Origin: Gammaproteobacteria bacterium
GTDB taxonomy: Bacteria; Pseudomonadota; Gammaproteobacteria; CBDDKY01
Assembly: GCA_965230455.1 (NCBI GenBank)
Contig: CBDDKY010000003.1
Span: 1,439,856 to 1,503,855 of the forward strand
Length of the DNA stretch: 64,000 nucleotides
Reading direction: 5' to 3'
A program made the position numbers and the translations under genes. Below are positions 1 to 64,000 of the stretch, one piece after another. The stretch's first letter is position 1; every line of letters begins with the position of its first letter. The notes under the pieces are model-generated. The model was not told where the DNA came from. It did not search any database and saw only the letters and a program-made list of their open reading frames with translations.

Positions 1-700
1 ATTCTTCTAATTTACGTATATCAACTTTGCCCACCAAAGAAGAAATATCTTGGTTGTTCTCATCGCCAGGTTCTGTTTTAGAAACGGCGGTTTGATTTAG
101 ATTAGAAGGATGTTTCTTAACAACTTTAAATTGACTAATATCACCGTTAAACTCGTGAAGACGTTTTACTGCCCAAGGCGACATAATAGTTTTTAAGTAT
201 CGGGCAGGAATACCATACTCATCTTCTAGAATTTTGCTGTCTTCTTCATGAGAGAATAAAGATAGCGGCGACTCATTGACGGGAGAACCCTTAATGGCAT
301 AAAAAGGTACTTGTTCAATGAGCTTTTTGAGTTTTTCAGCAATAGAGGATTTACCACCGCCCACAGGGCCCAAAAGATATAAGATTTGTCTTTTTTCTTC
401 CAAGCCTTGAGCCGCATGCTTGAGATAGGAGACAATTTGCTCAATAGCATCTTCCATCCCATAAAATTCAGAAAAAGCGGGATAATAATCAATGACTTTA
501 TTTGCAAAAATACGACTTAAACGAGGATCTAAGCGTGTATCAATGCGCTCAGGTTCACCAATGGCTAACAACAGACGCTCTGCGGCATTAGCATAAGCCG
601 ACGGTTCATTTTTACAAATATCTAAATATTCTTGTAATGTGAACTCTTCTTCTTTACCTGCGTCATAACGTGATTGATATTGTGCAAAAATGTTATTCAT
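1..700 (-). CDS. prkA: PrkA/YeaG family serine protein kinase, N-terminal part (runs off the window's left edge)
   Basis: Manual translation from ATG at 700: MNNIFAQYQSRYDAGKEEEFTLQEYLDICKNEPSAYANAAERLLLAIGEP..., with Walker A GPVGGGKSS. Not in the ORF track. Confidence 0.92.
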   Translation of the reverse strand, partial: MNNIFAQYQSRYDAGKEEEFTLQEYLDICKNEPSAYANAAERLLLAIGEPERIDTRLDPRLSRIFANKVIDYYPAFSEFYGMEDAIEQIVSYLKHAAQGLEEKRQILYLLGPVGGGKSSIAEKLKKLIEQVPFYAIKGSPVNESPLSLFSHEEDSKILEDEYGIPARYLKTIMSPWAVKRLHEFNGDISQFKVVKKHPSNLNQTAVSKTEPGDENNQDISSLVGKVDIRKLEE

Positions 701-857
701 GATGCTATTCTCCTCGCTAAAAAGGCAGGCTTGTGGTCAAAATGATGGCGGCGCTAACAGATTTGTTTAGTTTTCTGCCTTAAAAAAATCCTCTACCTAA
801 AAGTATAGACAGTTTCATTAGGACAACAATTTCTTTTATAAGGAAAATACTAGAGGC

Positions 858-1020
858 TGAGGCTGTTGACAATTCATTTTCACGCTGCAGTTTGAACAAA
901 ACGAGCGCAAATCCGCGGTTATTTTCGTTACATAGTTCGCTGTGTTGCCTCAAATAACCGTGGATTTGTCTGTCATTTCTCCAAACTTCGCTTGCAAAAA
1001 TGAATTGTCAACACCCCCTA
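858..1020. mobile_element. MITE family A, copy 1
   Basis: Terminal inverted repeats TGTTGACAATTCATTTT / AAAATGAATTGTCAACA and an internal hairpin. Homologous to 23537-23700 in the opposite orientation. Confidence 0.8.
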
Positions 1021-1022
1021 AC

Positions 1023-1093
1023 TAGGGCGCGTCATCAATTGCTCTCAATTTCCACAATTTTCACAACGAAAAAGTAATTGATGACACGCCCTA
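1023..1093. mobile_element. 71-bp mini-MITE (family B)
   Basis: TAGGGCGCGTCATCAATT ... AATTGATGACACGCCCTA inverted ends, flanked by TA. Confidence 0.7.
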
Positions 1094-1205
1094 ATCAGGA
1101 ACTTGCTACAATTATGTTATTTTTTGTGCTTTTTTTGAGCGATTCTAAAAAGCAGTGGCTTGTGGTATGATCCATGGCCTGGTTTATTTGTGAAAGTTTT
1201 AGATA

Positions 1206-3866
1206 ATGACTAAGGCAAAGAGTAAGCAACCTATCTATTTAAAAGACTATCAATCGCCTGCTTACGGTATAGATACCGTAGAGTTATACATTCAGCTTGA
1301 GCCCACGAATACCCGCGTGCGCTCAACCCTTATGTGCAAACGAAATACCAACGAGCAACAGGCAGTTGACCTCGTTTTGAATGGGGAACAACTTACTTTA
1401 CTCAGTATTGCTTTAGACGGACGCCCTTTGGACGTAGGGCAAGACTATCAAATAACCGCTAATCAACTGATTATTAAAGAACCGCCCGAGCAGTTTGAGC
1501 TGATTATTGAAAATACAATGAACCCTGAAGCTAATAAAGCCTTAACAGGCTTGTATATTTCGAGAGGTATTTTTTGTACGCAATGCGAGGCGGAAGGTTT
1601 TCGGCGCATTACCTATTATTTAGACACACCTGATGTGATGTCTGTGTTTACCACAACATTGGTGGCTGAAAAGGCTCGTTTTCCACTTTTGCTGGCCAAT
1701 GGTAATTTGGTTGAAAAGGGTGAATATGATGATGGGCGTCATTATGTCACATGGTTTGATCCCCATAAAAAGCCCGCTTATCTTTTTGCGCTAGTGGCGG
1801 GAAGTCTTGAGAAAATAGCAGATACTTATACCACAAGCTCCGGGCGTGTGGTGAGCTTGGAAATTTTTGCCACGGCCAATCAAATTGAACAATGTTATTA
1901 TGCCATGGAAAGTTTAAAAGCCGCTATGCGTTGGGATGAAGACGCTTACGGGCGTGAATATGATTTAGATCATTATATGATAGTGGTCATCAGTGACTTT
2001 AACATGGGAGCGATGGAAAATAAGGGTTTAAATATTTTCAATAGTAAATATGTGCTTGCTGATCCTAAAACGGCCACCGATAGAGACTATGAATTGGTTG
2101 AGGCCGTTATTGGTCATGAGTATTTTCACAACTGGAGTGGTAATCGTGTGACTTTGCGTGATTGGTTTCAGTTGAGCTTGAAGGAAGGCTTTACGGTTTT
2201 TCGGGAACAACAATTTAGTGAGTCGCAAGGTGCGGGTGCTGTCAAACGCTTAAGAGACGTACAGATTCTGCGTGAGCGTCAATTCGCCCAAGACGCAGGA
2301 CCTATGGCTCATCCGATACGTCCAGATAGCTACATAGAGATTAATAATTTTTATACGGTGACCGTTTATAATAAAGGTGCTGAAGTGATCCGTATGTTGC
2401 ATACTCTATTAGGCGAGGCGGGGTTTCGTAAGGGGTCAGACTTATATTTCTCTCGCCACGATGGTCAGGCGGTCACCACCGATGATTTTGTGGCCTGTAT
2501 GGCAGAAGCCAATCAACATGATTTATCACAATTTAAACGTTGGTATGAGCAGTCGGGAACGCCGGAGCTCACTATCGAAACACGCTATGATGCAGCCCAA
2601 GCGCGCTATAGGATGACCATTACGCAGCAATGTCCTCCCACGTATAATCAACCAACCAAAGAACCTTTTTACATCCCGTTACGGCTGGGACTATTAAGCG
2701 AATCAGGTGAACCTATTCCTCTACAATTAGAAGGTGAGTCTGTTGATGCGGCAACGGTAGAACGAGTACTGTTTGTAACCCAAGAAAAGCAAACCTTTGA
2801 GTTTGTAAAGGTAGAATCTAAACCGCAGCCGTCTTTATTGCGGGGTTTTTCTGCACCGGTTAACGTGAATGTTGATTTTTCTGATGAGGAATTAGCTTTT
2901 CTTTGGCAGCACGATACGGATTCTTTTGCTAAATGGGAAGCTGGCCAAAAGCTTTGCACGGGCTTGGTTAATCAAGCTGTCCATGCCATGGGCAGTGGCG
3001 TGAATTTTGCGTTACCCGCTGATGTACTTGAGATTTACCGAACTATTTTACAAGACAGCCAATTAGATAATGCATTTAAGGCGGAACTGTTATCGTTGCC
3101 TTCTTATCATTCACTGAGCCTCGCACAAGAGCGTTTGCATCCTGGTCATGTTTATGCGGCTCGTGAGCAGCTGCGTGCGCAAATTGCTAAGGCACATCGT
3201 AATCTATTACTTGAGACCTATGTTGAAAATCATGAGACGAACGATGAGCTGAATGCGCTTGCCATTGGTAAACGTTGCATTAAAAATCTTTGTTTAAGTT
3301 ATCTGATGTTGTCAGAGGATAATGAAGCGCGAGCTTTGTGTCAGCAACAATTAGCTTGTGCCAAGAATATGACCGATAGCTTTGCAGCGTTAGAAGCGTT
3401 GGTATTGAGTACTTACGATGCAGAAGCTGAGCAAGTGTTGGCTGCTTTTTATGGGCAGTGGCAATCTGAAGATTTAGTTATTGATAAATGGTTTGCGCTG
3501 CAAGCCAAACGAGCCGGTGAGGCGGCTTTGGCGCGGATAAAAGCTTTAATGGAACATGAGGCGTTTACCTTAGAAAATCCAAATCGTGCTCGCGCGCTGA
3601 TTATGGGGTTTTGTGAAGGCAATCCTACACAATTTCATCGTGAAGATGGCGCAGGATACGCCTTTTTAGCCGAGCAGGTTTTAACGATTGATGCCTTTAA
3701 TCCACAGTTAGCGGCGCGGTTATTAGAGCCCTTCACACAATGGCATCGCTTAGAAACAACACGACAACAGGCCATGTATGCTTGTCTGACGCAGTTGCAA
3801 ACGCAGGCGCTCTCTCCAGATGCTTTTGAGATAGTAGAGCGGAGCTTGAATTATAAGGTTGCATAA
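1206..3866 (+). CDS. pepN: Aminopeptidase N (M1 family)
   Basis: GAMENKG exopeptidase motif, HEYFH...E zinc motif, 886 aa. Confidence 0.97.
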   Translation: MTKAKSKQPIYLKDYQSPAYGIDTVELYIQLEPTNTRVRSTLMCKRNTNEQQAVDLVLNGEQLTLLSIALDGRPLDVGQDYQITANQLIIKEPPEQFELIIENTMNPEANKALTGLYISRGIFCTQCEAEGFRRITYYLDTPDVMSVFTTTLVAEKARFPLLLANGNLVEKGEYDDGRHYVTWFDPHKKPAYLFALVAGSLEKIADTYTTSSGRVVSLEIFATANQIEQCYYAMESLKAAMRWDEDAYGREYDLDHYMIVVISDFNMGAMENKGLNIFNSKYVLADPKTATDRDYELVEAVIGHEYFHNWSGNRVTLRDWFQLSLKEGFTVFREQQFSESQGAGAVKRLRDVQILRERQFAQDAGPMAHPIRPDSYIEINNFYTVTVYNKGAEVIRMLHTLLGEAGFRKGSDLYFSRHDGQAVTTDDFVACMAEANQHDLSQFKRWYEQSGTPELTIETRYDAAQARYRMTITQQCPPTYNQPTKEPFYIPLRLGLLSESGEPIPLQLEGESVDAATVERVLFVTQEKQTFEFVKVESKPQPSLLRGFSAPVNVNVDFSDEELAFLWQHDTDSFAKWEAGQKLCTGLVNQAVHAMGSGVNFALPADVLEIYRTILQDSQLDNAFKAELLSLPSYHSLSLAQERLHPGHVYAAREQLRAQIAKAHRNLLLETYVENHETNDELNALAIGKRCIKNLCLSYLMLSEDNEARALCQQQLACAKNMTDSFAALEALVLSTYDAEAEQVLAAFYGQWQSEDLVIDKWFALQAKRAGEAALARIKALMEHEAFTLENPNRARALIMGFCEGNPTQFHREDGAGYAFLAEQVLTIDAFNPQLAARLLEPFTQWHRLETTRQQAMYACLTQLQTQALSPDAFEIVERSLNYKVA

Positions 3867-4477
3867 TGACCGTGCGCGTTAAATTTTGTGGACTAACAAC
3901 GCAGCAAGATGCACAGCTTGCGGTAGAGCTAGGTGCAGATGCCTTGGGTTTAAATTTTTGTCCTGAGACGTCTGCCCGGTATGTCAGTGTCGCGCAAGCA
4001 AAAAACATGGTGCGACATTTGCCGCCCTACGTGACGTTGGTTGGCGTTTTTCAAGACCCCGACGCCCAGTGGGTGCAGCAGGTGCTTCAGCATATTCCTT
4101 TACACAGCTTACAATTTCATGGTAATGAGTCTGTTGAGTTTTGCCGGAGTTTTTCACGGTCTTATGACAAAGCCGTCACGGTCACAGACAGTGCTGATCT
4201 TGTAGTCCAGCGAAAAACTTATTCGGATGCGCAAGGTTTATTAGTGGACAGCCCTAAGCACGTTTTGAATACGGCGCATTGGGAATACTGTCAACAGGTT
4301 AGCATACCTGGCCTGGTATTGGCTGGGGGGCTTACGCCCGACAATGTTGGCCATCTTATTAAAACCATTGCACCGGCAGCTGTGGATGTGGCATCTGGAA
4401 TAGAAAGTGCCGTGGGTGTTAAAGATGTAACGAAAATGACTCATTTTATAGAACAGGTGAGAAAGGCATGTCTGTAG
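3866..4477 (+). CDS. trpF: Phosphoribosylanthranilate isomerase
   Basis: [24 protein letters not shown] and VDVASGIE motifs; directly upstream of trpB. Confidence 0.95.
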
Positions 4478-5670
4478 ATCCTAATTTGCCCGATAATCAG
4501 GGGCACTTTGGTGCTTTTGGTGGTACCTTTGTGGCGGAGACCTTATTAGAGCCCGTTATTCAATTGCGCAGGGCCTACGAGGTGGCGCGCTCAACCCCGG
4601 CTTTTTTAGCGTTATTTGAAGAAACACTAAAAGAATATGTAGGTAGGCCTTCGCCCTTATATTATGCCGAGCGCTGGAGTCGGCATTTGGGGGGTGCGCG
4701 TGTTTATCTTAAGCGTGAAGATTTAAATCACACGGGCGCCCACAAAATAAATAATACCGTGGGACAGATTTTATTAGCACAGCACATGGGTAAAAAGCGC
4801 ATCATTGCTGAAACCGGTGCTGGTCAACATGGCGTGGCGACAGCGACGGTTTGTGCTCGAGCTGGTTTACCTTGTGTTATTTACATGGGAGCGGAGGATA
4901 TCCAGCGCCAAGCGGCCAATGTTTATCGTATGAAACTATTGGGTGCAGAAGTTGTTGCAGTGACTTCAGGCTCTAAAACGCTAAAAGATGCCGTTAATGA
5001 GGCCCTTCGAGACTGGGTCAGCCACGTTGATGATACGTTTTATATTTTAGGCTCTGTAACCGGTCCTCATCCTTATCCACAAATGGTGCGAGATTTTCAA
5101 TCAGTCATTGGCCGGGAAGCCAAAGAACAAGTGCTAGAGCGAGAGGGGCGTTTGCCCGATGCTTTGGTCGCTTGTGTGGGGGGTGGGTCTAATGCCATGG
5201 GTTTATTTTATCCTTTTTTAGCCGACGAAACAGTGCAGCTCATTGGGGTTGAGGGCGCAGGCGAAGGCTTGAATACTCATGCACACGCAGCGCCGTTATC
5301 ACGAGGAAAACCAGGCGTATTTCATGGTAATCGAAGCTATGTATTGATGGACGATGATGGGCAAATATTGCCGGCCCATTGCGTTTCAGCAGGTCTTGAT
5401 TATCCCGGTGTAGGACCTGAGCATGCTTATCTCAAAGAAAATGGGCGTGCCCAGTATGTAGCGGTCAATGATGAGGAAGCTCTCGCGGCCTTTCGGGAGC
5501 TAAGTCTCATGGAAGGCATTATTCCAGCGTTAGAGTCCAGCCATGCCTTAGCCTACTGTAAAAAATTAGCGCCAAGCCTGGCAAAAGATGGTATTATCCT
5601 GCTAAATTTGTCAGGCCGTGGCGATAAAGATATACATACCGTGGCTGAGAAGGATAATATCCAACGTTAA
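4468..5670 (+). CDS. trpB: Tryptophan synthase beta subunit
   Basis: [16 protein letters not shown] (PLP lysine) and AETGAGQHG. Confidence 0.98.
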
Positions 5671-5681
5671 GGCAATTTCCT

Positions 5682-6494
5682 ATGAGTAGAATTGGTGGGT
5701 GCTTTTCTGATTTGAAAAGGCGCCACAAAAAAGCCCTCATCCCCTATATAACGGCAGGGGATCCTAGTCCTGCTGTAACTGTTGAGTTATTACACGGCTT
5801 AGTTGCGGCAGGTGCTGATATCTTAGAATTGGGCGTGCCTTTTTCCGATCCTGTGGCAGAAGGCCCTATTATTCAACAGGCTTGTGAGCGAGCTTTGGCT
5901 GGAGGGACATCCCTTGCTGATGTATTCGCGATAGTGGAAAGCTTTCGCCAAATAGATAAAGAAACGCCTTTGATCTTAATGGGTTATCTTAATCCAGTTG
6001 AAAGTGTAGGCTATAAGAATTTTGCCCGAAAAGCCGTGGCTGCTGGCGTCGATGGAATAATCACCGTAGATATGGCGGTAGAAGAAGCTGATGACTACGT
6101 AGCAGTTTTTGCTGAAGAGGGTTTAGAGACCATTTTTTTAGCAGCCCCCAATACTCAAGCAGAGCGCCTAGAACACATCATTAAAAAGACCCGAGGCTTC
6201 CTTTACTATGTTTCCGTTAAAGGGGTTACGGGGACAAAGTCCGTGATTGTTGATGGTTTAGCGAAACCCTTAGCTACTATCCGCGCACAGTTGGATTTAC
6301 CGTTGGCTGTGGGTTTCGGCATTAAAACTGCAGAAACGGCACAGCAAGTGGCAGCCTTATCCGATGCGGTTGTGGTGGGTAGTGCTCTGGTGGAAAAAAT
6401 AGCAGCGCATGCAAAATCTCCCGCCGTCATGTTAGCCGAAGTTAAACAGTTTATGGGTGCTTTACGAAAGTCCATTGATTCAGTCCCAACATGA
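5682..6494 (+). CDS. trpA: Tryptophan synthase alpha subunit
   Basis: LIPYITAGDP, ELGVPFSDPVAEGP and VGFGI motifs. Confidence 0.97.
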   Translation: MSRIGGCFSDLKRRHKKALIPYITAGDPSPAVTVELLHGLVAAGADILELGVPFSDPVAEGPIIQQACERALAGGTSLADVFAIVESFRQIDKETPLILMGYLNPVESVGYKNFARKAVAAGVDGIITVDMAVEEADDYVAVFAEEGLETIFLAAPNTQAERLEHIIKKTRGFLYYVSVKGVTGTKSVIVDGLAKPLATIRAQLDLPLAVGFGIKTAETAQQVAALSDAVVVGSALVEKIAAHAKSPAVMLAEVKQFMGALRKSIDSVPT

Positions 6495-6511
6495 GTGAAG
6501 GTTAAAAGACT

Positions 6512-7399
6512 ATGAGTTGGTTAGAAAAATTAATTCCATCCAAAATTCGCACAGATGCGGGTAAAAAAAGAGTGCCTGAAGGCCTCTGGACCAAATGTCC
6601 AGAGTGTCAGGCTATTTTGTATCGCGCTGAACTCGAGAGAAACTTAGACGTCTGTTTGAAATGCGGTCATCATATTCGCTTAAGAGCGCGTGCTCGTTTA
6701 AAACTATTTTTGGATAACGGGGATTTCCAAGAGATAGCTGCCAAGCTTGAACCTGTGGATAGACTAAAGTTTCGCGATAGTAAGAAATATAAAGATAGAT
6801 TGAGTGCTGCACAAAAAAGCACGGGAGAAAAAGATGCGTTGGTGGCCGTAAAAGGTCTGTTGCATGGCTTGCCTGTGATAGTGAGCGTATTTGAGTTTTC
6901 TTTTATGGGTGGCTCCATGGGGGCTATTGTGGGTGAGCGTTTTGTGCAAGGTGTGGAAAAAGCCATTGAACAGGGTTGCCCTTACATTTGTTTTACCGCC
7001 AGTGGTGGTGCCCGTATGCAAGAGGGACTCATTGCCCTGATGCAAATGGCCAAAACGAGTGCAGCGTTAACAAAGTTATCCCAGGCAGGTCAGCCTTTTA
7101 TTTCTATTTTGACCGACCCTACCATGGGTGGTGTGTCGGCAAGCTTGGCCATGCTAGGTGATGTTATTCTAGCTGAACCTAATGCATTGATTGGTTTTGC
7201 TGGCCCTCGTGTTATAGAGCAAACAGTGCGTGAGATCTTGCCAGAAGGGTTTCAGCGCAGTGAATTTTTGCTAGAAAAAGGTGCTATTGACATGATAGTC
7301 CCACGCGGTGAGATGCGTGATAAAGTTGCATCGTTATTGGCAAAATTTACCCATCAAACCGTGGATCTTTCCAAGGCAAATAGCGTTGAGCATGAATGA
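6512..7399 (+). CDS. accD: Acetyl-CoA carboxylase carboxyltransferase beta subunit
   Basis: C4 zinc finger (CPEC...CLKC), FMGGSMG and GGARMQEG. Confidence 0.97.
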
Positions 7400-8645
7400 T
7401 GTGGCTTTTTCGCAACTGTCTGATGCCCTGCTATGGATGGAAGAAACCTATCCCCGCTCAATAAAACTTGGCCTAGCGCGTATGCAGGCTGCAGCGGAGC
7501 GCTTGGCTGTTATAGGTTTTACTTGCCCTGTCATTACCGTGGCTGGAACCAATGGTAAAGGCTCTACTGTTGCAGCCTTAGAGGCCATCTATCAGGTTGC
7601 AGGTTACAAGGTGGGTGCTACCTATTCTCCGCATTTATTTTGTTACAATGAGCGCATTCATTTAAACGGCGAGCCCGTTGCGGACGGCCTGCTGTTGGAA
7701 GCAATGGCCATGGTACATAAACGTTGTCACGATATTGCATTGACCTATTATGAATATCAAGTATTGCAAGCCTTATGGTTGTTTAAGCAGTACCCAATGG
7801 ATATTGTTATTTTAGAAGTGGGTCTGGGGGGACGTCTGGATGCCAGCAATGTAGTGGAAAATGATGTGGCGGTCATTACGTCTATTGGCTTGGATCATCA
7901 AGATTTGCTAGGTTCAACTAAAAACAGTATTGCCAAAGAAAAGGCGGGCATTATGCAAGCAGGAGGCATAACTATCTATGGTGAAGCCCAAGGGCAGCCA
8001 GCCATTTTGCAACGTGCACAGCAGTTGGGTTGCTCTTTGCTGCAGCGCGATGCAGCCTTTTGGTTAACTGAACAGGATGAAAACACCTGGAGTTGGCATT
8101 CTAGCACTGAAAACTATACACAATTACCGCGACCCAGCGTATTATTGGATAATGCCGCCACAGCCTTGCAGGCTGTGGTTTCGTTGCAACAGCGTTTGCC
8201 AATAAGAGCTGCCGCCATTCGACAAGGCTTAGCTCAGGTGGTGTTACTTGGGCGTTTTCAAGTGATTAAGGAAGAAAGAACCTGGATTTATGACGTGGCC
8301 CATAATGAAGCTTCGGCCCAAAAGCTCGCCGAACAGTTAGCAGCTTTTCCTCACCAAGGCGATGTACATGGTGTCGTTGGCGTGCTTGACAGAAAGGATG
8401 AGCGCGCTATTGTGATGGCTTTGCAGGAGAGTCTGGCTTTTTGGTTTGTCATACCGCTGGAAAGCCATTTAAAAGCCGAGAAGTTATTTAACTTATTACC
8501 GGATGGTAAGAAAGCCTTAATGCAAGATGCGAAAGCGGCTTGGCTGCAGGTGATGACACAAACCAAACCAGGTGATACCATCGTAGTATTTGGTTCTTTT
8601 CAGACGGTATCTAACATGATGACCCTAAGGGGGGGCACTTTTTAA
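7392..8645 (+). CDS. folC: Folylpolyglutamate synthase/dihydrofolate synthase
   Basis: [19 protein letters not shown] and DVAHN motifs. Start placed at ATG 7392, overlapping the end of accD. Confidence 0.95.
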
Positions 8646-9286
8646 TGGATGCTATATTGAAACGACGCATCTTAGGTGCTCTAGTACTGTTAGCATTGGC
8701 GGTGCTTATTGTTCCTGCTTTTTTCTCAGGCCCGAACTCGGCGGATAAGAAAGTATCGAGCAGCAAGAAAATACCGCATTTTCCGGCAGCGCCCGATGCA
8801 CAAGATTTATACCAAATTAAAGATGGGCAGTTTGTTGCCCCTAAAACATTGCCTGCAGAGAATACAGCTCAATCTATTGATACAACAAACACAGAAGCGC
8901 CCTTACTGAAAAGTGTGACGTCTGCCCAGCCTGGGCCTGTGCAAGCAGCAGCAAACGTCGAACCTCAAATAAGCTCAGCCCCTTTATCTGTTTCGCCAAC
9001 GACGCCAACAAAAGCTGTCACGAAAACGTCTGTCAAGGCTAAGTCAGCTGAACAATGGGTGTTGCAAATCGCAAGTTTTGCCAAGGAAAAAAACGCTAAG
9101 GCGTTGCAAGGGCGCTTGGAAGCACAGGGCTTTGCGGCCTATACCCAAAGTGCTATGACGTCCATAGGAAAGCGTTACCGTGTCTATGTCGGGCCTAAGG
9201 CTACTCGAAAAGAAGCGGTGGATTTATTGGCGCCATTGGAAAAGCATTTTGGTATTAAGGCTGTAGTTTTACAAAGCACAACATAG
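8645..9286 (+). CDS. dedD: SPOR-domain cell division protein DedD
   Basis: N-terminal anchor (KRRILGALVLLALAVL), Pro/Thr linker, C-terminal SPOR domain (WVLQIASF...YRVYVGP); folC-dedD-cvpA-purF synteny. Confidence 0.85.
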   Translation: MDAILKRRILGALVLLALAVLIVPAFFSGPNSADKKVSSSKKIPHFPAAPDAQDLYQIKDGQFVAPKTLPAENTAQSIDTTNTEAPLLKSVTSAQPGPVQAAANVEPQISSAPLSVSPTTPTKAVTKTSVKAKSAEQWVLQIASFAKEKNAKALQGRLEAQGFAAYTQSAMTSIGKRYRVYVGPKATRKEAVDLLAPLEKHFGIKAVVLQSTT

Positions 9287-9295
9287 AGGTAACAA

Positions 9296-9856
9296 ATGAT
9301 AGCAAGTTTGAACTGGGTCGATTATGCCATTTTAGGTATTATTGTGTTATCGGCATTAATAGCCATTGTGCGTGGTTTTATTCGCGAGGCACTGTCTTTA
9401 ATTGTTTGGACAGTTGCTTTTTGGGTGGCTTTAAATTTTAGCACAGCGCTTGCGACGCATTTTGAAAATAGTATTAAAGCACCGCCGATGCGCTTGGCGG
9501 TTAGCTGTATTGTGTTATTTGTGGGCAGCGTGCTTATTGGTTCTGTGATAACTTATGTCATTACACAATTGGTTAAACGCTCAGGGCTAACAGGTACCGA
9601 TAGGTTTATCGGCGTGTTTTTTGGGATAGCACGCGGCATTTTGTTAGTGGCTTTATTGGTACTCGTGGGAGAGCTTAGTGATTTGCCACAAAAAAATGGG
9701 TGGATGAATTCGCAATTGATTCCACAATTTGAAAGTGTTGTACAATGGTTGTACCAAGGTAAGTTTCCTCATTATGTTGCCGAACACTTTGTCGTAACGC
9801 CTCCCTCTAAGAAAGATGCAGGTATGTCAGGTGACTCTTTAGACACGGGAAATTAA
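9296..9856 (+). CDS. cvpA: Colicin V production protein CvpA
   Basis: [11 protein letters not shown]...[10 protein letters not shown] and [10 protein letters not shown]; synteny. Confidence 0.93.
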
Positions 9857-9857
9857 T

Positions 9858-11372
9858 ATGTGTGGTATCGTAGGAACCTTGGGTAAGTCTGATGTTAATC
9901 AAAGCATTTATGATGCATTGATTGCGTTGCAGCATCGTGGCCAAGATGCTGCCGGTATGGTGGTTTGCGAAAATGGTCGCTTGTCTATGCAAAAGGCCAA
10001 CGGTCTGGTTCGCGATGTGTTTCAGATGCGGCATATGTTGCAGTTACGTGGCAATATGGGTATTGGTCATGTGCGTTATCCTACCGCCGGCAGCTCAAGT
10101 CAAGCAGAAGCTCAGCCGTTTTATGTTAATTCACCCTATGGCATTAGCTTGGTGCACAATGGTAATCTAACCAACGCTAAAGAACTAAAGCAGGCGTTAT
10201 TTCAAGCTGATAGACGGCACTTAAATACAAGTTCTGACTCTGAGATTTTACTCAATGTATTTGCCCATGAGCTACAAAAAATAGATAAATTAATCCTTTC
10301 AGCGGAGGATATTTTTGCGGCAGTAAAAGCCGTACATCAACGCTGTAAAGGTGCTTATGCGGCGGCAGTATTAATTGCTGATGTGGGAATTGTGGCTTTT
10401 CGTGACCCTCACGGCATTAGACCTTTAGTATTAGGGCAGCGTCAGTCAGCAGGAAGCGCAGAATATATGGTGGCTTCAGAGACGGTTGCATTAGACACCT
10501 TGGGCTTCAAGGTGATTGATGATGTGGCGCCAGGTGAGGCTGTATTTATTAGTAAAGATGGTCGCTTACGTCGCCAGCAATGTGCTGACTCTGTTAAGCG
10601 TCATTTATGTCTATTCGAATTTGTTTACTTAGCGCGTCCCGATACCTTTATCGACAAAGTATCGGTTTATAAAGTTCGTCTGTTCATGGGTATGAAACTG
10701 GGTGAGAAAATAGCCAAGACTTGCCCGTCTCATGATATTGATGTGGTTATTCCCATTCCAGAAACCAGCCGAACGGTGGCCATGCCTTTGGCGAGAGCCT
10801 TGGGGGTTAAGTTTCGTGAAGGCTTTGTAAAAAATCGTTATATTGGTCGTACCTTTATCATGCCGGGCCAACGCCAACGTCACCGCTCTGTTAGGCAAAA
10901 ACTCAATACCATTGAGTTGGAGTTTAAAAATAAAAATGTTCTGTTGGTGGATGACTCTATTGTAAGAGGTACCACGTCTCGTGAAATCATCCAAATGGCC
11001 AGGGAGGCTGGTGCTAAAAAAGTTTATTTTGCTTCAGCAGCGCCAGAAGTGCGATACCCCAATGTTTATGGTATTGATATGCCAGCAGCCAATGAATTAA
11101 TTGCACACAATAAAACCAATGAAGAGATTTGCCGTCTCATTGGGGCTGATTGGCTTGTTTTCCAGGATTTACAAGTATTAATAGATGCTGTACACGAAGG
11201 TAACCCTGATATTGCGACTTTCGATGATTCAGTCTTTACGGGGCATTATGTCACGGGTGATATTGATGAAGCTTATTTGGCCCAGCTTGCCAAGGAGCGT
11301 AGCGATGAAGCACGCCACGCCAAGGGCAATGTGGATGATAGTGCTATGATACATTTGGATGATGAGGTTTAA
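9858..11372 (+). CDS. purF: Amidophosphoribosyltransferase
   Basis: MCGIVG Ntn start, [24 protein letters not shown] motif. Confidence 0.98.
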
Positions 11373-11540
11373 GGCCTGTTGCGTCATTATCTTTTTTATT
11401 GAATGAGTAGGCGTAATATGAGTGAGCCGACGCGTATTTTTATTGTAGGCTATATGGGTGCCGGTAAATTTATATCTGCCGATGCTTTAGCTAAGAGATT
11501 AGGGTGGCCGCTGGTGCATGCCAACCCAAGTATAGAATGC

Positions 11541-11758
11541 TATACCCGTAGCGTTTGAGTTTTAGGTTTTTGAGCTGCCATCTGCCAACTACCTTTGAAT
11601 GATTTTGCCCTAAAAAAATCGTCGGGTAGAACAATAGCTACCATCCTCTTTTTTTAGGGCAAAATCATTCAAATCTAATTGACATCTGGCGCTCAAAACA
11701 ATAGCGTGCTCCATGGAAAGCTTCATGCAACACCTAAAACTCAAACGCTACGGGTATA
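11541..11758. mobile_element. ERIC-like MITE
   Basis: TATACCCGTAGCGTTTGAGTTTTAGGT ... ACCTAAAACTCAAACGCTACGGGTATA, with a long internal inverted repeat (TTTGAATGATTTTGCCCTAAAAAAA). Confidence 0.85.
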
Positions 11759-11883
11759 TAGTCCCCGCAGTTGAAAGTTCGGGAAATTATTTGTTAATGT
11801 GATAACATAAGTTTTATATTTTAGCGCCTGGATGTTAGTCAGATTTGAACAATTTTTACTGAAAAAACGAGGATTTTAGCTAT

Positions 11884-11907
11884 TGTAAGTCTTAGTTTTG
11901 TTATAGT
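11884..11907 (+). promoter_or_regulatory. -10 half of the IS110 circle-junction promoter
   Basis: Joining the right end (...CATGGTTGAT) to the left end gives TTGATT-N17-TATAGT; TG precedes the -10 box (extended -10). Confidence 0.75.
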
Positions 11908-11913
11908 AGGTCC

Positions 11914-12096
11914 CAAGAGAGTAGAACCCCGGGCATAAGCCCAGGGTTCGCGGGCATGAGCGACCGTATAGCTATTGGTAAAACCAACCGCGTAGAATCC
12001 AGGTACTCTAGCCCAGCTCTCGATACGTTTGAATGGTTGCAAGGGACACATAAAGTGCTCCCGCTTACAATCGTAAACACCTTTAACTATCGAGAG
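11914..12096 (+). ncRNA. IS110 bridge RNA (5' hairpin, target-binding loop, donor-binding loop)
   Basis: Hairpin 11924-11949. Stem-loop 11952-12014 carries TATAGCTAT and TAGAAT, matching the target. Stem-loop 12017-12096 carries ATGGTTG and CTTACAAT, matching the donor junction. RNA ends are approximate. Confidence 0.85.
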
Positions 12097-12100
12097 GACT

Positions 12101-13058
12101 ATGATGGTAGCATATAATAACTTCGTTGGCATTGATGTCGGTAAATTCAATTTTTTTGTTAACTTGCACGGCGCCCCCCCCCGTTCATGAATACCCTAAT
12201 GACATCAGTGGAATACAAGCATTTCTAACCGAATACTCTGCAAAACTCCAACAAGCTTTATGTGTGATAGAAACAACAGGTGGCTATGAAGCGCCCCTGC
12301 TCTTAACACTCTGTCAACAACACATAGCGGTTCATCGTGCCAATACACGCCATGTAAAAAGTTTTATTCGTTCCTATGGACACGGGGTAAAAACCGATGC
12401 ATTGGATGCAAAAGCTCTGGCACGCTATGGCTATGAACGACATGAAACCCTGGCTTGTTATGAGCCGCCCAATGATACTCAAAGCGAACTCTATAATTTG
12501 GTCAGTCGCCAGCATGATTTAAAGCAAATGCGCACAGCTGAAAAAAATCGATTGAAAGCTCCTAATACAAGCAGTTTAATGCAAGCCAGTTGCTCGCGTA
12601 TGATAGAGATGCTTACGAATGAAATTGAAGCCTTTGAAACGCGCATTAATGCGTTGATAGCCGATGATGAATTACTGACGTTTAAGAAGACGGCTATACA
12701 AACCATACCAGGCATCGGAAAGATACTCTCCAGTGAGTTAATCGTTCTATTACCTGAGCTAGGCCAATTGAGTCGACGAGAGATTGCTTCTCTGGTGGGA
12801 GTTGCTCCAAGAGCGAATGACAGCGGAAGACATCAAGGTTATCGTTCCACGGGTCATGGACGACCAGGCATTAAGCCAAGGCTATACATGGCGGCGATGG
12901 CAGCACGGAACTCAAACTCTTCGTTAAAAACTTTTTATAATGGGCTTGTTGAGCGAGGGAAGCCAAAGAAAGTGGCTTTAACCGCATTAATGCGAAAAAT
13001 TATTGTTATAGCTAATGCCCGTATTAAAGCGCTTAACTTGTCAATACAACCGACTTAA
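12101..13058 (+). pseudogene. IS110 recombinase/transposase, frameshifted at a C9 tract
   Basis: ATG 12101 gives MMVAYNNFVGIDVGK (first catalytic Asp). The remainder (VIETTGGYE, KTDALDA, IPGIG, NDSG) is in another frame. One fewer C at 12174-12182 would fuse the two. Confidence 0.88.
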
Positions 13059-13432
13059 ACATGAATCTATAGGATAGGCTCTCAGTCACACCTGCATAAT
13101 TCCTGAAGCGGAGTGAATATTGATATTTCTCACCATTAAGCTTGTGGACCCTGTGTATAAGTGATGTACCCTAACTAAAAGTTGGTTCTCAGCGAAGGAG
13201 ACACTTGAAAAAGCCGCATGTAGTTGATGGAGTAACAGCACTTTTGGTCTGTTATATGGGCAAAGAACTAACCTTTACAACATGGTTGATTCTAAATGAC
13301 AAGTTTTTTCAGTAAAAATTGTTCAAAGATGGCTGGCAGACAGACAGCTAAAACCCGAGGTTTCAACTGCGGGGACTATATATTGGGAGGCAGACTCGTA
13401 ACGATATGATTTGACGGTTATGCTGATAAGCC

Positions 13433-14197
13433 CTAGTCTTCTCGATAAACCGCACTATAACCATGTTGCATTACCGGCATCACAATGATTTCGCTTACAT
13501 TAACGTTAGCCGGAGCATTGACGCAGTAAGCAACACTATCGGCAATGTCGTTGCCTGTCAGCGCTTCAAAACCGTGGTAGACAGCTTCACTTTGTTCTTT
13601 ATCGCCTGCAAAACGTGTCTGACTAAACTCTGTTTCCACAAGGCCCGGTGAGACCTGGGAGACTCTAATGTGTTTGCCAGCAAGGTCTAATCGTAGGCCT
13701 CGACTGAGCGCATCTACGGCGTGTTTGGTGGCGCAGTAAACGCTACCACCGGCATAGACATTATGGCTGGAGGTAGAGGCAATATTCACAATATGTCCGT
13801 TGTCTTTTACCACCATGTGAGAGAGGACTAAGTGAGTGGTATACAGCAGCCCTTTGATATTAACATCAATCATTTGGCTCCAGTGAGCAGGATTAGCGTC
13901 TTGTAGTTTATCCAGGCTAAGTGCCAAGCCGGCATTATTGATGAGGACATCAACCTGAGCAAGCTCTTGAGAAAAGCCGTGGAAACACGCTTCCACGGTT
14001 TCACGCGTGGAGATATCACAAGGGACGCTCAGGCAATTGATAGCAAATTCGCGTTCTAGTTTAGCGGCAAGCACGTTGAGGCGCTCCTCGCGTCTGGCCA
14101 CCAATATTAAATTCGCACCTTCTTGGGCAAAACGTTCTGCACATGCAGCCCCAATGCCGCTGGAAGCGCCTGTAATCAGGATGGTTTTATTTTTCAT
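13433..14197 (-). CDS. NADP-dependent SDR oxidoreductase (YdfG-like)
   Basis: TGASSGIG, LINNAG and YCATK motifs. Confidence 0.9.
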   Translation of the reverse strand: MKNKTILITGASSGIGAACAERFAQEGANLILVARREERLNVLAAKLEREFAINCLSVPCDISTRETVEACFHGFSQELAQVDVLINNAGLALSLDKLQDANPAHWSQMIDVNIKGLLYTTHLVLSHMVVKDNGHIVNIASTSSHNVYAGGSVYCATKHAVDALSRGLRLDLAGKHIRVSQVSPGLVETEFSQTRFAGDKEQSEAVYHGFEALTGNDIADSVAYCVNAPANVNVSEIIVMPVMQHGYSAVYRED

Positions 14198-14266
14198 GCT
14201 GTTTTTATGTCGAGAAATTTTTGCCATTATCGCTCAGAACTTAGGGTTACGACAAGTTTTTTTAAC

Positions 14267-14432
14267 GTGAGAAATCTCAGAGGGCTAGCCTCCGAGGTAA
14301 AGGCGCTGGGGTTTCCATACCCAAGGGGGCACAGGTACCCAGGAGGGCGCAGGCAGGGGAGACGTGCAATTTTCCGCGTAGGCGACATCAAACCCGGAGA
14401 TAATCTTATTCGCCTACGGCTGTTTGAAAAGG
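14267..14432 (+). repeat. Structured GC-rich repeat, 'GTGAGAAATCTC' family, copy 1
   Basis: Shares colinear blocks with 53803-53985 (AAAGGCGCTGG, GTTTCCATACCCA, AGGGGGCACA, CCGCGTAGGCGACATCAAACC, TTCGCCTACGGC, TTGAAAAGG). Confidence 0.8.
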
Positions 14433-14548
14433 CAAACTTCTAGCTATAGCGTGGCAATTATAGTAGAATGAGGCGTTATAGCTTAAAGGCCTGTTCTCTT
14501 TAGCAAGAGAGATAGGTCCCCTATAACTACAATCTGGAGTCCTTTGTC

Positions 14549-16009
14549 ATGCTTAGAGTCACAGGTGAAGCCTTAACTTTCGATGATGTCCTTTTGCTCC
14601 CTGCCTTTTCAGAAGTGCTGCCTAAAGCCGTTTCTCTAAAAACACGCCTGACTAAAACTATTGAGTTAAATTTGCCTTTTTTATCCGCGGCCATGGATAC
14701 GGTAACGGAAGCGCGTTTAGCCATTGCTTTAGCTCAAGAAGGTGGCCTCGGTATTATTCACAAAAATCTGTCCATACAAGGGCAAGCAGAAGAGGTTAGA
14801 CGGGTTAAAAAGTTTGAAAGTGGTGTGGTATCAGACCCTATTACCGTATTACCTACGACCACGGTTAGAGAGTTACTACAGGTAACCAAAGCCCATCATA
14901 TTTCGGGGGTACCCGTTGTGGAGGGTGAGCAGCTGGTGGGCATTGTTACGGGACGTGATGTGCGCTTTGAAACCCAATTAGACCAACCTGTTTCGCAAGT
15001 GATGACACCTAAAGACCGTTTGGTAACGGCACGGGAAGGCGCTTCTCGCGATGAAGTGGTGACGCTGCTTCATAAAAACCGTATTGAAAAGGTGCTTATT
15101 GTGAATGAGCAGTTTCAGTTACGGGGCATGATGACCGTTAAAGATATTGAAAAAGCCAAAGAAAAGCCTTTAGCGGCCAAAGATGATTTGGGCCAATTGC
15201 GCGTAGGTGCTGCCGTGGGCACCGGCGTTGATGGCCGCGAGCGTGCAGAAGCTCTGGTGGAAGCTGGTGCTGATGTTATTGTCGTGGATACGGCCCACGG
15301 GCATTCACAAGGCGTGATTGAGCAGGTAGGGTGGGTTAAAAACACGTTCCCTCATGTACACGTTATTGGCGGTAATATTGCCACCGCAGAAGCGGCAAAA
15401 GCTTTAGTGGCGGCAGGTGCAGATGCCGTTAAAGTGGGTATTGGGCCTGGCTCTATTTGTACCACACGCATTGTGACAGGTGTGGGAGTGCCACAAATTT
15501 CTGCTGTCGCGAATGTGGCAGAAGCACTGGCTGCGGAAAATATCCCCCTGATTGCCGATGGGGGGGTTCGTTATTCTGGTGATATTTGTAAAGTCATTGC
15601 AGCGGGGGCTAGTGTGGTGATGCTGGGTGGTTTATTTGCTGGTACTGAGGAAGCCCCAGGCGATGTAGAACTTTATCAAGGCCGTTCTTACAAAACTTAT
15701 CGAGGCATGGGGTCTTTAGGGGCCATGGCCAAAGGTTCCAGTGATCGTTATTTTCAAGAAGACAGTGATGTTGAGAAATTAGTGCCTGAAGGTATCGAAG
15801 GTCGCGTGCCTTATAAAGGCTCGCTGACAGCTATTATTCACCAATTATCTGGTGGATTGCGTTCATCCATGGGATATACCGGTTGCTCAGATATTGAAAC
15901 CTTGCGAACCAAAGCACAGTTTGTCAAAGTGACTAATGCTGGCATGCGAGAGAGTCATGTCCACGATGTTAGTATCACTAAAGAAGCCCCTAATTACCGA
16001 ATAGAGTGA
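14549..16009 (+). CDS. guaB: IMP dehydrogenase
   Basis: [11 protein letters not shown] pair, [10 protein letters not shown] catalytic Cys. Confidence 0.98.
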
Positions 16010-16017
16010 ACATTTCC

Positions 16018-17601
16018 ATGCAAGATATACATGCACAATCCTTATTAATTTTAGATTTTGGCTCCCAATATACACAGCTTATTGCTCGTCGCGTGCGTGA
16101 GGCTGGTGTGTACTGTGAAATTCATCATTTTGATGTGGATAAAGCTTTTTTAGCAGCCTTTAAGCCCGCGGGAATTATTCTATCCGGTGGACCTGAGACA
16201 GTGACACAATCCATAACGCCGCGGGCGCCAGATGCTGTGTTTGACATAGGCTGTCCTGTTTTAGGTATTTGTTATGGTATGCAAACCATGGCATTACAGT
16301 TAGGTGGTGCCGTTGGTTCTTCTTCTCAACGAGAGTTTGGTGCTCAGCGAATAGAAGTGCATGGGCATTCACGTTTACTCTCAGACATTGAAGACCATAT
16401 AGAAAAAACCCAAGCAGGTGTGATGAATTTTCTTGATGTCTGGATGAGCCATGGTGACAAAGTTACAACCCTACCAGAAGGATTCCGTGTAACCGCTGCA
16501 ACCAAAACAGCACCCATTGCTGCCATGGCTGATGATGAGCGCCGTTTTTATGGTTTACAATTTCATCCAGAAGTCACCCATACGCGTCAGGGGCAACGTA
16601 TCCTGGAACGCTTTTTGATGGACATTTGTGGCTGTGAACGTCATTGGACACCGGCTCATATTATTGAAGATGCCATTGAGCGTATTAAAGCACAGGTTGG
16701 GGATGATGCCGTATTATTGGGTTTATCGGGTGGTGTGGATTCCAGTGTGGTGGCGGCTTTATTGCATCGCGCCATTGGTTCACAATTGATTTGCGTCTTT
16801 GTGGATAATGGTTTGTTACGCCAAGATGAAGCTGCGCAAGTGATGACCATGTTTGCAGAGCATCGCGGTATGCGGGTGATAGCTGTAGATGCAGCGGATG
16901 CCTTTTTGGATGCCCTAGCCAGCGAGACAGACCCTGAAAAGAAACGAAAAATAGCTGGAAGAGTTTTTGTAGAGACTTTTGAGCAAGAGGCAGCAAAGCT
17001 TCCCAATGTAAAATGGTTAGCGCAAGGCACTATCTATCCTGACGTGATTGAATCAGCAGCTGCTAAGTCAGGTAATGCTCATGTTATCAAATCTCACCAT
17101 AATGTAGGTGGTTTGCCTGACAATATGTCATTACAACTATTGGAACCGCTTCGAGAGCTGTTTAAGGATGAAGTGCGGCAGATTGGTTTAGCGTTAGGCT
17201 TACCCTATGATATGGTTTATCGGCATCCTTTTCCCGGTCCTGGATTGACTGTGCGTATTTTAGGCGAAGTTAATAAAATCTATGCAGATTTATTGCGCCA
17301 AGTAGATGCTATTTTCATACAAGAACTATTAGAGAAAGACTTATATCATAAAGTCAGTCAAGCCTTTGCTGTATTCTTGCCCGTGAAATCTGTAGGGGTT
17401 ATTGGTGATGCTAGGCAATATGATTATGTGGTAGCGCTGCGCGCTGTGGAAACCGTAGATTTTATGACGGCTCGCTGGGCGCATTTGCCTTATGATTTTT
17501 TGGAACATGTGTCTAATCGCATTATCAATGAAGTCAAAGGTATTTCTCGTGTCGTGTATGATATTTCTTCCAAGCCACCGGCAACTATTGAGTGGGAATA
17601 A
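16018..17601 (+). CDS. guaA: GMP synthase (glutamine-hydrolysing)
   Basis: [34 protein letters not shown]-terminus. Confidence 0.98.
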
Positions 17602-17714
17602 CTTTCAGCAACTTGCAGGCGATGACGCTTGACCCTGTTAAAGTCGAAGCCTAAAATGGTTCCTATCATCATGGCGCCTTATTGATAACCTATGCGGTTA
17701 GGTTTATCGATAAT

Positions 17715-17752
17715 CCTAAATGCCGTAGTCGATTTCAACGGCGGAAGTTAGG
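17715..17752. repeat. 38-bp minimal derivative of the CCTAAA-ended MITEs
   Basis: CCTAAATGCCGTAGTCGATTTCAACGGCGGAAGTTAGG; near-identical layout at 57902-57939. Confidence 0.65.
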
Positions 17753-17782
17753 GTAATGGCCAATATTTCTTGAGGAACCATT

Positions 17783-19165
17783 ATGTCTCCTGTCTTGTCT
17801 GAGTTGTTATCCCGAGCACAATTTGCGTTCACCGTCGCTTTCCATATTATTTTTCCTTCCATCAGTATTGGGTTAGCTTTATTTTTAGCCATCATGGAAG
17901 GCATTTGGTTAAAAACGAAAAACCCTGTCTATTTAAAAATCTGTAAATATTGGACCAAAATTTTTGCTCTTACCTTTGGTATGGGCGTGGTATCAGGTAT
18001 TGTCATGGCCTATGAGTTAGGCGCAAACTTTCCGGGTTTTACTAATGCTATTGGTGCGGTACTTGGGCCTTTGTTTGGCTATGAAACATTAAGTGCCTTT
18101 TTCTTGGAGGCAGGCTTTATCGGTATCATGTGGTTTGGTTGGGATAAAGTAAGCCCTCGGGTTCATTATTTAGCGACCTTTTTGGTCATGTTGGGTACGT
18201 TGTTCTCTGTTTTTTGGATATTGATAGCCAACTCTTGGATGCAAACACCCGCAGGGGCAGAGTTTGTTCATGGTAAGTTTATTGTCACCAGTTGGTGGGA
18301 TGCCATTAATAATCCTTCAACATGGCCACGGTTGACACATATGGTGTTGGCGGCTTACATTACCGGCGCTTGTTTTGTGGGCAGTGTGTCAGCCTATTAC
18401 TTATTACGTAAGGTCCATTTAGATATTGCTAAGCCTTGTTTTAAGTTTGCCATCATAGCGCTTTTAGTTTTAGTACCACTGCAAATACTATTGGGAGATA
18501 CTGTGGGTTTAGTCGTGCATGAGAACCAGCCGCTTAAGACGGCAGCCATAGAGGGGGTTTGGCATACGCAAAAAGGAGCGCCGTTAGTGCTGTTTGCATG
18601 GCCTAGTGAAAAACAAGAAAAAAACCTCTATTCCATAGAAATTCCCTATGGCGCAAGCATTATTAACACCCATAAGTTAGAAGGTGAGCTCATTGGGCTA
18701 ACTTCTGTTGCAAAACGTGACAGACCACCCGTGGCGCCGGTTTTCTTTAGCTTTAGAATTATGGTAGGTATTGGGCTACTGTTGTTGTTTGCCGCCTTAT
18801 ACGGTGTGCTTAGTTTGCTGAAAGGCAAACTCTATGAAGCGCGTTGGTTGCAGCGTTTCATGGTATTTACACCGCCTTTAGCTATCTTTGCCGTTTGGGC
18901 GGGGTGGGTGACGGCTGAAGTAGGGCGCCAACCTTGGGTGGTTTATCACTTCATTCGCACCATGAATGCGGCTGCTCACTTAGACTGGAAACATGTATTA
19001 CTTTCTTTTGTAAGCTTTATTATTATCTATGGGTTTGTCTTTGCTTGTTATATTGTTTATATGCATCACTTGTTGCGTAACGGCCCTCAAGCTGATGATG
19101 TGTCCATGTTTGCTTACATGGGACAGGGCGAAGCGCCAGCCACCGCAATTGAAGGGGAGAAATAA
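17783..19165 (+). CDS. cydA: Cytochrome bd ubiquinol oxidase subunit I (short Q-loop, CioA-like)
   Basis: FHIIFP, FFLEAGF, QPLKTAAIEG and EVGRQPW motifs. Confidence 0.95.
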   Translation: MSPVLSELLSRAQFAFTVAFHIIFPSISIGLALFLAIMEGIWLKTKNPVYLKICKYWTKIFALTFGMGVVSGIVMAYELGANFPGFTNAIGAVLGPLFGYETLSAFFLEAGFIGIMWFGWDKVSPRVHYLATFLVMLGTLFSVFWILIANSWMQTPAGAEFVHGKFIVTSWWDAINNPSTWPRLTHMVLAAYITGACFVGSVSAYYLLRKVHLDIAKPCFKFAIIALLVLVPLQILLGDTVGLVVHENQPLKTAAIEGVWHTQKGAPLVLFAWPSEKQEKNLYSIEIPYGASIINTHKLEGELIGLTSVAKRDRPPVAPVFFSFRIMVGIGLLLLFAALYGVLSLLKGKLYEARWLQRFMVFTPPLAIFAVWAGWVTAEVGRQPWVVYHFIRTMNAAAHLDWKHVLLSFVSFIIIYGFVFACYIVYMHHLLRNGPQADDVSMFAYMGQGEAPATAIEGEK

Positions 19166-19167
19166 AT

Positions 19168-20169
19168 ATGACAATACTCCCTGTTATTTGGTTGGCGATT
19201 GTGGCTTTTGTCATCATGATGTATGTGTTGCTAGATGGATTTGATTTAGGGATTGGTATCTTATTTCCCTTTGTTAAGGAGGAACAGCATCGTTGCATTA
19301 TGATAGAAACCATTGGCCCTGTTTGGGATGGTAATGAAACCTGGTTGGTATTGGGTGGTGCTTTATTATATGGGGCTTTTCCCGTTGTCTATAGTACCCT
19401 ATTGCCAACGCTATATATGCCTATTATGTTGATGCTTGCCGCACTTGTATTGCGTGGGGTGACCTTTGAATTTCGGCATAAATCCACTCAATATAGGCAT
19501 CTGTGGAGTGGGATATTCTTCTTTGCCTCTTTGGTTGCAACTTTTTGTCAAGGGGTTGTGCTTGGTACTGTGGTACAGGGCTATGGCGTGGAGCCTGTGC
19601 AGGGAGCTGTACCTTTTTATGACTGGTTAACGCCCTTTAGTTGTTTTACCGGCGCTGCGTTAGTGTTAGGTTACGCTTTGTTAGGGGCCTGTTGGCTTAT
19701 TGGTAAGACGGAAGGCGAGTTGCAAGCACGCATGTATCCAGTAGCTCAAACTTTATTAGGCTGTATGGCCGGGGCTATGTTAATAGTGAGCTACTGGACA
19801 CCGCATTTAGTGCCACAAATTATGAATAGATGGTTCTCTGCTCCTAATGTTTATTATTTGTTTCCATTACCTCTAGTGACTGCTTTGGTGATTGTAGGGA
19901 GTTGGTTAGCCCTTAAAAAGAGATATGATTGGTTGCCTTTTGCGGGCAGCGCAAGCATTTTCTTTTTGTTTTACTTAGGATTTGCGCTGAGCGTTTGGCC
20001 TTACATCATCCCTTATAACACAACGCTCTGGCAGGCAGCAGCACCAAAAAGCTCGTTGGTATTTTTATTAGTAGGAACATCGATTTTACTACCATTACTG
20101 TGTGCTTATACCTTTTACTCATATCGTGTTTTCCGTGGGAAAGTAACGATAGATTCTCTGCACGCTTAA
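19168..20169 (+). CDS. cydB: Cytochrome bd ubiquinol oxidase subunit II
   Basis: LDGFDLGIG and PVWDGNETWLV. Confidence 0.95.
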   Translation: MTILPVIWLAIVAFVIMMYVLLDGFDLGIGILFPFVKEEQHRCIMIETIGPVWDGNETWLVLGGALLYGAFPVVYSTLLPTLYMPIMLMLAALVLRGVTFEFRHKSTQYRHLWSGIFFFASLVATFCQGVVLGTVVQGYGVEPVQGAVPFYDWLTPFSCFTGAALVLGYALLGACWLIGKTEGELQARMYPVAQTLLGCMAGAMLIVSYWTPHLVPQIMNRWFSAPNVYYLFPLPLVTALVIVGSWLALKKRYDWLPFAGSASIFFLFYLGFALSVWPYIIPYNTTLWQAAAPKSSLVFLLVGTSILLPLLCAYTFYSYRVFRGKVTIDSLHA

Positions 20170-20186
20170 GGCTTAGAGGAGTGTTT

Positions 20187-20981
20187 ATGGAATCCTCTGT
20201 TTTGCTTGCAAGTACGTTGCTTTTTTATTTGCTGGGGATGGGCCTGCAGGGGTTCCGGTTCACTGGACGCTTGCAACGTGAACGTTGGTTGGTTTTAGTT
20301 GCAGGCCTAATGGCCGCTACAGCACATGCCTGGTTGTTGCATCGTTGGATAGATGTGCAGGGAGGGCAGAATTTAAGTTTTTTTAATGTGCTCTCCCTGG
20401 TAGCCTGGCTCAATGCATTATTAATCATTTTGGCCTCTTTGGGTAAGCCCTTACTCAATTTGGTGCTATTTGCTAATCCTTTGGCAGTGTTATCGCTAGG
20501 CTTAGTTATGCTTTTCCCCACCAGTAATATAATTGATACAGGTGCCGATCCTAAACAACTGAGCCATATCTTATTAGCGGTGTTAGCTTTTAGCGTGTTA
20601 TGTATTACGGCATGGCAGGCTTTGGTTATAGCATGGCAAAATCGTATGTTGCGGCATAAAAAAGCAGCTAACTTATTGCGTCTTTTGCCTTCGCTGCAGA
20701 CCATGGAGAGCTTATTGTTTCAAATGGTCATCTTAGGTTTTGTATTATTAACCATTGTCTTAGGCTCCAGTATTTTATTTTTTCAAAATATCTTCGCTCA
20801 ACATTTATTACAAAAAACCGTGTTATCCTTGCTAGCTTGGGGCGTGTTTGCTACCTTACTATTGGGTCGGTTCTATTTTGGTTGGCGCGGTGATGTGGCT
20901 GTGCGTTGGACGTTGTCAGGTTTTCTGCTGTTAGCGTTGTCATATTTTGGCAGCCGGTTTTTGGCGGGACTTTTAGTATGA
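20187..20981 (+). CDS. ypjD: Cytochrome c assembly family inner membrane protein (YpjD/CcsA-like)
   Basis: Multi-TM protein, LPSLQTME, GWRG...RWTL, YFGSRF; paired with corB/yfjD. Confidence 0.85.
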   Translation: MESSVLLASTLLFYLLGMGLQGFRFTGRLQRERWLVLVAGLMAATAHAWLLHRWIDVQGGQNLSFFNVLSLVAWLNALLIILASLGKPLLNLVLFANPLAVLSLGLVMLFPTSNIIDTGADPKQLSHILLAVLAFSVLCITAWQALVIAWQNRMLRHKKAANLLRLLPSLQTMESLLFQMVILGFVLLTIVLGSSILFFQNIFAQHLLQKTVLSLLAWGVFATLLLGRFYFGWRGDVAVRWTLSGFLLLALSYFGSRFLAGLLV

Positions 20982-20990
20982 GGATAAAAA

Positions 20991-22253
20991 TTGGATAGCA
21001 TCCCGGTTAGTGTTTTATTTATTATTTTGGTAGCGCTCATTTTAATCAATGGTTTTTTTTCGGGTGCTGAAACAGGGATGATGTCACTGAATCGTTACCG
21101 TCTTAGGCATTTAGTGAAGAAAAAACATCGTGTGGCCAAACGGGTTGATGGGCTTTTGCAGCGACCTGATAGGCTGCTTGGGGTGATTCTCATTGGTAAT
21201 ACCTTTACCAATATTTTGGCATCGGCCATTGCAACATTGATTGCCATGCGTTTGTATGGAGATGTAGGGGTAGCAGTAGCCACTGTTTTGCTGACTTTCG
21301 TGGTATTAATCTTTTCTGAAGTCACTCCTAAAACCATTGCTGCCTATTACGCGATGCCATTTGCTTTTATTGTTTCTTGGCCTATTCAACTCCTGCTGAA
21401 TATTCTTTTTCCAGTGGTAATATTGGTTAATTTTATTGCCAATGGATTGGTGCGTCTATGTGGTTTAAAGCCAAAACGAGGGACGGCAGACCCATTAGAC
21501 CGCGAAGAGTTACGCACCGTGGTGACGGAAGCAAGCAGTCATATCCCTTTAGGCCATAGTGAAATGCTGCTTAGGATTTTGGATTTAGAAACCATTACGG
21601 TGGAGGATGTAATGATCCCACGTAATGAAATTGTAGGGATTGATTTGGGAGAGTCCTGGGGTTTATTGGCTAGGCAAATTCACCATTGCCGTCATAGTAG
21701 GCTGGTGGTGTATGAAGAGGGTATTGATAATATTTTGGGTATGTTGCCCATGAAACGTGCTGTTAATTTATTGGCTAATAATAAATTAAATAAAGAAAAC
21801 TTAAGAAAAAACCTTACCGAAAGCTATTTTATTCCCGAAGGCACGCCCTTGCATGTACAGTTAGTTAACTTTAAAGAGCAGCGAGTTCGCAGTGGTCTGG
21901 TGGTGGATGAATATGGCGATATTATTGGCCTGGTGACCCTAGAAGATATTCTCGAAGAAATTGTAGGGGAGTTTAGTATCAATTTAGCTAGCACCTCTCG
22001 TGATGTGCATGCCCAAAAAGACGGTAGCTTTTTAGTGGATGGTGGTGCTAATGTGCGTGAATTAAATCGTGTGATGGATTGGCATTTGCCTATCGATGGC
22101 CCTAAAACCTTAAGTGGATTGATTATTGAACGCTTGGAAATTATTCCCAATTACCCCACAGGACTACGCATTAATGGTTACCCGATAGAAGTGGTTAAAA
22201 CCCAGGGTAATACCATTAAGATTGCTCGGATTATTCCTGATAAGCGTCACTAA
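20991..22253 (+). CDS. corB: HlyC/CorC family (CNNM-CBS-CorC) transporter
   Basis: FFSGAETG, SEVTPKT, CBS pair, VDEYG, C-terminal CorC domain. Confidence 0.88.
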   Translation: MDSIPVSVLFIILVALILINGFFSGAETGMMSLNRYRLRHLVKKKHRVAKRVDGLLQRPDRLLGVILIGNTFTNILASAIATLIAMRLYGDVGVAVATVLLTFVVLIFSEVTPKTIAAYYAMPFAFIVSWPIQLLLNILFPVVILVNFIANGLVRLCGLKPKRGTADPLDREELRTVVTEASSHIPLGHSEMLLRILDLETITVEDVMIPRNEIVGIDLGESWGLLARQIHHCRHSRLVVYEEGIDNILGMLPMKRAVNLLANNKLNKENLRKNLTESYFIPEGTPLHVQLVNFKEQRVRSGLVVDEYGDIIGLVTLEDILEEIVGEFSINLASTSRDVHAQKDGSFLVDGGANVRELNRVMDWHLPIDGPKTLSGLIIERLEIIPNYPTGLRINGYPIEVVKTQGNTIKIARIIPDKRH

Positions 22254-22428
22254 CCTAGGCTCGACATAAGTAAGAAGGTGGTAAAACCCAGGGGAATCAA
22301 GGAGGACAAGGCGAAAGCTCAAAAAAACGCAATACTAGCACCGCTAATGCGAGTATTTTTTTGAGTTTTTAACGCCGTCCCCCTGGATTTATCGCAGGTT
22401 TTAGCCGTTCCTATGTCGAACTCAGGTT
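22252..22428. mobile_element. MITE family C
   Basis: AACCTAGGCTCGACATA ... TATGTCGAACTCAGGTT ends and an internal hairpin. Begins within the corB stop codon. Fragments at 37788-37811 and 40549-40586. Confidence 0.8.
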
Positions 22429-22437
22429 CACTAGGAG

Positions 22438-23049
22438 CTATTTTATCCCCATAAAGCCAGGGCCATTTGTGATATCAAAAGGCCTTGGGGTTTTATAGGT
22501 ATTTAGCTCAGTCTGTTTCTCATGCTGAGAAATATTATGGGAATTTTCAGGCAATTGGGTTGGAAGGAGGTTTTTTTCCAGCAGCTTGGTAATAAAACTA
22601 TCGAATTTCGCAGAACTAATTCCCTCAATTTTTAGGCTATTAGCTGTTTTTATTAGTTTGTCGCTGTTTATTTCAGTCCCCTGTAACAACTTGCTGATAG
22701 CTTGATGTAAGGTTTCAAGAACTTTTTGTTCATCGATGTTGGCAAACTCTGGCCCTATCAATAACAGGTTCCCTCTAGCCAAATCCACTGTAATGCTAAA
22801 TGCTGAGAAGGGATTGCTATATTGATAGAGGAAGTCGTTCGTTGCGTTTTCTTGCCAAGCAATATTATCTTCAAAAAAAGAGTTTATCTTTTTGCTTTCA
22901 AAGTCTTTTTTTGAGTTTTGGTCTTCCTGCTCATCGCTTCCACCGCCATGCCCGCGACAAAAAGGTAGTCCCAATACCCGGCAAATACCACAAGGGTTAT
23001 TATCAATGGCTTGTAATTCGGGCGCTTTCCGGTTATCTTCAGTATTCAT
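22438..23049 (-). CDS. Hypothetical protein with an N-terminal CxxC-x7-CxxH motif (effector-like)
   Basis: 203-aa ORF with PCGICRVLGLPFCRGHGGG; no family recognised. Confidence 0.7.
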   Translation of the reverse strand: MNTEDNRKAPELQAIDNNPCGICRVLGLPFCRGHGGGSDEQEDQNSKKDFESKKINSFFEDNIAWQENATNDFLYQYSNPFSAFSITVDLARGNLLLIGPEFANIDEQKVLETLHQAISKLLQGTEINSDKLIKTANSLKIEGISSAKFDSFITKLLEKNLLPTQLPENSHNISQHEKQTELNTYKTPRPFDITNGPGFMGIK

Positions 23050-23209
23050 TTTTTATAATGTTTTCCTATGGCATTAGTCGGGGCAAACGTTGTCCCAACG
23101 TGCCAGAAATAACCGATTTTTGCAACTGTTGCCTTGACACTGTTGTCTCGTTTATATTATTTGTTACTGATTTGATTGCCATTATTTTTTACAACAGAAG
23201 GAGTAAACC

Positions 23210-23539
23210 ATGCCATACGTTACCTGTTATTATACTAAAGATTTAAATTTTGCGGTAAAGCCTTTGTTACAGGCCATTGAATCTACTATTAATGCAATAG
23301 ATTCTAGTGCAGGCCTTTGTAAATCGCGGGCTTACCCTGCGCAAGACTACCTGCATCCCCATGTGTATTTAGAGGTTGCTGTGCTTAGAAAGCCACACCG
23401 CGATAAAGTGTTTATGGAAAATTTGGTCAATAAGCTTAAAGCCGTTGTAGAGGCAGACGTACCGGCGGGTTGTCATTATGCGCTTTCTTTGGATTTTGTC
23501 GGTGATTTTTATATTACTGAACAAAAAGCAACAAATTAG
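23210..23539 (+). CDS. Tautomerase-fold protein (5-carboxymethyl-2-hydroxymuconate isomerase-like)
   Basis: Pro-1 after Met (MPY), KSRA motif, 109 aa, AGGAG ribosome binding site. Confidence 0.7.
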   Translation: MPYVTCYYTKDLNFAVKPLLQAIESTINAIDSSAGLCKSRAYPAQDYLHPHVYLEVAVLRKPHRDKVFMENLVNKLKAVVEADVPAGCHYALSLDFVGDFYITEQKATN

Positions 23540-23700
23540 GGTCTGTTGACATTTCATTTTTGCAAGCGAAATTTGAAATAATGGAGGGCAAATTTGCGTT
23601 TATTTGAGGCCGCATAGTGAACTATGTAACGAAAATGAACTCGAATTTGCACCCGTTTTATTCAAATTGCAGCGTGAAAATGAATTGTTAACAGACCCTA
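23537..23700. mobile_element. MITE family A, copy 2
   Basis: TAGGGTCTGTTGACATTTCATTTT ... AAAATGAATTGTTAACAGACCCTA; starts at the upstream gene's TAG stop. Confidence 0.85.
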
Positions 23701-23754
23701 GTATAGATAGCCATATTTTTAATTTTTTAAAAACAAAGAGTTAGGTTTGCTTGC

Positions 23755-23831
23755 TTGAAAAACCTCAAAATCCGGAGTATACTCCGGGTATAATTGATTT
23801 TTACCGGAGTGTACTCCGGATTTTGAGGTTT
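23755..23831 (+). promoter_or_regulatory. Sigma70-like promoter within a long inverted repeat holding two 16-bp palindromes
   Basis: TTGAAA-N17-TATACT (23755-23783). Arms AAAACCTCAAAATCCGGAGTATACTCCGG and CCGGAGTGTACTCCGGATTTTGAGGTTTT. Confidence 0.7.
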
Positions 23832-23833
23832 TT

Positions 23834-25042
23834 ATGATCCATACACTGCAGCAAATTTATTTACGGTTGTTAAAGCAAGCGGAAACAACCCATTTTCGTT
23901 ATTTATTTGAAAGCTTTAACTTCAATAACCGTCTGATAGGCTTGGTTGGCCCTCGTGGAGTAGGGAAAACAACCATGCTATTGCAGTATATAAAGCTGAA
24001 TTTTCCTGACCCGGAGCAAGCCTTTTATTTCTCAGCGGATCATATATTTTTTAGAACGAATACCCTTTATGAATTTGTTGAGTCGCTACATTTAGAAAAG
24101 GGTATTGATTATTTTTTTATTGATGAAATTCATAAATACGTCCATTGGGATCAAGAATTAAAAAACTTGTATGACAGTTTCCCTGAGATAAAAATTGCTT
24201 TTTCAGGGAGTTCCAGCTTAAATTTAGTCAAAGGCAGCTATGACTTAACCAGACGCGCAAAACTTTATAGATTGCATGGGTTATCTTTTAGGGAGTATTT
24301 AAACTTTTATCATGGGCACGATTTAAAGCCTTATGCATTATCCACGCTGGTGGAAAACTATGCCTTACTCAATGAAGAAATAGCTTCTATTAAGGGAGTA
24401 TTGGGTTTATATCATGAACACTTAAAAAGTGGCTTTTATCCTTTTTTTGTCGATGATCCCCTTTCTTATTATGAGAAGCTATTACTTACTATTGAAAAAA
24501 CAGTCTATGAAGATATTGCTAATTTCTATCATTTAAAAACCTCAAATTTAAGTTATTTTGAAAAAATATTAAATTACTTGGTATCTATTCCGCCAGGGAA
24601 AATCAGCGCCCATAACATTGGGAAAAATTTGAAAATTGATGAAAAGACAGTTGCCAATTACTTGAAAATTCTACATGAAGCCGGGCTGGTAGAAATGATT
24701 TTTCCAGCTGAAAGCGGAAATCTTCAATTAAGAAGGCCTGAGAAAGTATTCTTATATAATACCAATTTATACTACGCATTGTTAACTAAGCAAACAACGC
24801 CTGAAACGTTAGGTGCAATTAGAGAGCTAGCTTTTGTGCAAGCCACTAAAAATGCCGGGTTGCCTATAAGCCATAATAAGTCGAGCGACTATGAAATCGA
24901 TAATTTAATTTTTGAGATTGGTGGGAGCAGCAAAACTCGAAAGCAGCTTAAGGGTCTGCAAAATGGTATTTTAGTTAAAGATGATATGTTAATGGCAAGT
25001 CATCAATCAATTCCTCTTTATTATTTTGGTTTTTTATATTAG
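23834..25042 (+). CDS. AAA+ ATPase (AAA_14 / DUF4143 type)
   Basis: GPRGVGKTT Walker A, FIDEIHK Walker B, SGSSSL, LSFREYL, C-terminal D...FEIG. Confidence 0.85.
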   Translation: MIHTLQQIYLRLLKQAETTHFRYLFESFNFNNRLIGLVGPRGVGKTTMLLQYIKLNFPDPEQAFYFSADHIFFRTNTLYEFVESLHLEKGIDYFFIDEIHKYVHWDQELKNLYDSFPEIKIAFSGSSSLNLVKGSYDLTRRAKLYRLHGLSFREYLNFYHGHDLKPYALSTLVENYALLNEEIASIKGVLGLYHEHLKSGFYPFFVDDPLSYYEKLLLTIEKTVYEDIANFYHLKTSNLSYFEKILNYLVSIPPGKISAHNIGKNLKIDEKTVANYLKILHEAGLVEMIFPAESGNLQLRRPEKVFLYNTNLYYALLTKQTTPETLGAIRELAFVQATKNAGLPISHNKSSDYEIDNLIFEIGGSSKTRKQLKGLQNGILVKDDMLMASHQSIPLYYFGFLY

Positions 25043-25090
25043 GGCCTATTGGTTGAGGGTGGCGCAAACAGGCCTTAATAACTTAGCTGT

Positions 25091-25182
25091 CCTCGCTAAA
25101 ATGCTTTTTTAGCAGTTTGACGAGGCTGGCAGTTAGCCTTATTTCCTCGTCAAATTGTCATTTTAGTAGTTTGACGAGGAAA
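25091..25182. repeat. Two tandem related hairpins (REP-like)
   Basis: CCTCG...TTTGACGAGG, followed by TTTCCTCGTCAAA...TTTGACGAGGAAA. Confidence 0.6.
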
Positions 25183-25188
25183 CATAGT

Positions 25189-25406
25189 TATACCCAATTA
25201 ACCTGAAGATGCTTGGTTTTGATATTTTTTATTACTGAGCTTAATTTGAAGATTGAGCGTCCAGATAATGAGTAGATTTAACCGTTTTGACCGAAGATTG
25301 CCGGAGTAATAGCTATTCTATTGCGAGGACAAGCTGAGGGAAAAACGGCTAAAGATGCTCATTAGATGGAATGCTCAAACAAGCATCTTCAGGTTAATTG
25401 GGTATA
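25189..25406. mobile_element. ERIC-like MITE holding an unoccupied IS110 target
   Basis: 27-bp terminal inverted repeat TATACCCAATTAACCTGAAGATGCTTG; ATAGCTATTCTA in its central region at 25309-25320. Confidence 0.88.
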
Positions 25407-25443
25407 AATCAACACTACCTAACCGTTCGCAGTATAATACGCC

Positions 25444-25833
25444 CTAGGGTTTCTCCAAGATTAGTGCGGCCAAAACCTGGCGGCCCTCGCTGGCTAGCAC
25501 GGTGAAAGTGCGGCAGGCAGCGGCTGTGTCCATAATTTCCATACCTAATTGTTTCTTATAGAGTGGGGCCAGTAGGGCTTGTGGAGGAAACTGCAAACGC
25601 TCTCCTGTGCCTAATAGTATGATATCGGCAGAAATGGAGAGTAGTTGTTCTATGTGTGCAGTTTGTAGCTCATCGATGCTGCTAACAGGCCAATTTGGCA
25701 CAAGTTTATCAGGTGTAAGTAATAGGCTTTGTTGATAGGTCTCTTGGTTAATGGTTAAAATGCCGGGCTCATAGGCACGAATTTGATAGTTAGATTGATT
25801 TGAGTCTAGGTTTATTTCCACAGGATTAACCAT
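25444..25833 (-). CDS. Mth938-like domain protein (DUF498)
   Basis: IILLGTGERLQFP and MDTAAACRTF...LASEGRQV. Confidence 0.88.
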   Translation of the reverse strand: MVNPVEINLDSNQSNYQIRAYEPGILTINQETYQQSLLLTPDKLVPNWPVSSIDELQTAHIEQLLSISADIILLGTGERLQFPPQALLAPLYKKQLGMEIMDTAAACRTFTVLASEGRQVLAALILEKP

Positions 25834-25899
25834 TTACGTTATAAGGCCCATTATATTATCATAATCAGAATATACCGTCTCCGTTAGCAAGGAAAGCCC

Positions 25900-27066
25900 A
25901 TGACTGAATTCCCACGCATTAAGCGCCTACCACCCTATGTCTTTAACATTGTTAACGCATTAAAAGCCGAAGCGCGCCAGCGTGGTGAAGATATCATTGA
26001 TTTTGGTATGGGGAATCCAGACCAGGCTACACCTGCGCATATTGTGGATAAATTAATCGAAACGGTACAACGCCCAGACACTCATCGCTATTCTAATTCC
26101 CAGGGTATACCGCGGTTGCGCCGTGCCATCGCGCGTTGGTATCAACAGCGTTACGCTGTAGAGCTTGAGCAGGATAAAGAGGCGATTGTAACCATGGGTT
26201 CTAAAGAAGGTCTGGCTCATTTAGCCTTATCTATGGTGGGGCCTGGCGATGTGGTGTTGGTGCCCAGTCCTTCTTATCCCATTCATACTTATGGTTTTGT
26301 TATTGCTGGCGCCAACATTCGCCATGTGCCATTAACGCCAGATCATGACTTTTTTGCTTTATTGGAACAAACCATTAAAGATACTTGGCCGAAGCCTAAG
26401 GCGATGGTACTAAATTTTCCTGCTAACCCAACTACACAATGTGTAGATTTAGTTTTTTTTGAAAAGGTTGTGGCGATGGCTAAAGAGTACGGTATTTGGG
26501 TAATTCATGATTTAGCCTATGCCGATATTGTTTTTGATGGTTATCAAGCCCCCTCTATTTTGCAGGTGCCTGGGGCGAAGGAGATTGCGGTAGAGTCTTT
26601 TTCACTGTCAAAAAGTTATAATATGCCGGGCTGGCGTGTGGGCTTTATGTGTGGCAATGAAAAATTGATCGCAGCCCTGGCGCGCATGAAGTCTTACTTA
26701 GATTATGGTATGTTTACGCCGGTGCAAGTTTCTGCTATTCATGCCCTGGAAAGTGACCAAGCTTGTGTGCATGAGATTTGTGATAGATATCGTTTGCGTC
26801 GTGATGTGTTGTGCGAAGGGCTACAGCGTGCTGGTTGGCCAGTAGAAAAGCCCAAAGCCACCATGTTTGTTTGGGCTAAGATCCCTGAACCTTATAGACA
26901 TCTGGGCTCTTTGGAATTTTCCAAACGGTTGCTAACAGAAGCGAATGTTGCAGTTGCGCCCGGTATAGGGTTTGGTCGTTATGGTGATGAATTTGTACGT
27001 TTTGGGCTTATAGAAAATAAACAGCGTACACGACAGGCCATTAAAAATATACGTTACATATTGTGA
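25900..27066 (+). CDS. alaC: Alanine transaminase AlaC
   Basis: [34 protein letters not shown] (PLP lysine); upstream of hom. Confidence 0.92.
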
Positions 27067-27083
27067 GGTATTGGGAGGGTAAA

Positions 27084-28403
27084 TTGAAAGCTATCAAGAT
27101 AGGCTTATTGGGCTTGGGCACCGTGGGTGGCGGTACGGTCAATGTATTGCGTCAAAATGGCGAAGAGATTGCCCGGCGGGTTGGTCGTCAATTGCAAGTG
27201 ACGCATGCCTTAGTAAAAAGCAAAGACAAAGCGCGGATTTGTGAGACGCAAGGTCTAACGTTAACAGAAGATCCTGCAGATATTGTGCGTAATCCAGACA
27301 TTGACATCGTGGTAGAGCTCATGGGGGGCACCGATGCAGCGAAGGATTGTGTGTTGCAAGCGATAACCAATGGCAAGCATATTATTACGGCTAATAAAGC
27401 CCTCATTGCAATGGAAGGCAATAATATTTTTCAGCAAGCCTCAGAAAAAGGACTTATGGTTGCTTTTGAAGCAGCAGTCGCCGGTGGTATTCCTGTGATT
27501 AAAACCATTCGTGAAGGTTTGGGGGGTAATCGTATCGAATGGCTGGCGGGAATTATTAATGGCACCAGCAATTTTATTTTGAGTGCAATGGAAACTCAGG
27601 GGCGCGATTTTGCTGAGGCATTGCAAGAAGCACAGCGGCTTGGTTATGCTGAAGAAGATCCGACCTTTGATGTGGAAGGTCACGATGTAGCTCATAAGCT
27701 AACAATTTTAGCGTCTATCGCCTATGGTATTCCCTTGCAATTTGATAAAGTCCATCGCGAGGGTATTGCACAAATCACCACAGAAGACATGCATTATGCC
27801 GACAAGTTGGGCTATCGTATTAAACATTTAGGGATAGCATCACAGCGCTCTTCAGGCCTAGCGTTGCGTGTGCACCCCACGTTGATCCCCAAACATTGCA
27901 TGATGGCCAATGTCAATGGTGTGATGAATGCTGTGTTGATTCAAGCTAATGCCTTAGGCCCTACGCTATTGTATGGTGCCGGTGCCGGTGCTCAACCTAC
28001 TGCCTCTGCTATCGTGGCAGATATTGTAGAAGTGGCACGGATGATGACGGTAAACCCGGAGCATCAAGTGCCGCATTTGGCTTTTCAGCGTGAGGCATTA
28101 TCCGAAGAGACAGTATTACCCATGGATGATGTGGAAACCTCCTATTATTTGCGTCTAAATGTGTCAGATAAAGCCGGGGTATTAGGCGAAATCACTAAAA
28201 TCTTAGGCGAACTTAATATCAGCATTGAAGCTATTTTACAAAAAGATAGCGGTGAAGGTGCGCAGTGTGTACCTGTTGTGATTTTAACTCACCGTGTTAT
28301 TGAAAAGAATATGAATGTCGCCATTGAACGTATGGAATCTTTAGCAGACGTTCATGAAAACGTTATCAGGATTCGTATGGAAACCTTGGATGCATCACTA
28401 TGA
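27084..28403 (+). CDS. hom: Homoserine dehydrogenase with C-terminal ACT domain
   Basis: GLGTVGGG, TANKAL, FEAAVAGGIP and NGTSNFIL. Start (TTG 27084) uncertain. Confidence 0.96.
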   Translation: MKAIKIGLLGLGTVGGGTVNVLRQNGEEIARRVGRQLQVTHALVKSKDKARICETQGLTLTEDPADIVRNPDIDIVVELMGGTDAAKDCVLQAITNGKHIITANKALIAMEGNNIFQQASEKGLMVAFEAAVAGGIPVIKTIREGLGGNRIEWLAGIINGTSNFILSAMETQGRDFAEALQEAQRLGYAEEDPTFDVEGHDVAHKLTILASIAYGIPLQFDKVHREGIAQITTEDMHYADKLGYRIKHLGIASQRSSGLALRVHPTLIPKHCMMANVNGVMNAVLIQANALGPTLLYGAGAGAQPTASAIVADIVEVARMMTVNPEHQVPHLAFQREALSEETVLPMDDVETSYYLRLNVSDKAGVLGEITKILGELNISIEAILQKDSGEGAQCVPVVILTHRVIEKNMNVAIERMESLADVHENVIRIRMETLDASL

Positions 28404-29458
28404 AATATGCAGGCTTAATTGAAAAGTATCATCATCGTCTATCTTTAGCTGAGGACATCAAGCCCATCAGCTTATGCGAAGGTAATACACCGCTTATTCC
28501 CTTGCGCCATATACCAGGATTGTTGGCAGAAAAGGTAAATATTTATGTAAAATACGAAGGCGTAAACCCTACTGGTTCCTTTAAAGACCGTGGTATGACC
28601 GTGGCGGTAACGCAAGCGGTACATGAAGGAGCAAAAGCGATTATTTGTGCTTCTACGGGCAATACCTCAGCGGCGGCTGCTGCTTATGCGGCACGTGCGG
28701 GAATTGATGCCTTCGTCCTCGTGCCTGATGGTAATATTGCTATGGGTAAATTAGCGCAAGCGATGATGCATGGTGCGCGTATTCTGCAGATAGCCGGTAA
28801 CTTCGATGAAGGCATGCAGCTGGTGAAAGAAATCAGTCAAAGCCTGCCCATTGCCTTGGTGAATTCCGTCAACCCTTATCGCTTGCAAGGACAAAAAACG
28901 GCAGCCTTTGAAATAGTGGAGGCACTGGGTGCGGCGCCTGATTTTCATGCCTTACCCGTGGGCAATGCCGGTAATATTTCAGCCTATTGGATGGGCTATG
29001 GTGAGGATGCGTCACGCTTTAATTGTCAAACACCTAAAATGCTAGGCTATCAAGCAGCTGGCGCGGCACCGTTTTTAGCAGGACAGCCTATAGCCCAACC
29101 AGAAACTGTAGCCACGGCTATTCGTATTGGTCATCCACAGTCTTGGGATAAAGCAGAAAATGCCGTGAGGCAATCACAGGGGTGGTTTGCTGCTTTTGAC
29201 GATTCAGTCATTTTGCAAGCCCAAAAATTATTGGCGGAACACGAAGGTGTTTTTTGTGAGCCGGCTTCAGCTATTTCCATTGCCGGTGTCATGCATGACG
29301 TTAATATTGGCAAAATACCCGCGGGCAGTACCATTGTCTGTACGCTAACAGGGCATGGGTTAAAAGATCCAGATATTGCCATGGGGCAGTGCGCAGCCCA
29401 ACCCATTAAAATACCGGCAACGCTGGATGCCGTTAAGCAGGTTATCGATAAACCTTAG
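28400..29458 (+). CDS. thrC: Threonine synthase
   Basis: NPTGSFKDRG, ASTGNTS and PVGNAGN. Confidence 0.96.
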   Translation: MKYAGLIEKYHHRLSLAEDIKPISLCEGNTPLIPLRHIPGLLAEKVNIYVKYEGVNPTGSFKDRGMTVAVTQAVHEGAKAIICASTGNTSAAAAAYAARAGIDAFVLVPDGNIAMGKLAQAMMHGARILQIAGNFDEGMQLVKEISQSLPIALVNSVNPYRLQGQKTAAFEIVEALGAAPDFHALPVGNAGNISAYWMGYGEDASRFNCQTPKMLGYQAAGAAPFLAGQPIAQPETVATAIRIGHPQSWDKAENAVRQSQGWFAAFDDSVILQAQKLLAEHEGVFCEPASAISIAGVMHDVNIGKIPAGSTIVCTLTGHGLKDPDIAMGQCAAQPIKIPATLDAVKQVIDKP

Positions 29459-29547
29459 GGCTTGTTGATAACCTACCATTCTTCGCAGTACAGCACTTTC
29501 TTAAAAAAAGCTCCACACGATTTGGGAGCAATTCCTAGCGGGAATCG

Positions 29548-30513
29548 CTAACGTTTTTTTAAATTACTCTCTAACGATAAGCTTTTTGTATAAAATTGAT
29601 ACTGATTTTTACCTGAATTTTTAGCTTTATACATGGCCATATCAGCATTCTTCGTTAGCTCCTCTAAATCTCTACCGAACTCAGGAAAGTTAGCAATGCC
29701 TATACTTGCCCCAATTTCAGCAGTATTTCCTTGTAAGTTATAGCTAGGAGTGATGATTTTTATTAATTTATCAGCAATAATACCTGCGTCACGAGAGTCT
29801 CTAATTTCAGTCAACATCAGAACAAATTCATCGCCACCGATCCTTGCTATATGATCTTCTGTTCTAACAGATTTTTTTATTCTATCTGCGACTTGTTTTA
29901 ATAGTAAGTCACCCGCTCCATGTCCTAAGGTATCATTAACATGTTTAAAGTTATCTAAATCTATTAATAATAGGGCTAATAAATGTTTATGTCTTATTGC
30001 CGATGATATAGATTTTTTAGCAAAGCTAGTAAAAGAGGCTCTATTGCATAACCCCGTTAACTGATCAAAGTAAGCAAGTTTTTCTAACGCACTATGCTTT
30101 TCTTGTAACTCTTTTGTTAATCTATCTTTTTCAACTGCATTCAAAATAGTCAGCCATAAACGTTCTAAAGACTCTTGAGATTTTACCAAATAATCATGGG
30201 CGCCATACTCAATAGCCTTTAGGGCTATTTTTGATAAACCTTCTCCGGTCAACATAATAATCGGTGGCTTAGCTTCTTTACTACAGTGAATCTTTGATAA
30301 AAACTCAATACCACTAAAATCTGGCAAATTATAATCTAATAAAATACAATCAGGTTGACAGGTCGCTATATTTTCCAATCCCATTTGAGCTGTATCCGCT
30401 TCAAAAATATCGGCCTCAAGTAGTTCTGCAGAATTAATATAGCGACGATATACGTTTCTATCAACATCATTATCATCAACAATGAGTATTCTTAAGTATT
30501 TCTTTTCCATCAT
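29548..30513 (-). CDS. REC-GGDEF response regulator / diguanylate cyclase (possibly truncated before an EAL domain)
   Basis: ILIVDD, LLDYNLP, DQLTGL, DLDNFK, RIGGDEF; ends NQYQFYTKSL... Confidence 0.9.
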   Translation of the reverse strand: MMEKKYLRILIVDDNDVDRNVYRRYINSAELLEADIFEADTAQMGLENIATCQPDCILLDYNLPDFSGIEFLSKIHCSKEAKPPIIMLTGEGLSKIALKAIEYGAHDYLVKSQESLERLWLTILNAVEKDRLTKELQEKHSALEKLAYFDQLTGLCNRASFTSFAKKSISSAIRHKHLLALLLIDLDNFKHVNDTLGHGAGDLLLKQVADRIKKSVRTEDHIARIGGDEFVLMLTEIRDSRDAGIIADKLIKIITPSYNLQGNTAEIGASIGIANFPEFGRDLEELTKNADMAMYKAKNSGKNQYQFYTKSLSLESNLKKR

Positions 30514-30523
30514 TAAATACCTG

Positions 30524-30952
30524 TCAACCTTTTGGCAAAACAACCACCTCAAACCAATAATCATTTAAGTGCTGTATTGCTTCTATAAATTTTCCTAGGT
30601 TAACAGGTTTTACCATGTAGCTATTAACTCCACTATCATGACACTTCTCGATATCATACTCATCACTAGACGTTGTTAACACTACAATAGGGATGCGCTT
30701 AAAACGATCGTCGCCCTTTAGCTTTTTCAAGACCTCTAAACCATCAGTTCCAGGCAAATTCAAGTCCAATAAAATAATGTTTGGAATAAAATTTAAAGAA
30801 TTTTTCTCAGAAAAGAAATAGTCTATTGCCTCTTCACCATCCCTACAGCGGATCAAAACATTTGCAAGCCCTGATTTTTTAAAGGCACGCTTTGTTGCTT
30901 CAAAATCTTCGTCACTATCTTCTACAACTAATATAATATGTTCTTTATCCAC
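30524..30952 (-). CDS. Single-domain response regulator (Rcp1-like)
   Basis: LVVEDS, LLDLNLP, VLTTS, NSYMVKP, YWF. Confidence 0.92.
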   Translation of the reverse strand: MDKEHIILVVEDSDEDFEATKRAFKKSGLANVLIRCRDGEEAIDYFFSEKNSLNFIPNIILLDLNLPGTDGLEVLKKLKGDDRFKRIPIVVLTTSSDEYDIEKCHDSGVNSYMVKPVNLGKFIEAIQHLNDYWFEVVVLPKG

Positions 30953-30955
30953 GGA

Positions 30956-32601
30956 TTAATCTCCTTGTGGGATTTTAAAATAAAAAGTTGTTCCCTCTTT
31001 CTCTGCAGAATCAAACCATATGCTTCCATCATGTTTCTCTATCATTTTTTTAACGATAGTGAGCCCTGCTCCTGTTCCATCACCATACTTGTCCCGCCCA
31101 TGCAAGCGTTTAAATATTTTGTTTTTATGTGACTCTTTAATGCCAATACCATTATCTTTGACATAAATAATATTAGTTTCTTGTTGACAACCTATTTCTA
31201 TTTTAGGTTCATCATCTTCATTATACTTTACTGCATTTATTATTAAATTATAAAATATTTCCCCCATAAGTATGGCATCGCACTTTATGACAGGTAGCTT
31301 ATTGACGATATTTACTGAAGCATTTTTTTCTTTTAATGTTGAATCTACGGAGTTTATTACACCATCAAGTATTTTCTCTAAATGATTATGCTTAATCTGC
31401 AAATCAGCATTACCGAGCCTTGCATATTTAAGTAAAGTATTAATCAGCTCTTCTAATCGCTTTGTTAAACGAGGTAAAGCTTGTAGCATTTTTTTACCTT
31501 CATTATCTAGATTATTACTATAATCCTCTAACAAAAATTCCGAATAGTTGTGTATACCACGCAAAGGTTCTTTTAGATCATGAGAAGCAATATAAGCAAA
31601 ATCATTTAATTCTTGATTAGACACTTTTAATTTTCTAATAAATTCTTCTTTCATTTTGTCTATTGATTTACGTTCTGTTATATCAATAATTGAAACTAAT
31701 ACCTGCTGAGTCCCTTTGTAACTAATGGCATTTAAAGAAATTTCTACCGGAATTTTTTGTTTATTCTTATTAATGATAAAAACTTCCCGTCCTTCCCCCA
31801 TTCGCATTGGTAAAGGATCTTTAAAGTACTGTTTCAAGTGAGTCGCTATGCTCGAGAAACATTTCGGCCATCGTGACCCCGAAATGAACTCGCATAACGC
31901 GACCACCATAAAGCCGCGACCGTCCTCGTCAACGGCCCTACGTGTACTACGCACACTGCGGACCGTCTCTCAAATGACTCTACGCTGACGTAAAGATTTT
32001 TTAAACTCGCTACGCTCTTCAAAAAATCGTCAGCTATCGCGGACTACTCGCCCTCGGCTGCGCCTCTCCCTGGCTCGCAGCGTATGTAGTCATCGTGTTT
32101 TTCTATCAGTGCTTTATCCATAAGATTATCAGTAGACAAACCAATCATATCTTCTTCTTCATAAGCCAACAATGTTTGAGCAAACTTATTTGAAAAAACT
32201 ATTTTACCCATGGGATTTACCACTAACAAAGCTCCTGGAACTGTTTGTAAAATTTTCTTACTACTTTTATTACTTTCCTCTACTATTAAATCTGCTTTTT
32301 TCTTCTGATATATAATAAAAGCAGCCCCCCAAATTGCCAGTATCGCATAAGCTCTATTCATTGCCGCAACATATAAGTCCGTAGCGTAACTCTCTAATGG
32401 TAAAGCTGCAATAATAGTTAACAAGGTTGTTAGCACTGCAAATTTAATGCTAGCATAAATATCACTCATGAAAAGTGTACATAAAATACACAAAATATAA
32501 GGAACACCACCTGCAATACCTAGCGGTGTATTTAAATCGACAAAGAAAATAATAGCCACAAGTAATAAGTTGCAGATTAATAATACTTTCACTTTATCCA
32601 T
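30956..32601 (-). pseudogene. Membrane PAS histidine kinase interrupted by a 248-bp insertion
   Basis: ORFs 32044-32601 and 30956-31954 fuse in frame (...KHDDY|LKQYFKDP..., 465 aa) when 31838-32085 is removed. ASHDLKEPL H-box; N and G boxes present. Confidence 0.88.
31838..32085. mobile_element. 248-bp structured insertion without terminal inverted repeats
   Basis: GC-rich segment in an AT-rich gene with several hairpins. Boundaries defined by frame restoration, with a 2-bp (GT) ambiguity. Confidence 0.85.
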
Positions 32602-32643
32602 ATTATATTTTTCCTTAATTAAGTCGATTTACTGCTATAGTTG

Positions 32644-33084
32644 TTAGGGTAATGAATTTAATGAAAACCAATAGTTATAAAAAAGACTTATCGATTTTTT
32701 ATAATCATCAAAATCAACAGACTTTTGTATATAACTATTAACACCATGAGCATAGCAGTAAGCGATATCTCGGGGATCATTAGAAGTGGTAAATATAATA
32801 ACAGGTATTGGTTTCAATGCCTCATTTGACTTTATCGTAGATAAAACTTCACGGCCATCCATGCCAGGCATATTTAGATCTAGCATGATCAAAATAGGCT
32901 TAACAGTATTATTTGCATAGTTATCTTGTTTTAATAAAAAGTGCAGGGCCTCCTGCCCACTATGACAACGAATCAATGGCCTTTCAATTTTTTCGAGCCT
33001 AAATGCTCTTTTGGTTGCCATAAAGTCTTCATCTGCATCTTCAACAACAAGTATAGGTGAGTTATCTTTTGCTTTATTATCCAT
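32644..33084 (-). CDS. Single-domain response regulator (Rcp1-like)
   Basis: LVVEDA, MLDLNMP, FTTS, NSYIQK, YWF. Confidence 0.92.
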   Translation of the reverse strand: MDNKAKDNSPILVVEDADEDFMATKRAFRLEKIERPLIRCHSGQEALHFLLKQDNYANNTVKPILIMLDLNMPGMDGREVLSTIKSNEALKPIPVIIFTTSNDPRDIAYCYAHGVNSYIQKSVDFDDYKKSISLFYNYWFSLNSLP

Positions 33085-34630
33085 CAGTACCTCCGTTAAA
33101 ATTAAAATAAAAACAACTTCCCTTGTCAAGAACTGAGTCGATCCAAATTTTACCACCATGTCTTTCAATAATAGCTTTTACTATGGTTAAGCCTGCTCCA
33201 GATCCTTCATAGTGGTCATGAGAATGTAATCGTTTAAAAATTTGAAATATTTTTTCATGATTACTTTTATCAATCCCAATGCCATTGTCTTTGACATAAT
33301 AGGCATGTTTTATTTCATCAAATCCTATCTCTACAAATTTTTCTTTTTTATTATTATATTTAATAGCATTGGTAATAAGATTTCTAAATACTTCTGCTAT
33401 ACTTATTTTATCGCAAACTGCCTCAGAAAGATTGTCAGATGTCTTTATAGTCACCCCTTTAAGTAATATAAAACCTTCTAAGGATTCTATAACATCATTA
33501 ACTAAATTATTCATATCAACCACAGATTGTTCCATTTCTATACGGCCTATTCTAGAATAATCAAGTAATGAGGCTAATATTCCATCTAATTTTTTAGAGA
33601 GTCTGGGTAATTTCTCTAGCATTTTTTTGCCTTCACTATCTAATATTTTCCCATAATCTTCGAGTAAAAATTGAGCTAAAAAATGAATACCTCGTAAAGG
33701 CTCACGTAAATCATGAGATGCAATGTAAGAAAAACTATCTAAATCTTCATTAGAGCGTATTAATGCCTTACTTTTAGCTTCAAGCGCCTTATTTAATTGT
33801 TCCAGCTTTTCTGTATATTTCAAACGTTCTTCTGTTCTCTTTTTATCTGACACATCTCTAATAGCCGCTAACCCAACGGTTTTCTCATTATTGTGCATAG
33901 GGCTTAGACTAATTTCCACTGGAAATTCTTTCCCTTCTTTGTTAATTGCATATAAATCCAACGTTGAACCCATCGGTCGTCTTTTAGGGTTAACAAAATA
34001 ATTTATTCGATAGTTAATATGTGATGCCTGATAGCGCTCTGGAATTAAACGTTCTATTTTTTCACCAATAAGCTCATTTTTCTGATAGCCAAATAAACGA
34101 TTGACCTGATCATTAGCTAAGGTAATATGGCCATATGAGTCTATCATGATAATGGCATCAGGGGCTGCTTCTAAAATAGAGCGAGCATGATTTTCTGCTT
34201 CGATTAATCGCTGATTGACACGTTGCAGTTCTTGATTCTTTTTCTCTAATTGCCAGGGACTTGGTAGCTTTAATAGGATGGGTATTTGAGGCCAAACTAA
34301 AATTGCTGTTAATAAAGAAACCATTGCTGTAGCAGCGAGTACTATAGATTGCCAACCATAAATAGGGTTCCATAGTGTGATAAGGGCCATTATATGAGAA
34401 AAGCCACACAGTAAAATAAAGGCACCAAATAAAATAAAAACCCATTTAAACTTTAAATCTTCTCGTTTAAAGATAAGAAAAATTAAAGCGAGGGGGATAA
34501 TAAAATATGAAATAGATATGACAGCATGAGATACAACTGTTAGCCACATCACACTAGGCTTCCACGATAAACAAACACCATGCGGCATAAGCCCTTGTGT
34601 TTGAAAAAAGTTCAGTAAGCTATCTAGCAT
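33077..34630 (-). CDS. PAS histidine kinase with an ethylene-receptor-like 3-TM sensor domain
   Basis: MPHGVC...ISYFIIP...FGAFILLCGFSH...LPSP N-terminus, PAS domain, ASHDLREPL H-box, HATPase domain. Confidence 0.9.
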   Translation of the reverse strand: MLDSLLNFFQTQGLMPHGVCLSWKPSVMWLTVVSHAVISISYFIIPLALIFLIFKREDLKFKWVFILFGAFILLCGFSHIMALITLWNPIYGWQSIVLAATAMVSLLTAILVWPQIPILLKLPSPWQLEKKNQELQRVNQRLIEAENHARSILEAAPDAIIMIDSYGHITLANDQVNRLFGYQKNELIGEKIERLIPERYQASHINYRINYFVNPKRRPMGSTLDLYAINKEGKEFPVEISLSPMHNNEKTVGLAAIRDVSDKKRTEERLKYTEKLEQLNKALEAKSKALIRSNEDLDSFSYIASHDLREPLRGIHFLAQFLLEDYGKILDSEGKKMLEKLPRLSKKLDGILASLLDYSRIGRIEMEQSVVDMNNLVNDVIESLEGFILLKGVTIKTSDNLSEAVCDKISIAEVFRNLITNAIKYNNKKEKFVEIGFDEIKHAYYVKDNGIGIDKSNHEKIFQIFKRLHSHDHYEGSGAGLTIVKAIIERHGGKIWIDSVLDKGSCFYFNFNGGTDG

Positions 34631-34805
34631 ATATTTAACTCCGACTTTAGCTATCGTTTGATTTTGTATCATCTCTTAATCTAACATAGTCTAGACAAAT
34701 AAATTGTCAACTCAACGTAGAAATACCTATAGCTTTATACCTTGCATTTTCTTATACTGCTAGATCATTTAGATCATTGTAGAATTTTGAAAGGACGAGA
34801 CTTAT

Positions 34806-36542
34806 ATGGAATCCATTATTGTCAGACGGCCTGTTAAGGATGGGCAGAGTGCCTTGCCTGATGAATTACACCCGGTGCTAAAGCGTATCTACCAAGCCCG
34901 TGGCATTGAAGATGCTGATCAACTAGAGCGTGGGCTTAAGCAGCTATTGCCGCTTGATAGCATGAAGAACATCAACGTTGCTGCCCATCGTATCTATAAA
35001 TCATTACAAAATCAAGAGCGTATTGTTATTGTGGGTGATTTTGATGCCGATGGTGCTACTAGCACGGCGGTGTTGCTGAGCAGTTTAAAAGCCATGGGCG
35101 CCCAGCACGTAGACTTTTTGGTGCCCAATCGTTTTGAATTTGGTTATGGCTTAACCCCTGAAATTGTACGCGTTGCGCATGGATTACACCCACATTTACT
35201 TATTACCGTGGATAATGGAATTGCTAATCATGATGGGGTCGATGCGGCTAATGGCTTAGGTATTGATGTGATTGTTACTGATCATCACTTACCGAGTGAG
35301 ACGTTGCCTGCAGCTTATACCATCGTCAATCCCAATCAGCCAGGCTGTGAGTTTCCCAGTAAAAACTTAGCCGGTGTGGGAGTGATTTTTTATGTCATGC
35401 TTGCCCTGCGGCAATGCTTGCGACAAGAGGGATGGTTTGAAGCACAACGTATTACAGAACCTAATATGGCTGAGTTGTTAGATTTAGTTGCGTTGGGAAC
35501 CGTGGCTGATGTGGTGCCCTTGGATAAAAATAATCGCATTTTAGTCCATCAGGGGGTGCAACGGATTCGTGCAGGAAAAGCACGCCCCGGCATCATGGCA
35601 CTCATTAAGGTTGCTAAACGGCAATGGGCAAACCTGGTCTCTTCTGACTTAGGTTTTGCGTTGGGGCCACGTTTAAATGCGGCTGGGCGTTTGGATGATA
35701 TGAGTATTGGTATTCAATGTTTGCTTTCCACAGAGCAACGCACAGCCTTTACCTTAGCGGAGGAATTACAAGCGTTAAATCAAGAACGTCGCGATATCGA
35801 AAGCGGTATGAAGGCACAAGCATTGTATTTTTGTGAGCAATTGGCGCAAAAGCAATGCCTATCCTTGGGACTTTGTCTTTATCAAGCTGACTGGCATCAA
35901 GGTGTTGTGGGCATTTTAGCGTCACGCATTAAAGAAAGTTTTCATCGACCGGTGATTGCCTTTGCTAAAACCGATGATAAAACACTAAAAGGCTCAGCGC
36001 GTTCCATTAAAAGTGTACACATCCGCGATGTCTTAGCGGCCATCAATGCTAAGCAGCCAGGGCTCATTCTCAAGTTTGGTGGCCATGCGATGGCAGCAGG
36101 TTTAAGTTTGCTTGAAGAAAATTTAAGGGCCTTTAGTGAGGCTTTTAATAAGGAACTTGCAGGTCACATCGAAGAAGATGCGTTGAAAGGCGAAATTGTC
36201 ACTGACGGTGAACTCGCCGCAGAAGACTTGACCCTGCCTTTTGCCAAGCTGTTACAACAAGCGGGCCCCTGGGGGCAGGCGTTTCCAGAACCCTCCTTTG
36301 ATGGAGAGTTCACTATTATTTCTCAACGGTTGGTGGCCAATAAGCACGTGAAGTTTGTCTTAGAAACAAGCAGGGGCGGCTATTTATTGGATGCGATGTT
36401 ATTCAACGCAGACTTAAATCAATGGCCTAATCAGCGTGCTAAACGAATCAACGCCGCTTACCGTCTGACTGTCAATGATTATCAAGGTTTGCCCAGTGTA
36501 CAATTAATGCTGGAGCATTTGCAGGATATTTCTGCCCATTAA
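34806..36542 (+). CDS. recJ: Single-stranded DNA exonuclease RecJ
   Basis: GDFDADG, TDHH, PRLNAAGR and GGHAMAAG. Confidence 0.97.
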   Translation: MESIIVRRPVKDGQSALPDELHPVLKRIYQARGIEDADQLERGLKQLLPLDSMKNINVAAHRIYKSLQNQERIVIVGDFDADGATSTAVLLSSLKAMGAQHVDFLVPNRFEFGYGLTPEIVRVAHGLHPHLLITVDNGIANHDGVDAANGLGIDVIVTDHHLPSETLPAAYTIVNPNQPGCEFPSKNLAGVGVIFYVMLALRQCLRQEGWFEAQRITEPNMAELLDLVALGTVADVVPLDKNNRILVHQGVQRIRAGKARPGIMALIKVAKRQWANLVSSDLGFALGPRLNAAGRLDDMSIGIQCLLSTEQRTAFTLAEELQALNQERRDIESGMKAQALYFCEQLAQKQCLSLGLCLYQADWHQGVVGILASRIKESFHRPVIAFAKTDDKTLKGSARSIKSVHIRDVLAAINAKQPGLILKFGGHAMAAGLSLLEENLRAFSEAFNKELAGHIEEDALKGEIVTDGELAAEDLTLPFAKLLQQAGPWGQAFPEPSFDGEFTIISQRLVANKHVKFVLETSRGGYLLDAMLFNADLNQWPNQRAKRINAAYRLTVNDYQGLPSVQLMLEHLQDISAH

Positions 36543-36604
36543 TAATGGGTTTTTAGCCTTACTTTCTTTTTTTGCATATCAGTTATTTTTAGAGGGTGCA
36601 TGTG

Positions 36605-37750
36605 ATGTCACAATCAGAATCTCAATCAAAAATAGAGCGCTTTATCTTACAAGCGATGGTTAGTGATGATTATTTTAAGCTAGCAAGCAGTAAGTTGGCG
36701 TTAGAAAATTTTTCTCAACAGGAATATCTATCAGAAGACTTTTTTGCAGCCTTAGACAAGTTGCTGTTTGGCTTTTTGAAGCAGGAACAAGCCGCCAAAA
36801 ATTCTGTGGAGATCATAAGACGCAAAGGAAGCTGGCTTGGTTTTTTAGCGCAAGGTGTGAAAAAGGCATTTAATTTAGAAAAGTATTATGCGGTAAGGGG
36901 AGCGCGATCAGACTATAAACAGGGAACACTGTTGTATTTTCATCTTTGTTTGCTGAAAGCTTGTGTAGAAAGCAATAGTGTAAGTGAAAATGCTAAAGCT
37001 ACGATAGCGATATTGGTAGAGCAGGTAAAGAAAGTCGAGTCACTGAGTGTCTTTGAGCTTCTTGAGATCTCTGCCTACCATTCGCTTGGCACGGGAAAGC
37101 TTTTTTTAGATGGTTCTGATAAAACGGCGAGGCTTCCAAGCGTGCATGAGTATATTCTTAAAATTATTCCTATATGTCAAGAAGTTAAGGACGAGTACAG
37201 TTTCACTAAGGATTGCCAACAGAAGTTTATAATGAACATGAGTCAACTTATTTCCTTTGAGTTGCCTCTGCCGCTCAACAGTAAAAATTGTTTGTCTAGG
37301 GTTGAGGAAATATGGAATATCCCGCGCAAAGAGAATGATAAAAAAGATAGCTGTCAAAAAGAAATAAGGGCTTATTTTCAGCCAGAATGCTGGTTGCAAT
37401 GGTATATTAATGTTTGGCGGTTACCCGCTAATGAGCAATGGGTATCTCAGCAAAGTGATAACCGTAAGGCTTTTCAAGAGGCTTTTAGGCATATTTATCG
37501 GCAAGAGGTTGTTGTTGAAAATTACGTTAATAAGGAACTTAGCAAAAACTGTATAGTGAAAAATTACCATATCTTATTGGGGATGGCAGATGTTTTGTTC
37601 ACGTCTGCAAGACCTGTTTCTACCCGGCTAACTGGCGAAAATCCAAATGCTTATGCTAGGCCTATTCCCAGTCATTATGGTGCGACATCTGGAGCAACAG
37701 AAAAAATTAACATAGTGGAAGACAACAGGAAGTGCTGTGTTTTACTATAA
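36605..37750 (+). CDS. Hypothetical protein with a C-terminal CaaX motif (candidate prenylated effector)
   Basis: About 381 aa, ending ...DNRKCCVLL*; no recognised bacterial family. Confidence 0.75.
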   Translation: MSQSESQSKIERFILQAMVSDDYFKLASSKLALENFSQQEYLSEDFFAALDKLLFGFLKQEQAAKNSVEIIRRKGSWLGFLAQGVKKAFNLEKYYAVRGARSDYKQGTLLYFHLCLLKACVESNSVSENAKATIAILVEQVKKVESLSVFELLEISAYHSLGTGKLFLDGSDKTARLPSVHEYILKIIPICQEVKDEYSFTKDCQQKFIMNMSQLISFELPLPLNSKNCLSRVEEIWNIPRKENDKKDSCQKEIRAYFQPECWLQWYINVWRLPANEQWVSQQSDNRKAFQEAFRHIYRQEVVVENYVNKELSKNCIVKNYHILLGMADVLFTSARPVSTRLTGENPNAYARPIPSHYGATSGATEKINIVEDNRKCCVLL

Positions 37751-37786
37751 ATTATACGTTGTGCCCTTTTGTAGGATTAAACTTAT

Positions 37787-38404
37787 TTAACCTGAGTTCG
37801 ACATAAGAAGGTTATTTACGATAGTACAAAATAACTCTGCGGTGCGTTCAGCATCATAAATAGCGGAGTGTGCTTTTTTGGTATCAAAAGGAATTTTAGC
37901 GGCTTTACAGGCTTTAGCTAATACGGTTTGTCCATAAGCGAGCCCCCCTAAGGTGGCCGTGTCAAAGGTTGTAAAACGGTGAAAAGGCATGCTTTTTAAT
38001 TTGCAGCGTACAACGGCAGCCTTTAAAAAATTCAAGTCAAAGCTAGGGTTATGTCCCACTAAAACAGCACGATTGCATTGTGCCTCTGTAATAGCAGTTT
38101 CCACCCGGGCGAATAATTTATTGAGAGCTTCCTGCTCATCAATGGCAAAACGAAAAGGGTGGTAAGGGTCAATGCCGGTAAAGGCTAAGGCTTCGGGGTC
38201 TAAGTTAGCACCTTCAAAAGGTAAAATATGGCAGGCATGGGTATTAGCGGGATGCCAGCGTCCTTCTTCATCCAGCTGTAAAAATACCAGGGCAATTTCC
38301 AATAGCGCATCAGTTTTTTCATTGAAACCGGCAGTTTCAATATCCACCACGACGGGTAAAAAGCCGCGAAAACGCTGATGAGGAACGGTGATTTTTTTAT
38401 TCAT
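37787..38404 (-). CDS. rnt: Ribonuclease T
   Basis: RFRGFLPVVVDIETAGFN, GHNPSFD, AHSAIYDAERTAELFC. Confidence 0.96.
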   Translation of the reverse strand: MNKKITVPHQRFRGFLPVVVDIETAGFNEKTDALLEIALVFLQLDEEGRWHPANTHACHILPFEGANLDPEALAFTGIDPYHPFRFAIDEQEALNKLFARVETAITEAQCNRAVLVGHNPSFDLNFLKAAVVRCKLKSMPFHRFTTFDTATLGGLAYGQTVLAKACKAAKIPFDTKKAHSAIYDAERTAELFCTIVNNLLMSNSG

Positions 38405-39482
38405 GGGATAATGTCCAATTTAGCGTTTTGCCAGCGCCTAAGGGCGTTAATTCATGCTCACCAAAAGTAAAAGACTGTGGAATAGTTTGCGGTATTTGGC
38501 TGAGCGTTACCTTTTGGGTATTGCGCGGTAAACCATAAAAATCTGCACCGAAATGGCTAGCGAAATTTTCTAGCTTATCCAAGGCATTATGTTGTTCAAA
38601 AATGTCAGCATAGAAAGCAAGGGCCGCGTGGGCTGAATAAATGCCTGCGCAGCCACAAGCAGATTCTTTCTGGGGGCGTGGGTGGGGTGCACTATCGGTG
38701 CCTAAGAAAAAACGTGGATGGCCGCTGATGGCTGCACTCACTAAACGTTGTCGATGGGTCTCTGCTTTTAAAATGGGTAAACAATAATAATGTGGCTTAA
38801 TTCCACCGACTAACAGGTCGTTACGATTGTAGAGTAAATGCTGCGGCGTGAGTGTGGCGGCTAAATTATCGGGGCTCTCCATAACAACATCTACCGCTTC
38901 TTTGGTGGTAATGTGCTCTAATACCATAGGAAGCGCAGGAAAGTGCTGTAGCAGGGGCATTAACTGACGTTCAATAAAAATCGCTTCTCTATCAAAAATA
39001 TCAACGGGATTATCGGTTACCTCGCCATGCATCAGTAAGGGCATACCCAGTTTTTCTAAAGTTTCCAGCGCGACATACACTTTCTTAAGGTCAGTGACGC
39101 CATTACTAGAATGAGTGGTAGCACCGGCCGGATAATATTTTACCGCATAAATAAAACCCGAGGCCTTAGCCGCCTCTAGGATAGCGGGCGTTGTATTATC
39201 AGTGAGATATAGGGTCATTAGCGGGGTGAAGCTACATTCTTTTGGCATAGCTTGGAGAATGCGCTCCCGGTAGGCTCTAGCACTTGCCACATCAACAACG
39301 GGTTGTTTGAGGTTTGGCATGACAATGACGCGGCCAAATTGCTGAGCGGCATGAGAGACGGTAGTTTTGAGAAATTCATCATCGCGCAGGTGATGATGCC
39401 AATCGTCTGGCTGGGTAATGGTCAGAGTGGTCAATGGATGAATCACCGCGTGATGGTTTAGTACCCGTATTTTAGCAAGCAT
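38397..39482 (-). CDS. pyrC: Dihydroorotase (type II)
   Basis: PDDWHHHLRD, KYYPAGATT, GTDSAPH. True start probably slightly downstream. Confidence 0.96.
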   Translation of the reverse strand: MLAKIRVLNHHAVIHPLTTLTITQPDDWHHHLRDDEFLKTTVSHAAQQFGRVIVMPNLKQPVVDVASARAYRERILQAMPKECSFTPLMTLYLTDNTTPAILEAAKASGFIYAVKYYPAGATTHSSNGVTDLKKVYVALETLEKLGMPLLMHGEVTDNPVDIFDREAIFIERQLMPLLQHFPALPMVLEHITTKEAVDVVMESPDNLAATLTPQHLLYNRNDLLVGGIKPHYYCLPILKAETHRQRLVSAAISGHPRFFLGTDSAPHPRPQKESACGCAGIYSAHAALAFYADIFEQHNALDKLENFASHFGADFYGLPRNTQKVTLSQIPQTIPQSFTFGEHELTPLGAGKTLNWTLSHE

Positions 39483-39585
39483 CCTTTGTATCTGGCAAAG
39501 AATTTGCAGAAGATTTGCTAAGTTAGCTTAAGTCTTCAGATGTCAATTGATTAATCTTCTAATAAGAACCCAAAAACTAAAAGCT

Positions 39586-40533
39586 ATGTCATTATTAATA
39601 CTGACATTGTTGCTTAATGGGTGGAGTATCAGTAGTTCGGCGCAGACGCGGCATTTCGGGGCTAGCATGGATAGTGCTGATTGGCATGTGCAGGGCGGCT
39701 TATTAATTTGCCGTTTAGTTCAGGGTATACCCAGCTTCGGGGAAGCGGCTTTTGAGCGAAAGGCCGGTCATGCGCCACGCTTTCGCTTGGAAAATTGGCA
39801 GCATCCGTTAAGACGTGCACAAAAAGGTTTGCTTTTGTCTTATCCGCCGCCCTGGCGCACTGGTGAAAAGCCACAACGGTTAGCGAAAGTCTCCGTTTTA
39901 CCAGGCAAATATCCGGTGACCCTTAAAACAAATCTCAGTGAACGCTTATTAGGCGTCTTATCTTCGGGACGCTTTCCTGTTTTTGTATACCCTATGGACA
40001 ATGGTTCTAAGAATAATATAATGATAAGCCTATCTGCAGTTAAATTTTCAGAAGCCTATGCGCAATACCTGGGCTGTCTACAGCATTTATTGCCCTATTC
40101 TTATGAGCAGATGGCTAATAATACTATTTATTTTGCCAATAACAGTAGTGAACTAAGTAAAACAGCACGCTTTAACTTGAGTAAAGTCAAAGCCTTCTTG
40201 CAAGCGGGTGGGGAGTACCATAAATTTATGGTGGATGCTTATACCGATAATGTAGGCAGCCGTGATTATAATATTTACTTAGCGCGGAAACGGGCTTTGG
40301 CCGTTAGGCAGTATCTTATCGATAAGGTTAATATACCCGCGGATAAAATTGAAATGCGTGCCTATGGTAAAGCTGACCCTAAGGTGAAAAATGATTCAGA
40401 AAAAGCTAAAGCGCAAAACCGCCGTGTGTTAGTACGTTTAGTGCCAGCGGTTGACGCGTCTGAGTCTAAGCCTAAACCTAAGCCTGACTCTGCTTCTTCT
40501 TCGTCGTCTTTTACAGGGGCCAATGTTGAATAA
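39586..40533 (+). CDS. MotY-like OmpA-family peptidoglycan-binding protein
   Basis: Signal peptide, MotY-like N-domain (CRLVQGIPSFGEAAF), OmpA C-domain (YTDNVG...RALAV...NRRV); divergent from pyrC. Confidence 0.78.
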   Translation: MSLLILTLLLNGWSISSSAQTRHFGASMDSADWHVQGGLLICRLVQGIPSFGEAAFERKAGHAPRFRLENWQHPLRRAQKGLLLSYPPPWRTGEKPQRLAKVSVLPGKYPVTLKTNLSERLLGVLSSGRFPVFVYPMDNGSKNNIMISLSAVKFSEAYAQYLGCLQHLLPYSYEQMANNTIYFANNSSELSKTARFNLSKVKAFLQAGGEYHKFMVDAYTDNVGSRDYNIYLARKRALAVRQYLIDKVNIPADKIEMRAYGKADPKVKNDSEKAKAQNRRVLVRLVPAVDASESKPKPKPDSASSSSSFTGANVE

Positions 40534-40588
40534 TTTATTCAGCCATTCCCGCAGGTTTTAGCCGTTCTTATGTCGAATTCAAGTTATT

Positions 40589-40755
40589 ATCCTAAAATCA
40601 GCAGTTAAATCACGTTTTTGGCGATAACATCTTGATGCATCTAAGAAAACAAAAAAAGTTTACCTCACCAATGAGATGTATGCCGTTTTTTTAGTTTCCT
40701 TATCAAAATCAATCTGTTATACCAAAAAAGCGCGATTTACTGCTGATTTTAGGTT
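40589..40755. mobile_element. MITE family G, short form
   Basis: CCTAAAATCAGCAGTTAAATC ... GATTTACTGCTGATTTTAGG; left arm nearly identical to 57583-57652. Confidence 0.85.
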
Positions 40756-40974
40756 GAAGAGCACAACATAAAAGGTTTGCATTTCTGGGCAGACTTTGCA
40801 ATGATTGCAGCGCTTATGGAGAAAAGCGTTGGCTGTGTTCTGCGTTTGATCCATTTTGGTGCTGGGTAAGACTTTATTTTGCATAATAAAGACAGGGAGT
40901 CTAAGGGCTGTTACCGGCCTTTGAAAACGGGAAGTGCTCGGCTTGATTTTACATCATTCTTGGAGAATATCACC

Positions 40975-42489
40975 GTGAAACGACCGTTATCCAAGTTGGC
41001 TATGGCCGGCTGTATTAGCCTTCTAGCGTTGCCTGCGCTTGCTGCAACACAATCAACCAATACAAAAATACCGCCTCCGTCTTCTACGCTGGCTTCTAGC
41101 CCTAGGACGCCTACCGATGCTGAGAGCGCTAATTTTAAAATGACGCCGCAAGAACGTATTTTTTATCAAAAAGCGGTTGCTCAAGCAGAAGCTGATTTGC
41201 GCAAGAGCATGCAAAAGCAGCTCTCAGCTGAGCAGAAAAAAGAAGCGCAGGATTATTATGTGAACCTTGGTGGTGCCCTGGTAAAAACGTCTCCTTATGT
41301 GGGACAGGAAGCCTCCTTTGATGGCGGTGACTTAATCACTAACTTGCCCTCAGTCGGTAAGAATTTATCTATTTTGAAACAACGCGCTATTGTTGCTAAT
41401 CGCTTGAAAGCAAAAGGTGTCACCTTGCCGAATCATCCACGTTTGGACTTGAGTGGTGATATTGAAATGCAGGCGGCAGCTGGGCACTTATTCAATAGTA
41501 ATAATTGGGGGGATATTAACTTAACCAATGCTGAATTGGATATGGTGATTGAAGGCCCTCAATGGGTGACAGGTTTCATGGATTTTGAGTACGATGATAG
41601 TGTTGGTGACAATGATACACCTAATAATCGTACGGCTAATTCCGACCTTTATGTTGGTCAAGCCTTTATGATCATCGGTGATTTAAATAAAACACCTTTC
41701 TACGTAACGACAGGTCAAATGTATGCACCTTTCGGAGATTATGGCAGCTACGCCGTAACCGATACCACACCGGATATTTTGGGTGAAACCAAAGTGCGTA
41801 GCGTTGAAGGTGGTTACTTTAAGCACGGACTAAACTTGAACGCTTATGGTTATAAGAGTGCAGCGACCAATAATGGAGGAGCGCCCAATGATAACGAAGA
41901 AGGTTGGGGTTTAAATGCTGACTTTAAACATGCTCTAAATGCCAAAGGCACCTTAAATAATGAAGTTGGCGTGAGTTACATCGCAAGTCTTGCCGATTCC
42001 AATGGTATGCAGTTAGGCCCCATTGGTTTCAATGGGATTGGCTATGAAAGCTTGCAAAATAAAGTGCCAGGCTTGGACTTCCGCGATGTATTGGTTAAAG
42101 GGCCTTATGTCTTACAGGGACAAGTGGTAACGGCAACAGAGCATTTTAGTAGCCAAGATGTCGCTATTAATGGCCGAGGTTCTAGGCCGGTAGCGGGACA
42201 CATTGAGGGGGATTATAACTTTAACATTGCCGCTAAGCCGGCTGCTGTTATGATAGGTTATGATCAAACCAGTGAAGCCTTAGCTCTGGCATTACCAAAG
42301 CGTCGTGAAACTCTCGAAATTATCTATTCTTTTTTCCGCGATACAACGACGGCATTAGAATATCGTCATGAGAAAGATTATGGTAGTGATGAAGTGGCGA
42401 CTATGGGTAATGGGACTAGCAGTGGTACGATTACCGGAACGGGTAACACGCAAAACATTGCAACTCTCGAGTTTGATATGTATTTCTAG
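40975..42489 (+). CDS. LbtU-like outer membrane beta-barrel porin
   Basis: Signal peptide, TSPYVG...FDGGDLITN, GDLNKTPFY..GQMYAPFG, C-terminal FDMYF. GTG start preceded by GGAG. Confidence 0.72.
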   Translation: MKRPLSKLAMAGCISLLALPALAATQSTNTKIPPPSSTLASSPRTPTDAESANFKMTPQERIFYQKAVAQAEADLRKSMQKQLSAEQKKEAQDYYVNLGGALVKTSPYVGQEASFDGGDLITNLPSVGKNLSILKQRAIVANRLKAKGVTLPNHPRLDLSGDIEMQAAAGHLFNSNNWGDINLTNAELDMVIEGPQWVTGFMDFEYDDSVGDNDTPNNRTANSDLYVGQAFMIIGDLNKTPFYVTTGQMYAPFGDYGSYAVTDTTPDILGETKVRSVEGGYFKHGLNLNAYGYKSAATNNGGAPNDNEEGWGLNADFKHALNAKGTLNNEVGVSYIASLADSNGMQLGPIGFNGIGYESLQNKVPGLDFRDVLVKGPYVLQGQVVTATEHFSSQDVAINGRGSRPVAGHIEGDYNFNIAAKPAAVMIGYDQTSEALALALPKRRETLEIIYSFFRDTTTALEYRHEKDYGSDEVATMGNGTSSGTITGTGNTQNIATLEFDMYF

Positions 42490-42516
42490 TGATTAGCTAG
42501 AGTTTATAGTAGGATT

Positions 42517-42544
42517 AAGCCTCGCTTTTAGCGGGGCTTTTTTT
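42517..42544. terminator. Intrinsic terminator between convergent genes
   Basis: AAGCCTCGC-TTTTA-GCGGGGCTT followed by a T run. Confidence 0.8.
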
Positions 42545-42574
42545 AGGGAAGTAAGGGTACGTGCGCTAAGTATC

Positions 42575-43207
42575 CTATTGCTCTTTATCTGAATATTCGC
42601 ACAAGTCTTCAATAATACAACTGCCGCAGCGTGGCTTGCGAGCGATACAAGTGTAACGGCCATGTAAGATAAGCCAGTGATGAGCATCCTGTAAAAATGC
42701 TTTAGGAATGACCTTTAGCAGTTTTTTTTCTACCTCAAGAACATTCTTACCCGGGGCTAGGCCAATACGGTTCGAGACGCGGAAGATGTGTGTATCTACT
42801 GCCATGGTGGGTTCGCCAAAAGCGGTATTTAAGACGACATTAGCCGTTTTACGACCCACACCGGGCAGGGATTCTAAGGCTTTGCGTGAGCACGGCACCT
42901 CAGAGTCAAATTCATCGATTAGGCGTTTACAGGTTTTGATAATGTTTTTGGCTTTGGTATTGAATAGTCCGATGGTTTTTATATAGGTTTTGAGCTTTTC
43001 TTCGCCCAGGGTGTAAATTTGTTCAGGTGTATTGGCCTTGGGGTAGAGTTTTTCTGTGGCTTTATTGACGCTGACATCAGTGGCTTGGGCTGAGAGAATA
43101 ACTGCTATTAATAGCTCAAAAGTTGTGTTATAGCGTAATTCTGTAGTGGGTTTGGGGTTGTTTTGTTGAAAGCGTTGGAAGAGGTTGATACGTTTTGCTT
43201 GATTCAT
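42575..43207 (-). CDS. nth: Endonuclease III
   Basis: LSAQATD, HhH motif [10 protein letters not shown], Cys cluster C-x6-C-x2-C-x5-C. Confidence 0.97.
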
Positions 43208-43845
43208 GGCTTAAAGTCTCTCGGCTTTTTTTTGCGTGCGATGGCTTCGGCGATGCGTTGTTTGCGTGCAGCTAATGTGTCTTGTTGAGAGGTGGCATCT
43301 TGTGCATTGGGCGCTTTGGCCTCATGATAACGGCGAGTTTTTTCTTGTTCTAGAGAAAGCAGGCGGGCACTGCGTTGCTGATATTGAGTTTTTGCTTTTT
43401 GTTGGTCTGCTCGCGTCCAAGGTTTATCCAGGGGGCGTGTATCAATGCAATCCACAGGACAGGGAGAAATGCAAAGCTCACAGCCAGTACAGTCTGTTTC
43501 AATAATAGTATGCATCCATTTACCCGTGCCGACAATGGCATCCACCGGGCAGGCTTGAATACATTTAGTGCAGCCAATACACTCATCTTCACGGATGACC
43601 ATCACCTGGCGAGGCTTGGTTTTTGTCGCCATTTCTTCCATGAAAGGGTTGGGGTCTTTATTCAGTACATGCGCAATAGCTTTCAAGGTATCAACACCAC
43701 CAGGAAGGCAAAGGTCTATAGGAGCATTTTCATGCACGAGGGCTGTAGCGTAAGGACGACAGCCTTCATAGCCACAGTCTCGGCATTGGGTCTGTGGCAG
43801 TAGGGCATCTAATTTATCTAGGCGTTGTTGTTTTGGGTTAGGCAT
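43204..43845 (-). CDS. rnfB: RnfB/RsxB-like ferredoxin
   Basis: [18 protein letters not shown] and two CxxCxxCxxxCP motifs; adjacent to nth. Confidence 0.88.
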
Positions 43846-45493
43846 GCGTTGCTTTTGCCTCTTCTTGCAAGGCTTCTAAGCTTTCAGGCTGAATACGTTG
43901 TCCTAACGGCGTGAATGGCTTAATGTTGTGGCTTAAAAGTGGTTGTTGGCTATGCATCCACTGTAGTGGCTCAATATTCAAGAAGCGTTCAATTTTTTCG
44001 ACCATGTGTGGCAAAATAGGTTTCAAATAAATGGACAATAGGCGAAATAAGTTCAAGCCTTGCGTGCAAATACGTTGTACGGCGCTCTTTTTGCCTTCGA
44101 GCTTAATCAGTTTCCAAGGTTCTTTTTGTGCGATGTATTGGTTGGCTAAATCCGCCAGTTCCATAATTTGGCGCACGGCAGGATTGAATTCCCGTTGCTC
44201 ATAGCGTTGAGCAATGTTATGGCTTGCTGTCATGAATTGTGTCATCAAGGCTTCATCGTCCAGGCTATCCGCTAATTGCCCATCAAAGTGTTTATGAATA
44301 AAACCTGCACAACGGCTGGCGATATTAATGAATTTACCAACTAAATCAGAATTAATACGCTGACTAAAATCCTCAAGATTTAAATCTAAATCATCAATAC
44401 GATCAGAAAGTTTGGTGGCATAATAATAGCGCAAATACTCAGGGTCTAAGTGGTTTAAATAAGTTTGCGCTTTGATGAAGGTGCCACGGGATTTCGACAT
44501 TTTTTGACCATTAACGGTGAGAAAACCATGAGCGATAATAGCTGTCGGGGTGCGAAAATCAGCACCGTCGAGCATAGCTGGCCAAAACAGTGAATGAAAA
44601 TAAACGATATCTTTACCAATAAAGTGATAAAGCTCGGCATCACTGTCTTTACGCCAGAAATGTTCAAAATCCACGTCGGGGTTTTGTTTACAAAACTGTT
44701 TAAAACTTGCCATATAGCCGATGGGGGCATCTAGCCATACGTAAAAGTACTTATTAGGTTCGCCTGGAATTTCAAAACCAAAATAAGGTGCATCGCGGGA
44801 AATATCCCAACGTTTTAAACCGGCCTCGAACCATTCTAATAGTTTATTACGGATTTCAGGTTGTAGCTTGTCGCTTTGGGTCCAGTTGGTAAGCATCTCC
44901 TGGTAGTTATCGAGATTAAAGAAAAAGTGCTTAGAGTCTTTTTGGATGGGCGTGGCGCCGGAAAGCGCTGAAACGGGGTCAATCAGATCAGTAGGGGCAT
45001 AGGTAGCACCACAGCTGTCACAATTGTCGCCGTACTGGCCGGGGCTTTTGCAGCGTGGGCAGCTGCCTTTTACAAATCTATCGGGTAAAAAAAGTTCTTT
45101 CTCCGGGTCAAAGGCTTGGCTGATAGTAGCTGTACTGATGTCGCCCTTGGCTTTTAAGCGCTCGTAAATAAGCGTAGCTAGGGTTTTATTTTCTTCGGAG
45201 TGTGTCGTATAAAAGTTATCAAAGGCGATGTGAAAAGCACTAAAGTCGCGCTGATGATTGGTACGCACTTTTTCTACCAGGGCTTCTGGCGTGATGTTTT
45301 CCTGTTGCGCCCTTAGCATGATAGGAGTGCCATGGGCATCGCTGCCACAAATATAATAGCAGTGCTGGCCGGACATTTTTTGAAAGCGAACCCAGATGTC
45401 GGCTTGGATATATTCAACCAAGTGCCCCAAATGAATATCGCCATTGGCGTAAGGAAGGGCTGCGGTGACGAGAATGTGGCGAGTTTGGGTCAT
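43838..45493 (-). CDS. metG: Methionyl-tRNA synthetase (short form, no C-terminal tRNA-binding domain)
   Basis: [11 protein letters not shown], zinc knuckle, KMSKS; 551 aa. Confidence 0.97.
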
Positions 45494-45561
45494 ATGTTCT
45501 TTATGGGTTCATTAGGTTACAATAGGGTATTATTATACGCATTTACCCTCCATAGACCAAG

Positions 45562-46629
45562 ATGAGCAGGCAAGCTATTGAACAAAAATTAAGACAGAGC
45601 ACGCTTTTAGGGATGTCCCAGGACTTATCCAGTTTGAATGCTATTAAGGCGTTGGAATGGCAAGAGGACAGACTTCGAGTGTCACTGGTCTTTCCTTTTT
45701 CTATAAAAGGTTTAACCCATGAGATTCAAACTAGTATTCAGGCCTTGCTGCCTGATGTGCAGCTTGAATGTGATATCAGTGGATCTAATAAGGCGCGTGC
45801 AGTGCAGGGTGGGCTAAAAAGACTGCCCCAAGTCAAAAATATGCTAGCGGTGGCATCGGCCAAGGGTGGGGTGGGTAAGTCTACCACTGCTTTGAATCTA
45901 GCTATGGCACTCAAAGACTTAGGTGCTAATGTAGGCATTTTAGATGCTGATATTTATGGTCCTAGTCAGCCTTGTTTACTGGGTTCTGCAACTCAAAAGG
46001 CGCAAAGTCTGCAAGAAAATGCGGTGGAGCCTGTGATGAGTCATGGTTTGCAGACCATGTCCATTGGCTATCTCATTGATGAAAAATCAGCCATGGTATG
46101 GCGTGGGCCCATGGTAATTCGCGCATTGCAACAATTATTGTTACAAACCCAGTGGCATGAGCTTGATTACCTCATTTTAGATTTGCCACCAGGTACGGGT
46201 GATGTGCAGATTACCTTAGCACAGAAGATTCCAGTAAGTGGAGCCATTGTTGTCACAACGCCACAGGATCTTGCCTTGCTGGATGCCCAACGTGGTATTG
46301 AAATGTTTAATAAAGTTGGCGTGCCCGTGCTGGGTGTTGTGGAAAATATGTCTGTGCATGTATGTTCGCAATGTGGGCATCATGAAGCAATTTTTGGAGA
46401 GGGTGGCGCACAGCGCTTGGCTGCAGACTATCAGGTGCCTTTGTTAGCGAAACTGCCTTTGGATAGCCGTATTCGTACGTGTGCGGATAACGGTGAGCCT
46501 TTGAGTATTTCTTCGCCAGATAGTGAGCTTTTATTGCTTTATAAACACATGGCTCTTGGGATTTTGGGTGAATTATCACAGAAACCCTTGGACTACTCAG
46601 CAAAATTTCCTAAAATAGTCACAGAATAA
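45562..46629 (+). CDS. apbC: Fe-S cluster carrier ApbC/Mrp
   Basis: KGGVGKST, WRGPM, DLPPGTGD, ENMS..CxxC. Confidence 0.95.
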   Translation: MSRQAIEQKLRQSTLLGMSQDLSSLNAIKALEWQEDRLRVSLVFPFSIKGLTHEIQTSIQALLPDVQLECDISGSNKARAVQGGLKRLPQVKNMLAVASAKGGVGKSTTALNLAMALKDLGANVGILDADIYGPSQPCLLGSATQKAQSLQENAVEPVMSHGLQTMSIGYLIDEKSAMVWRGPMVIRALQQLLLQTQWHELDYLILDLPPGTGDVQITLAQKIPVSGAIVVTTPQDLALLDAQRGIEMFNKVGVPVLGVVENMSVHVCSQCGHHEAIFGEGGAQRLAADYQVPLLAKLPLDSRIRTCADNGEPLSISSPDSELLLLYKHMALGILGELSQKPLDYSAKFPKIVTE

Positions 46630-46630
46630 T

Positions 46631-46724
46631 CAGCAATTCCCGCTAGCTTTAAATAACCATAAATATCAACAGGTTACAAGAAGCTTGGTAAATGTTTTTC
46701 GCAATCATCTTGCGGGAATGGCTG
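46631..46724. mobile_element. 94-bp MITE family E with a 9-bp target duplication
   Basis: CAGCAATTCCCGC ... GCGGGAATGGCTG, flanked by direct repeats CAGAATAAT (46622-46630 and 46725-46733). Confidence 0.88.
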
Positions 46725-46761
46725 CAGAATAATTAACTTGATGATAGGGTGAAGAATAGTA

Positions 46762-47328
46762 ATGAGCATAAAATCTGATGCATGGATACAACACATGGCT
46801 CAAGACCATGGCATGATTGAGCCTTTTGAGGCAGAACAGGTAAGAAACAGTCCACAAGGCAAAGCCATTTCTTACGGTACGTCCAGTTATGGCTATGACG
46901 TGCGTTGTTCCAATGAATTTAAAATTTTTACCAACATCAACTCTGCCATTGTTGATCCTAAGAATTTTGATGAGCGTAGTTTCGTAGATGTAGAATCGGA
47001 TGTTTGTATTATTCCACCCAATTCCTTTGCGTTAGCAAGGACTATCGAATATTTTCGAATACCGCGCAATGTATTAACCGTGTGTCTTGGTAAGTCAACC
47101 TATGCTCGTTGTGGCATTATTGTTAACGTAACGCCTTTAGAGCCAGAATGGGAAGGGCATGTTACCTTAGAGTTTTCTAATACCACCTCTTTGCCGGCTA
47201 AGATTTATGCTAATGAGGGTGTGGCTCAAATGCTATTTTTTGAATCCGATGAAAGTTGTAAGGTGTCTTATGCTGATAGAAAAGGTAAATACCAGGGGCA
47301 ACAGGGTGTGACATTGCCCAAGGCGTGA
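46762..47328 (+). CDS. dcd: dCTP deaminase
   Basis: [33 protein letters not shown]. Confidence 0.96.
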
Positions 47329-47369
47329 TCTGAATTGTTTGTGCTCAGGCGTTCTGCCTGAGCATAGGT

Positions 47370-48416
47370 TTACTTATCCACACTTTGCCAAAATAAGTCA
47401 TAAACAGCTTCTTTATTGACAGCAACCACAACGTCACTAGGGGCACCGTTTTTGTCGATGGCAAGCGTTCCCAGCGTGTTGGTTCCTAGGGTTGTTTCTA
47501 CGCGTAGTTTTGTGTGTTTAATTTGGCTAGTCTCACTTAAATTTAAACCAATGATAGCAGCGGCTAAATCCCATAGTCGGAAAGAGGCACTGCCTCCCAT
47601 GACATCGGTGGTATTTAAAATAGCAACAGCGAGCTTGGCCTCAGGTGTCTTGGCCGTTTTTTGATAGTGCTTGAAGCGTTTCACAGTAATGGGAAATGCG
47701 CTGCTAATGTTAGTGGGAATAATGACACGATGAACGGGCGCATTAAATACGATAGCATCGGCCGTGGGGTCAATGAACATATTCCACTCTGCTGTTGTAT
47801 TGGTGGTTTTATAGTAGCCTGGAATATTTAGATTACCAGGTTGACCCACTGCACCGCCACTGATGTAAATTGTGCCGATATTTTTGCTGATTTGGGGGTG
47901 ATAAATCATAGCCGTGGCGATATTGGTTAGTGGGCCTAGAGTGATGATGTCCACAGGGGTATTAGCTTTATAGATAGTATCGGTAATAAGCCGGGTGGCT
48001 GATTTTTGTAAGTGTCCATCAGTAGGCAAAGGATAAGACAGTCCATTAAAGTTATTGGCCAACTGCCGGATAAACTGAGGAAAGACTTGTTGGCCTAAGA
48101 GTGGCTTTTCTTTGCCACAGGCCGTGGGGATATCGGTTCTGTGGGCAACATTGAGTATCTTTAATAAGTTCAGCATGCCATGATAGCAATTGGTTTCACC
48201 CGTTCCAGAAATAGTAATGGCTCTGACATCTACGTTGGGCTCTTTTAATAAATAGAGGAGAGCTAGCCAATCATCGCCGCCCATGTCTGTATCAACAATA
48301 ACAGGTCTTGGTGGCGGGGCTGCTTGTGTTGCAAAACTGGGAGCACTAAAAATAGTGATGAATGCTAATAGCAGCAGTTGTAAGAATAGGGGGCGTGGGT
48401 ACTTGGCGCGCAGCAT
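47370..48416 (-). CDS. Secreted/periplasmic nucleoside hydrolase (IU-NH family)
   Basis: Signal peptide, DTDMGGDD, LGPLTN, AEWNMFIDP, LWD. Start uncertain. Confidence 0.85.
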   Translation of the reverse strand: MLRAKYPRPLFLQLLLLAFITIFSAPSFATQAAPPPRPVIVDTDMGGDDWLALLYLLKEPNVDVRAITISGTGETNCYHGMLNLLKILNVAHRTDIPTACGKEKPLLGQQVFPQFIRQLANNFNGLSYPLPTDGHLQKSATRLITDTIYKANTPVDIITLGPLTNIATAMIYHPQISKNIGTIYISGGAVGQPGNLNIPGYYKTTNTTAEWNMFIDPTADAIVFNAPVHRVIIPTNISSAFPITVKRFKHYQKTAKTPEAKLAVAILNTTDVMGGSASFRLWDLAAAIIGLNLSETSQIKHTKLRVETTLGTNTLGTLAIDKNGAPSDVVVAVNKEAVYDLFWQSVDK

Positions 48417-48570
48417 AAGAGCCATCTCCAATATATAATTAGGTGTAGAGGATTCTGAGAGAGCTCATCTGCTCAAGCACGCTAAACATAAAAGCTCATT
48501 TCAAGCAGCCGAAATTCTAGCATTAGTTTTATAAAAGATGCTAGCAATTTTTGCAGAATTATTTTACATT

Positions 48571-48751
48571 ATCCTAAAATCCTCAGTTGAAATCGTCGCG
48601 AGGCCGACTTAGTTGCTGAAGATAAAGGATTTTTCTCGATATTTTTTGTGAAAGCGTATCACCCATACGGTGAATAAAAAATATCGAGAAAAATCCTTTA
48701 GATTCGGTGAGTTAGGCGGCCGCAGTAGATTTCAACTGAGGATTTTAGGAT
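48571..48751. mobile_element. MITE family H, copy 1
   Basis: ATCCTAAAATCCTCAGTTGAAATC ... GATTTCAACTGAGGATTTTAGGAT with a long internal hairpin; homolog at 62228-62407. Confidence 0.88.
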
Positions 48752-48783
48752 TATCTTTACCTCTCGTAACCAAGGACGTTGTG

Positions 48784-49020
48784 ATGCCAAAGCAAACCGT
48801 CATTATCAATAACAAAAAAATGGCTTATGAAGACTTTAGGGTCATTACAAGTGCCGCGTTTGGTTGTTGTAGGAGCCGAAGATATACCACGGCCACCCCA
48901 TGAGTCCCATGAAATGGCAAAATTAATGGGTTGCGCGTGTGTTGAAGTGCTGGATGCAGGTCACATTGCTAATTTAGAGTAGCCGGAATTCGTTTTGAAA
49001 ATATTGCAGGATTTTCTATC
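48784..49020 (+). pseudogene. Alpha/beta hydrolase remnant (internal deletion and nonsense codon)
   Basis: MPKQTVIINNKKMAYEDF joined out of frame to LQVPRLVVVGAEDIPRPP...LDAGHIANLE*PEFV (acid and His motifs). Confidence 0.7.
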
Positions 49021-50083
49021 AGACTGTTCGCTTTAAGTGTTGCTGTTTTATAGCCCAATTAATATGCTCTCTGACTAGGATTGAGGTGTGATTTTTTTTA
49101 GCTTCTAATGCCTTGAGAATTTCTACAGAAAAGGGGGCGTTGCCCAAGGCTATAGCGATGTTACGTAACCACATGAGGTGTCCAATACGTCGAATGGCTG
49201 ATCCTTGTGTTTTCTCTAGAAAGGTGGCTTCATTCCAGGCGAAGAGGGTCAGCAGGTCACTATCATTAAGCTTATGGCGTGGGTGAAAATCTCCTGAGGT
49301 ATCAGGCTTGGCGAATTTATTCCAGGGACAAAAGAGTTGACAGTCATCGCAGCCATAGATACGATTTCCAATTAATGGTCTGAGTTTTTCAGGGATGCTT
49401 CCTCGTAACTCAATGGTCAAGTAAGAAATACACAGACTGGCATCTAATTGGTAAGGTGCAACAATGGCGTTGGTGGGGCAAACGTCTAAGCAAACGCGGC
49501 ATGAGCCGCAGTGGCTGTTTATTTGTGGTTCATCCGTCAGCAAATCCAAATCAGTAAAGAGTGCGCCGAGAAAAAACCAGGAGCCCGCCTTGCTATTAAT
49601 TAAGCAGGTGTTTTTGCCAATCCAACCAAGCCCTGCTTTCTCGGCCAATGGTTTTTCCATAACGGGAGCACTGTCGGTAAAGGCACGGTAATGGAAAGCA
49701 CCTTGGTGGGCGGCTATTTTCTCTGCTAGCTGCTGTAATTTTTTGCGAATAATTTTATGGTAGTCACGTCCCTGGGCATAGAGGGAAATGTAGGCTTGGT
49801 CAGGTTGCTTGAGCTGTGCCTTCGCATTGTTTTGTGGAGGCAAATAGTCAAGGCACACCATGATGATGCTTTTAGTTTTAGGGAGTAAAGTTTTTGGGCG
49901 CGAGCGTCGTGTACCATAGCGCGCCATATAATCCATACCGCCATGAAAGCCTTTTTGTAACCAGCGAAATAGTTCAGGCTCGTAGTTCTCTAATTGCGTA
50001 TCGGTGATAGCAATGGCGTCAAAGCCTAAGGCTTGGCCCCAGGTTTTGATGTGCGCGGATAAAATATCAGAAGAAAGTGTCAT
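49019..50083 (-). CDS. queG: Epoxyqueuosine reductase
   Basis: YAQGRDYH, DSAPVMEK, GWIGKN, CGSCRVCLDVCPT, GCDDCQLFCPWN. Confidence 0.95.
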   Translation of the reverse strand: MTLSSDILSAHIKTWGQALGFDAIAITDTQLENYEPELFRWLQKGFHGGMDYMARYGTRRSRPKTLLPKTKSIIMVCLDYLPPQNNAKAQLKQPDQAYISLYAQGRDYHKIIRKKLQQLAEKIAAHQGAFHYRAFTDSAPVMEKPLAEKAGLGWIGKNTCLINSKAGSWFFLGALFTDLDLLTDEPQINSHCGSCRVCLDVCPTNAIVAPYQLDASLCISYLTIELRGSIPEKLRPLIGNRIYGCDDCQLFCPWNKFAKPDTSGDFHPRHKLNDSDLLTLFAWNEATFLEKTQGSAIRRIGHLMWLRNIAIALGNAPFSVEILKALEAKKNHTSILVREHINWAIKQQHLKRTV

Positions 50084-50214
50084 GGGGGTAAATTCTAACA
50101 ACAGGGAGTTGTAAGTATATAAAAAATCCAGCAATTTTTCGACGTTTGTATTTGCATTTGTATGACAACACGCTAAAATGGAATCTATGGTCAGTTTGAG
50201 AGAAAGGATAAACA

Positions 50215-50682
50215 GTGAAAGTTAACATTGGTATTGAGGAAGCAGCGCGCAAAAATATCGCTGATGGTTTGATTCGTGTTTTGGCTGATTCTTACACGCT
50301 ATATCTAAAAACCCACAACTTTCATTGGAATGTGACAGGCCCTCAATTTACGTCACTGCATACTTTATTTGAAGAACACTATACTGAACTTGCATCAGCC
50401 GTAGACGAAATTGCAGAGCGTATTCGCGCCTTGGGTTTCCCCGCACCTGGAAGCTATGCTTGTTACAGTAAATTAACTAATATCGCAGATGAAACAGGCG
50501 TACCCAGCGCAAATGCAATGATTGAGCAATTGGTTTCTGGTCACGAGACTATTATCCAAACGGCACGCTCATTGTTTCCATTGGTTGATGAGGCACAAGA
50601 TGAGGTGACTGCTGACTTGTTGACACAGCGTCTCCAGGTGCACGAAAAAACTGCTTGGATGCTAAGAAGCCTGCTCGGCTGA
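50215..50682 (+). CDS. dps: DNA-binding ferritin-like protein Dps
   Basis: [27 protein letters not shown]. Confidence 0.95.
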
Positions 50683-50747
50683 TAGTTTCTTGTCTTTACA
50701 ATAGACTCTCAGCGCTTAGCGAAAGAGTATCATTTAACTATACAAGG

Positions 50748-51878
50748 ATGAATATGGCTAGGTTACCTGAAGAAGGACGTCCATCAGAACCAACGTCTCA
50801 AATCGACATTATCGCCTCTGATAATCTTATGTCATGGATGCTAGAAGAGCGTATAAGCTTTGCTTTTACGGTTCACCCGTTAGGGAAGCTTTTTTTTGTA
50901 GGGCTCTCGCCAGAAGGTGGTTTGTCTATTTTTGAACGGACATTCGAAGGCTGTACCGGCCTATGTGTTGATGACCAGCGTTTATACCTTGCCTCTGCTT
51001 ATCAGATATGGCGATTTGATAATGCGTTAGAGCCAGGCCAATTGCAACAGGGTTATGATCGCCTTTATGTGCCTCAATTAGCCTATACCACTGGCAGCTT
51101 AAGTGTTCGGGATATTGCTTTGGACGATAAAGGTGAAATTGTTTTTGTGAACAGTTTATTTAGTTGTCTATCAAAACTGAGTGACTCGCACAGTTTTTCG
51201 CTTCACTGGCAGCCACCTTTCATTTCGCAGCTAGCGCCAGAAGACCGTTGTCATCTAACGGGGCTTGCCTTGGATGAGCAACAAAAACCCAAATATGTAA
51301 CAGCCTTTAGCCAAACTGATAAAGCCATGGGGTGGAAAGAAGAGCGCGAATTTGGTGGTGTGCTTTTTGATGTTCAAGAAAATATGCCAGTCGTTGAAGG
51401 CTTATCTTTGCCGCACGCTCCTCGTATTTATCAAGATAAAGTTTGGTTGTTGAACAGTGGCACGGGGGAGTTCGGCTATGTTGACATCAAGCGAGGAAAA
51501 TTTGAACCAGTGGTTTTTTGTCCTGGGTATTTGCGTGGTTTGACGTTTTCGGGAGACTATGCCGTTGTTACTTTATCTCACGAGCCTGAAGATGGTTTGT
51601 TTGATGGCTTGCCATTACAAAATAGTTTAAAAGAAAATAACCAGATAACAAGCTGTGGTTTAGCTGTTATTCATTTAAAGACCGGCGAAATAGCTCATCG
51701 TTTAACGCTGGATGGGATTGTAAGAGGGTTATACGATGTAGCTATCTTATCAGATATTCAACGTCCCATGGCTTTGGGCTTGAAAACTGATGAGATTTAT
51801 CGTACCTTAACCATAGCGCCGTCTATCGACGAGCAGGGTGACGCTTCGCATACAAATGAGGATGTTTTTGTCGGTTGA
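50748..51878 (+). CDS. TIGR03032 (DUF4915) family protein
   Basis: FERTF, YDRLYVP, VNSLFSCL, WQPPFIS..APEDRCHL.G, GLSLPH.PR, FCPGYLRGL. Confidence 0.85.
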   Translation: MNMARLPEEGRPSEPTSQIDIIASDNLMSWMLEERISFAFTVHPLGKLFFVGLSPEGGLSIFERTFEGCTGLCVDDQRLYLASAYQIWRFDNALEPGQLQQGYDRLYVPQLAYTTGSLSVRDIALDDKGEIVFVNSLFSCLSKLSDSHSFSLHWQPPFISQLAPEDRCHLTGLALDEQQKPKYVTAFSQTDKAMGWKEEREFGGVLFDVQENMPVVEGLSLPHAPRIYQDKVWLLNSGTGEFGYVDIKRGKFEPVVFCPGYLRGLTFSGDYAVVTLSHEPEDGLFDGLPLQNSLKENNQITSCGLAVIHLKTGEIAHRLTLDGIVRGLYDVAILSDIQRPMALGLKTDEIYRTLTIAPSIDEQGDASHTNEDVFVG

Positions 51879-51990
51879 TGCGTTTTATGGCTTACTTATA
51901 AGCATCGATATTGTCAGAGATGGGCTTTCCCCTTTAGGCGAAACTGCTTTTCGATTCATTATTAAACAAACACAAGGAATGGTATATTCT

Positions 51991-53406
51991 ATGAAAAAAG
52001 TAATTAATCAGAAGCCTGCTAGGCTTTTGCGCCATGTTACAGCACTTGGTTTAAGCTTAACACTATGTTCTGGTATTGCCTTTGCTGGTGCGCATCATGA
52101 GCGTGCAGTGCCTGCTAAACCGACTCCCGTTTCAAAACACGCTTTAGCAACAACACCTTCTCGCACAAGTTTGCGCCAGGCTATTGAAACCGCTATTACC
52201 ACACATCCAGATGCCTTAATTGCTTTGCATCAAGTTAATGCCGCTAAGTCTGGTGTTAGAGCTGCTAAAGGTGCTTATTTGCCAACAGTTGGCTTAGAGT
52301 TGGGTGAAGGTTATGAATACAGTGATAACCCCGCTACTCGTGCTACTGGACGGAGTCACACGAGTTTTGATAGAGCCGAAAGTGCTTTACGTGTTAGAGA
52401 ATTGCTGTTAGATGGTGGTGCGCGTTCTGGTACGGTTGCTCAACGTAAAGATGAGCTAACCAGTATTAACTACCAAGGGAGTGCGATTAAAAATGTATTG
52501 GCTTTTGATGCAGCGCAAGCGTACTTAGATGTGCTACGTTTTCGTCAATTGCAGCGTATAGCTTTACAGAATGTTAATGCGCATCGTAATACCTTGTCTA
52601 AAGTGAAAAAACGTATGGATGCGGGTGCAGGTAGAAAATCTGACATCCAATTGGCCACAGCCCGTCTTGCTCTGGCACGCTCTGAGTATGTCAGTTCAAG
52701 AGGAGCCACAATGGACTCTGAAGACAGCTATGTTCAGGCCATTGGTTTAGAGCCTAAAGGCTTGTCTACACCACGTTTGTCTAATAACGTCCTTCCTAAG
52801 ACTTTACACCAAGCTCAAGTTATCGCTCATGACAGCAATAATAATATTAATGCTTCTCGAGCAGCTGCAGCAGCTAGTGAGCAGGGCATCAAAGTGGCAC
52901 GTTCTGATTACTTTCCACAATTCTTCTTGGACTTAGAAGGCACGTATAATGATGATCAAGATGGTATTAATGGTTATAACCGTGATGCATTGGCTATGGT
53001 GCGTATGACCTATAACTTATTCAAAGGCGGTACGGATAAGGCAGAAGTTGCGCAAGCCATGGAAGATCATGCAGCAGCTAAGCAAGATATCGCTAAGAAT
53101 GTACGCGAAACTGACGAGCAAGTGGCTTTAGCTTGGAATGGTTTAGCTACGGCGCGTAAACGTCTTAACGACCTGATTGAGCATCGTAATCACAGTGCTG
53201 AAGTATTGGACTCTTATAATAAGCAATTCCAGCTGGGTCAACGTACTTTATTTGACTTGTTAAATGCTGAACAAGAATTGTTTAATGCACGTAGCGCGGT
53301 TGTTAATGGTCGTTTTCAAGTGATGTTAGGTAAATATCGCTTGTTGGCTGCCATGAGTCTTCTCAATAGTACAATATTAGGAAGTGGTAAAAACGCAGCT
53401 GTATAA
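51991..53406 (+). CDS. TolC-family type I secretion outer membrane protein (LapE/AggA-like)
   Basis: Signal peptide, YLPTV, QFQLGQRTLFDLLNAE; adjacent to T1SS genes. Confidence 0.9.
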   Translation: MKKVINQKPARLLRHVTALGLSLTLCSGIAFAGAHHERAVPAKPTPVSKHALATTPSRTSLRQAIETAITTHPDALIALHQVNAAKSGVRAAKGAYLPTVGLELGEGYEYSDNPATRATGRSHTSFDRAESALRVRELLLDGGARSGTVAQRKDELTSINYQGSAIKNVLAFDAAQAYLDVLRFRQLQRIALQNVNAHRNTLSKVKKRMDAGAGRKSDIQLATARLALARSEYVSSRGATMDSEDSYVQAIGLEPKGLSTPRLSNNVLPKTLHQAQVIAHDSNNNINASRAAAAASEQGIKVARSDYFPQFFLDLEGTYNDDQDGINGYNRDALAMVRMTYNLFKGGTDKAEVAQAMEDHAAAKQDIAKNVRETDEQVALAWNGLATARKRLNDLIEHRNHSAEVLDSYNKQFQLGQRTLFDLLNAEQELFNARSAVVNGRFQVMLGKYRLLAAMSLLNSTILGSGKNAAV

Positions 53407-53422
53407 TTAAAAATCATATGTG

Positions 53423-53451
53423 AAAAGCCGGCTTAGTGCCGGCTTTTTTTT
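53423..53451 (+). terminator. Intrinsic terminator
   Basis: AAAAGCCGGC-TTAGT-GCCGGCTTTTTTTT. Confidence 0.85.
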
Positions 53452-53485
53452 CCTCAAAAACTTCTATTTCACCTCTGATTTTTTT

Positions 53486-53769
53486 AACCTAAAATCCTCA
53501 GTCAATCGCGACTTTTTGGTGTAACAGATTGATTTAGATAAGGAAACTAAAAAGAGAAATAAGCAATGACTGCGACAGACATCCTGTCGCAAGGCTCTTG
53601 TTCTTATCAGTCCCAGCTCGGACATCCTGTCCTCGCGCTCACCAGACTGCGATGTGCCACTGGCACATCGTTCTGGTTCACCCTTATTGGTGATGGAGTG
53701 CTTTTTCTTTTTTCTAGATGAATCAAAACGTTACTGCTAAAATCGTGATTTGACTGCGGATTTTAGGTT
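53486..53769. mobile_element. MITE family G, long form
   Basis: CCTAAAATCC ... GGATTTTAGG ends; the core is the reverse complement of the core of 57583-57866. Confidence 0.88.
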
Positions 53770-53802
53770 TAAACCTGGCATGAAACTTGAAGGGTATTCA
53801 AA

Positions 53803-53985
53803 GTGAGAAATCTCGGGGGCTAGCCTCCCGAGGCAAAGGCGCTGGCGTTTCCATACCCACCAGGGGGCACAAGCAGGGGAAAACTGCAATTTTCGCCTTT
53901 GGTCTCCGTCAACGCGGGTTTCCCGCGTAGGCGACATCAAACCAGGAAACAATCTCGTTCGCCTACGGCCGAGTTGTTGAAAAGG
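53803..53985 (+). repeat. Structured GC-rich repeat, 'GTGAGAAATCTC' family, copy 2
   Basis: Colinear homology with 14267-14432; the 3' part also resembles 57976-58017. Confidence 0.8.
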
Positions 53986-54043
53986 TAATTTGTCCATAGA
54001 GACAAAAGGCTAGCCTAGCTTGTAGCAACAGGGGAAAGATGAT

Positions 54044-56242
54044 ATGGCTGAACACTCGTCTGAGTTCGAAGAAAAAGATGTAAAGCCTCAATTTTCAGAA
54101 GACAGCCCATCCGCTTTTAAAGCCTCAGATAGGCATGAGGCTGTGCGTGATCCTCTTTTAGAATGTTTAGTTGTCATGACAAAGATCAAGCAAAAGCCTT
54201 ATTCGGGTGATGCATTAATTGCAGGTTTGCCTTTAGTTGATTATCGTCTAACACCTCAGCTGTTTATTCGTGCTGCAGAACGTGCGGGCCTTGCCTCACG
54301 CTTAGTCAAGCGTAGTCTGCAAAGTATCCCAAAGCTAGTCTTACCGGTAGTCTTATTATTGGAAAATGGTAATGCTTGTATTTTACAAAAAATCTATAGA
54401 AATGGCGAAGTAGATGTGCGCTTTCCTGAAATGGGTATGGGTGTGGTCCGTTTAACTCTGGATGATTTAAATGCGGAATACACAGGCTATGCCTTATATG
54501 TAGAGTCTATTGTTAACTTTGACGATAGAGCTGAGGAATATACAGAACTTAAGCCCAAATCTTGGTTCTGGGGAACTATTTTTCGTTATAAAAAGCTCTA
54601 TGGGCAAGTAATTTTAGCAGCATTTTTTATTAATTTATTCAGTATAGCTACACCATTATTTGTGATGAATGTCTACGATCGTGTGGTGCCTAATGATGCC
54701 TTAGAGACCTTAGTAGTGCTTGCCATTGGCGTTATTATTATTTATGGCTTTGACATAACCTTTAAATCTCTTCGTGCTTATTTTATTGATATTGCAGGAA
54801 AAAAAGTAGATATTATGCTGGCCAGCGCTATTTTTCAGCAAGTGCTGCATTTGAAGATGATGTTTAAGCCAAAATCCACTGGCGCACAAGCCAATCACCT
54901 GCGAGAATTTGAGGTAGTGCGTGATTTTTTTACTTCAGCGACCTTGGTTTCTCTTATTGATGTGCCTTTTATTTTTATCTTTTTAGTGGTGATTTATTAT
55001 ATTGGTGGGCATTTAGTCCTTGTACCTCTAATTGCGATACCGTTAATTGTCATTGTAGCATTATTGATACAAATTCCTATGCAAAAGGCTATTGCTAAAG
55101 CTTATGTTGGCGGGGCGCAAAAACATTCCTTGTTAGTAGAATCTATTAGTAATTTAGAAGTATTAAAGAGTATGTCCGCTGAAGGACAAATGCAAAGCCG
55201 TTGGGAAAAATATGTGGGCATTACCGCACAGGCTGGTTTGAAATCACGCATGTATTCAAATTTTGCCATGAATTTCACCGCTTATATAACACAAATGGTA
55301 ACGGTGGGTGTAGTTATTGTGGGTGTCTTTGCTATTGCTAATAAAGAAATGACCATTGGTGCTTTGATTGCTTGTACTATTTTGAGTGGGCGCGCATTGG
55401 CGCCTTTAGGGCAAGTGACGAATATATTAATTCGTTTTCAGCAGTCCCGTGTTTCTTTAGCAGCATTAAATACACTAATGAGCTTATCCATTGATAGGCC
55501 TAAAAATCAAAAATTTCTACATCGCCCCAGTTTAAAGGGGGATATAGAATTTCAGGAAGTATGTTTCAATTATCCTGAAGAAGAAAAGCAGGTTCTTATC
55601 GACGTGTCTTTTAAACTATCCGCTGAAGAGCGTGTTGGTATTATTGGTAGTATGGGGTCGGGAAAAAGTACTTTGCATAAATTAATTTTAGGTTTCTATC
55701 CGCCCACTTCCGGGAGTATTTTAATCGATGGTACGGACATTGCGCAAATTGATCCCGTGGATTTACGCCGCCAAATAGGTTACGTCCCTCAAGAAAACAG
55801 TCTATTGTTTGGTACCGTAAGGGATAATATCGCCATTAAAGCGCCTTGGTGTGATGACCAAGAAATATTAAAAGTCGCAAAAATTTCTGGGGTTGATAAT
55901 TTTATTCGGCAACATTCAGCCGGTTATGATATGCCTCTAGGGGAAAGAGGCGCGGGCTTGTCGGGTGGGCAATGTCAGGCTATCTGTGTGGCACGTTCAC
56001 TGTTGTTAGATCCTTCCATGCTATTGTTTGATGAGCCTACTAGCGCCATGGATAATGTGGCTGAGCAAATTTTCATTAATAATATGACAGAATATATGGA
56101 AGAAAAAACACTAATTCTAGTCACTCATAAGGCTTCTATTTTGCCTTTAGTCAATCGAATTATTGTTTTACAAAATGGCCGTATTATTGCTGATGGTGAG
56201 AAAGAAAAAGTACTTTCTGCCTTAAAGCAAGCAAAAAACTAG
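54044..56242 (+). CDS. Type I secretion ABC permease/ATPase (LapB/LssB-like)
   Basis: C39-like N-domain, MNVYDRVVPN, GSMGSGKST, LSGGQ, FDEPTSAMD. Confidence 0.95.
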   Translation: MAEHSSEFEEKDVKPQFSEDSPSAFKASDRHEAVRDPLLECLVVMTKIKQKPYSGDALIAGLPLVDYRLTPQLFIRAAERAGLASRLVKRSLQSIPKLVLPVVLLLENGNACILQKIYRNGEVDVRFPEMGMGVVRLTLDDLNAEYTGYALYVESIVNFDDRAEEYTELKPKSWFWGTIFRYKKLYGQVILAAFFINLFSIATPLFVMNVYDRVVPNDALETLVVLAIGVIIIYGFDITFKSLRAYFIDIAGKKVDIMLASAIFQQVLHLKMMFKPKSTGAQANHLREFEVVRDFFTSATLVSLIDVPFIFIFLVVIYYIGGHLVLVPLIAIPLIVIVALLIQIPMQKAIAKAYVGGAQKHSLLVESISNLEVLKSMSAEGQMQSRWEKYVGITAQAGLKSRMYSNFAMNFTAYITQMVTVGVVIVGVFAIANKEMTIGALIACTILSGRALAPLGQVTNILIRFQQSRVSLAALNTLMSLSIDRPKNQKFLHRPSLKGDIEFQEVCFNYPEEEKQVLIDVSFKLSAEERVGIIGSMGSGKSTLHKLILGFYPPTSGSILIDGTDIAQIDPVDLRRQIGYVPQENSLLFGTVRDNIAIKAPWCDDQEILKVAKISGVDNFIRQHSAGYDMPLGERGAGLSGGQCQAICVARSLLLDPSMLLFDEPTSAMDNVAEQIFINNMTEYMEEKTLILVTHKASILPLVNRIIVLQNGRIIADGEKEKVLSALKQAKN

Positions 56243-56254
56243 CGGGGAAGAAAC

Positions 56255-57553
56255 GTGTCTAAAGAAAAAAAATCTAAAAATATAGGCTCGTTGGAAAAAA
56301 TCCAAGAAGAGTTAACAAAATACGAGCAGGATATGACGAAGCCTGAAGCAGAAGGCCAGCACCCTAATACGGAAGATTTTGATTACATTGCTGATACGAG
56401 GCGTGCCATTCTTGATGAAAAAATTCCCTGGGCCCATGCTATTTTAGGTGCTACTGTAATTTTCATTTTGGTTATGCTTATTTGGGCGCATTATGCTATT
56501 GTTGATGAAGTTACCTCAGGTAGCGGAAAAGTTATTCCTTCTTCCTCCGTGCAAGTGGTACAAAATTTAGAGGGTGGTATTCTAAAAGAAATTTTAGTGA
56601 AAGAGGGGGATGTGGTTACTAAGGAGCAAATATTACTTAGAATTGATGATGTCAGGTTTGCATCGTCTTATCGAGAAAGTTTGCAGCGTTATTATGCCTT
56701 GCAGGCAAGTATTGCAAGGCTTAATGCATTGATTCAAGGTAAAGATAAAATAATTTTTCCAGTGAAACTTGAGAAAGAGCACCCCAGTCTTGTGAAAAAA
56801 GAAATTGCATTATTCGAATCACAAAAAAGACAAAACAAAACCGCGATGGATACCACTAAACGTAGTTTGGCACTGGCAAAAGAAGAATTAAATATTACCA
56901 AGCCTTTGGTGAAGGAAGGTGTTTTATCTAAAATTGAATTATTGAGAATCGAGCGTGAGGTCAGCGAATTACAAGGTAAGCTGGATGAAATGCGTGATAA
57001 TGTACGTGCCGAAGAACAAAATCAGCTGGATCAAGATAAAGATGAGCTTAATATGCTAAAAGAGTCCTTGGCCGCTCTCGAAGATAGAAAAACTAGAACC
57101 ACTATTCGATCGCCGGTTAATGGAACCGTGAAGCAAATTAATATTTCTACAGTAGGTGGTGTAATACAACCTGGCATGGATATTTTAGAAGTAGTGCCTT
57201 TGGAAGATAATCTATTAGTGCAGGCGCAAATCAAACCTGCAGATATTGCATTTATTCGTCCTGGCCAAAAGGCAAAAGTAAAAATAACTGCCTATGACTT
57301 TGCTATTTACGGTGCATTAGATGCCAAAGTAGAGCATATTAGTGCCGACACCATCATGGATGAAAATGGTGAAAGCTACTATAAAGTCAATGTGAGGACC
57401 CAGAAAAATTATCTGGGTAACCCGCAAAGTCCATTACCGATTATTCCTGGAATGGTAACAAGTGTTGATGTGCTCACGGGTGAAAAATCTGTTTTAGACT
57501 ATCTGTTAAAACCTATTTTAAAAACTAAACAAAAAGCGTTAAGAGAGCGTTAA
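56255..57553 (+). CDS. HlyD-family type I secretion membrane fusion protein
   Basis: GKVIPSS.VQVVQNLEGG, IRSPVNG, KITAYDFAIYG, LDYLLKP. Confidence 0.95.
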   Translation: MSKEKKSKNIGSLEKIQEELTKYEQDMTKPEAEGQHPNTEDFDYIADTRRAILDEKIPWAHAILGATVIFILVMLIWAHYAIVDEVTSGSGKVIPSSSVQVVQNLEGGILKEILVKEGDVVTKEQILLRIDDVRFASSYRESLQRYYALQASIARLNALIQGKDKIIFPVKLEKEHPSLVKKEIALFESQKRQNKTAMDTTKRSLALAKEELNITKPLVKEGVLSKIELLRIEREVSELQGKLDEMRDNVRAEEQNQLDQDKDELNMLKESLAALEDRKTRTTIRSPVNGTVKQINISTVGGVIQPGMDILEVVPLEDNLLVQAQIKPADIAFIRPGQKAKVKITAYDFAIYGALDAKVEHISADTIMDENGESYYKVNVRTQKNYLGNPQSPLPIIPGMVTSVDVLTGEKSVLDYLLKPILKTKQKALRER

Positions 57554-57582
57554 TCATTTAAAAAAATAATAAGCGCCTGATT

Positions 57583-57866
57583 ATCCTAAAATCAGCAGTT
57601 AAATCACGTTTTTGGCGATAACATCTTGATTCATCTAAGAAAACAAAAAAAGTCTCCATCACCAATAAGGGTGAACCAGAACGATGTGCCAGTGGCACAT
57701 CGCAGTCTGGTGAGCGCGAGGACAGGATGTCCGAGCTGGGACTGATAAGAACAAGAGCCTTGCGACAGGATGTCTGTCGCAGTCATTGCTTATTTCTCTT
57801 TTTAGTTTCCTTATCTAAATCAATCTGTTACACCAAAAAGACGCGATTTACTGCTGATTTTAGGAT
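57583..57866. mobile_element. MITE family G, long form, inverted relative to 53486
   Basis: CCTAAAATCAGCAG ... CTGCTGATTTTAGG ends with an internal three-hairpin cassette. Confidence 0.88.
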
Positions 57867-57901
57867 TATTTGTTAATCTAATAACATAAGTTTTAGATTG
57901 T

Positions 57902-57939
57902 CCTAAATTCCGCAGTCGATTTCAACTGCAGAACTTAGG
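57902..57939. repeat. 38-bp minimal MITE derivative
   Basis: CCTAAATTCCGCAGTCGATTTCAACTGCAGAACTTAGG; compare 17715-17752. Confidence 0.65.
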
Positions 57940-58045
57940 CTAATGATAGCCCTTTAAGCCCAGTATGAATAGCTGAACAGGAGACAATCTTGGGAGCGAA
58001 CGGCCGAGTTGTTGAAATTATCAGATTCTTTTTGACTTTTGCACG

Positions 58046-61000
58046 CTAAATCTGCATCCGTGTATCATCAGGACTATTTTTGTTTTGTTCAGTACCTGTG
58101 GATATCCAACTATCAACTAATGATAAATCATCTGAAGAAGAGGGGTTATTATCTGTATCTAACATGGTGCTAGCGTACATAGTATTATTAACGAAGGCAC
58201 TTGGCAAGTCATTAGGCTGAGGACTATCATTTACATTATTCTGCTGTAGGCTAATTTGAGTGACAATGCTGCCATAGCTATTGTTTTGCGTGTTTACTAT
58301 GTCACCTAGGACTGATCTACAAAGTGGAAATTTTTCGATGAGTTCTATATATTTTTCTTGTGTTAGGCTGTCTATGATTGCTTTTAGCGCAGTCTCTTTT
58401 TGTTCATTTGTAAGTGGCTGTAATGCTATTTCAAGGATTAAGTGTTTGCCCTGTGATAGCGCGAGGGATAGAACGTTGTTATTTTTTAAATCACAACAAG
58501 TCATCGCTTGATATTTTATTGCATTCGGCATCATATGTAGCAAGTATAAAAAACTATCAGCTGTACCTCTATCAGCAATGTAATGAAAAATAGTTTGTCC
58601 TGAATCCTTGTAGCTAGCTAATAGATTGTTGTTCAGCCAGTCTGTAGAAAAAATAGCCTTATGTTGTTTAAAATAAGTCAATAAAACAGGTATATTGATT
58701 AAACTATAGAAAGAATTTGCAGCACTGTGCAGTATAGTCTCTCCTTTTTTATTTTTCATATCATAAAGTTCTTTGAGCAGTTCAGGAGATAAGTAAGGTA
58801 AACATAGGGTAATTTTGTCAGAGTTTTTTAAAACTGTATGTAAGGTGTTATTGCCGTTACTGTCGATTACTTTAAATGCGTCAGCCATTTTTTGCTGTTC
58901 TTTTAAAATATTTAATATAGCCATAATGTTTTTGCTTACTAGTACTATATTAGGTTCGATCTCATCAACACTCTCGTCAAGAGATAAAATATGGTGTAGA
59001 AAAATGCCATCCTCATAATCAGTAGTTGATAATGTTCTAATCAAGTCTTGCTTTGGTATGTATTTAAATATACTTGTCAGTGCGTTAGGATAGGGGATTG
59101 CATAGAACAACAGGCTTCTGTAGATAGAGGAGATTTCCTCAGTTACTAGCAAAAAAATTTGACTTTCTGGTAGCGCGCTAAGCAGCGCTTCTAGAAGAAC
59201 ATTTTCTTCGAGCAATATCTCAAGCATATTGGTGAAGCTACCATCTTTTGTCATATACACTGCATTTAATATTTGTTCCCAGAAAAAAAGATGAAAACTA
59301 TTTTTTACTATACCTTCGTTTGACCAGGTTTTATATATTTTTGATACCAGGGTAACAAGGGCATCTACATTATGGATAATTGTTTTTTCTTTGGACTGCT
59401 TTTTATTAGCACAAGGTTTATGGTCAAGTTTTTTTTTGTCTTTATTAACATTGCTTTTTAATTGAGCTGGAAGAATACTAGAATCAAAGGCTTCAATAAT
59501 GAAATTTTTAAGTGAGGTAGCGATTGTTGCCGGAAGTTGACTGTTTAAGTCAGATATTTTCATAAGTTTTAGTGTGGTTGAAAGAAGAAATTCTTGTTGA
59601 TTACAAAATATTGAGTCTGTTTCTTTAATAAGCAGGAGGTAAGTGATTATATTAATAGCATGTTCGCTATACTGGGTAGACGGAGCAAATTGGTCGCTAA
59701 GTATCTCTATAGAATCATTAATAGAATTTATGATAATATCGTTAAAATAATTTTTCTGTATAATAGAAGAATTTTTATAGAGAAAGCCAAGCGATGCTAA
59801 AGTGGCTTGTTTAATTTCAATAATAGAAGTGACATTAGCTGAATAGCGGTTGATTATTATTAGCAACTTTATTATGTAGTTAAAAAAATCTATTCGTTGG
59901 TTGGTAGTAAAATTATCTAGAAAAATATCAGTAAGCTTCAGAGCAGCTTCTATTTCGAGCATATGGCTTACAAGAAAGATATCCTCATTGCTAGCAGGAA
60001 CTTTAAGCATGGCTAGGATTTTTTTTATAAATTTTTCTTGTTGCTCAGTAGAAGATGTTTTATAAAACAGTTTGACTAATTCAAATTCGTCCTTCTGAAT
60101 ATTGGGCGGAAAATATTTAATCCTATTAAGGATACAATCTAAAACGGTGTGGCCGTCTTCATTTTCTTGAGACATTAATTTGGCAGAGTGCTTGTCTAAA
60201 GCCTTTAAAAGGGTTGCAAGTAGTTGGTGTTGATGACTGATTTTTTCGTCAAATAAAAAGCTAGATTTTCTAGTTTTGTTATCATTTAACATGACCTGAA
60301 ACAAGTCTATTGGCTTATTCTTTTTTATCAAAAAATCAACTAAGCGATTGTCACCTATTATAACAGCATAAGAGAGTATAGACCTTAAGCTTAGCTGTCT
60401 GGCATATTCATTTGCTTGGATAGTTGTTGATGAGAAGATAAGTTGAGTTAAGCAATAAACTTGTTCGTAGCTAAAATAACCATTTTCAATAGCATCTGCT
60501 AGTCGGGGAAAAAAGAGTGCGGTCTGTGGTAAGTCTAAACCTTTTAATAAAAGAGAATAATAATAAACAGGGGTTACTTGTAACACCTTTATAAGCTGTA
60601 ATAACAATGGAAGCCTAGTTTCTCGTAGGTGTTTTAGTATGTCTTTTGCCGGTAGAGCTTTTGCTGTGTTATCTTTGCAGAGGATTAACTCATCTTTAAT
60701 TCTTTTTGCGTCTGAGTAGTTGGATTTTATCTCGTTTATATCTTTTGTCGTCAGTAATAGCGGTGTTGAGAGGCAAGGTGCTTTCTCATTGTGAGTTAAT
60801 AAGCATTCTAGGGAGTCTGCTATTTGCTCTATACACTCTAATAATTTAAATCTTTTCATGATCGCTGCAAAAGTAGCACCTTTAAAGTTCTTAAGTTCTT
60901 TAATTTGTTTACGATGTAGTTTAGGTAATTGTTTGTAATATTTATAAAAGCTCTTAATAGCTGAATGGACATGCTGCGGAGCATATGCTTGTTTTGTTAC

Positions 61001-61822
61001 CCTCTCGCCACCAGCTCGAAGTCCTCTAATTAATGCTGCTATTTTTTGTCGAGGTGTTGCACCCATGCTATTAATTAGTTTTATATTTATTTTAAGCTTT
61101 TCAAAAAAGCTATTATAACTATAGAGAGCGTCTGCAATATCAGGATATTCTTCTGTTAGCTGATGATATAGTTTTTGATGAAGAAAAAAGTCAAACCTTA
61201 TAATCTCATTAAGGGAAAGGAGTTGTGTGCCAACAATGATGCTTTTTTCCGTTATGGTTTCTATATCAATATTAGCGGTGCTTAACTCAACGATATCTAT
61301 AGTTATCGTCATACTTTCCTTTTTACTGATATATGTTTGCGTAGAGTTTTTTTGGCGAGATATCCAATGAACCGTAGGCTGAACTAAGCTAATTTTAGGT
61401 AATAGAAGCGGGACTATCTTTTGTGGAGTAGCATCGCCTGCCAGTATTATGGCTATATCTAAATATAGTTGTTTTAATTGTGGTAATTGTAATGGTAGTA
61501 AAAGCAGTCTTTGGGATTCTTTACTATGTTCTCTGAAAGATTGACAATGCGAGGAAAACATTGTTTTTTTATGCTGCAACGAGGACATATTGTCATTGAA
61601 AATAGCTAGTAACTCAGCTAATGCCTGTTGCTGGACTTTCAACATAATTAACTGATGTAGTTCGTCAAAATTTTTTAGAGGCTTTTTGCTAGATGGCTGT
61701 TCTAATTTTTTTTGGACTTCTTCAATTTTATCAATGATACGGTTATTGTTTTGATTTATCGAGTATTTTTGTTTTTTTTGTGGATCGTCGATATTACTGT
61801 TTGATCGTTGCCGCTTATGCAT
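58046..61822 (-). CDS. Large AT-rich protein with degenerate ankyrin repeats (candidate effector)
   Basis: About 1258 aa from ATG 61822 (GAGG ribosome binding site). Ankyrin-like motifs GHTVLD, GNNTLH, GETILHSAA, GQTIFHYIA, NNVLSLA. Confidence 0.8.
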   Translation of the reverse strand: MHKRQRSNSNIDDPQKKQKYSINQNNNRIIDKIEEVQKKLEQPSSKKPLKNFDELHQLIMLKVQQQALAELLAIFNDNMSSLQHKKTMFSSHCQSFREHSKESQRLLLLPLQLPQLKQLYLDIAIILAGDATPQKIVPLLLPKISLVQPTVHWISRQKNSTQTYISKKESMTITIDIVELSTANIDIETITEKSIIVGTQLLSLNEIIRFDFFLHQKLYHQLTEEYPDIADALYSYNSFFEKLKINIKLINSMGATPRQKIAALIRGLRAGGERVTKQAYAPQHVHSAIKSFYKYYKQLPKLHRKQIKELKNFKGATFAAIMKRFKLLECIEQIADSLECLLTHNEKAPCLSTPLLLTTKDINEIKSNYSDAKRIKDELILCKDNTAKALPAKDILKHLRETRLPLLLQLIKVLQVTPVYYYSLLLKGLDLPQTALFFPRLADAIENGYFSYEQVYCLTQLIFSSTTIQANEYARQLSLRSILSYAVIIGDNRLVDFLIKKNKPIDLFQVMLNDNKTRKSSFLFDEKISHQHQLLATLLKALDKHSAKLMSQENEDGHTVLDCILNRIKYFPPNIQKDEFELVKLFYKTSSTEQQEKFIKKILAMLKVPASNEDIFLVSHMLEIEAALKLTDIFLDNFTTNQRIDFFNYIIKLLIIINRYSANVTSIIEIKQATLASLGFLYKNSSIIQKNYFNDIIINSINDSIEILSDQFAPSTQYSEHAINIITYLLLIKETDSIFCNQQEFLLSTTLKLMKISDLNSQLPATIATSLKNFIIEAFDSSILPAQLKSNVNKDKKKLDHKPCANKKQSKEKTIIHNVDALVTLVSKIYKTWSNEGIVKNSFHLFFWEQILNAVYMTKDGSFTNMLEILLEENVLLEALLSALPESQIFLLVTEEISSIYRSLLFYAIPYPNALTSIFKYIPKQDLIRTLSTTDYEDGIFLHHILSLDESVDEIEPNIVLVSKNIMAILNILKEQQKMADAFKVIDSNGNNTLHTVLKNSDKITLCLPYLSPELLKELYDMKNKKGETILHSAANSFYSLINIPVLLTYFKQHKAIFSTDWLNNNLLASYKDSGQTIFHYIADRGTADSFLYLLHMMPNAIKYQAMTCCDLKNNNVLSLALSQGKHLILEIALQPLTNEQKETALKAIIDSLTQEKYIELIEKFPLCRSVLGDIVNTQNNSYGSIVTQISLQQNNVNDSPQPNDLPSAFVNNTMYASTMLDTDNNPSSSDDLSLVDSWISTGTEQNKNSPDDTRMQI

Positions 61823-62227
61823 GAAAACCTCTTTAAAGCTTACCCCTACCCATTTAAATTTTATAGTTGCACTGTTAACGTGTAAAAGAAGTGGCTTCAC
61901 CTATAAAATTTGGCGCTAAGAAGAATAGTTTTTAAGCGACTAGGGATAAATGAAAAAAGAAAATTGTATAATATGAAAACAGTTTCGTCAATCACATAGT
62001 AAAATATTCAGCTACTTCCGCTGGGAATTGCTGCAGAATAGCTGTTACTCTGACAATCTTCGGTCAAAAGGCTTAAACCTACTCACTGGTTGGATGTTCA
62101 AACCTAGGGTTAGCATTGATTATAAAAATATAAAGTATTAAACAGCTTCAGGTCAATTGGCTACAAAAAGTTAACTATAAACGCAATAGAAAAATATCAA
62201 TTTAAAACAATAAGTTAAGTGGGGTTA

Positions 62228-62407
62228 AACCTAAACTCCGTAGTTGAAATCTACTGCGGCCGTCTAACTCACCGAATCTAAAGGATTTTTTTCCGTCTTT
62301 TTTATTCACCGTATGGTGATACGCCTTCACAAAAAAGACGGAAAAAAATCCTTTATCTTCAGCGACTTAATCAGCCTCGCGACGATTTCAACTGCGGAAT
62401 TTAGGTT
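62228..62407. mobile_element. MITE family H, copy 2 (inverted)
   Basis: AACCTAAACTCCGTAGTTGAAATC ... GATTTCAACTGCGGAATTTAGGTT; homologous to 48571-48751. Confidence 0.88.
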
Positions 62408-62632
62408 AAAAAAGGAAGTTCAATTTATCACAAAAAAATGACTTTTTTTTGTGCAGGCGTCAGATATTCAACTATACTTATTTCTGTGCATATTTTAATC
62501 TGTTTTTAAGGGGCGTCCCCTTATTTTCATAAATAATGTTTGAGCACTGTGAATTTTTGATAAAGCCCAGGTACAACATAAGCTAGGGAAGCAAAGAGAG
62601 CAGCGGATAGCCCCCAATGGGAGCTTAGGATT

Positions 62633-64000
62633 GTGAGTGACATAGAAATTAGGAATCAAGAAGACGAACTTTTGAGCTCTGGCAGTTTACCTGATGGGGC
62701 TGCGGTTGCCGTAAATCCAGCTGAAGTGGTTCATTCGACAGACCCAGATAATCCTCCGGTGCTATTAATTCAGGATGGAGATGATCTTATTATCCATCAC
62801 GAAGATGGAAATCATGTTAGAATCACAGACTTTTTCGTGTCTCTATCGGTAGGCGAATTTGCACCGGGCTTTTCCCATGGCGGAGAAATCTATTATCCTG
62901 CTGATTTTGATTCCATTGCGCCCGCCATTGTTGATTTTCCTTATCCTCACATTACCTTATTCAGTTATGAATCTAACCCGCGAGAGGCATTAGAAGGGTT
63001 GGATTTACCAAAACTCAGGAGTGCTGAAGATACAACTTTTGAATTTATTGCAGCTACTGCGAGCTTAGATTTTCGTCCCCAACTGGATTTAAATGGCCCT
63101 AGTATTAGCGGTTCAAGCTTTAGTACAACGCATACCGAAGATATGGGCCCGGTTAATGTTGTTGCGGCCACCACAGATATCAGCGATTTAGATTCACCAA
63201 TCCTGACTTTTGTCACCGTAAGTTTTGTAGGAGGAATGCCACCCGATGGTGCGGCCGAGTCACTTATTGCTGATACCTCTGGAACGTCCATTACAGCGAT
63301 TTATAACCCTGTTACGGGTATTTTATTATTATCAGGAAATGCAAATTTGGCTGACTATGAACAGGTTCTACGCAGCGTACAATATGAGAATACTTCACAG
63401 GACCCTGATACGGCTTTTCGTGTTTTAGAAATTGTGGCGCATGATGATGTGGGACCAGGAGCTCCTGCTTTTTCTACCATTCGTGTGGTTAGTGTTAATG
63501 ACACGCCTATGGCTAATGATGATAGGGATGCGCCGCTTCCAGGACCATTATCAGAAGTAGAATCTAACGACAGTATTGCTGGTGCGCAGGATTTAGAGGC
63601 AGGCGATTGGAACTTGGCTTTTGACCCAAATATCGGCGATAGTAGTACGAATACCTCAACCAGTATCCCTCACATCACGGTGGTTGGCAGTGGTGATGGA
63701 ACCTTCGATTATTACAGTTTTAATGCGACAGCTGGTTCTCGAGGAATCTTTGATATAGATTCCACTAACTTTGATACGGAGTTATTCCTCTACGATAGCA
63801 GTGGGACTTTGCTTGCCAGTAATGATGATAATTTTACTAATCCAGGTGCTGGTGGTAGTAATTCTATTTTTGATTCATTCATTGAATATACTTTTTTGAC
63901 AACAGATACATTTACTATTGCGGTTGGGCGTTTTAATTCTTTTGATGATGGCGGGGCCGTAGCAGGTACGCCACCCGGTGTAGGTGATAATTATACCTTA
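62633..64000 (+). CDS. Large acidic T1SS-secreted adhesin, N-terminal part (runs off the window's right edge)
   Basis: Manual translation from GTG 62633: BapA-prefix-like QDGDDLII..DG..V.I.DFF, cadherin/Ig-like unit (LDLNG...YEQVLRSVQYEN...VNDTP), PPC-like domain (EVESND, DYYSF, DTELFLYD...NDD). Confidence 0.82.
   Translation, partial: MSDIEIRNQEDELLSSGSLPDGAAVAVNPAEVVHSTDPDNPPVLLIQDGDDLIIHHEDGNHVRITDFFVSLSVGEFAPGFSHGGEIYYPADFDSIAPAIVDFPYPHITLFSYESNPREALEGLDLPKLRSAEDTTFEFIAATASLDFRPQLDLNGPSISGSSFSTTHTEDMGPVNVVAATTDISDLDSPILTFVTVSFVGGMPPDGAAESLIADTSGTSITAIYNPVTGILLLSGNANLADYEQVLRSVQYENTSQDPDTAFRVLEIVAHDDVGPGAPAFSTIRVVSVNDTPMANDDRDAPLPGPLSEVESNDSIAGAQDLEAGDWNLAFDPNIGDSSTNTSTSIPHITVVGSGDGTFDYYSFNATAGSRGIFDIDSTNFDTELFLYDSSGTLLASNDDNFTNPGAGGSNSIFDSFIEYTFLTTDTFTIAVGRFNSFDDGGAVAGTPPGVGDNYTL

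Follow-up and report, generated by a model that had tools for sequence, protein, structure and literature searches.

The 64,000-nucleotide stretch of gammaproteobacterial DNA that we analyzed (referred to here as the window) contains a genuine insertion sequence (IS) of the IS110 group, which lies within a repeated host sequence and carries a recombinase gene preceded by a putative bridge RNA. The features of the locus are as follows (+, forward strand):

11756-11883, no strand: left half of the host repeat, whose last bases are TTTAGCT (11875-81, left target) and AT (11882-83, core)
11884-13290, +: IS110-group insertion sequence, 1407 bp with one of the two AT cores counted
11884-11889, +: TGTAAG at the very start of the IS, the right donor arm, matched by the guide at 12064-71
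11899-11907, +: extended -10 box TGnTATAGT (consensus match)
11924-11949, +: hairpin at the 5' end of the predicted bridge RNA, from the fold; relatives have it too, with varying sequence
11948-12082, +: predicted bridge RNA core, with a target-loop module (about 11950-12015) and a donor-loop module (about 12026-12079)
11967-11975, +: putative left target guide TATAGCTAT, core AT included, 8/9 match to the window site
11993-11998, +: putative right target guide TAGAAT, reverse complement of AT plus TCTA, 6/6
11999-12000, +: CC after the right target guide, handshake position (entry 11993-12000)
12033-12039, +: putative left donor guide ATGGTTG, 7/7, the same as the IS right end at 13282-88
12064-12071, +: putative right donor guide CTTACAAT, reverse complement of AT plus TGTAAG, 8/8
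12072-12073, +: CG after the right donor guide, handshake position (entry 12064-12073)
12101-13058, +: IS110-family DEDD/Ser recombinase gene (PF01548, PF02371, NF033542)
12174-12182, +: run of nine C (C9) that shifts the frame; C8 gives an open 318-aa gene
13059-13290, +: right non-coding end, 232 nt, whose last bases are ATGGTTG (13282-88, left donor arm) and AT (13289-90, core)
13291-13383, no strand: right half of the host repeat, opening with the right target TCTA(AA)

Element boundaries and the host repeat

The left junction reads TTTAGCT (11875-81), AT (11882-83), and the first IS bases TGTAAG (11884-89), and the right junction reads ATGGTTG (13282-88), AT (13289-90), and the flank TCTA (13291-94). 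All flank, end, and guide strings listed in an initial annotation of this DNA were found where it had placed them. Since AT stands on both flanks, 11882-13288 is an equally valid notation for the element; AT is present at both IS ends, and the insertion adds only one core copy beyond the element itself. The insertion point, TTTAGCT-AT|TCTA, is the loop of a MITE-like host repeat of about 220 bp, which has terminal inverted repeats and about 30 copies in the genome. The string AGCTATTCTA occurs 39 times in the genome, compared with 8.7 expected occurrences, and 26 of these 39 fall in unoccupied copies of the host repeat with the uninterrupted sequence ...GGATTTTAGCT-AT-TCTAAATGAC...; the uninterrupted site is spanned by 29 BLAST matches. 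The joined flank TTTAGCT-AT-TCTA, which the initial annotation had derived by removing the element on paper, is thus carried exactly by 26 empty paralogous sites, and these sites prove the IS boundaries independently. Some contigs of the sequencing runs skip straight from 11881 to 13289; the repeat has 26 empty paralogues that give rise to such joints, which are no proof of excision at the locus. Contig depth goes up, and loose ends cluster, at 11755-59, the left edge of the host repeat.

The genome contains five full IS copies with 99.7-100% identity, together with partial copies, and this near-identity would speak for recent activity. In the five full copies and one interrupted copy, the left flank always closes with AT and the right flank opens with TCTA or TCAA. 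Where the interrupted copy is inserted (contig C4), the site matches the left target guide at 9/9 positions, and the left flank of one genomic copy (C5:89230) matches the guide poorly in register. A search of 30 further genomes from this class detected no IS DNA, and a near-mode search of a plasmid collection returned no match to the IS. The left end of the element measures 217-220 nt (11884 to 12100 or 12103) and is not longer than the right end of 232 nt, and the bridge RNA region sits in the left end despite the right end being no shorter. A right end shorter than the left is described as typical of the IS110 group, as a tendency and not a strict rule (PMC11208160).

Recombinase gene and its C run

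The recombinase gene of the window copy is divided between two frames, the first of which (12101-12190) closes at a TGA, with the remainder in the frame of the open reading frame at 12126-13058. Both Pfam domains, PF01548 (N-terminal, DEDD RuvC-like) and PF02371 (C-terminal, with the catalytic serine), are present, and the NCBIfam model NF033542 gives 183.1 bits against a cut-off of 140. An alignment to the IS621 structure (E 9.3e-25; residues 7-309) places GIDVGK opposite GIDTAK and IETTG opposite IEATG. We take the first Asp of GIDVGK and the Glu of IETTG to be the D and E of the DEDD motif. In the same alignment, D99, D102, and S241 of the window protein align with D102, D105, and S241 of IS621, as those residues are named in its published descriptions (PMC11208160, PMC11208158).

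Seven genomic copies cover the C run, with C8 in four, C9 in two, and C10 in one. The initial annotation had regarded the element as usable once its frameshift was repaired; the C9 run is indeed present in the window copy, but no repair of the recombinase is needed, since in two full IS copies the run is C8 and the 318-aa gene is intact (one C8 copy lies at C3:1293110-1294515). In the contigs assembled from sequencing runs X1, X2, and X3, only C8 is seen, one C fewer than in the window copy, and a variant from run X4 keeps the frame with AA plus C6. The guides are the same in all copies, and so the C8 copies could supply recombinase in trans to the C9 window copy.

The differences in length may be homopolymer assembly errors, every copy being truly C8 and the window copy unbroken, and we give this reading slightly less than an even chance. 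Runs of 9-10 identical bases are a usual weak spot of long-read assemblies, C8 is the form in four of the seven genomic copies, and each of X1, X2, and X3 yielded a single collapsed IS contig with one C fewer at 12174. Such contigs collapse copies and lose minority variants, however, so that C9 and C10 in three of the seven copies could stay hidden, and the assembly is clean elsewhere: seven of the eight full-length copies of a second IS (1253 bp) are 100% identical and gap-free. The run might instead be a real hypermutable switch, on at C8 and off at C9 or C10, which would limit recombinase dosage and leave the off copies to be moved in trans. Three run lengths among seven otherwise near-identical copies are consistent with such a switch, as is the diverged X4 variant, in which the run is interrupted (AA plus C6) and the C8 frame is kept, and the identity of the guides in all copies makes trans action possible; these data also fit sequencing error, though, and we consider a switch rather unlikely.

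Predicted bridge RNA and its guides

The fold of 11914-12096 consists of the 5' hairpin (11924-49) and two stem-bounded internal loops, in agreement with the initial annotation, and is more stable than chance would give (minimum free energy, -65.2 kcal/mol; z = -5.2; none of 200 shuffles as stable). Position 11931, within the hairpin, is G in the window copy and A in the other four full copies. A covariance model built from 24 relatives, with the window left out, assigned 107.8 bits (E 6e-23) to 11948-12082, its sole match in the 64 kb, and on the genome the same model recovered exactly the seven left-end copies. In an RNAalifold consensus fold, 14 of 22 pairs showed compensatory changes. Pair counts over the bridge RNA stems gave 96.4% of cells paired and both-side changes in 18 of 26 pairs; none of 500 shuffles equaled the observed pairing, and partners slid out of register paired in 35-51% of cells. 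Two relatives, L048 (long insertion) and L054 (5' part absent), were omitted from the consensus fold, the covariance model, and the pair counts. A scan of 11600-13600 against Rfam, which may or may not include any bridge RNA family, returned only chance-level matches at E values up to 10 (top score 21.5 bits, gathering score 55). A Shine-Dalgarno-like GAGAGGA at 12092-98 lies partly within the basal stem of the second module (12017-25 paired with 12088-96).

All four guides contain the core AT. The left target guide at 11967-75 matches the window site at 8/9 positions, as had been proposed, but the T at 11967 belongs to a CCGT that is conserved in relatives, and the working guide is therefore probably the 8 nt at 11968-75, which match the site at 7/8. 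When the 183-nt left end was shuffled 200,000 times, the individual matches arose with frequencies of 0.0097, 0.045, 0.0063, and 0.0026, and all four together never arose (0/200,000), which excludes a chance origin.

Relatives were drawn from 80 loci, of which 28 were chosen for a match starting at query residue 8 or earlier, with one locus per multi-copy set; as exceptions, L048 and L049 (Acetobacteraceae) were both chosen, and L022 was chosen, with L032 used only in one side comparison. L049, whose upstream sequence is the same as that of L048, was subsequently removed, leaving 27 loci and the window (n = 28). At least 7 of 9 positions of the left flank matched the element's own 5' loop strand in 26/28 cognate pairs, compared with 28/736 non-cognate pairs (misses: L025 and L040, 6/9 each), and the right flank matched its guide at 6/6 in 21/28 cognate pairs, compared with 8/676 non-cognate pairs (misses: L022, 4/6; L026, 3/6; L040, 3/6). 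The right donor guide matched at 8/8 in 16 of the 28 elements and at 7/8 in the other 12, and the donor arm and its guide covaried in four types, TGTAAG, TGTATG, TGTCTG, and TGTGTG being paired with CTTACA, CATACA, CAGACA, and CACACA, respectively. Because the right ends of single-copy relatives were found by using the left donor guide, their left-donor match is circular; independent matches come only from the window and from four multi-copy sets whose right end lies in the examined stretch. The loops thus change with their own flanks and ends across the 28 elements, and no fixed-register permutation of the guide/flank pairs reached the observed total (0/10,000).

These data bear on two other accounts of the matching strings. 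Coincidence, to which we attach next to no probability, is refuted by the shuffles of the left end and by covariation in relatives, where the same loop positions match in 27 other elements of different sequence. It is also conceivable, though very improbable, that the strings act as DNA, either as sub-terminal sites for the recombinase or as a mimic of the target, and that the left end is only an mRNA leader. The overlap of the second-module basal stem with the GAGAGGA makes a leader role plausible besides the guide role. Compensatory base changes in guide-free stems, however, are explained only by RNA structure, the guides follow host DNA that flanks the element and lies outside it, and the homologous RNA of IS621 pairs with DNA according to the biochemical and structural proof described for it (PMC11208160, PMC11208158). 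Very probably, then, 11884-13290 is an IS110-group insertion sequence that encodes a DEDD/Ser recombinase and, in its left end, a bridge RNA with target and donor guides. Guide/flank covariation, RNA pair covariation, the leave-one-out model, and protein homology to IS621 and ISCro4 all agree with the IS621-type layout that had been suggested for the locus.

Proposed mechanism and relation to known elements

The predicted bridge RNA is about 180 nt long (roughly 11914-12096) and encoded within the approximately 220 nt upstream of the recombinase gene. Its first loop carries the target guides, ATAGCT-AT for the left arm (sense) and the complement of AT-TCTA for the right, and its second loop carries guides for the element's own joined ends, with ATGGTTG in the sense orientation and the complement of AT-TGTAAG; the natural target is the loop of the approximately 220-bp repeat with its roughly 30 genome copies. 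By analogy with IS621, the element would depart as a circle, the joining of its ends would create the promoter TTGATT-17-TGnTATAGT to drive the RNA and the recombinase, and a recombinase tetramer with the RNA would recombine the circle junction with a matching site by strand exchange at AT. Contigs from X1 to X4, which cannot show rare molecules, contained no right-end-to-left-end joint (circle or tandem). In the joined ends, a -35 box TTGATT (13286-90 plus 11884) lies 17 bp from the -10 box TGnTATAGT; judged by consensus match only, this box scores 4/6, compared with 1/6 for GCTATT in the integrated form. Junction -35 and -10 boxes both matched at 4/6 or better in 22 of the 28 elements, 21 of which have the 17-bp spacing, and the integrated -35 box scored 1-2 of 6 in all 28. 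At the level of sequence, a putative promoter is thus rebuilt across the RE-LE junction.

The AT core, which the initial annotation had set beside the CT core of IS621, is not special to this element: 22 of the 27 relatives have AT on both sides, or 23/28 with the window counted. The first handshake base of the target loop is complementary to donor position 7 in 25/28 elements and to the own target in 8/28. In the donor loop, the second handshake base is complementary to target position 6 in 18/28, and the first is complementary to the own donor position 7 in 24/28. The window handshake bases, CC and CG, have one cross pair each: the first C (11999) is complementary to donor position 7 (G), and G 12073 is complementary to target position 6 (C), with C 12072 complementary to the own donor position 7. 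Pairing of this own-donor kind is reported to hinder strand exchange in the descriptions of IS621 (PMC11208160, PMC11208158). A broader reading, which we consider unlikely, is a natural AT-core clade that follows rules partly unlike those of IS621. It would draw on this own-donor pairing and on the C8/C9/C10 run near the start of the recombinase gene, which could be a true on/off switch in this genome, silent copies being moved by the few that are on.

The 27 related elements share the RNA architecture and the junction promoter with the window element. They come from metagenome-assembled genomes labeled Gammaproteobacteria/Legionellales and from Legionella nautarum, Wolbachia, Rickettsiales, Holosporaceae, Bdellovibrionota, Acetobacteraceae, Sphingomonas, and others, and their recombinases are 43-60% identical to that of the window in 26 of the 27 cases and 40% identical in the remaining one (L057), none exceeding 60%. 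Their donors are nearly identical (A/G-T/G-A-G-T-T-G-AT-TGT-A/C-A/T-G), whereas the target and the target guides are particular to each element.

IS621 of Escherichia coli, as described, has a bridge RNA in the order 5' stem-loop, target-binding loop, and donor-binding loop, in which the 3' side of each guide pair is the reverse complement of the core and the right arm and the core takes part in all four pairings (PMC11208160). The window element shares with it both protein domains and a full-length alignment (E 9.3e-25) and, by the published descriptions, (i) a left-end RNA with the same succession of stem-loop, target loop, and donor loop (PMC11208160, PMC11208158); (ii) the sense/antisense plan of the four guides, each with a 2-nt core (PMC11208160); (iii) a promoter rebuilt over the joined ends and insertion into a repeated palindromic element (PMC11208160, PMC11208158); and (iv) a base after the right target guide that is complementary to donor position 7 (PMC11208160, PMC11208158). 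The two elements differ in their core (CT in IS621, and a CT core defines the narrow IS621-like subgroup, to which the AT of the window element does not conform), in their target and donor (ATAGCT-AT-TCTA and ATGGTTG-AT-TGTAAG in the window), in the distance between their proteins (90.8 bits over about 300 residues), in the right end, which in the window element is as long as the left, and, as far as IS621 has been described, in the first base after the right donor guide, which in the window element pairs with its own donor. The window element would work like IS621, though it is no close IS621 relative.

ISCro4/IS622 of Citrobacter rodentium has a homologous recombinase, to whose structure the window protein aligns over its whole length (E 1.8e-23 to chain 9t56_A), and, as described, the same bridge RNA plan (bioRxiv 10.1101/2025.05.14.653916); it differs in its CT core and is reported to be active in human cells (bioRxiv 10.1101/2025.05.14.653916). 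ISPpu9 and ISPpu10 of Pseudomonas putida, likened here by description, belong to the IS110 family, have as their insertion site a fixed dinucleotide within repeated extragenic palindromes (PMC12288879), and form circles via joined ends (PMC12288879, bioRxiv 10.64898/2026.03.19.712850), but ISPpu9 is described with an AG dinucleotide and an extra small-RNA module (PMC12288879). IS1111-group elements with seekRNA share the transposase type and RNA-guided site choice (PMC11187229); their RNA is described as lying in the right end, with longer sub-terminal inverted repeats (PMC11208160), whereas that of the window element lies in the left end.

A literature search for an AT core with a bridge RNA found no paper, although AT-core elements may nevertheless be in print already. 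A natural non-CT core is in print for ISPpu9 (AG; PMC12288879), and IS621 is described as having been reprogrammed to an AT core, with engineered non-CT cores performing less well (PMC11208160). A natural AT-core element has some value to tool builders, above all one from a clade in which AT is the rule. Here a single genome suffices to read the target, donor, and core of a bridge recombinase, its full address code, and the 26 empty sites, the 5 full copies, and several odd junctions serve as built-in natural controls. Covariance models are reported to have already predicted thousands of bridge RNAs (PMC11208160); the window element is a fresh example within the known IS110 bridge-RNA elements and leaves the picture of the family unchanged. 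Standard annotation (NF033542) already calls the protein "IS110 family RNA-guided transposase."

Element boundaries and insertion sites

All strings named in the initial annotation (i.e., flanks, element ends, and four guides) are present in the window, as follows.

11875-83: left flank, TTTAGCT-AT
11884 onward: element start, TGTAAG
11967-75: left target guide string, TATAGCTAT
11993-98: right target guide, TAGAAT
12033-39: left donor guide, ATGGTTG
12064-71: right donor guide, CTTACAAT
13282-90: element terminus, ATGGTTG-AT
13291 onward: flank, resuming with TCTA

The boundaries are established. The window's own genome (G000; 2.76 Mb, 5 contigs, 42% G+C) contains five full copies of the insertion sequence (IS) with 99.7-100% identity, one copy interrupted by another IS, one left half, one right half, and two short left-end stubs. 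AT precedes and TCTA follows all five full copies, and TCAA follows the right end of the interrupted copy.

The motif AGCTATTCTA occurs 39 times in G000 versus 8.7 expected. Of these occurrences, 26 lie in unoccupied copies of the repeat flanking the window copy, which read uninterrupted as ...GGATTTTAGCT-AT-TCTAAATGAC...; four belong to two other repeated contexts (two each), and nine are scattered, which is approximately the chance number. This MITE-like host repeat (~220 bp, ~30 copies, e.g., G000:C2:578468-578877) has terminal inverted repeats (TATAGTCCCCGCAGTTGAAA...), and the insertion site is located in the loop of its inner palindrome. BLAST returned 29 matches crossing the site without interruption. 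Contigs from public sequencing runs that join 11881 to 13289 are empty paralogues and give no sign of excision at the window locus. There are two more site types with two empty copies each, GGTAGCT-AT-TCTACCC and AATAGCT-AT-TCTATTG, and one empty site of the second type lies inside the window near 25311. The IS DNA was not found among the 30 nearest genomes compared, which share only the class with the host and neither its family nor its genus; the host is therefore not a member of a well-sampled genus like Legionella or Coxiella.

Guides and RNA structure of the left end

The left end had been read as encoding a bridge RNA, and this reading is supported by guide matches, covariation, RNA structure, and the protein family, each of which is established. 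The four guide matches together did not arise in any of 200,000 shuffles of the left-end stretch (0/200,000), in which the single matches had frequencies of 0.0097, 0.045, 0.0063, and 0.0026. In almost all relatives, the match to the left target starts at the second base of the 9-mer, and the T before it belongs to a conserved CCGT; the left target guide is therefore best read from these alignments as 11968-75 rather than 11967-75. So read, it matches 7 of 8 bases at the window site and matches the interrupted copy's site perfectly.

Scanning one genome per species yielded 109 related stretches, of which 80 were kept (best protein identity, 60%). Their record titles include Gammaproteobacteria/Legionellales MAGs, Legionella, Wolbachia, Rickettsiales, Holosporaceae, Bdellovibrionota, Acetobacteraceae, Sphingomonas, and others. 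For comparison we took the 27 relatives whose N-terminus is complete and whose upstream sequence is long enough, with a single representative of each multicopy set; together with the window copy they make 28 elements. A loose pattern independent of the guides located the left ends; for the right ends, the left donor guide together with the core was used. The left-donor match is consequently circular for single-copy elements, and in multicopy relatives the assigned ends agree with the points where copies cease to be alike.

In the left-end alignment, the positions that align with the four guides of the window copy vary by element and track each element's own DNA. When any register in the loop strand was allowed, the 9-nt left flank matched the element's own RNA at seven or more positions in 26 of 28 elements, compared with 28 of 736 noncognate pairs; the misses, L025 and L040, reached only 6/9. 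The 6-nt core plus right flank matched 6/6 in 21 of 28 cognate versus 8 of 676 noncognate pairs. Lower scores include L022 (4/6), whose right end was located only with a mismatch and whose sister copy L032 has the expected TACC; L026 (3/6), in which TGTAAG directly follows the right end; and L040 (3/6). The right donor guides CTTACA, CATACA, CAGACA, and CACACA pair with element starts TGTAAG, TGTATG, TGTCTG, and TGTGTG, respectively, and the match is 8/8 in 16 elements and 7/8 in 12. In a fixed register, 227 of 308 noncore positions matched, a total reached by none of 10,000 permutations (0/10,000).

Folding 11914-12096 alone recovered the 5' hairpin (11924-49) and the two stem-bounded internal loops that had been described, as two modules in which a stem bounds an internal loop with a further hairpin inside. 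The fold energy is -65.2 kcal/mol; 200 shuffles averaged -44.5, and not one was as stable (0/200). RNAalifold predicted both modules from 25 sequences, with 14 of 22 pairs maintained via changes on both sides. With the window copy left out, the 24 relatives had 96.4% of cells paired, and 18 of 26 pairs had two-sided changes; none of the five pairing measures was reached in 500 shuffles (0/500), and sliding the partners by 1 to 3 columns lowered pairing to 35-51%. The helix GUUG/CAAU, within the two donor guides, is invariant in relatives and hence uninformative for covariation. A covariance model built here from these 24 relatives recognized the left end at 11948-12082 (107.8 bits; E, 6e-23) as its only match in the 64 kb, and on G000 it found exactly the seven left-end copies. 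Position 11931, in the 5' hairpin, is G in the window copy, where it adds one pair (with C11942), and A in the other four full copies and the contigs of all four runs.

The recombinase and comparison with IS621

In the window copy, the recombinase is split over two frames at a C9 run (12174-82). Across seven genomic copies of this region, the run is C8 in four, C9 in two, and C10 in one, and two C8 full copies carry an open gene of 318 amino acids (aa). In three runs, the collapsed IS contig lacks one C relative to the window, and a diverged variant in a fourth run, X4 (labelled as a coral metagenome), keeps the C8 frame with AA plus C6. C8 is therefore the working reading frame; the C9 of the window copy may be either an assembly error or a real length variant. 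The initial annotation made use as a tool conditional on repairing the frameshift; intact C8 copies already exist in G000. The X4 variant differs from the window IS at 11991-11992, 12174-12176, and ~30 other positions; with its change from CG to TT beside the right target guide, the stretch complementary to the right flank of the repeat grows from ATTCTA to ATTCTAAA.

The 318-aa protein matches Pfam PF01548 (positions 1-148 of 155), PF02371, and NCBIfam NF033542, "IS110 family RNA-guided transposase" (183.1 bits; cutoff, 140). Among solved structures, it aligns with the IS621 transposase (residues 7-309; E, 9.3e-25) and with ISCro4 (E, 1.8e-23). Its D99, D102, and S241 align with IS621 D102, D105, and S241 in structure-paper names (the deposited chain is numbered two higher).

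The element resembles IS621 in every feature visible in sequence, and family tests place it in IS110. In contrast to IS621, its core is AT rather than CT, its protein is only distantly similar, and its right end is as long as its left; it is not a close IS621 relative. The AT core named in the initial annotation was confirmed but is not peculiar to this element: of the 28 elements (window copy included), 23 have AT on both sides, 2 have GT on both sides, 2 have GT on the left with AT on the right, and one is unclear. A natural non-CT core, AG, has been reported for ISPpu9 (PMC12288879), and IS621 has been reprogrammed to AT, GT, and TT cores with lower efficiency (PMC11208160). A limited keyword search of the literature found no paper on a bridge RNA with an AT core.

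By analogy with IS621, a bridge RNA would be produced from the left end, a circle would form and its junction promoter fire, and strands would be exchanged at AT. With the ends joined, TGnTATAGT (11899-11907) would follow TTGATT (13286-90 plus 11884) at a 17-bp spacing, a layout also described for IS621 (PMC11208160), whereas the -35 position of the integrated copy reads GCTATT. Both joined-end boxes match at least 4/6 in 22 of 28 elements (21 with 17-bp spacing), and the integrated -35 box matches 1-2 of 6 in all 28. These are consensus matches, from which a transcript start ~7 nt past the -10 box would fall near 11914. Another consensus match, 11791-11820 (TTGTTA-18-TATATT), in the left half of the host repeat and directed into the IS, could drive read-through transcription of the integrated copy. 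The donor-module basal stem (12017-12025 with 12088-12096) overlaps a Shine-Dalgarno-like GAGAGGA (12092-12098) just upstream of two start codons (12101 and 12104), so the folded RNA could mask recombinase translation.

Each right guide of IS621 is followed by two bases that, once strands have been exchanged, pair with positions 6-7 of the other DNA; if they pair with their own DNA, exchange is blocked (PMC11208160, PMC11208158). The 28 elements give a mixed picture, following this handshake rule at some positions and departing from it at others. Past the right target guide, the first base is complementary to donor position 7 in 25/28 and to its own target in 8/28; past the right donor guide, the second base is complementary to target position 6 in 18/28, with G/C swaps tracking the target. 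The first base past the right donor guide is nearly always C and pairs with its own donor G in 24/28. The window's handshake bases, CC and CG, make one cross pair each.

Rearranged copies and junctions

The IS inside the interrupted copy (L006 ~2678-3930; G000:C4:189194-190446) is 1253 bp long and interrupts its host at IS positions 230-239, the two pieces overlapping by 10 bp. It has a 383-aa ORF matching DDE_Tnp_1_assoc and DDE_Tnp_1 and eight full-length genomic copies, seven of them 100% identical. The left half (G000:C2:390663-391480; IS positions 1-818) and right half (G000:C3:1210240-1210835; 812-1407) share one breakpoint on different contigs, a pattern that would fit a copy split by a further insertion and then rearranged.

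In two unrelated genomes, TGTAAG, which is the element's own right donor arm, comes after the right end (...GTTG-AT), and unrelated DNA comes next (G000:C3:1210836 and L026:3504 onward); such a joint may be left over from a junction of the tandem or circle type, or the element may have inserted at a donor-like site. Among the copies at G000:C4:62736-64143, C4:88571-89976, and C5:89230-90636, two have flanks of different site types on each side, suggesting that copies or sites have recombined with one another; work on "half-match recombination" (a 2026 preprint) may bear on them. The left flank of the C5 copy, ATAAGCTA-AT, fits the left target guide poorly in register, and its right flank fits. 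The left-end stubs at G000:C3:86204-86242 (39 nt) and G000:C5:126280-126336 (~57 nt) both run straight into TCTACCC, the right target of the GGTAGCT-AT-TCTACCC site type, and look like internal deletions extending to the right end; the C5 joint is at AT within the region encoding the left target guide (...GACCGT-AT-TCTACCC).

Follow-up and report, generated by a model that had tools for sequence, protein, structure and literature searches.

The window, i.e. the whole stretch of 64,000 nucleotides analysed here, carries an insertion sequence (IS) of the IS110 family on the plus strand at 11884–13290 (1407 bp, TGTAAGT...GGTTGAT). The IS is inserted in a MITE, designated MITE_A; a second one, MITE_C, adjoins this host, and a third, MITE_B, holds an empty site 12 kb from the IS. 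The assignment to the IS110 family is supported by the absence of terminal inverted repeats and by the core AT(T), which alone is repeated at the junctions, in all copies. In the window, the core dinucleotide AT is found on each side of the IS, at 11882–11883 and 13289–13290. The limits of the IS were determined from the empty MITE_A copies (...GATTTTAGCTATTCTAAATGAC...), which place the insertion point between AT and TCTA; ATT is common to both junctions, and the boundary is uncertain by 3 nt at most.

When the region was compared by BLAST with the genome (2.76 Mb in five contigs, C1–C5, with the window on C3), five full, one interrupted and four partial IS copies were found, all of which end at identical bases and which vary at five positions only. 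The partial ones are two short remnants of the left end and the two parts (positions 1–814 on C2 and 811–1407 on C3) of a copy that another multicopy IS has split. It was also found that the copy at C4 188016–190684 contains, at position 229–238, an insertion of about 1.26 kb with 10 bp repeated.

The recombinase gene is located at 12101–13058 on the plus strand. When in frame, it encodes a protein of 318 aa with the domains PF01548 (E = 2.9e-23) and PF02371 (E = 2.5e-14), and both domains are also recognized on the ORF of the window. This protein matches the ISCro4 transposase (E = 1.8e-23) and, over the whole length and only distantly, the IS621 transposase of structure 8wt6 (E = 9e-25). With a 2-residue offset of the PDB chain allowed for, its residues D12, E57, D99, D102 and S241-G242 align with D11, E60, D102, D105 and S241-G242 of IS621. 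The accessible part of the IS621 structural report (PMC11208158) describes D11, E60, D102, D105 and S241 (with G242) as essential residues.

In the assembly, the recombinase gene of the window copy is frameshifted at a run of nine C (12174–12182). The C run was compared with those of the other full copies (C3 1293109–1294514, C4 62735–64142, C4 88570–89975 and C5 89231–90637) and of the remaining copies that contain it: it is eight long in four copies, nine in the window copy and one other, and ten in one, and the reading frame is intact with eight only. In the sequencing runs X1–X3, which were available as assembled contigs in which minority forms may be lost, the sole short-read contig over the run has eight C, at about seven times the single-copy depth (380.7 versus about 52 in X1). 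Since the short-read contig shows eight C only, the nine-C and ten-C forms are probably assembly errors of the long-read homopolymer kind; a slippage switch could be the alternative source of the variation. A further run, X4, labelled as a metagenome, contains contigs that differ from the IS at 20 of 1094 nt (about 98% identity, over 11915–13292) and have eight C, together with the empty form of MITE_A, and a related strain therefore carries both elements.

Hairpin tips of the host MITEs

MITE_A, with the IS inside, extends over about 11757–13383. Its left arm (11757–11883, plus strand) starts with the terminal repeat TATAGTCCCCGCAGTTGAAA and ends with ...TTTTAGCTAT at the tip of the hairpin, and its right arm (13291–13383, plus strand) begins with TCTAAATGAC and continues up to the terminal repeat. 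The two arms are complementary up to the insertion point, and the IS thus sits exactly at the tip of the hairpin, the place that a preceding reading made from the sequence alone (the sequence-only reading) had assigned to it. In the genome, empty MITE_A elements are represented by 24 pairs of terminal repeats located 217 bp apart, and in the contigs of the sequencing runs, the depth of the empty form is that of a multicopy sequence, which the other copies lead one to expect.

MITE_A and a 1125-bp element of the IS630 family share their terminal 31–35 nt without any difference. The usual marks of an IS630-derived MITE were all found: shared ends, TA at both ends, no coding capacity and many copies. 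Judged by its sequence, MITE_A is a derivative of this resident element, and the name 'ERIC-like' given to it earlier is not appropriate because its ends match the IS630-type element directly. The IS630-family element encodes a 342-aa DDE_3 transposase and has 25 full copies in the genome, the majority being 100% identical (e.g., C3 164818–165942, corresponding to L086 119–1243). It often lies directly beside MITE_A, with TATA common to both, and is likely the driver of MITE_A. The near identity of the MITE_A copies and the complete identity of most IS630 copies indicate that the system moved recently.

MITE_B (25189–25406, plus strand) is 218 bp long, has terminal inverted repeats of about 27 nt, and occurs in three full copies in the genome. 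MITE_C (11540–11758) lies on the minus strand and carries at its tip GTAGCTAT+TGT+TCTA (11627–11641): its target is split at the crossover by three bases, TGT, which are the first three bases of the IS. The sequence-only reading had noticed a part of this motif, at about 11633–11640. An unsplit MITE_C loop, GGTAGCTATTCTACC, is found at C2 729690.

Folded as single strands, the three elements form long hairpins with the motif at the tip (z-scores of −7.7 for MITE_A, −7.4 for MITE_B and −9.5 for MITE_C). The apical stems are TTTAG/CTAAA in MITE_A, GTAATAG/CTATTGC in MITE_B and GGTAG/CTACC in MITE_C, and the common loop is CTATT, replaced by CTATTGTT in the MITE_C of the window. The guide described below spans the conserved TAG, the loop and the conserved CTA, with the core inside the loop. 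That the elements have different terminal repeats and a common loop motif thus holds for three families, all with CTATT at the tip. The central hairpins of MITE_A, MITE_B and MITE_C can be aligned with one another (MITE_A and MITE_C are 72–75% identical over about 128 nt), and the common tip is therefore a shared module provided with different ends.

Relatives of these hairpin MITEs that have the TAG...CTA apical stem and other loops (TTATT, TCATT and CCGTT) also exist, at C3 464377–464482, 875361–875462, 531939–532067 and 1220888–1220977. Since they keep the stem but not the loop, the architecture of the tip is older than the exact IS target.

The bridge RNA and its guides

A bridge RNA gene was recognized at 11902–12085 on the plus strand, in the left end of the IS: a −10 box, TATAGT (11902–11907), is followed by two internal loops that bear guides. 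The 216-nt left end of the IS folds with a z-score of −4.25, better than all of 200 shuffled sequences. In an alignment of 12 orthologues, the RNA scaffold has 36 consensus pairs, of which 18 hold their pairing through two-sided changes. In the same 12 orthologues, two segments of the first internal loop vary between the genomes and the second loop is nearly constant. A search of Rfam, which contains no family of this kind, returned no bridge RNA match over 11400–13500; it gave sub-threshold microRNA-like matches on the MITE_C hairpin. The right non-coding end of the IS (13059–13290, 232 nt) is long, given that all the guides lie in the left end.

The four guides were located on the plus strand. 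In the first loop, the left target guide ATAGCTAT (11968–11975) has the sense of the left half of the target including the core AT, and the right target guide TAGAAT (11993–11998) is the reverse complement of AT+TCTA. In the second loop, the left donor guide ATGGTTG (12033–12039), as read from the sequence, matches the right end of the IS (...ATGGTTG-AT), and the right donor guide CTTACAAT (12064–12071) is the reverse complement of AT+TGTAAG, i.e., of the core and the left end of the IS. The position of the left donor guide is kept as ATAGTTG in the orthologues with the right ends ATAGTTGAT, and the right donor guide is nearly invariant in the 12 orthologues. The target guides together spell ATAGCT-AT-TCTA, which is the very 12-mer that the sequence-only reading took to be encoded by the guide.

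The assignment of the target guides is supported by their covariation with the flanks. In the orthologues, the 8 bases following GCGACCGU are the same as the 8 bases to the left of the element, and the 6 bases ahead of the closing stem, reverse-complemented, give the first 6 bases to the right of the element, counting the core. A restrictive scaffold pattern was applied, which took 20 of 81 loci (with 8 different guides on the left and 5 on the right, several loci being copies from the same genome), and the controls were guides set against the flanks of loci with other guides. At least 7 of 8 positions agree between the left guide and its flank in 12 of 17 pairs, a count in which the Wolbachia rows are one base out of register, versus 4 of 218 mismatched-pair controls; at least 5 of 6 agree for the right guide in 16 of 17 pairs versus 0 of 206 controls. 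The flanks of the window IS itself agree with its guides at 7 of 8 positions on the left and at 6 of 6 on the right. The core is AT because the right flank of every orthologue starts with AT. An alternative register with the core TT was ruled out: besides this invariant start, its ninth guide base is often mismatched.

Finally, a promoter-like pair of boxes, TTGATT-17-TATAGT (−35/−10), was found in silico only across the joined ends of the IS and is absent from the integrated context. For IS621, a promoter rebuilt across the joined ends is described in the accessible parts of PMC11208160 and PMC11208158.

Target sites and flanks of the IS copies

The 12-mer ATAGCTATTCTA is found at 25309–25320 on the plus strand, at positions 121–132 of MITE_B. 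The sequence-only reading had pointed out this intact target in the centre of the element, and it is indeed a 12/12 match to the guides and is unoccupied, with the core AT at 25315–25316 and the predicted insertion after 25316. It is the sole exact match in the window. When up to 2 mismatches are allowed, 8 matches occur in the window versus 8.14 expected from shuffled sequences, and such loose matches therefore carry no meaning.

In the whole genome, the situation is different for the exact forms. With a first-order Markov expectation, the 12-mer is found twice versus 0.49 expected, and the 11-mer TAGCTATTCTA is found 33 times versus 1.78 expected. The 33 sites of the 11-mer are distributed over 26 MITE_A-type loops, 2 MITE_B loops, 2 MITE_C loops and 3 other places, the last number being at the chance level; hence, 30 of the 33 sites lie in the three MITE families. 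Both exact 12-mers belong to MITE_B and both are empty (25309 and C3 480733), and the third MITE_B copy has a T-to-G change within the motif. The fit to the guides is thus 12/12 in MITE_B, at two sites, and 11/12 in the abundant MITE_A. The idea that the sequence at 25309 resembles the target by chance and has no biological meaning could appeal to the numbers of loose matches in the window, which equal those of the shuffles. It is hardly credible, considering that an exact 12-mer is expected only 0.49 times in the genome while both occurrences are at MITE_B tips, and that another MITE_B loop bears an IS junction at the same base.

The junctions of the IS copies were then assigned to their surroundings: 9 of the 16 junction halves lie in the loops of MITE_A, MITE_B or MITE_C, and 7 lie outside. 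Among the 9 left flanks, 3 are in A-type loops (the window, C3 1293109 and C4 62735), 2 in MITE_C loops (C2 390664 and C3 86205) and 4 elsewhere, i.e., 1 beside a repeat of about 70 bp (C4 88570, where the left guide fits at 7 of 8 positions) and 3 in sequence outside the MITE loops. Among the 7 right flanks, 3 are in MITE_A, 1 in MITE_B (C4 62735) and 3 in unique sequence. Simple insertions, with one element on both sides, are represented by the window copy, by C3 1293109 in a variant of MITE_A, and by the remnant at C3 86205 in MITE_C. The sequence-only reading had regarded the MITE loops as a multicopy landing place, and had named as grounds for giving this up a motif not enriched in the MITEs and other IS copies lying outside repeats. 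Neither was the case: the motif is enriched there, and junctions exist in all three families. The preference is nevertheless not absolute, as the 7 halves outside the loops show.

Two of the full copies lie outside the MITEs. The one at C5 89231 agrees with the guides in the right half (6/6) and poorly in the left half, and the one at C4 188016 agrees at 8/8 in the left half and at 5/6 in the right half. Directly at the right junction of the former, a 39-bp unit is tandemly duplicated (C5 90638–90715); the units end with CTAATT and start with CTAAGTG, by which the junction itself is mimicked.

Several IS copies have mismatched flanks: MITE_A and MITE_B (C4 62646–64269), the 70-bp repeat and MITE_A (C4 88477–90066), and MITE_C and unique sequence (the split copy, C2 390414–391476 with C3 1210240–1211086). 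No reciprocal products of these copies were found in the assembly. Such flanks suggest IS-mediated deletions or recombinase-driven exchange; they would have arisen from recombination between copies with loss of the intervening DNA, or from 'half-match' events, which are described for IS621 and for expanded IS110 loci in the accessible part of the literature. The repeat of about 70 bp, which ends with ...GATTTACTGCYGATTTTAGGTTAAA, has at least 91 copies (C4 89976–90066 and about 90 further places), and unique sequence follows every one of them.

The copy at C4 62735–64142 bears on the question of which families are true targets. Its right junction is exactly AT|TCTATTGCGAGG, followed by 92 nt at 96.7% identity to the end of MITE_B, and this junction is at the base equivalent to the one predicted for 25309. 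It might be considered that MITE_A alone is the true target, that the junctions in MITE_B and MITE_C arose from later rearrangements between repeats, and that the motif at 25309 is not used at all. Indeed, neither of the two exact 12-mers is occupied, and all simple insertions lie in A or C loops, which also speaks against our own reading; moreover, the sole MITE_B junction is on a copy whose flanks differ, with MITE_A to the left and MITE_B to the right, and the IS copies in MITE_C are without exception truncated or decayed. However, past the junction, the right arms of MITE_A and MITE_B have only TCTA in common. Ordinary homologous exchange could therefore not have put the breakpoint exactly at the core, so that either the IS was once in a MITE_B loop or the recombinase recognized such a loop; in both cases, the copy requires recognition of the MITE_B loop. 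In addition, the 39-nt remnant at C3 86205 is flanked by MITE_C on both sides and therefore represents a simple insertion in a C loop, and the guides fit MITE_B at all 12 positions. A restriction to MITE_A is thus very improbable.

We therefore prefer the reading, to which we assign a probability of roughly 85%, that this IS of the IS110 group selects its landing sites by a bridge RNA that its left end encodes, the target being the hairpin tip common to the three MITE families. In the proposed mechanism, the left guide ATAGCTAT and the right guide (reverse complement ATTCTA) of the target loop would jointly specify ATAGCT-AT-TCTA with the core AT, and the donor loop would hold the guides for the joined ends of the IS itself (...ATGGTTG-AT-TGTAAG...). 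The 12-mer would correspond to the apical stem-loop xxTAG-CTATT-CTAxx of the hairpin module and would thereby offer about 30 intergenic landing sites, among which 25309–25320 in MITE_B would be a perfect and unoccupied target. The IS would move via a circle, whose joined ends may form the promoter TTGATT-17-TATAGT. As far as can be judged from sequence, the IS may be active at present.

The sequence-only reading had further suggested that the intact ends of the host MITE might move the IS as cargo. Under such a scheme, the IS would also spread within a 1.6-kb composite moved by the transposase of the resident IS630-family element. The window composite does have both terminal repeats of MITE_A, which are identical to those of the 25-copy IS630-family (DDE_3) element, and this system moved recently. 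The genome contains, however, one such composite (1624 bp) versus 24 empty MITE_A pairs, and no MITE_A+IS composite was found in it at a second TA site. For the second IS borne by an A-type element, the left arm of the host is of another kind and lacks the terminal repeat, and the two A-borne IS copies differ at 3 of the 5 variable positions and are therefore not each other's closest relatives. Transport as cargo is possible in that a mobilizing transposase is present; nothing in the genome shows its occurrence, and we consider it quite unlikely.

The MITE_C loops form a series of their own. The inserts found in them are TGT (in two copies including the window), T, and left-end remnants of the IS of 39 nt and about 66 nt, at 11627–11641 of the window (minus strand), C5 1759–1978, C3 443165–443359, C3 86080–86340 and C5 126281–126360. 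Each insert lies exactly between AT and TCTACCC, and the inserts are stretches of the left end of growing length. Comparable left-end inserts were not found in the MITE_A loops. The IS110 family is described as excising without scars. The inserts may be nested left-end remnants, i.e., scars of aberrant excision. It is a doubtful, though not far-fetched, proposal that the MITE_C loops are a natural record of aberrant one-ended recombinase events and that the window composite can also be moved by the 25-copy IS630-family element. If they are half-match products, formed between the right junction and pseudo-sites inside the IS, this genome records scarred excision and recombinase-driven shuffling of MITE halves, the copies with mismatched flanks being cases of the latter.

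Comparison with relatives and known systems

Orthologues were retrieved on the basis of the protein (loci L006–L055), and their recombinases are 42–60% identical over most of the length. Their hosts are mostly uncultured Gammaproteobacteria, MAGs labelled as Legionella, Legionella nautarum, Wolbachia and other intracellular Alphaproteobacteria. They share with the window IS the RNA scaffold, the donor ends ..GTTGAT / TGTAAGT and the AT core, and several lie in palindromic repeats. They differ in the guides and targets, for example GAAGCAAT/ATCCAG and CGAGGGAT/ATCTCC. In addition, the target of the nearest orthologues lies in the stem arm of a palindrome, whereas that of the window IS is at the tip.

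The closeness of the system to more distant genomes was also surveyed. Among 40 class-level relative genomes, the IS was not detected in 39, the remaining one (G038) having 105-nt matches at 74% identity, and none of the 40 yielded MITE_A. A plasmid collection gave no match. A metagenome scan with the 26-nt left end of the IS gave 0 matches, and one with a degenerate tip pattern gave 41, none of which has MITE-like flanks; these 41 are therefore chance matches.

The likeness to IS621 of E. coli is extensive. Both elements have a two-domain recombinase with aligned catalytic residues. According to the accessible part of PMC11208160, IS621 likewise carries a left-end bridge RNA with the target loop before the donor loop, left guides in the top-strand sense and right guides that are complementary, each with the core, and likewise inserts into a multicopy palindromic repeat. 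The differences are as follows. The core is CT in IS621 and AT in the window IS; the target guides of the latter, 8 nt on the left and 6 nt on the right, are unlike those of IS621; and IS621 targets REP, whereas the target here is a 12-nt sequence in the loop of IS630-type MITEs. The targeted places of the window IS are not REP sequences but the tips of 218-bp elements with terminal inverted repeats of 20–27 nt.

The IS1111 group belongs to the same superfamily. Members of the group, among them IS4321/IS5075, are directed to repeats or to terminal repeats that other transposons carry, and IS1111 inserts in palindromes of Coxiella. The group encodes its guide RNA at the right end, downstream of the gene, and possesses subterminal inverted repeats; in the window IS, by contrast, both guide loops are upstream of the gene, at 11968–12071.

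ISPpu9 and ISPpu10 of Pseudomonas putida are similar to the window IS in that they insert into palindromes, namely REP/BIME, as stated in the accessible part of PMC12288879; the hosts of the window IS, unlike these, are transposase-mobilized MITEs with terminal inverted repeats. For ISPpu10, the stem-loop of the target is said to matter in the accessible part of a preprint (10.64898/2026.03.19.712850), where it adds to the specificity. This raises the idea that recognition by the window IS needs the extruded hairpin in addition to base pairing (a 'dual match'), in line with the compensatory changes through which the apical stem around CTATT is maintained in all three MITE families. The geometry, however, is not the same: in ISPpu10, as far as the available portion of the preprint goes, a 5′ extension pairs with the left target, whereas in the window IS the two halves of the target pair together, with the core in the loop. 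Two full IS copies at sites without a MITE also argue against such a need, as do the closest orthologues, whose target occupies a palindrome arm instead of the tip, and the common descent of the MITE hairpin module can account for the conservation of the stem. We regard the dual match as unlikely and retain the reading that the guides select the tip.

IS110 elements that target palindromic repeats are already known (IS621 and ISPpu9/10), and the known mechanism is unchanged by the present case. In the literature searched, supplements aside, no description was found of an IS110 element aimed at the tips of MITEs. Here, a mobile element lands harmlessly on a multicopy site, the conserved tip of hairpins that belong to other mobile elements. 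One genome shows the whole logic of the bridge RNA: the guide, about 30 sites, occupied and empty forms, half-match off-targets and mismatched flanks. For those who engineer bridge recombinases, it is also useful to have an orthologue with an AT core and a defined target of 12 nt.
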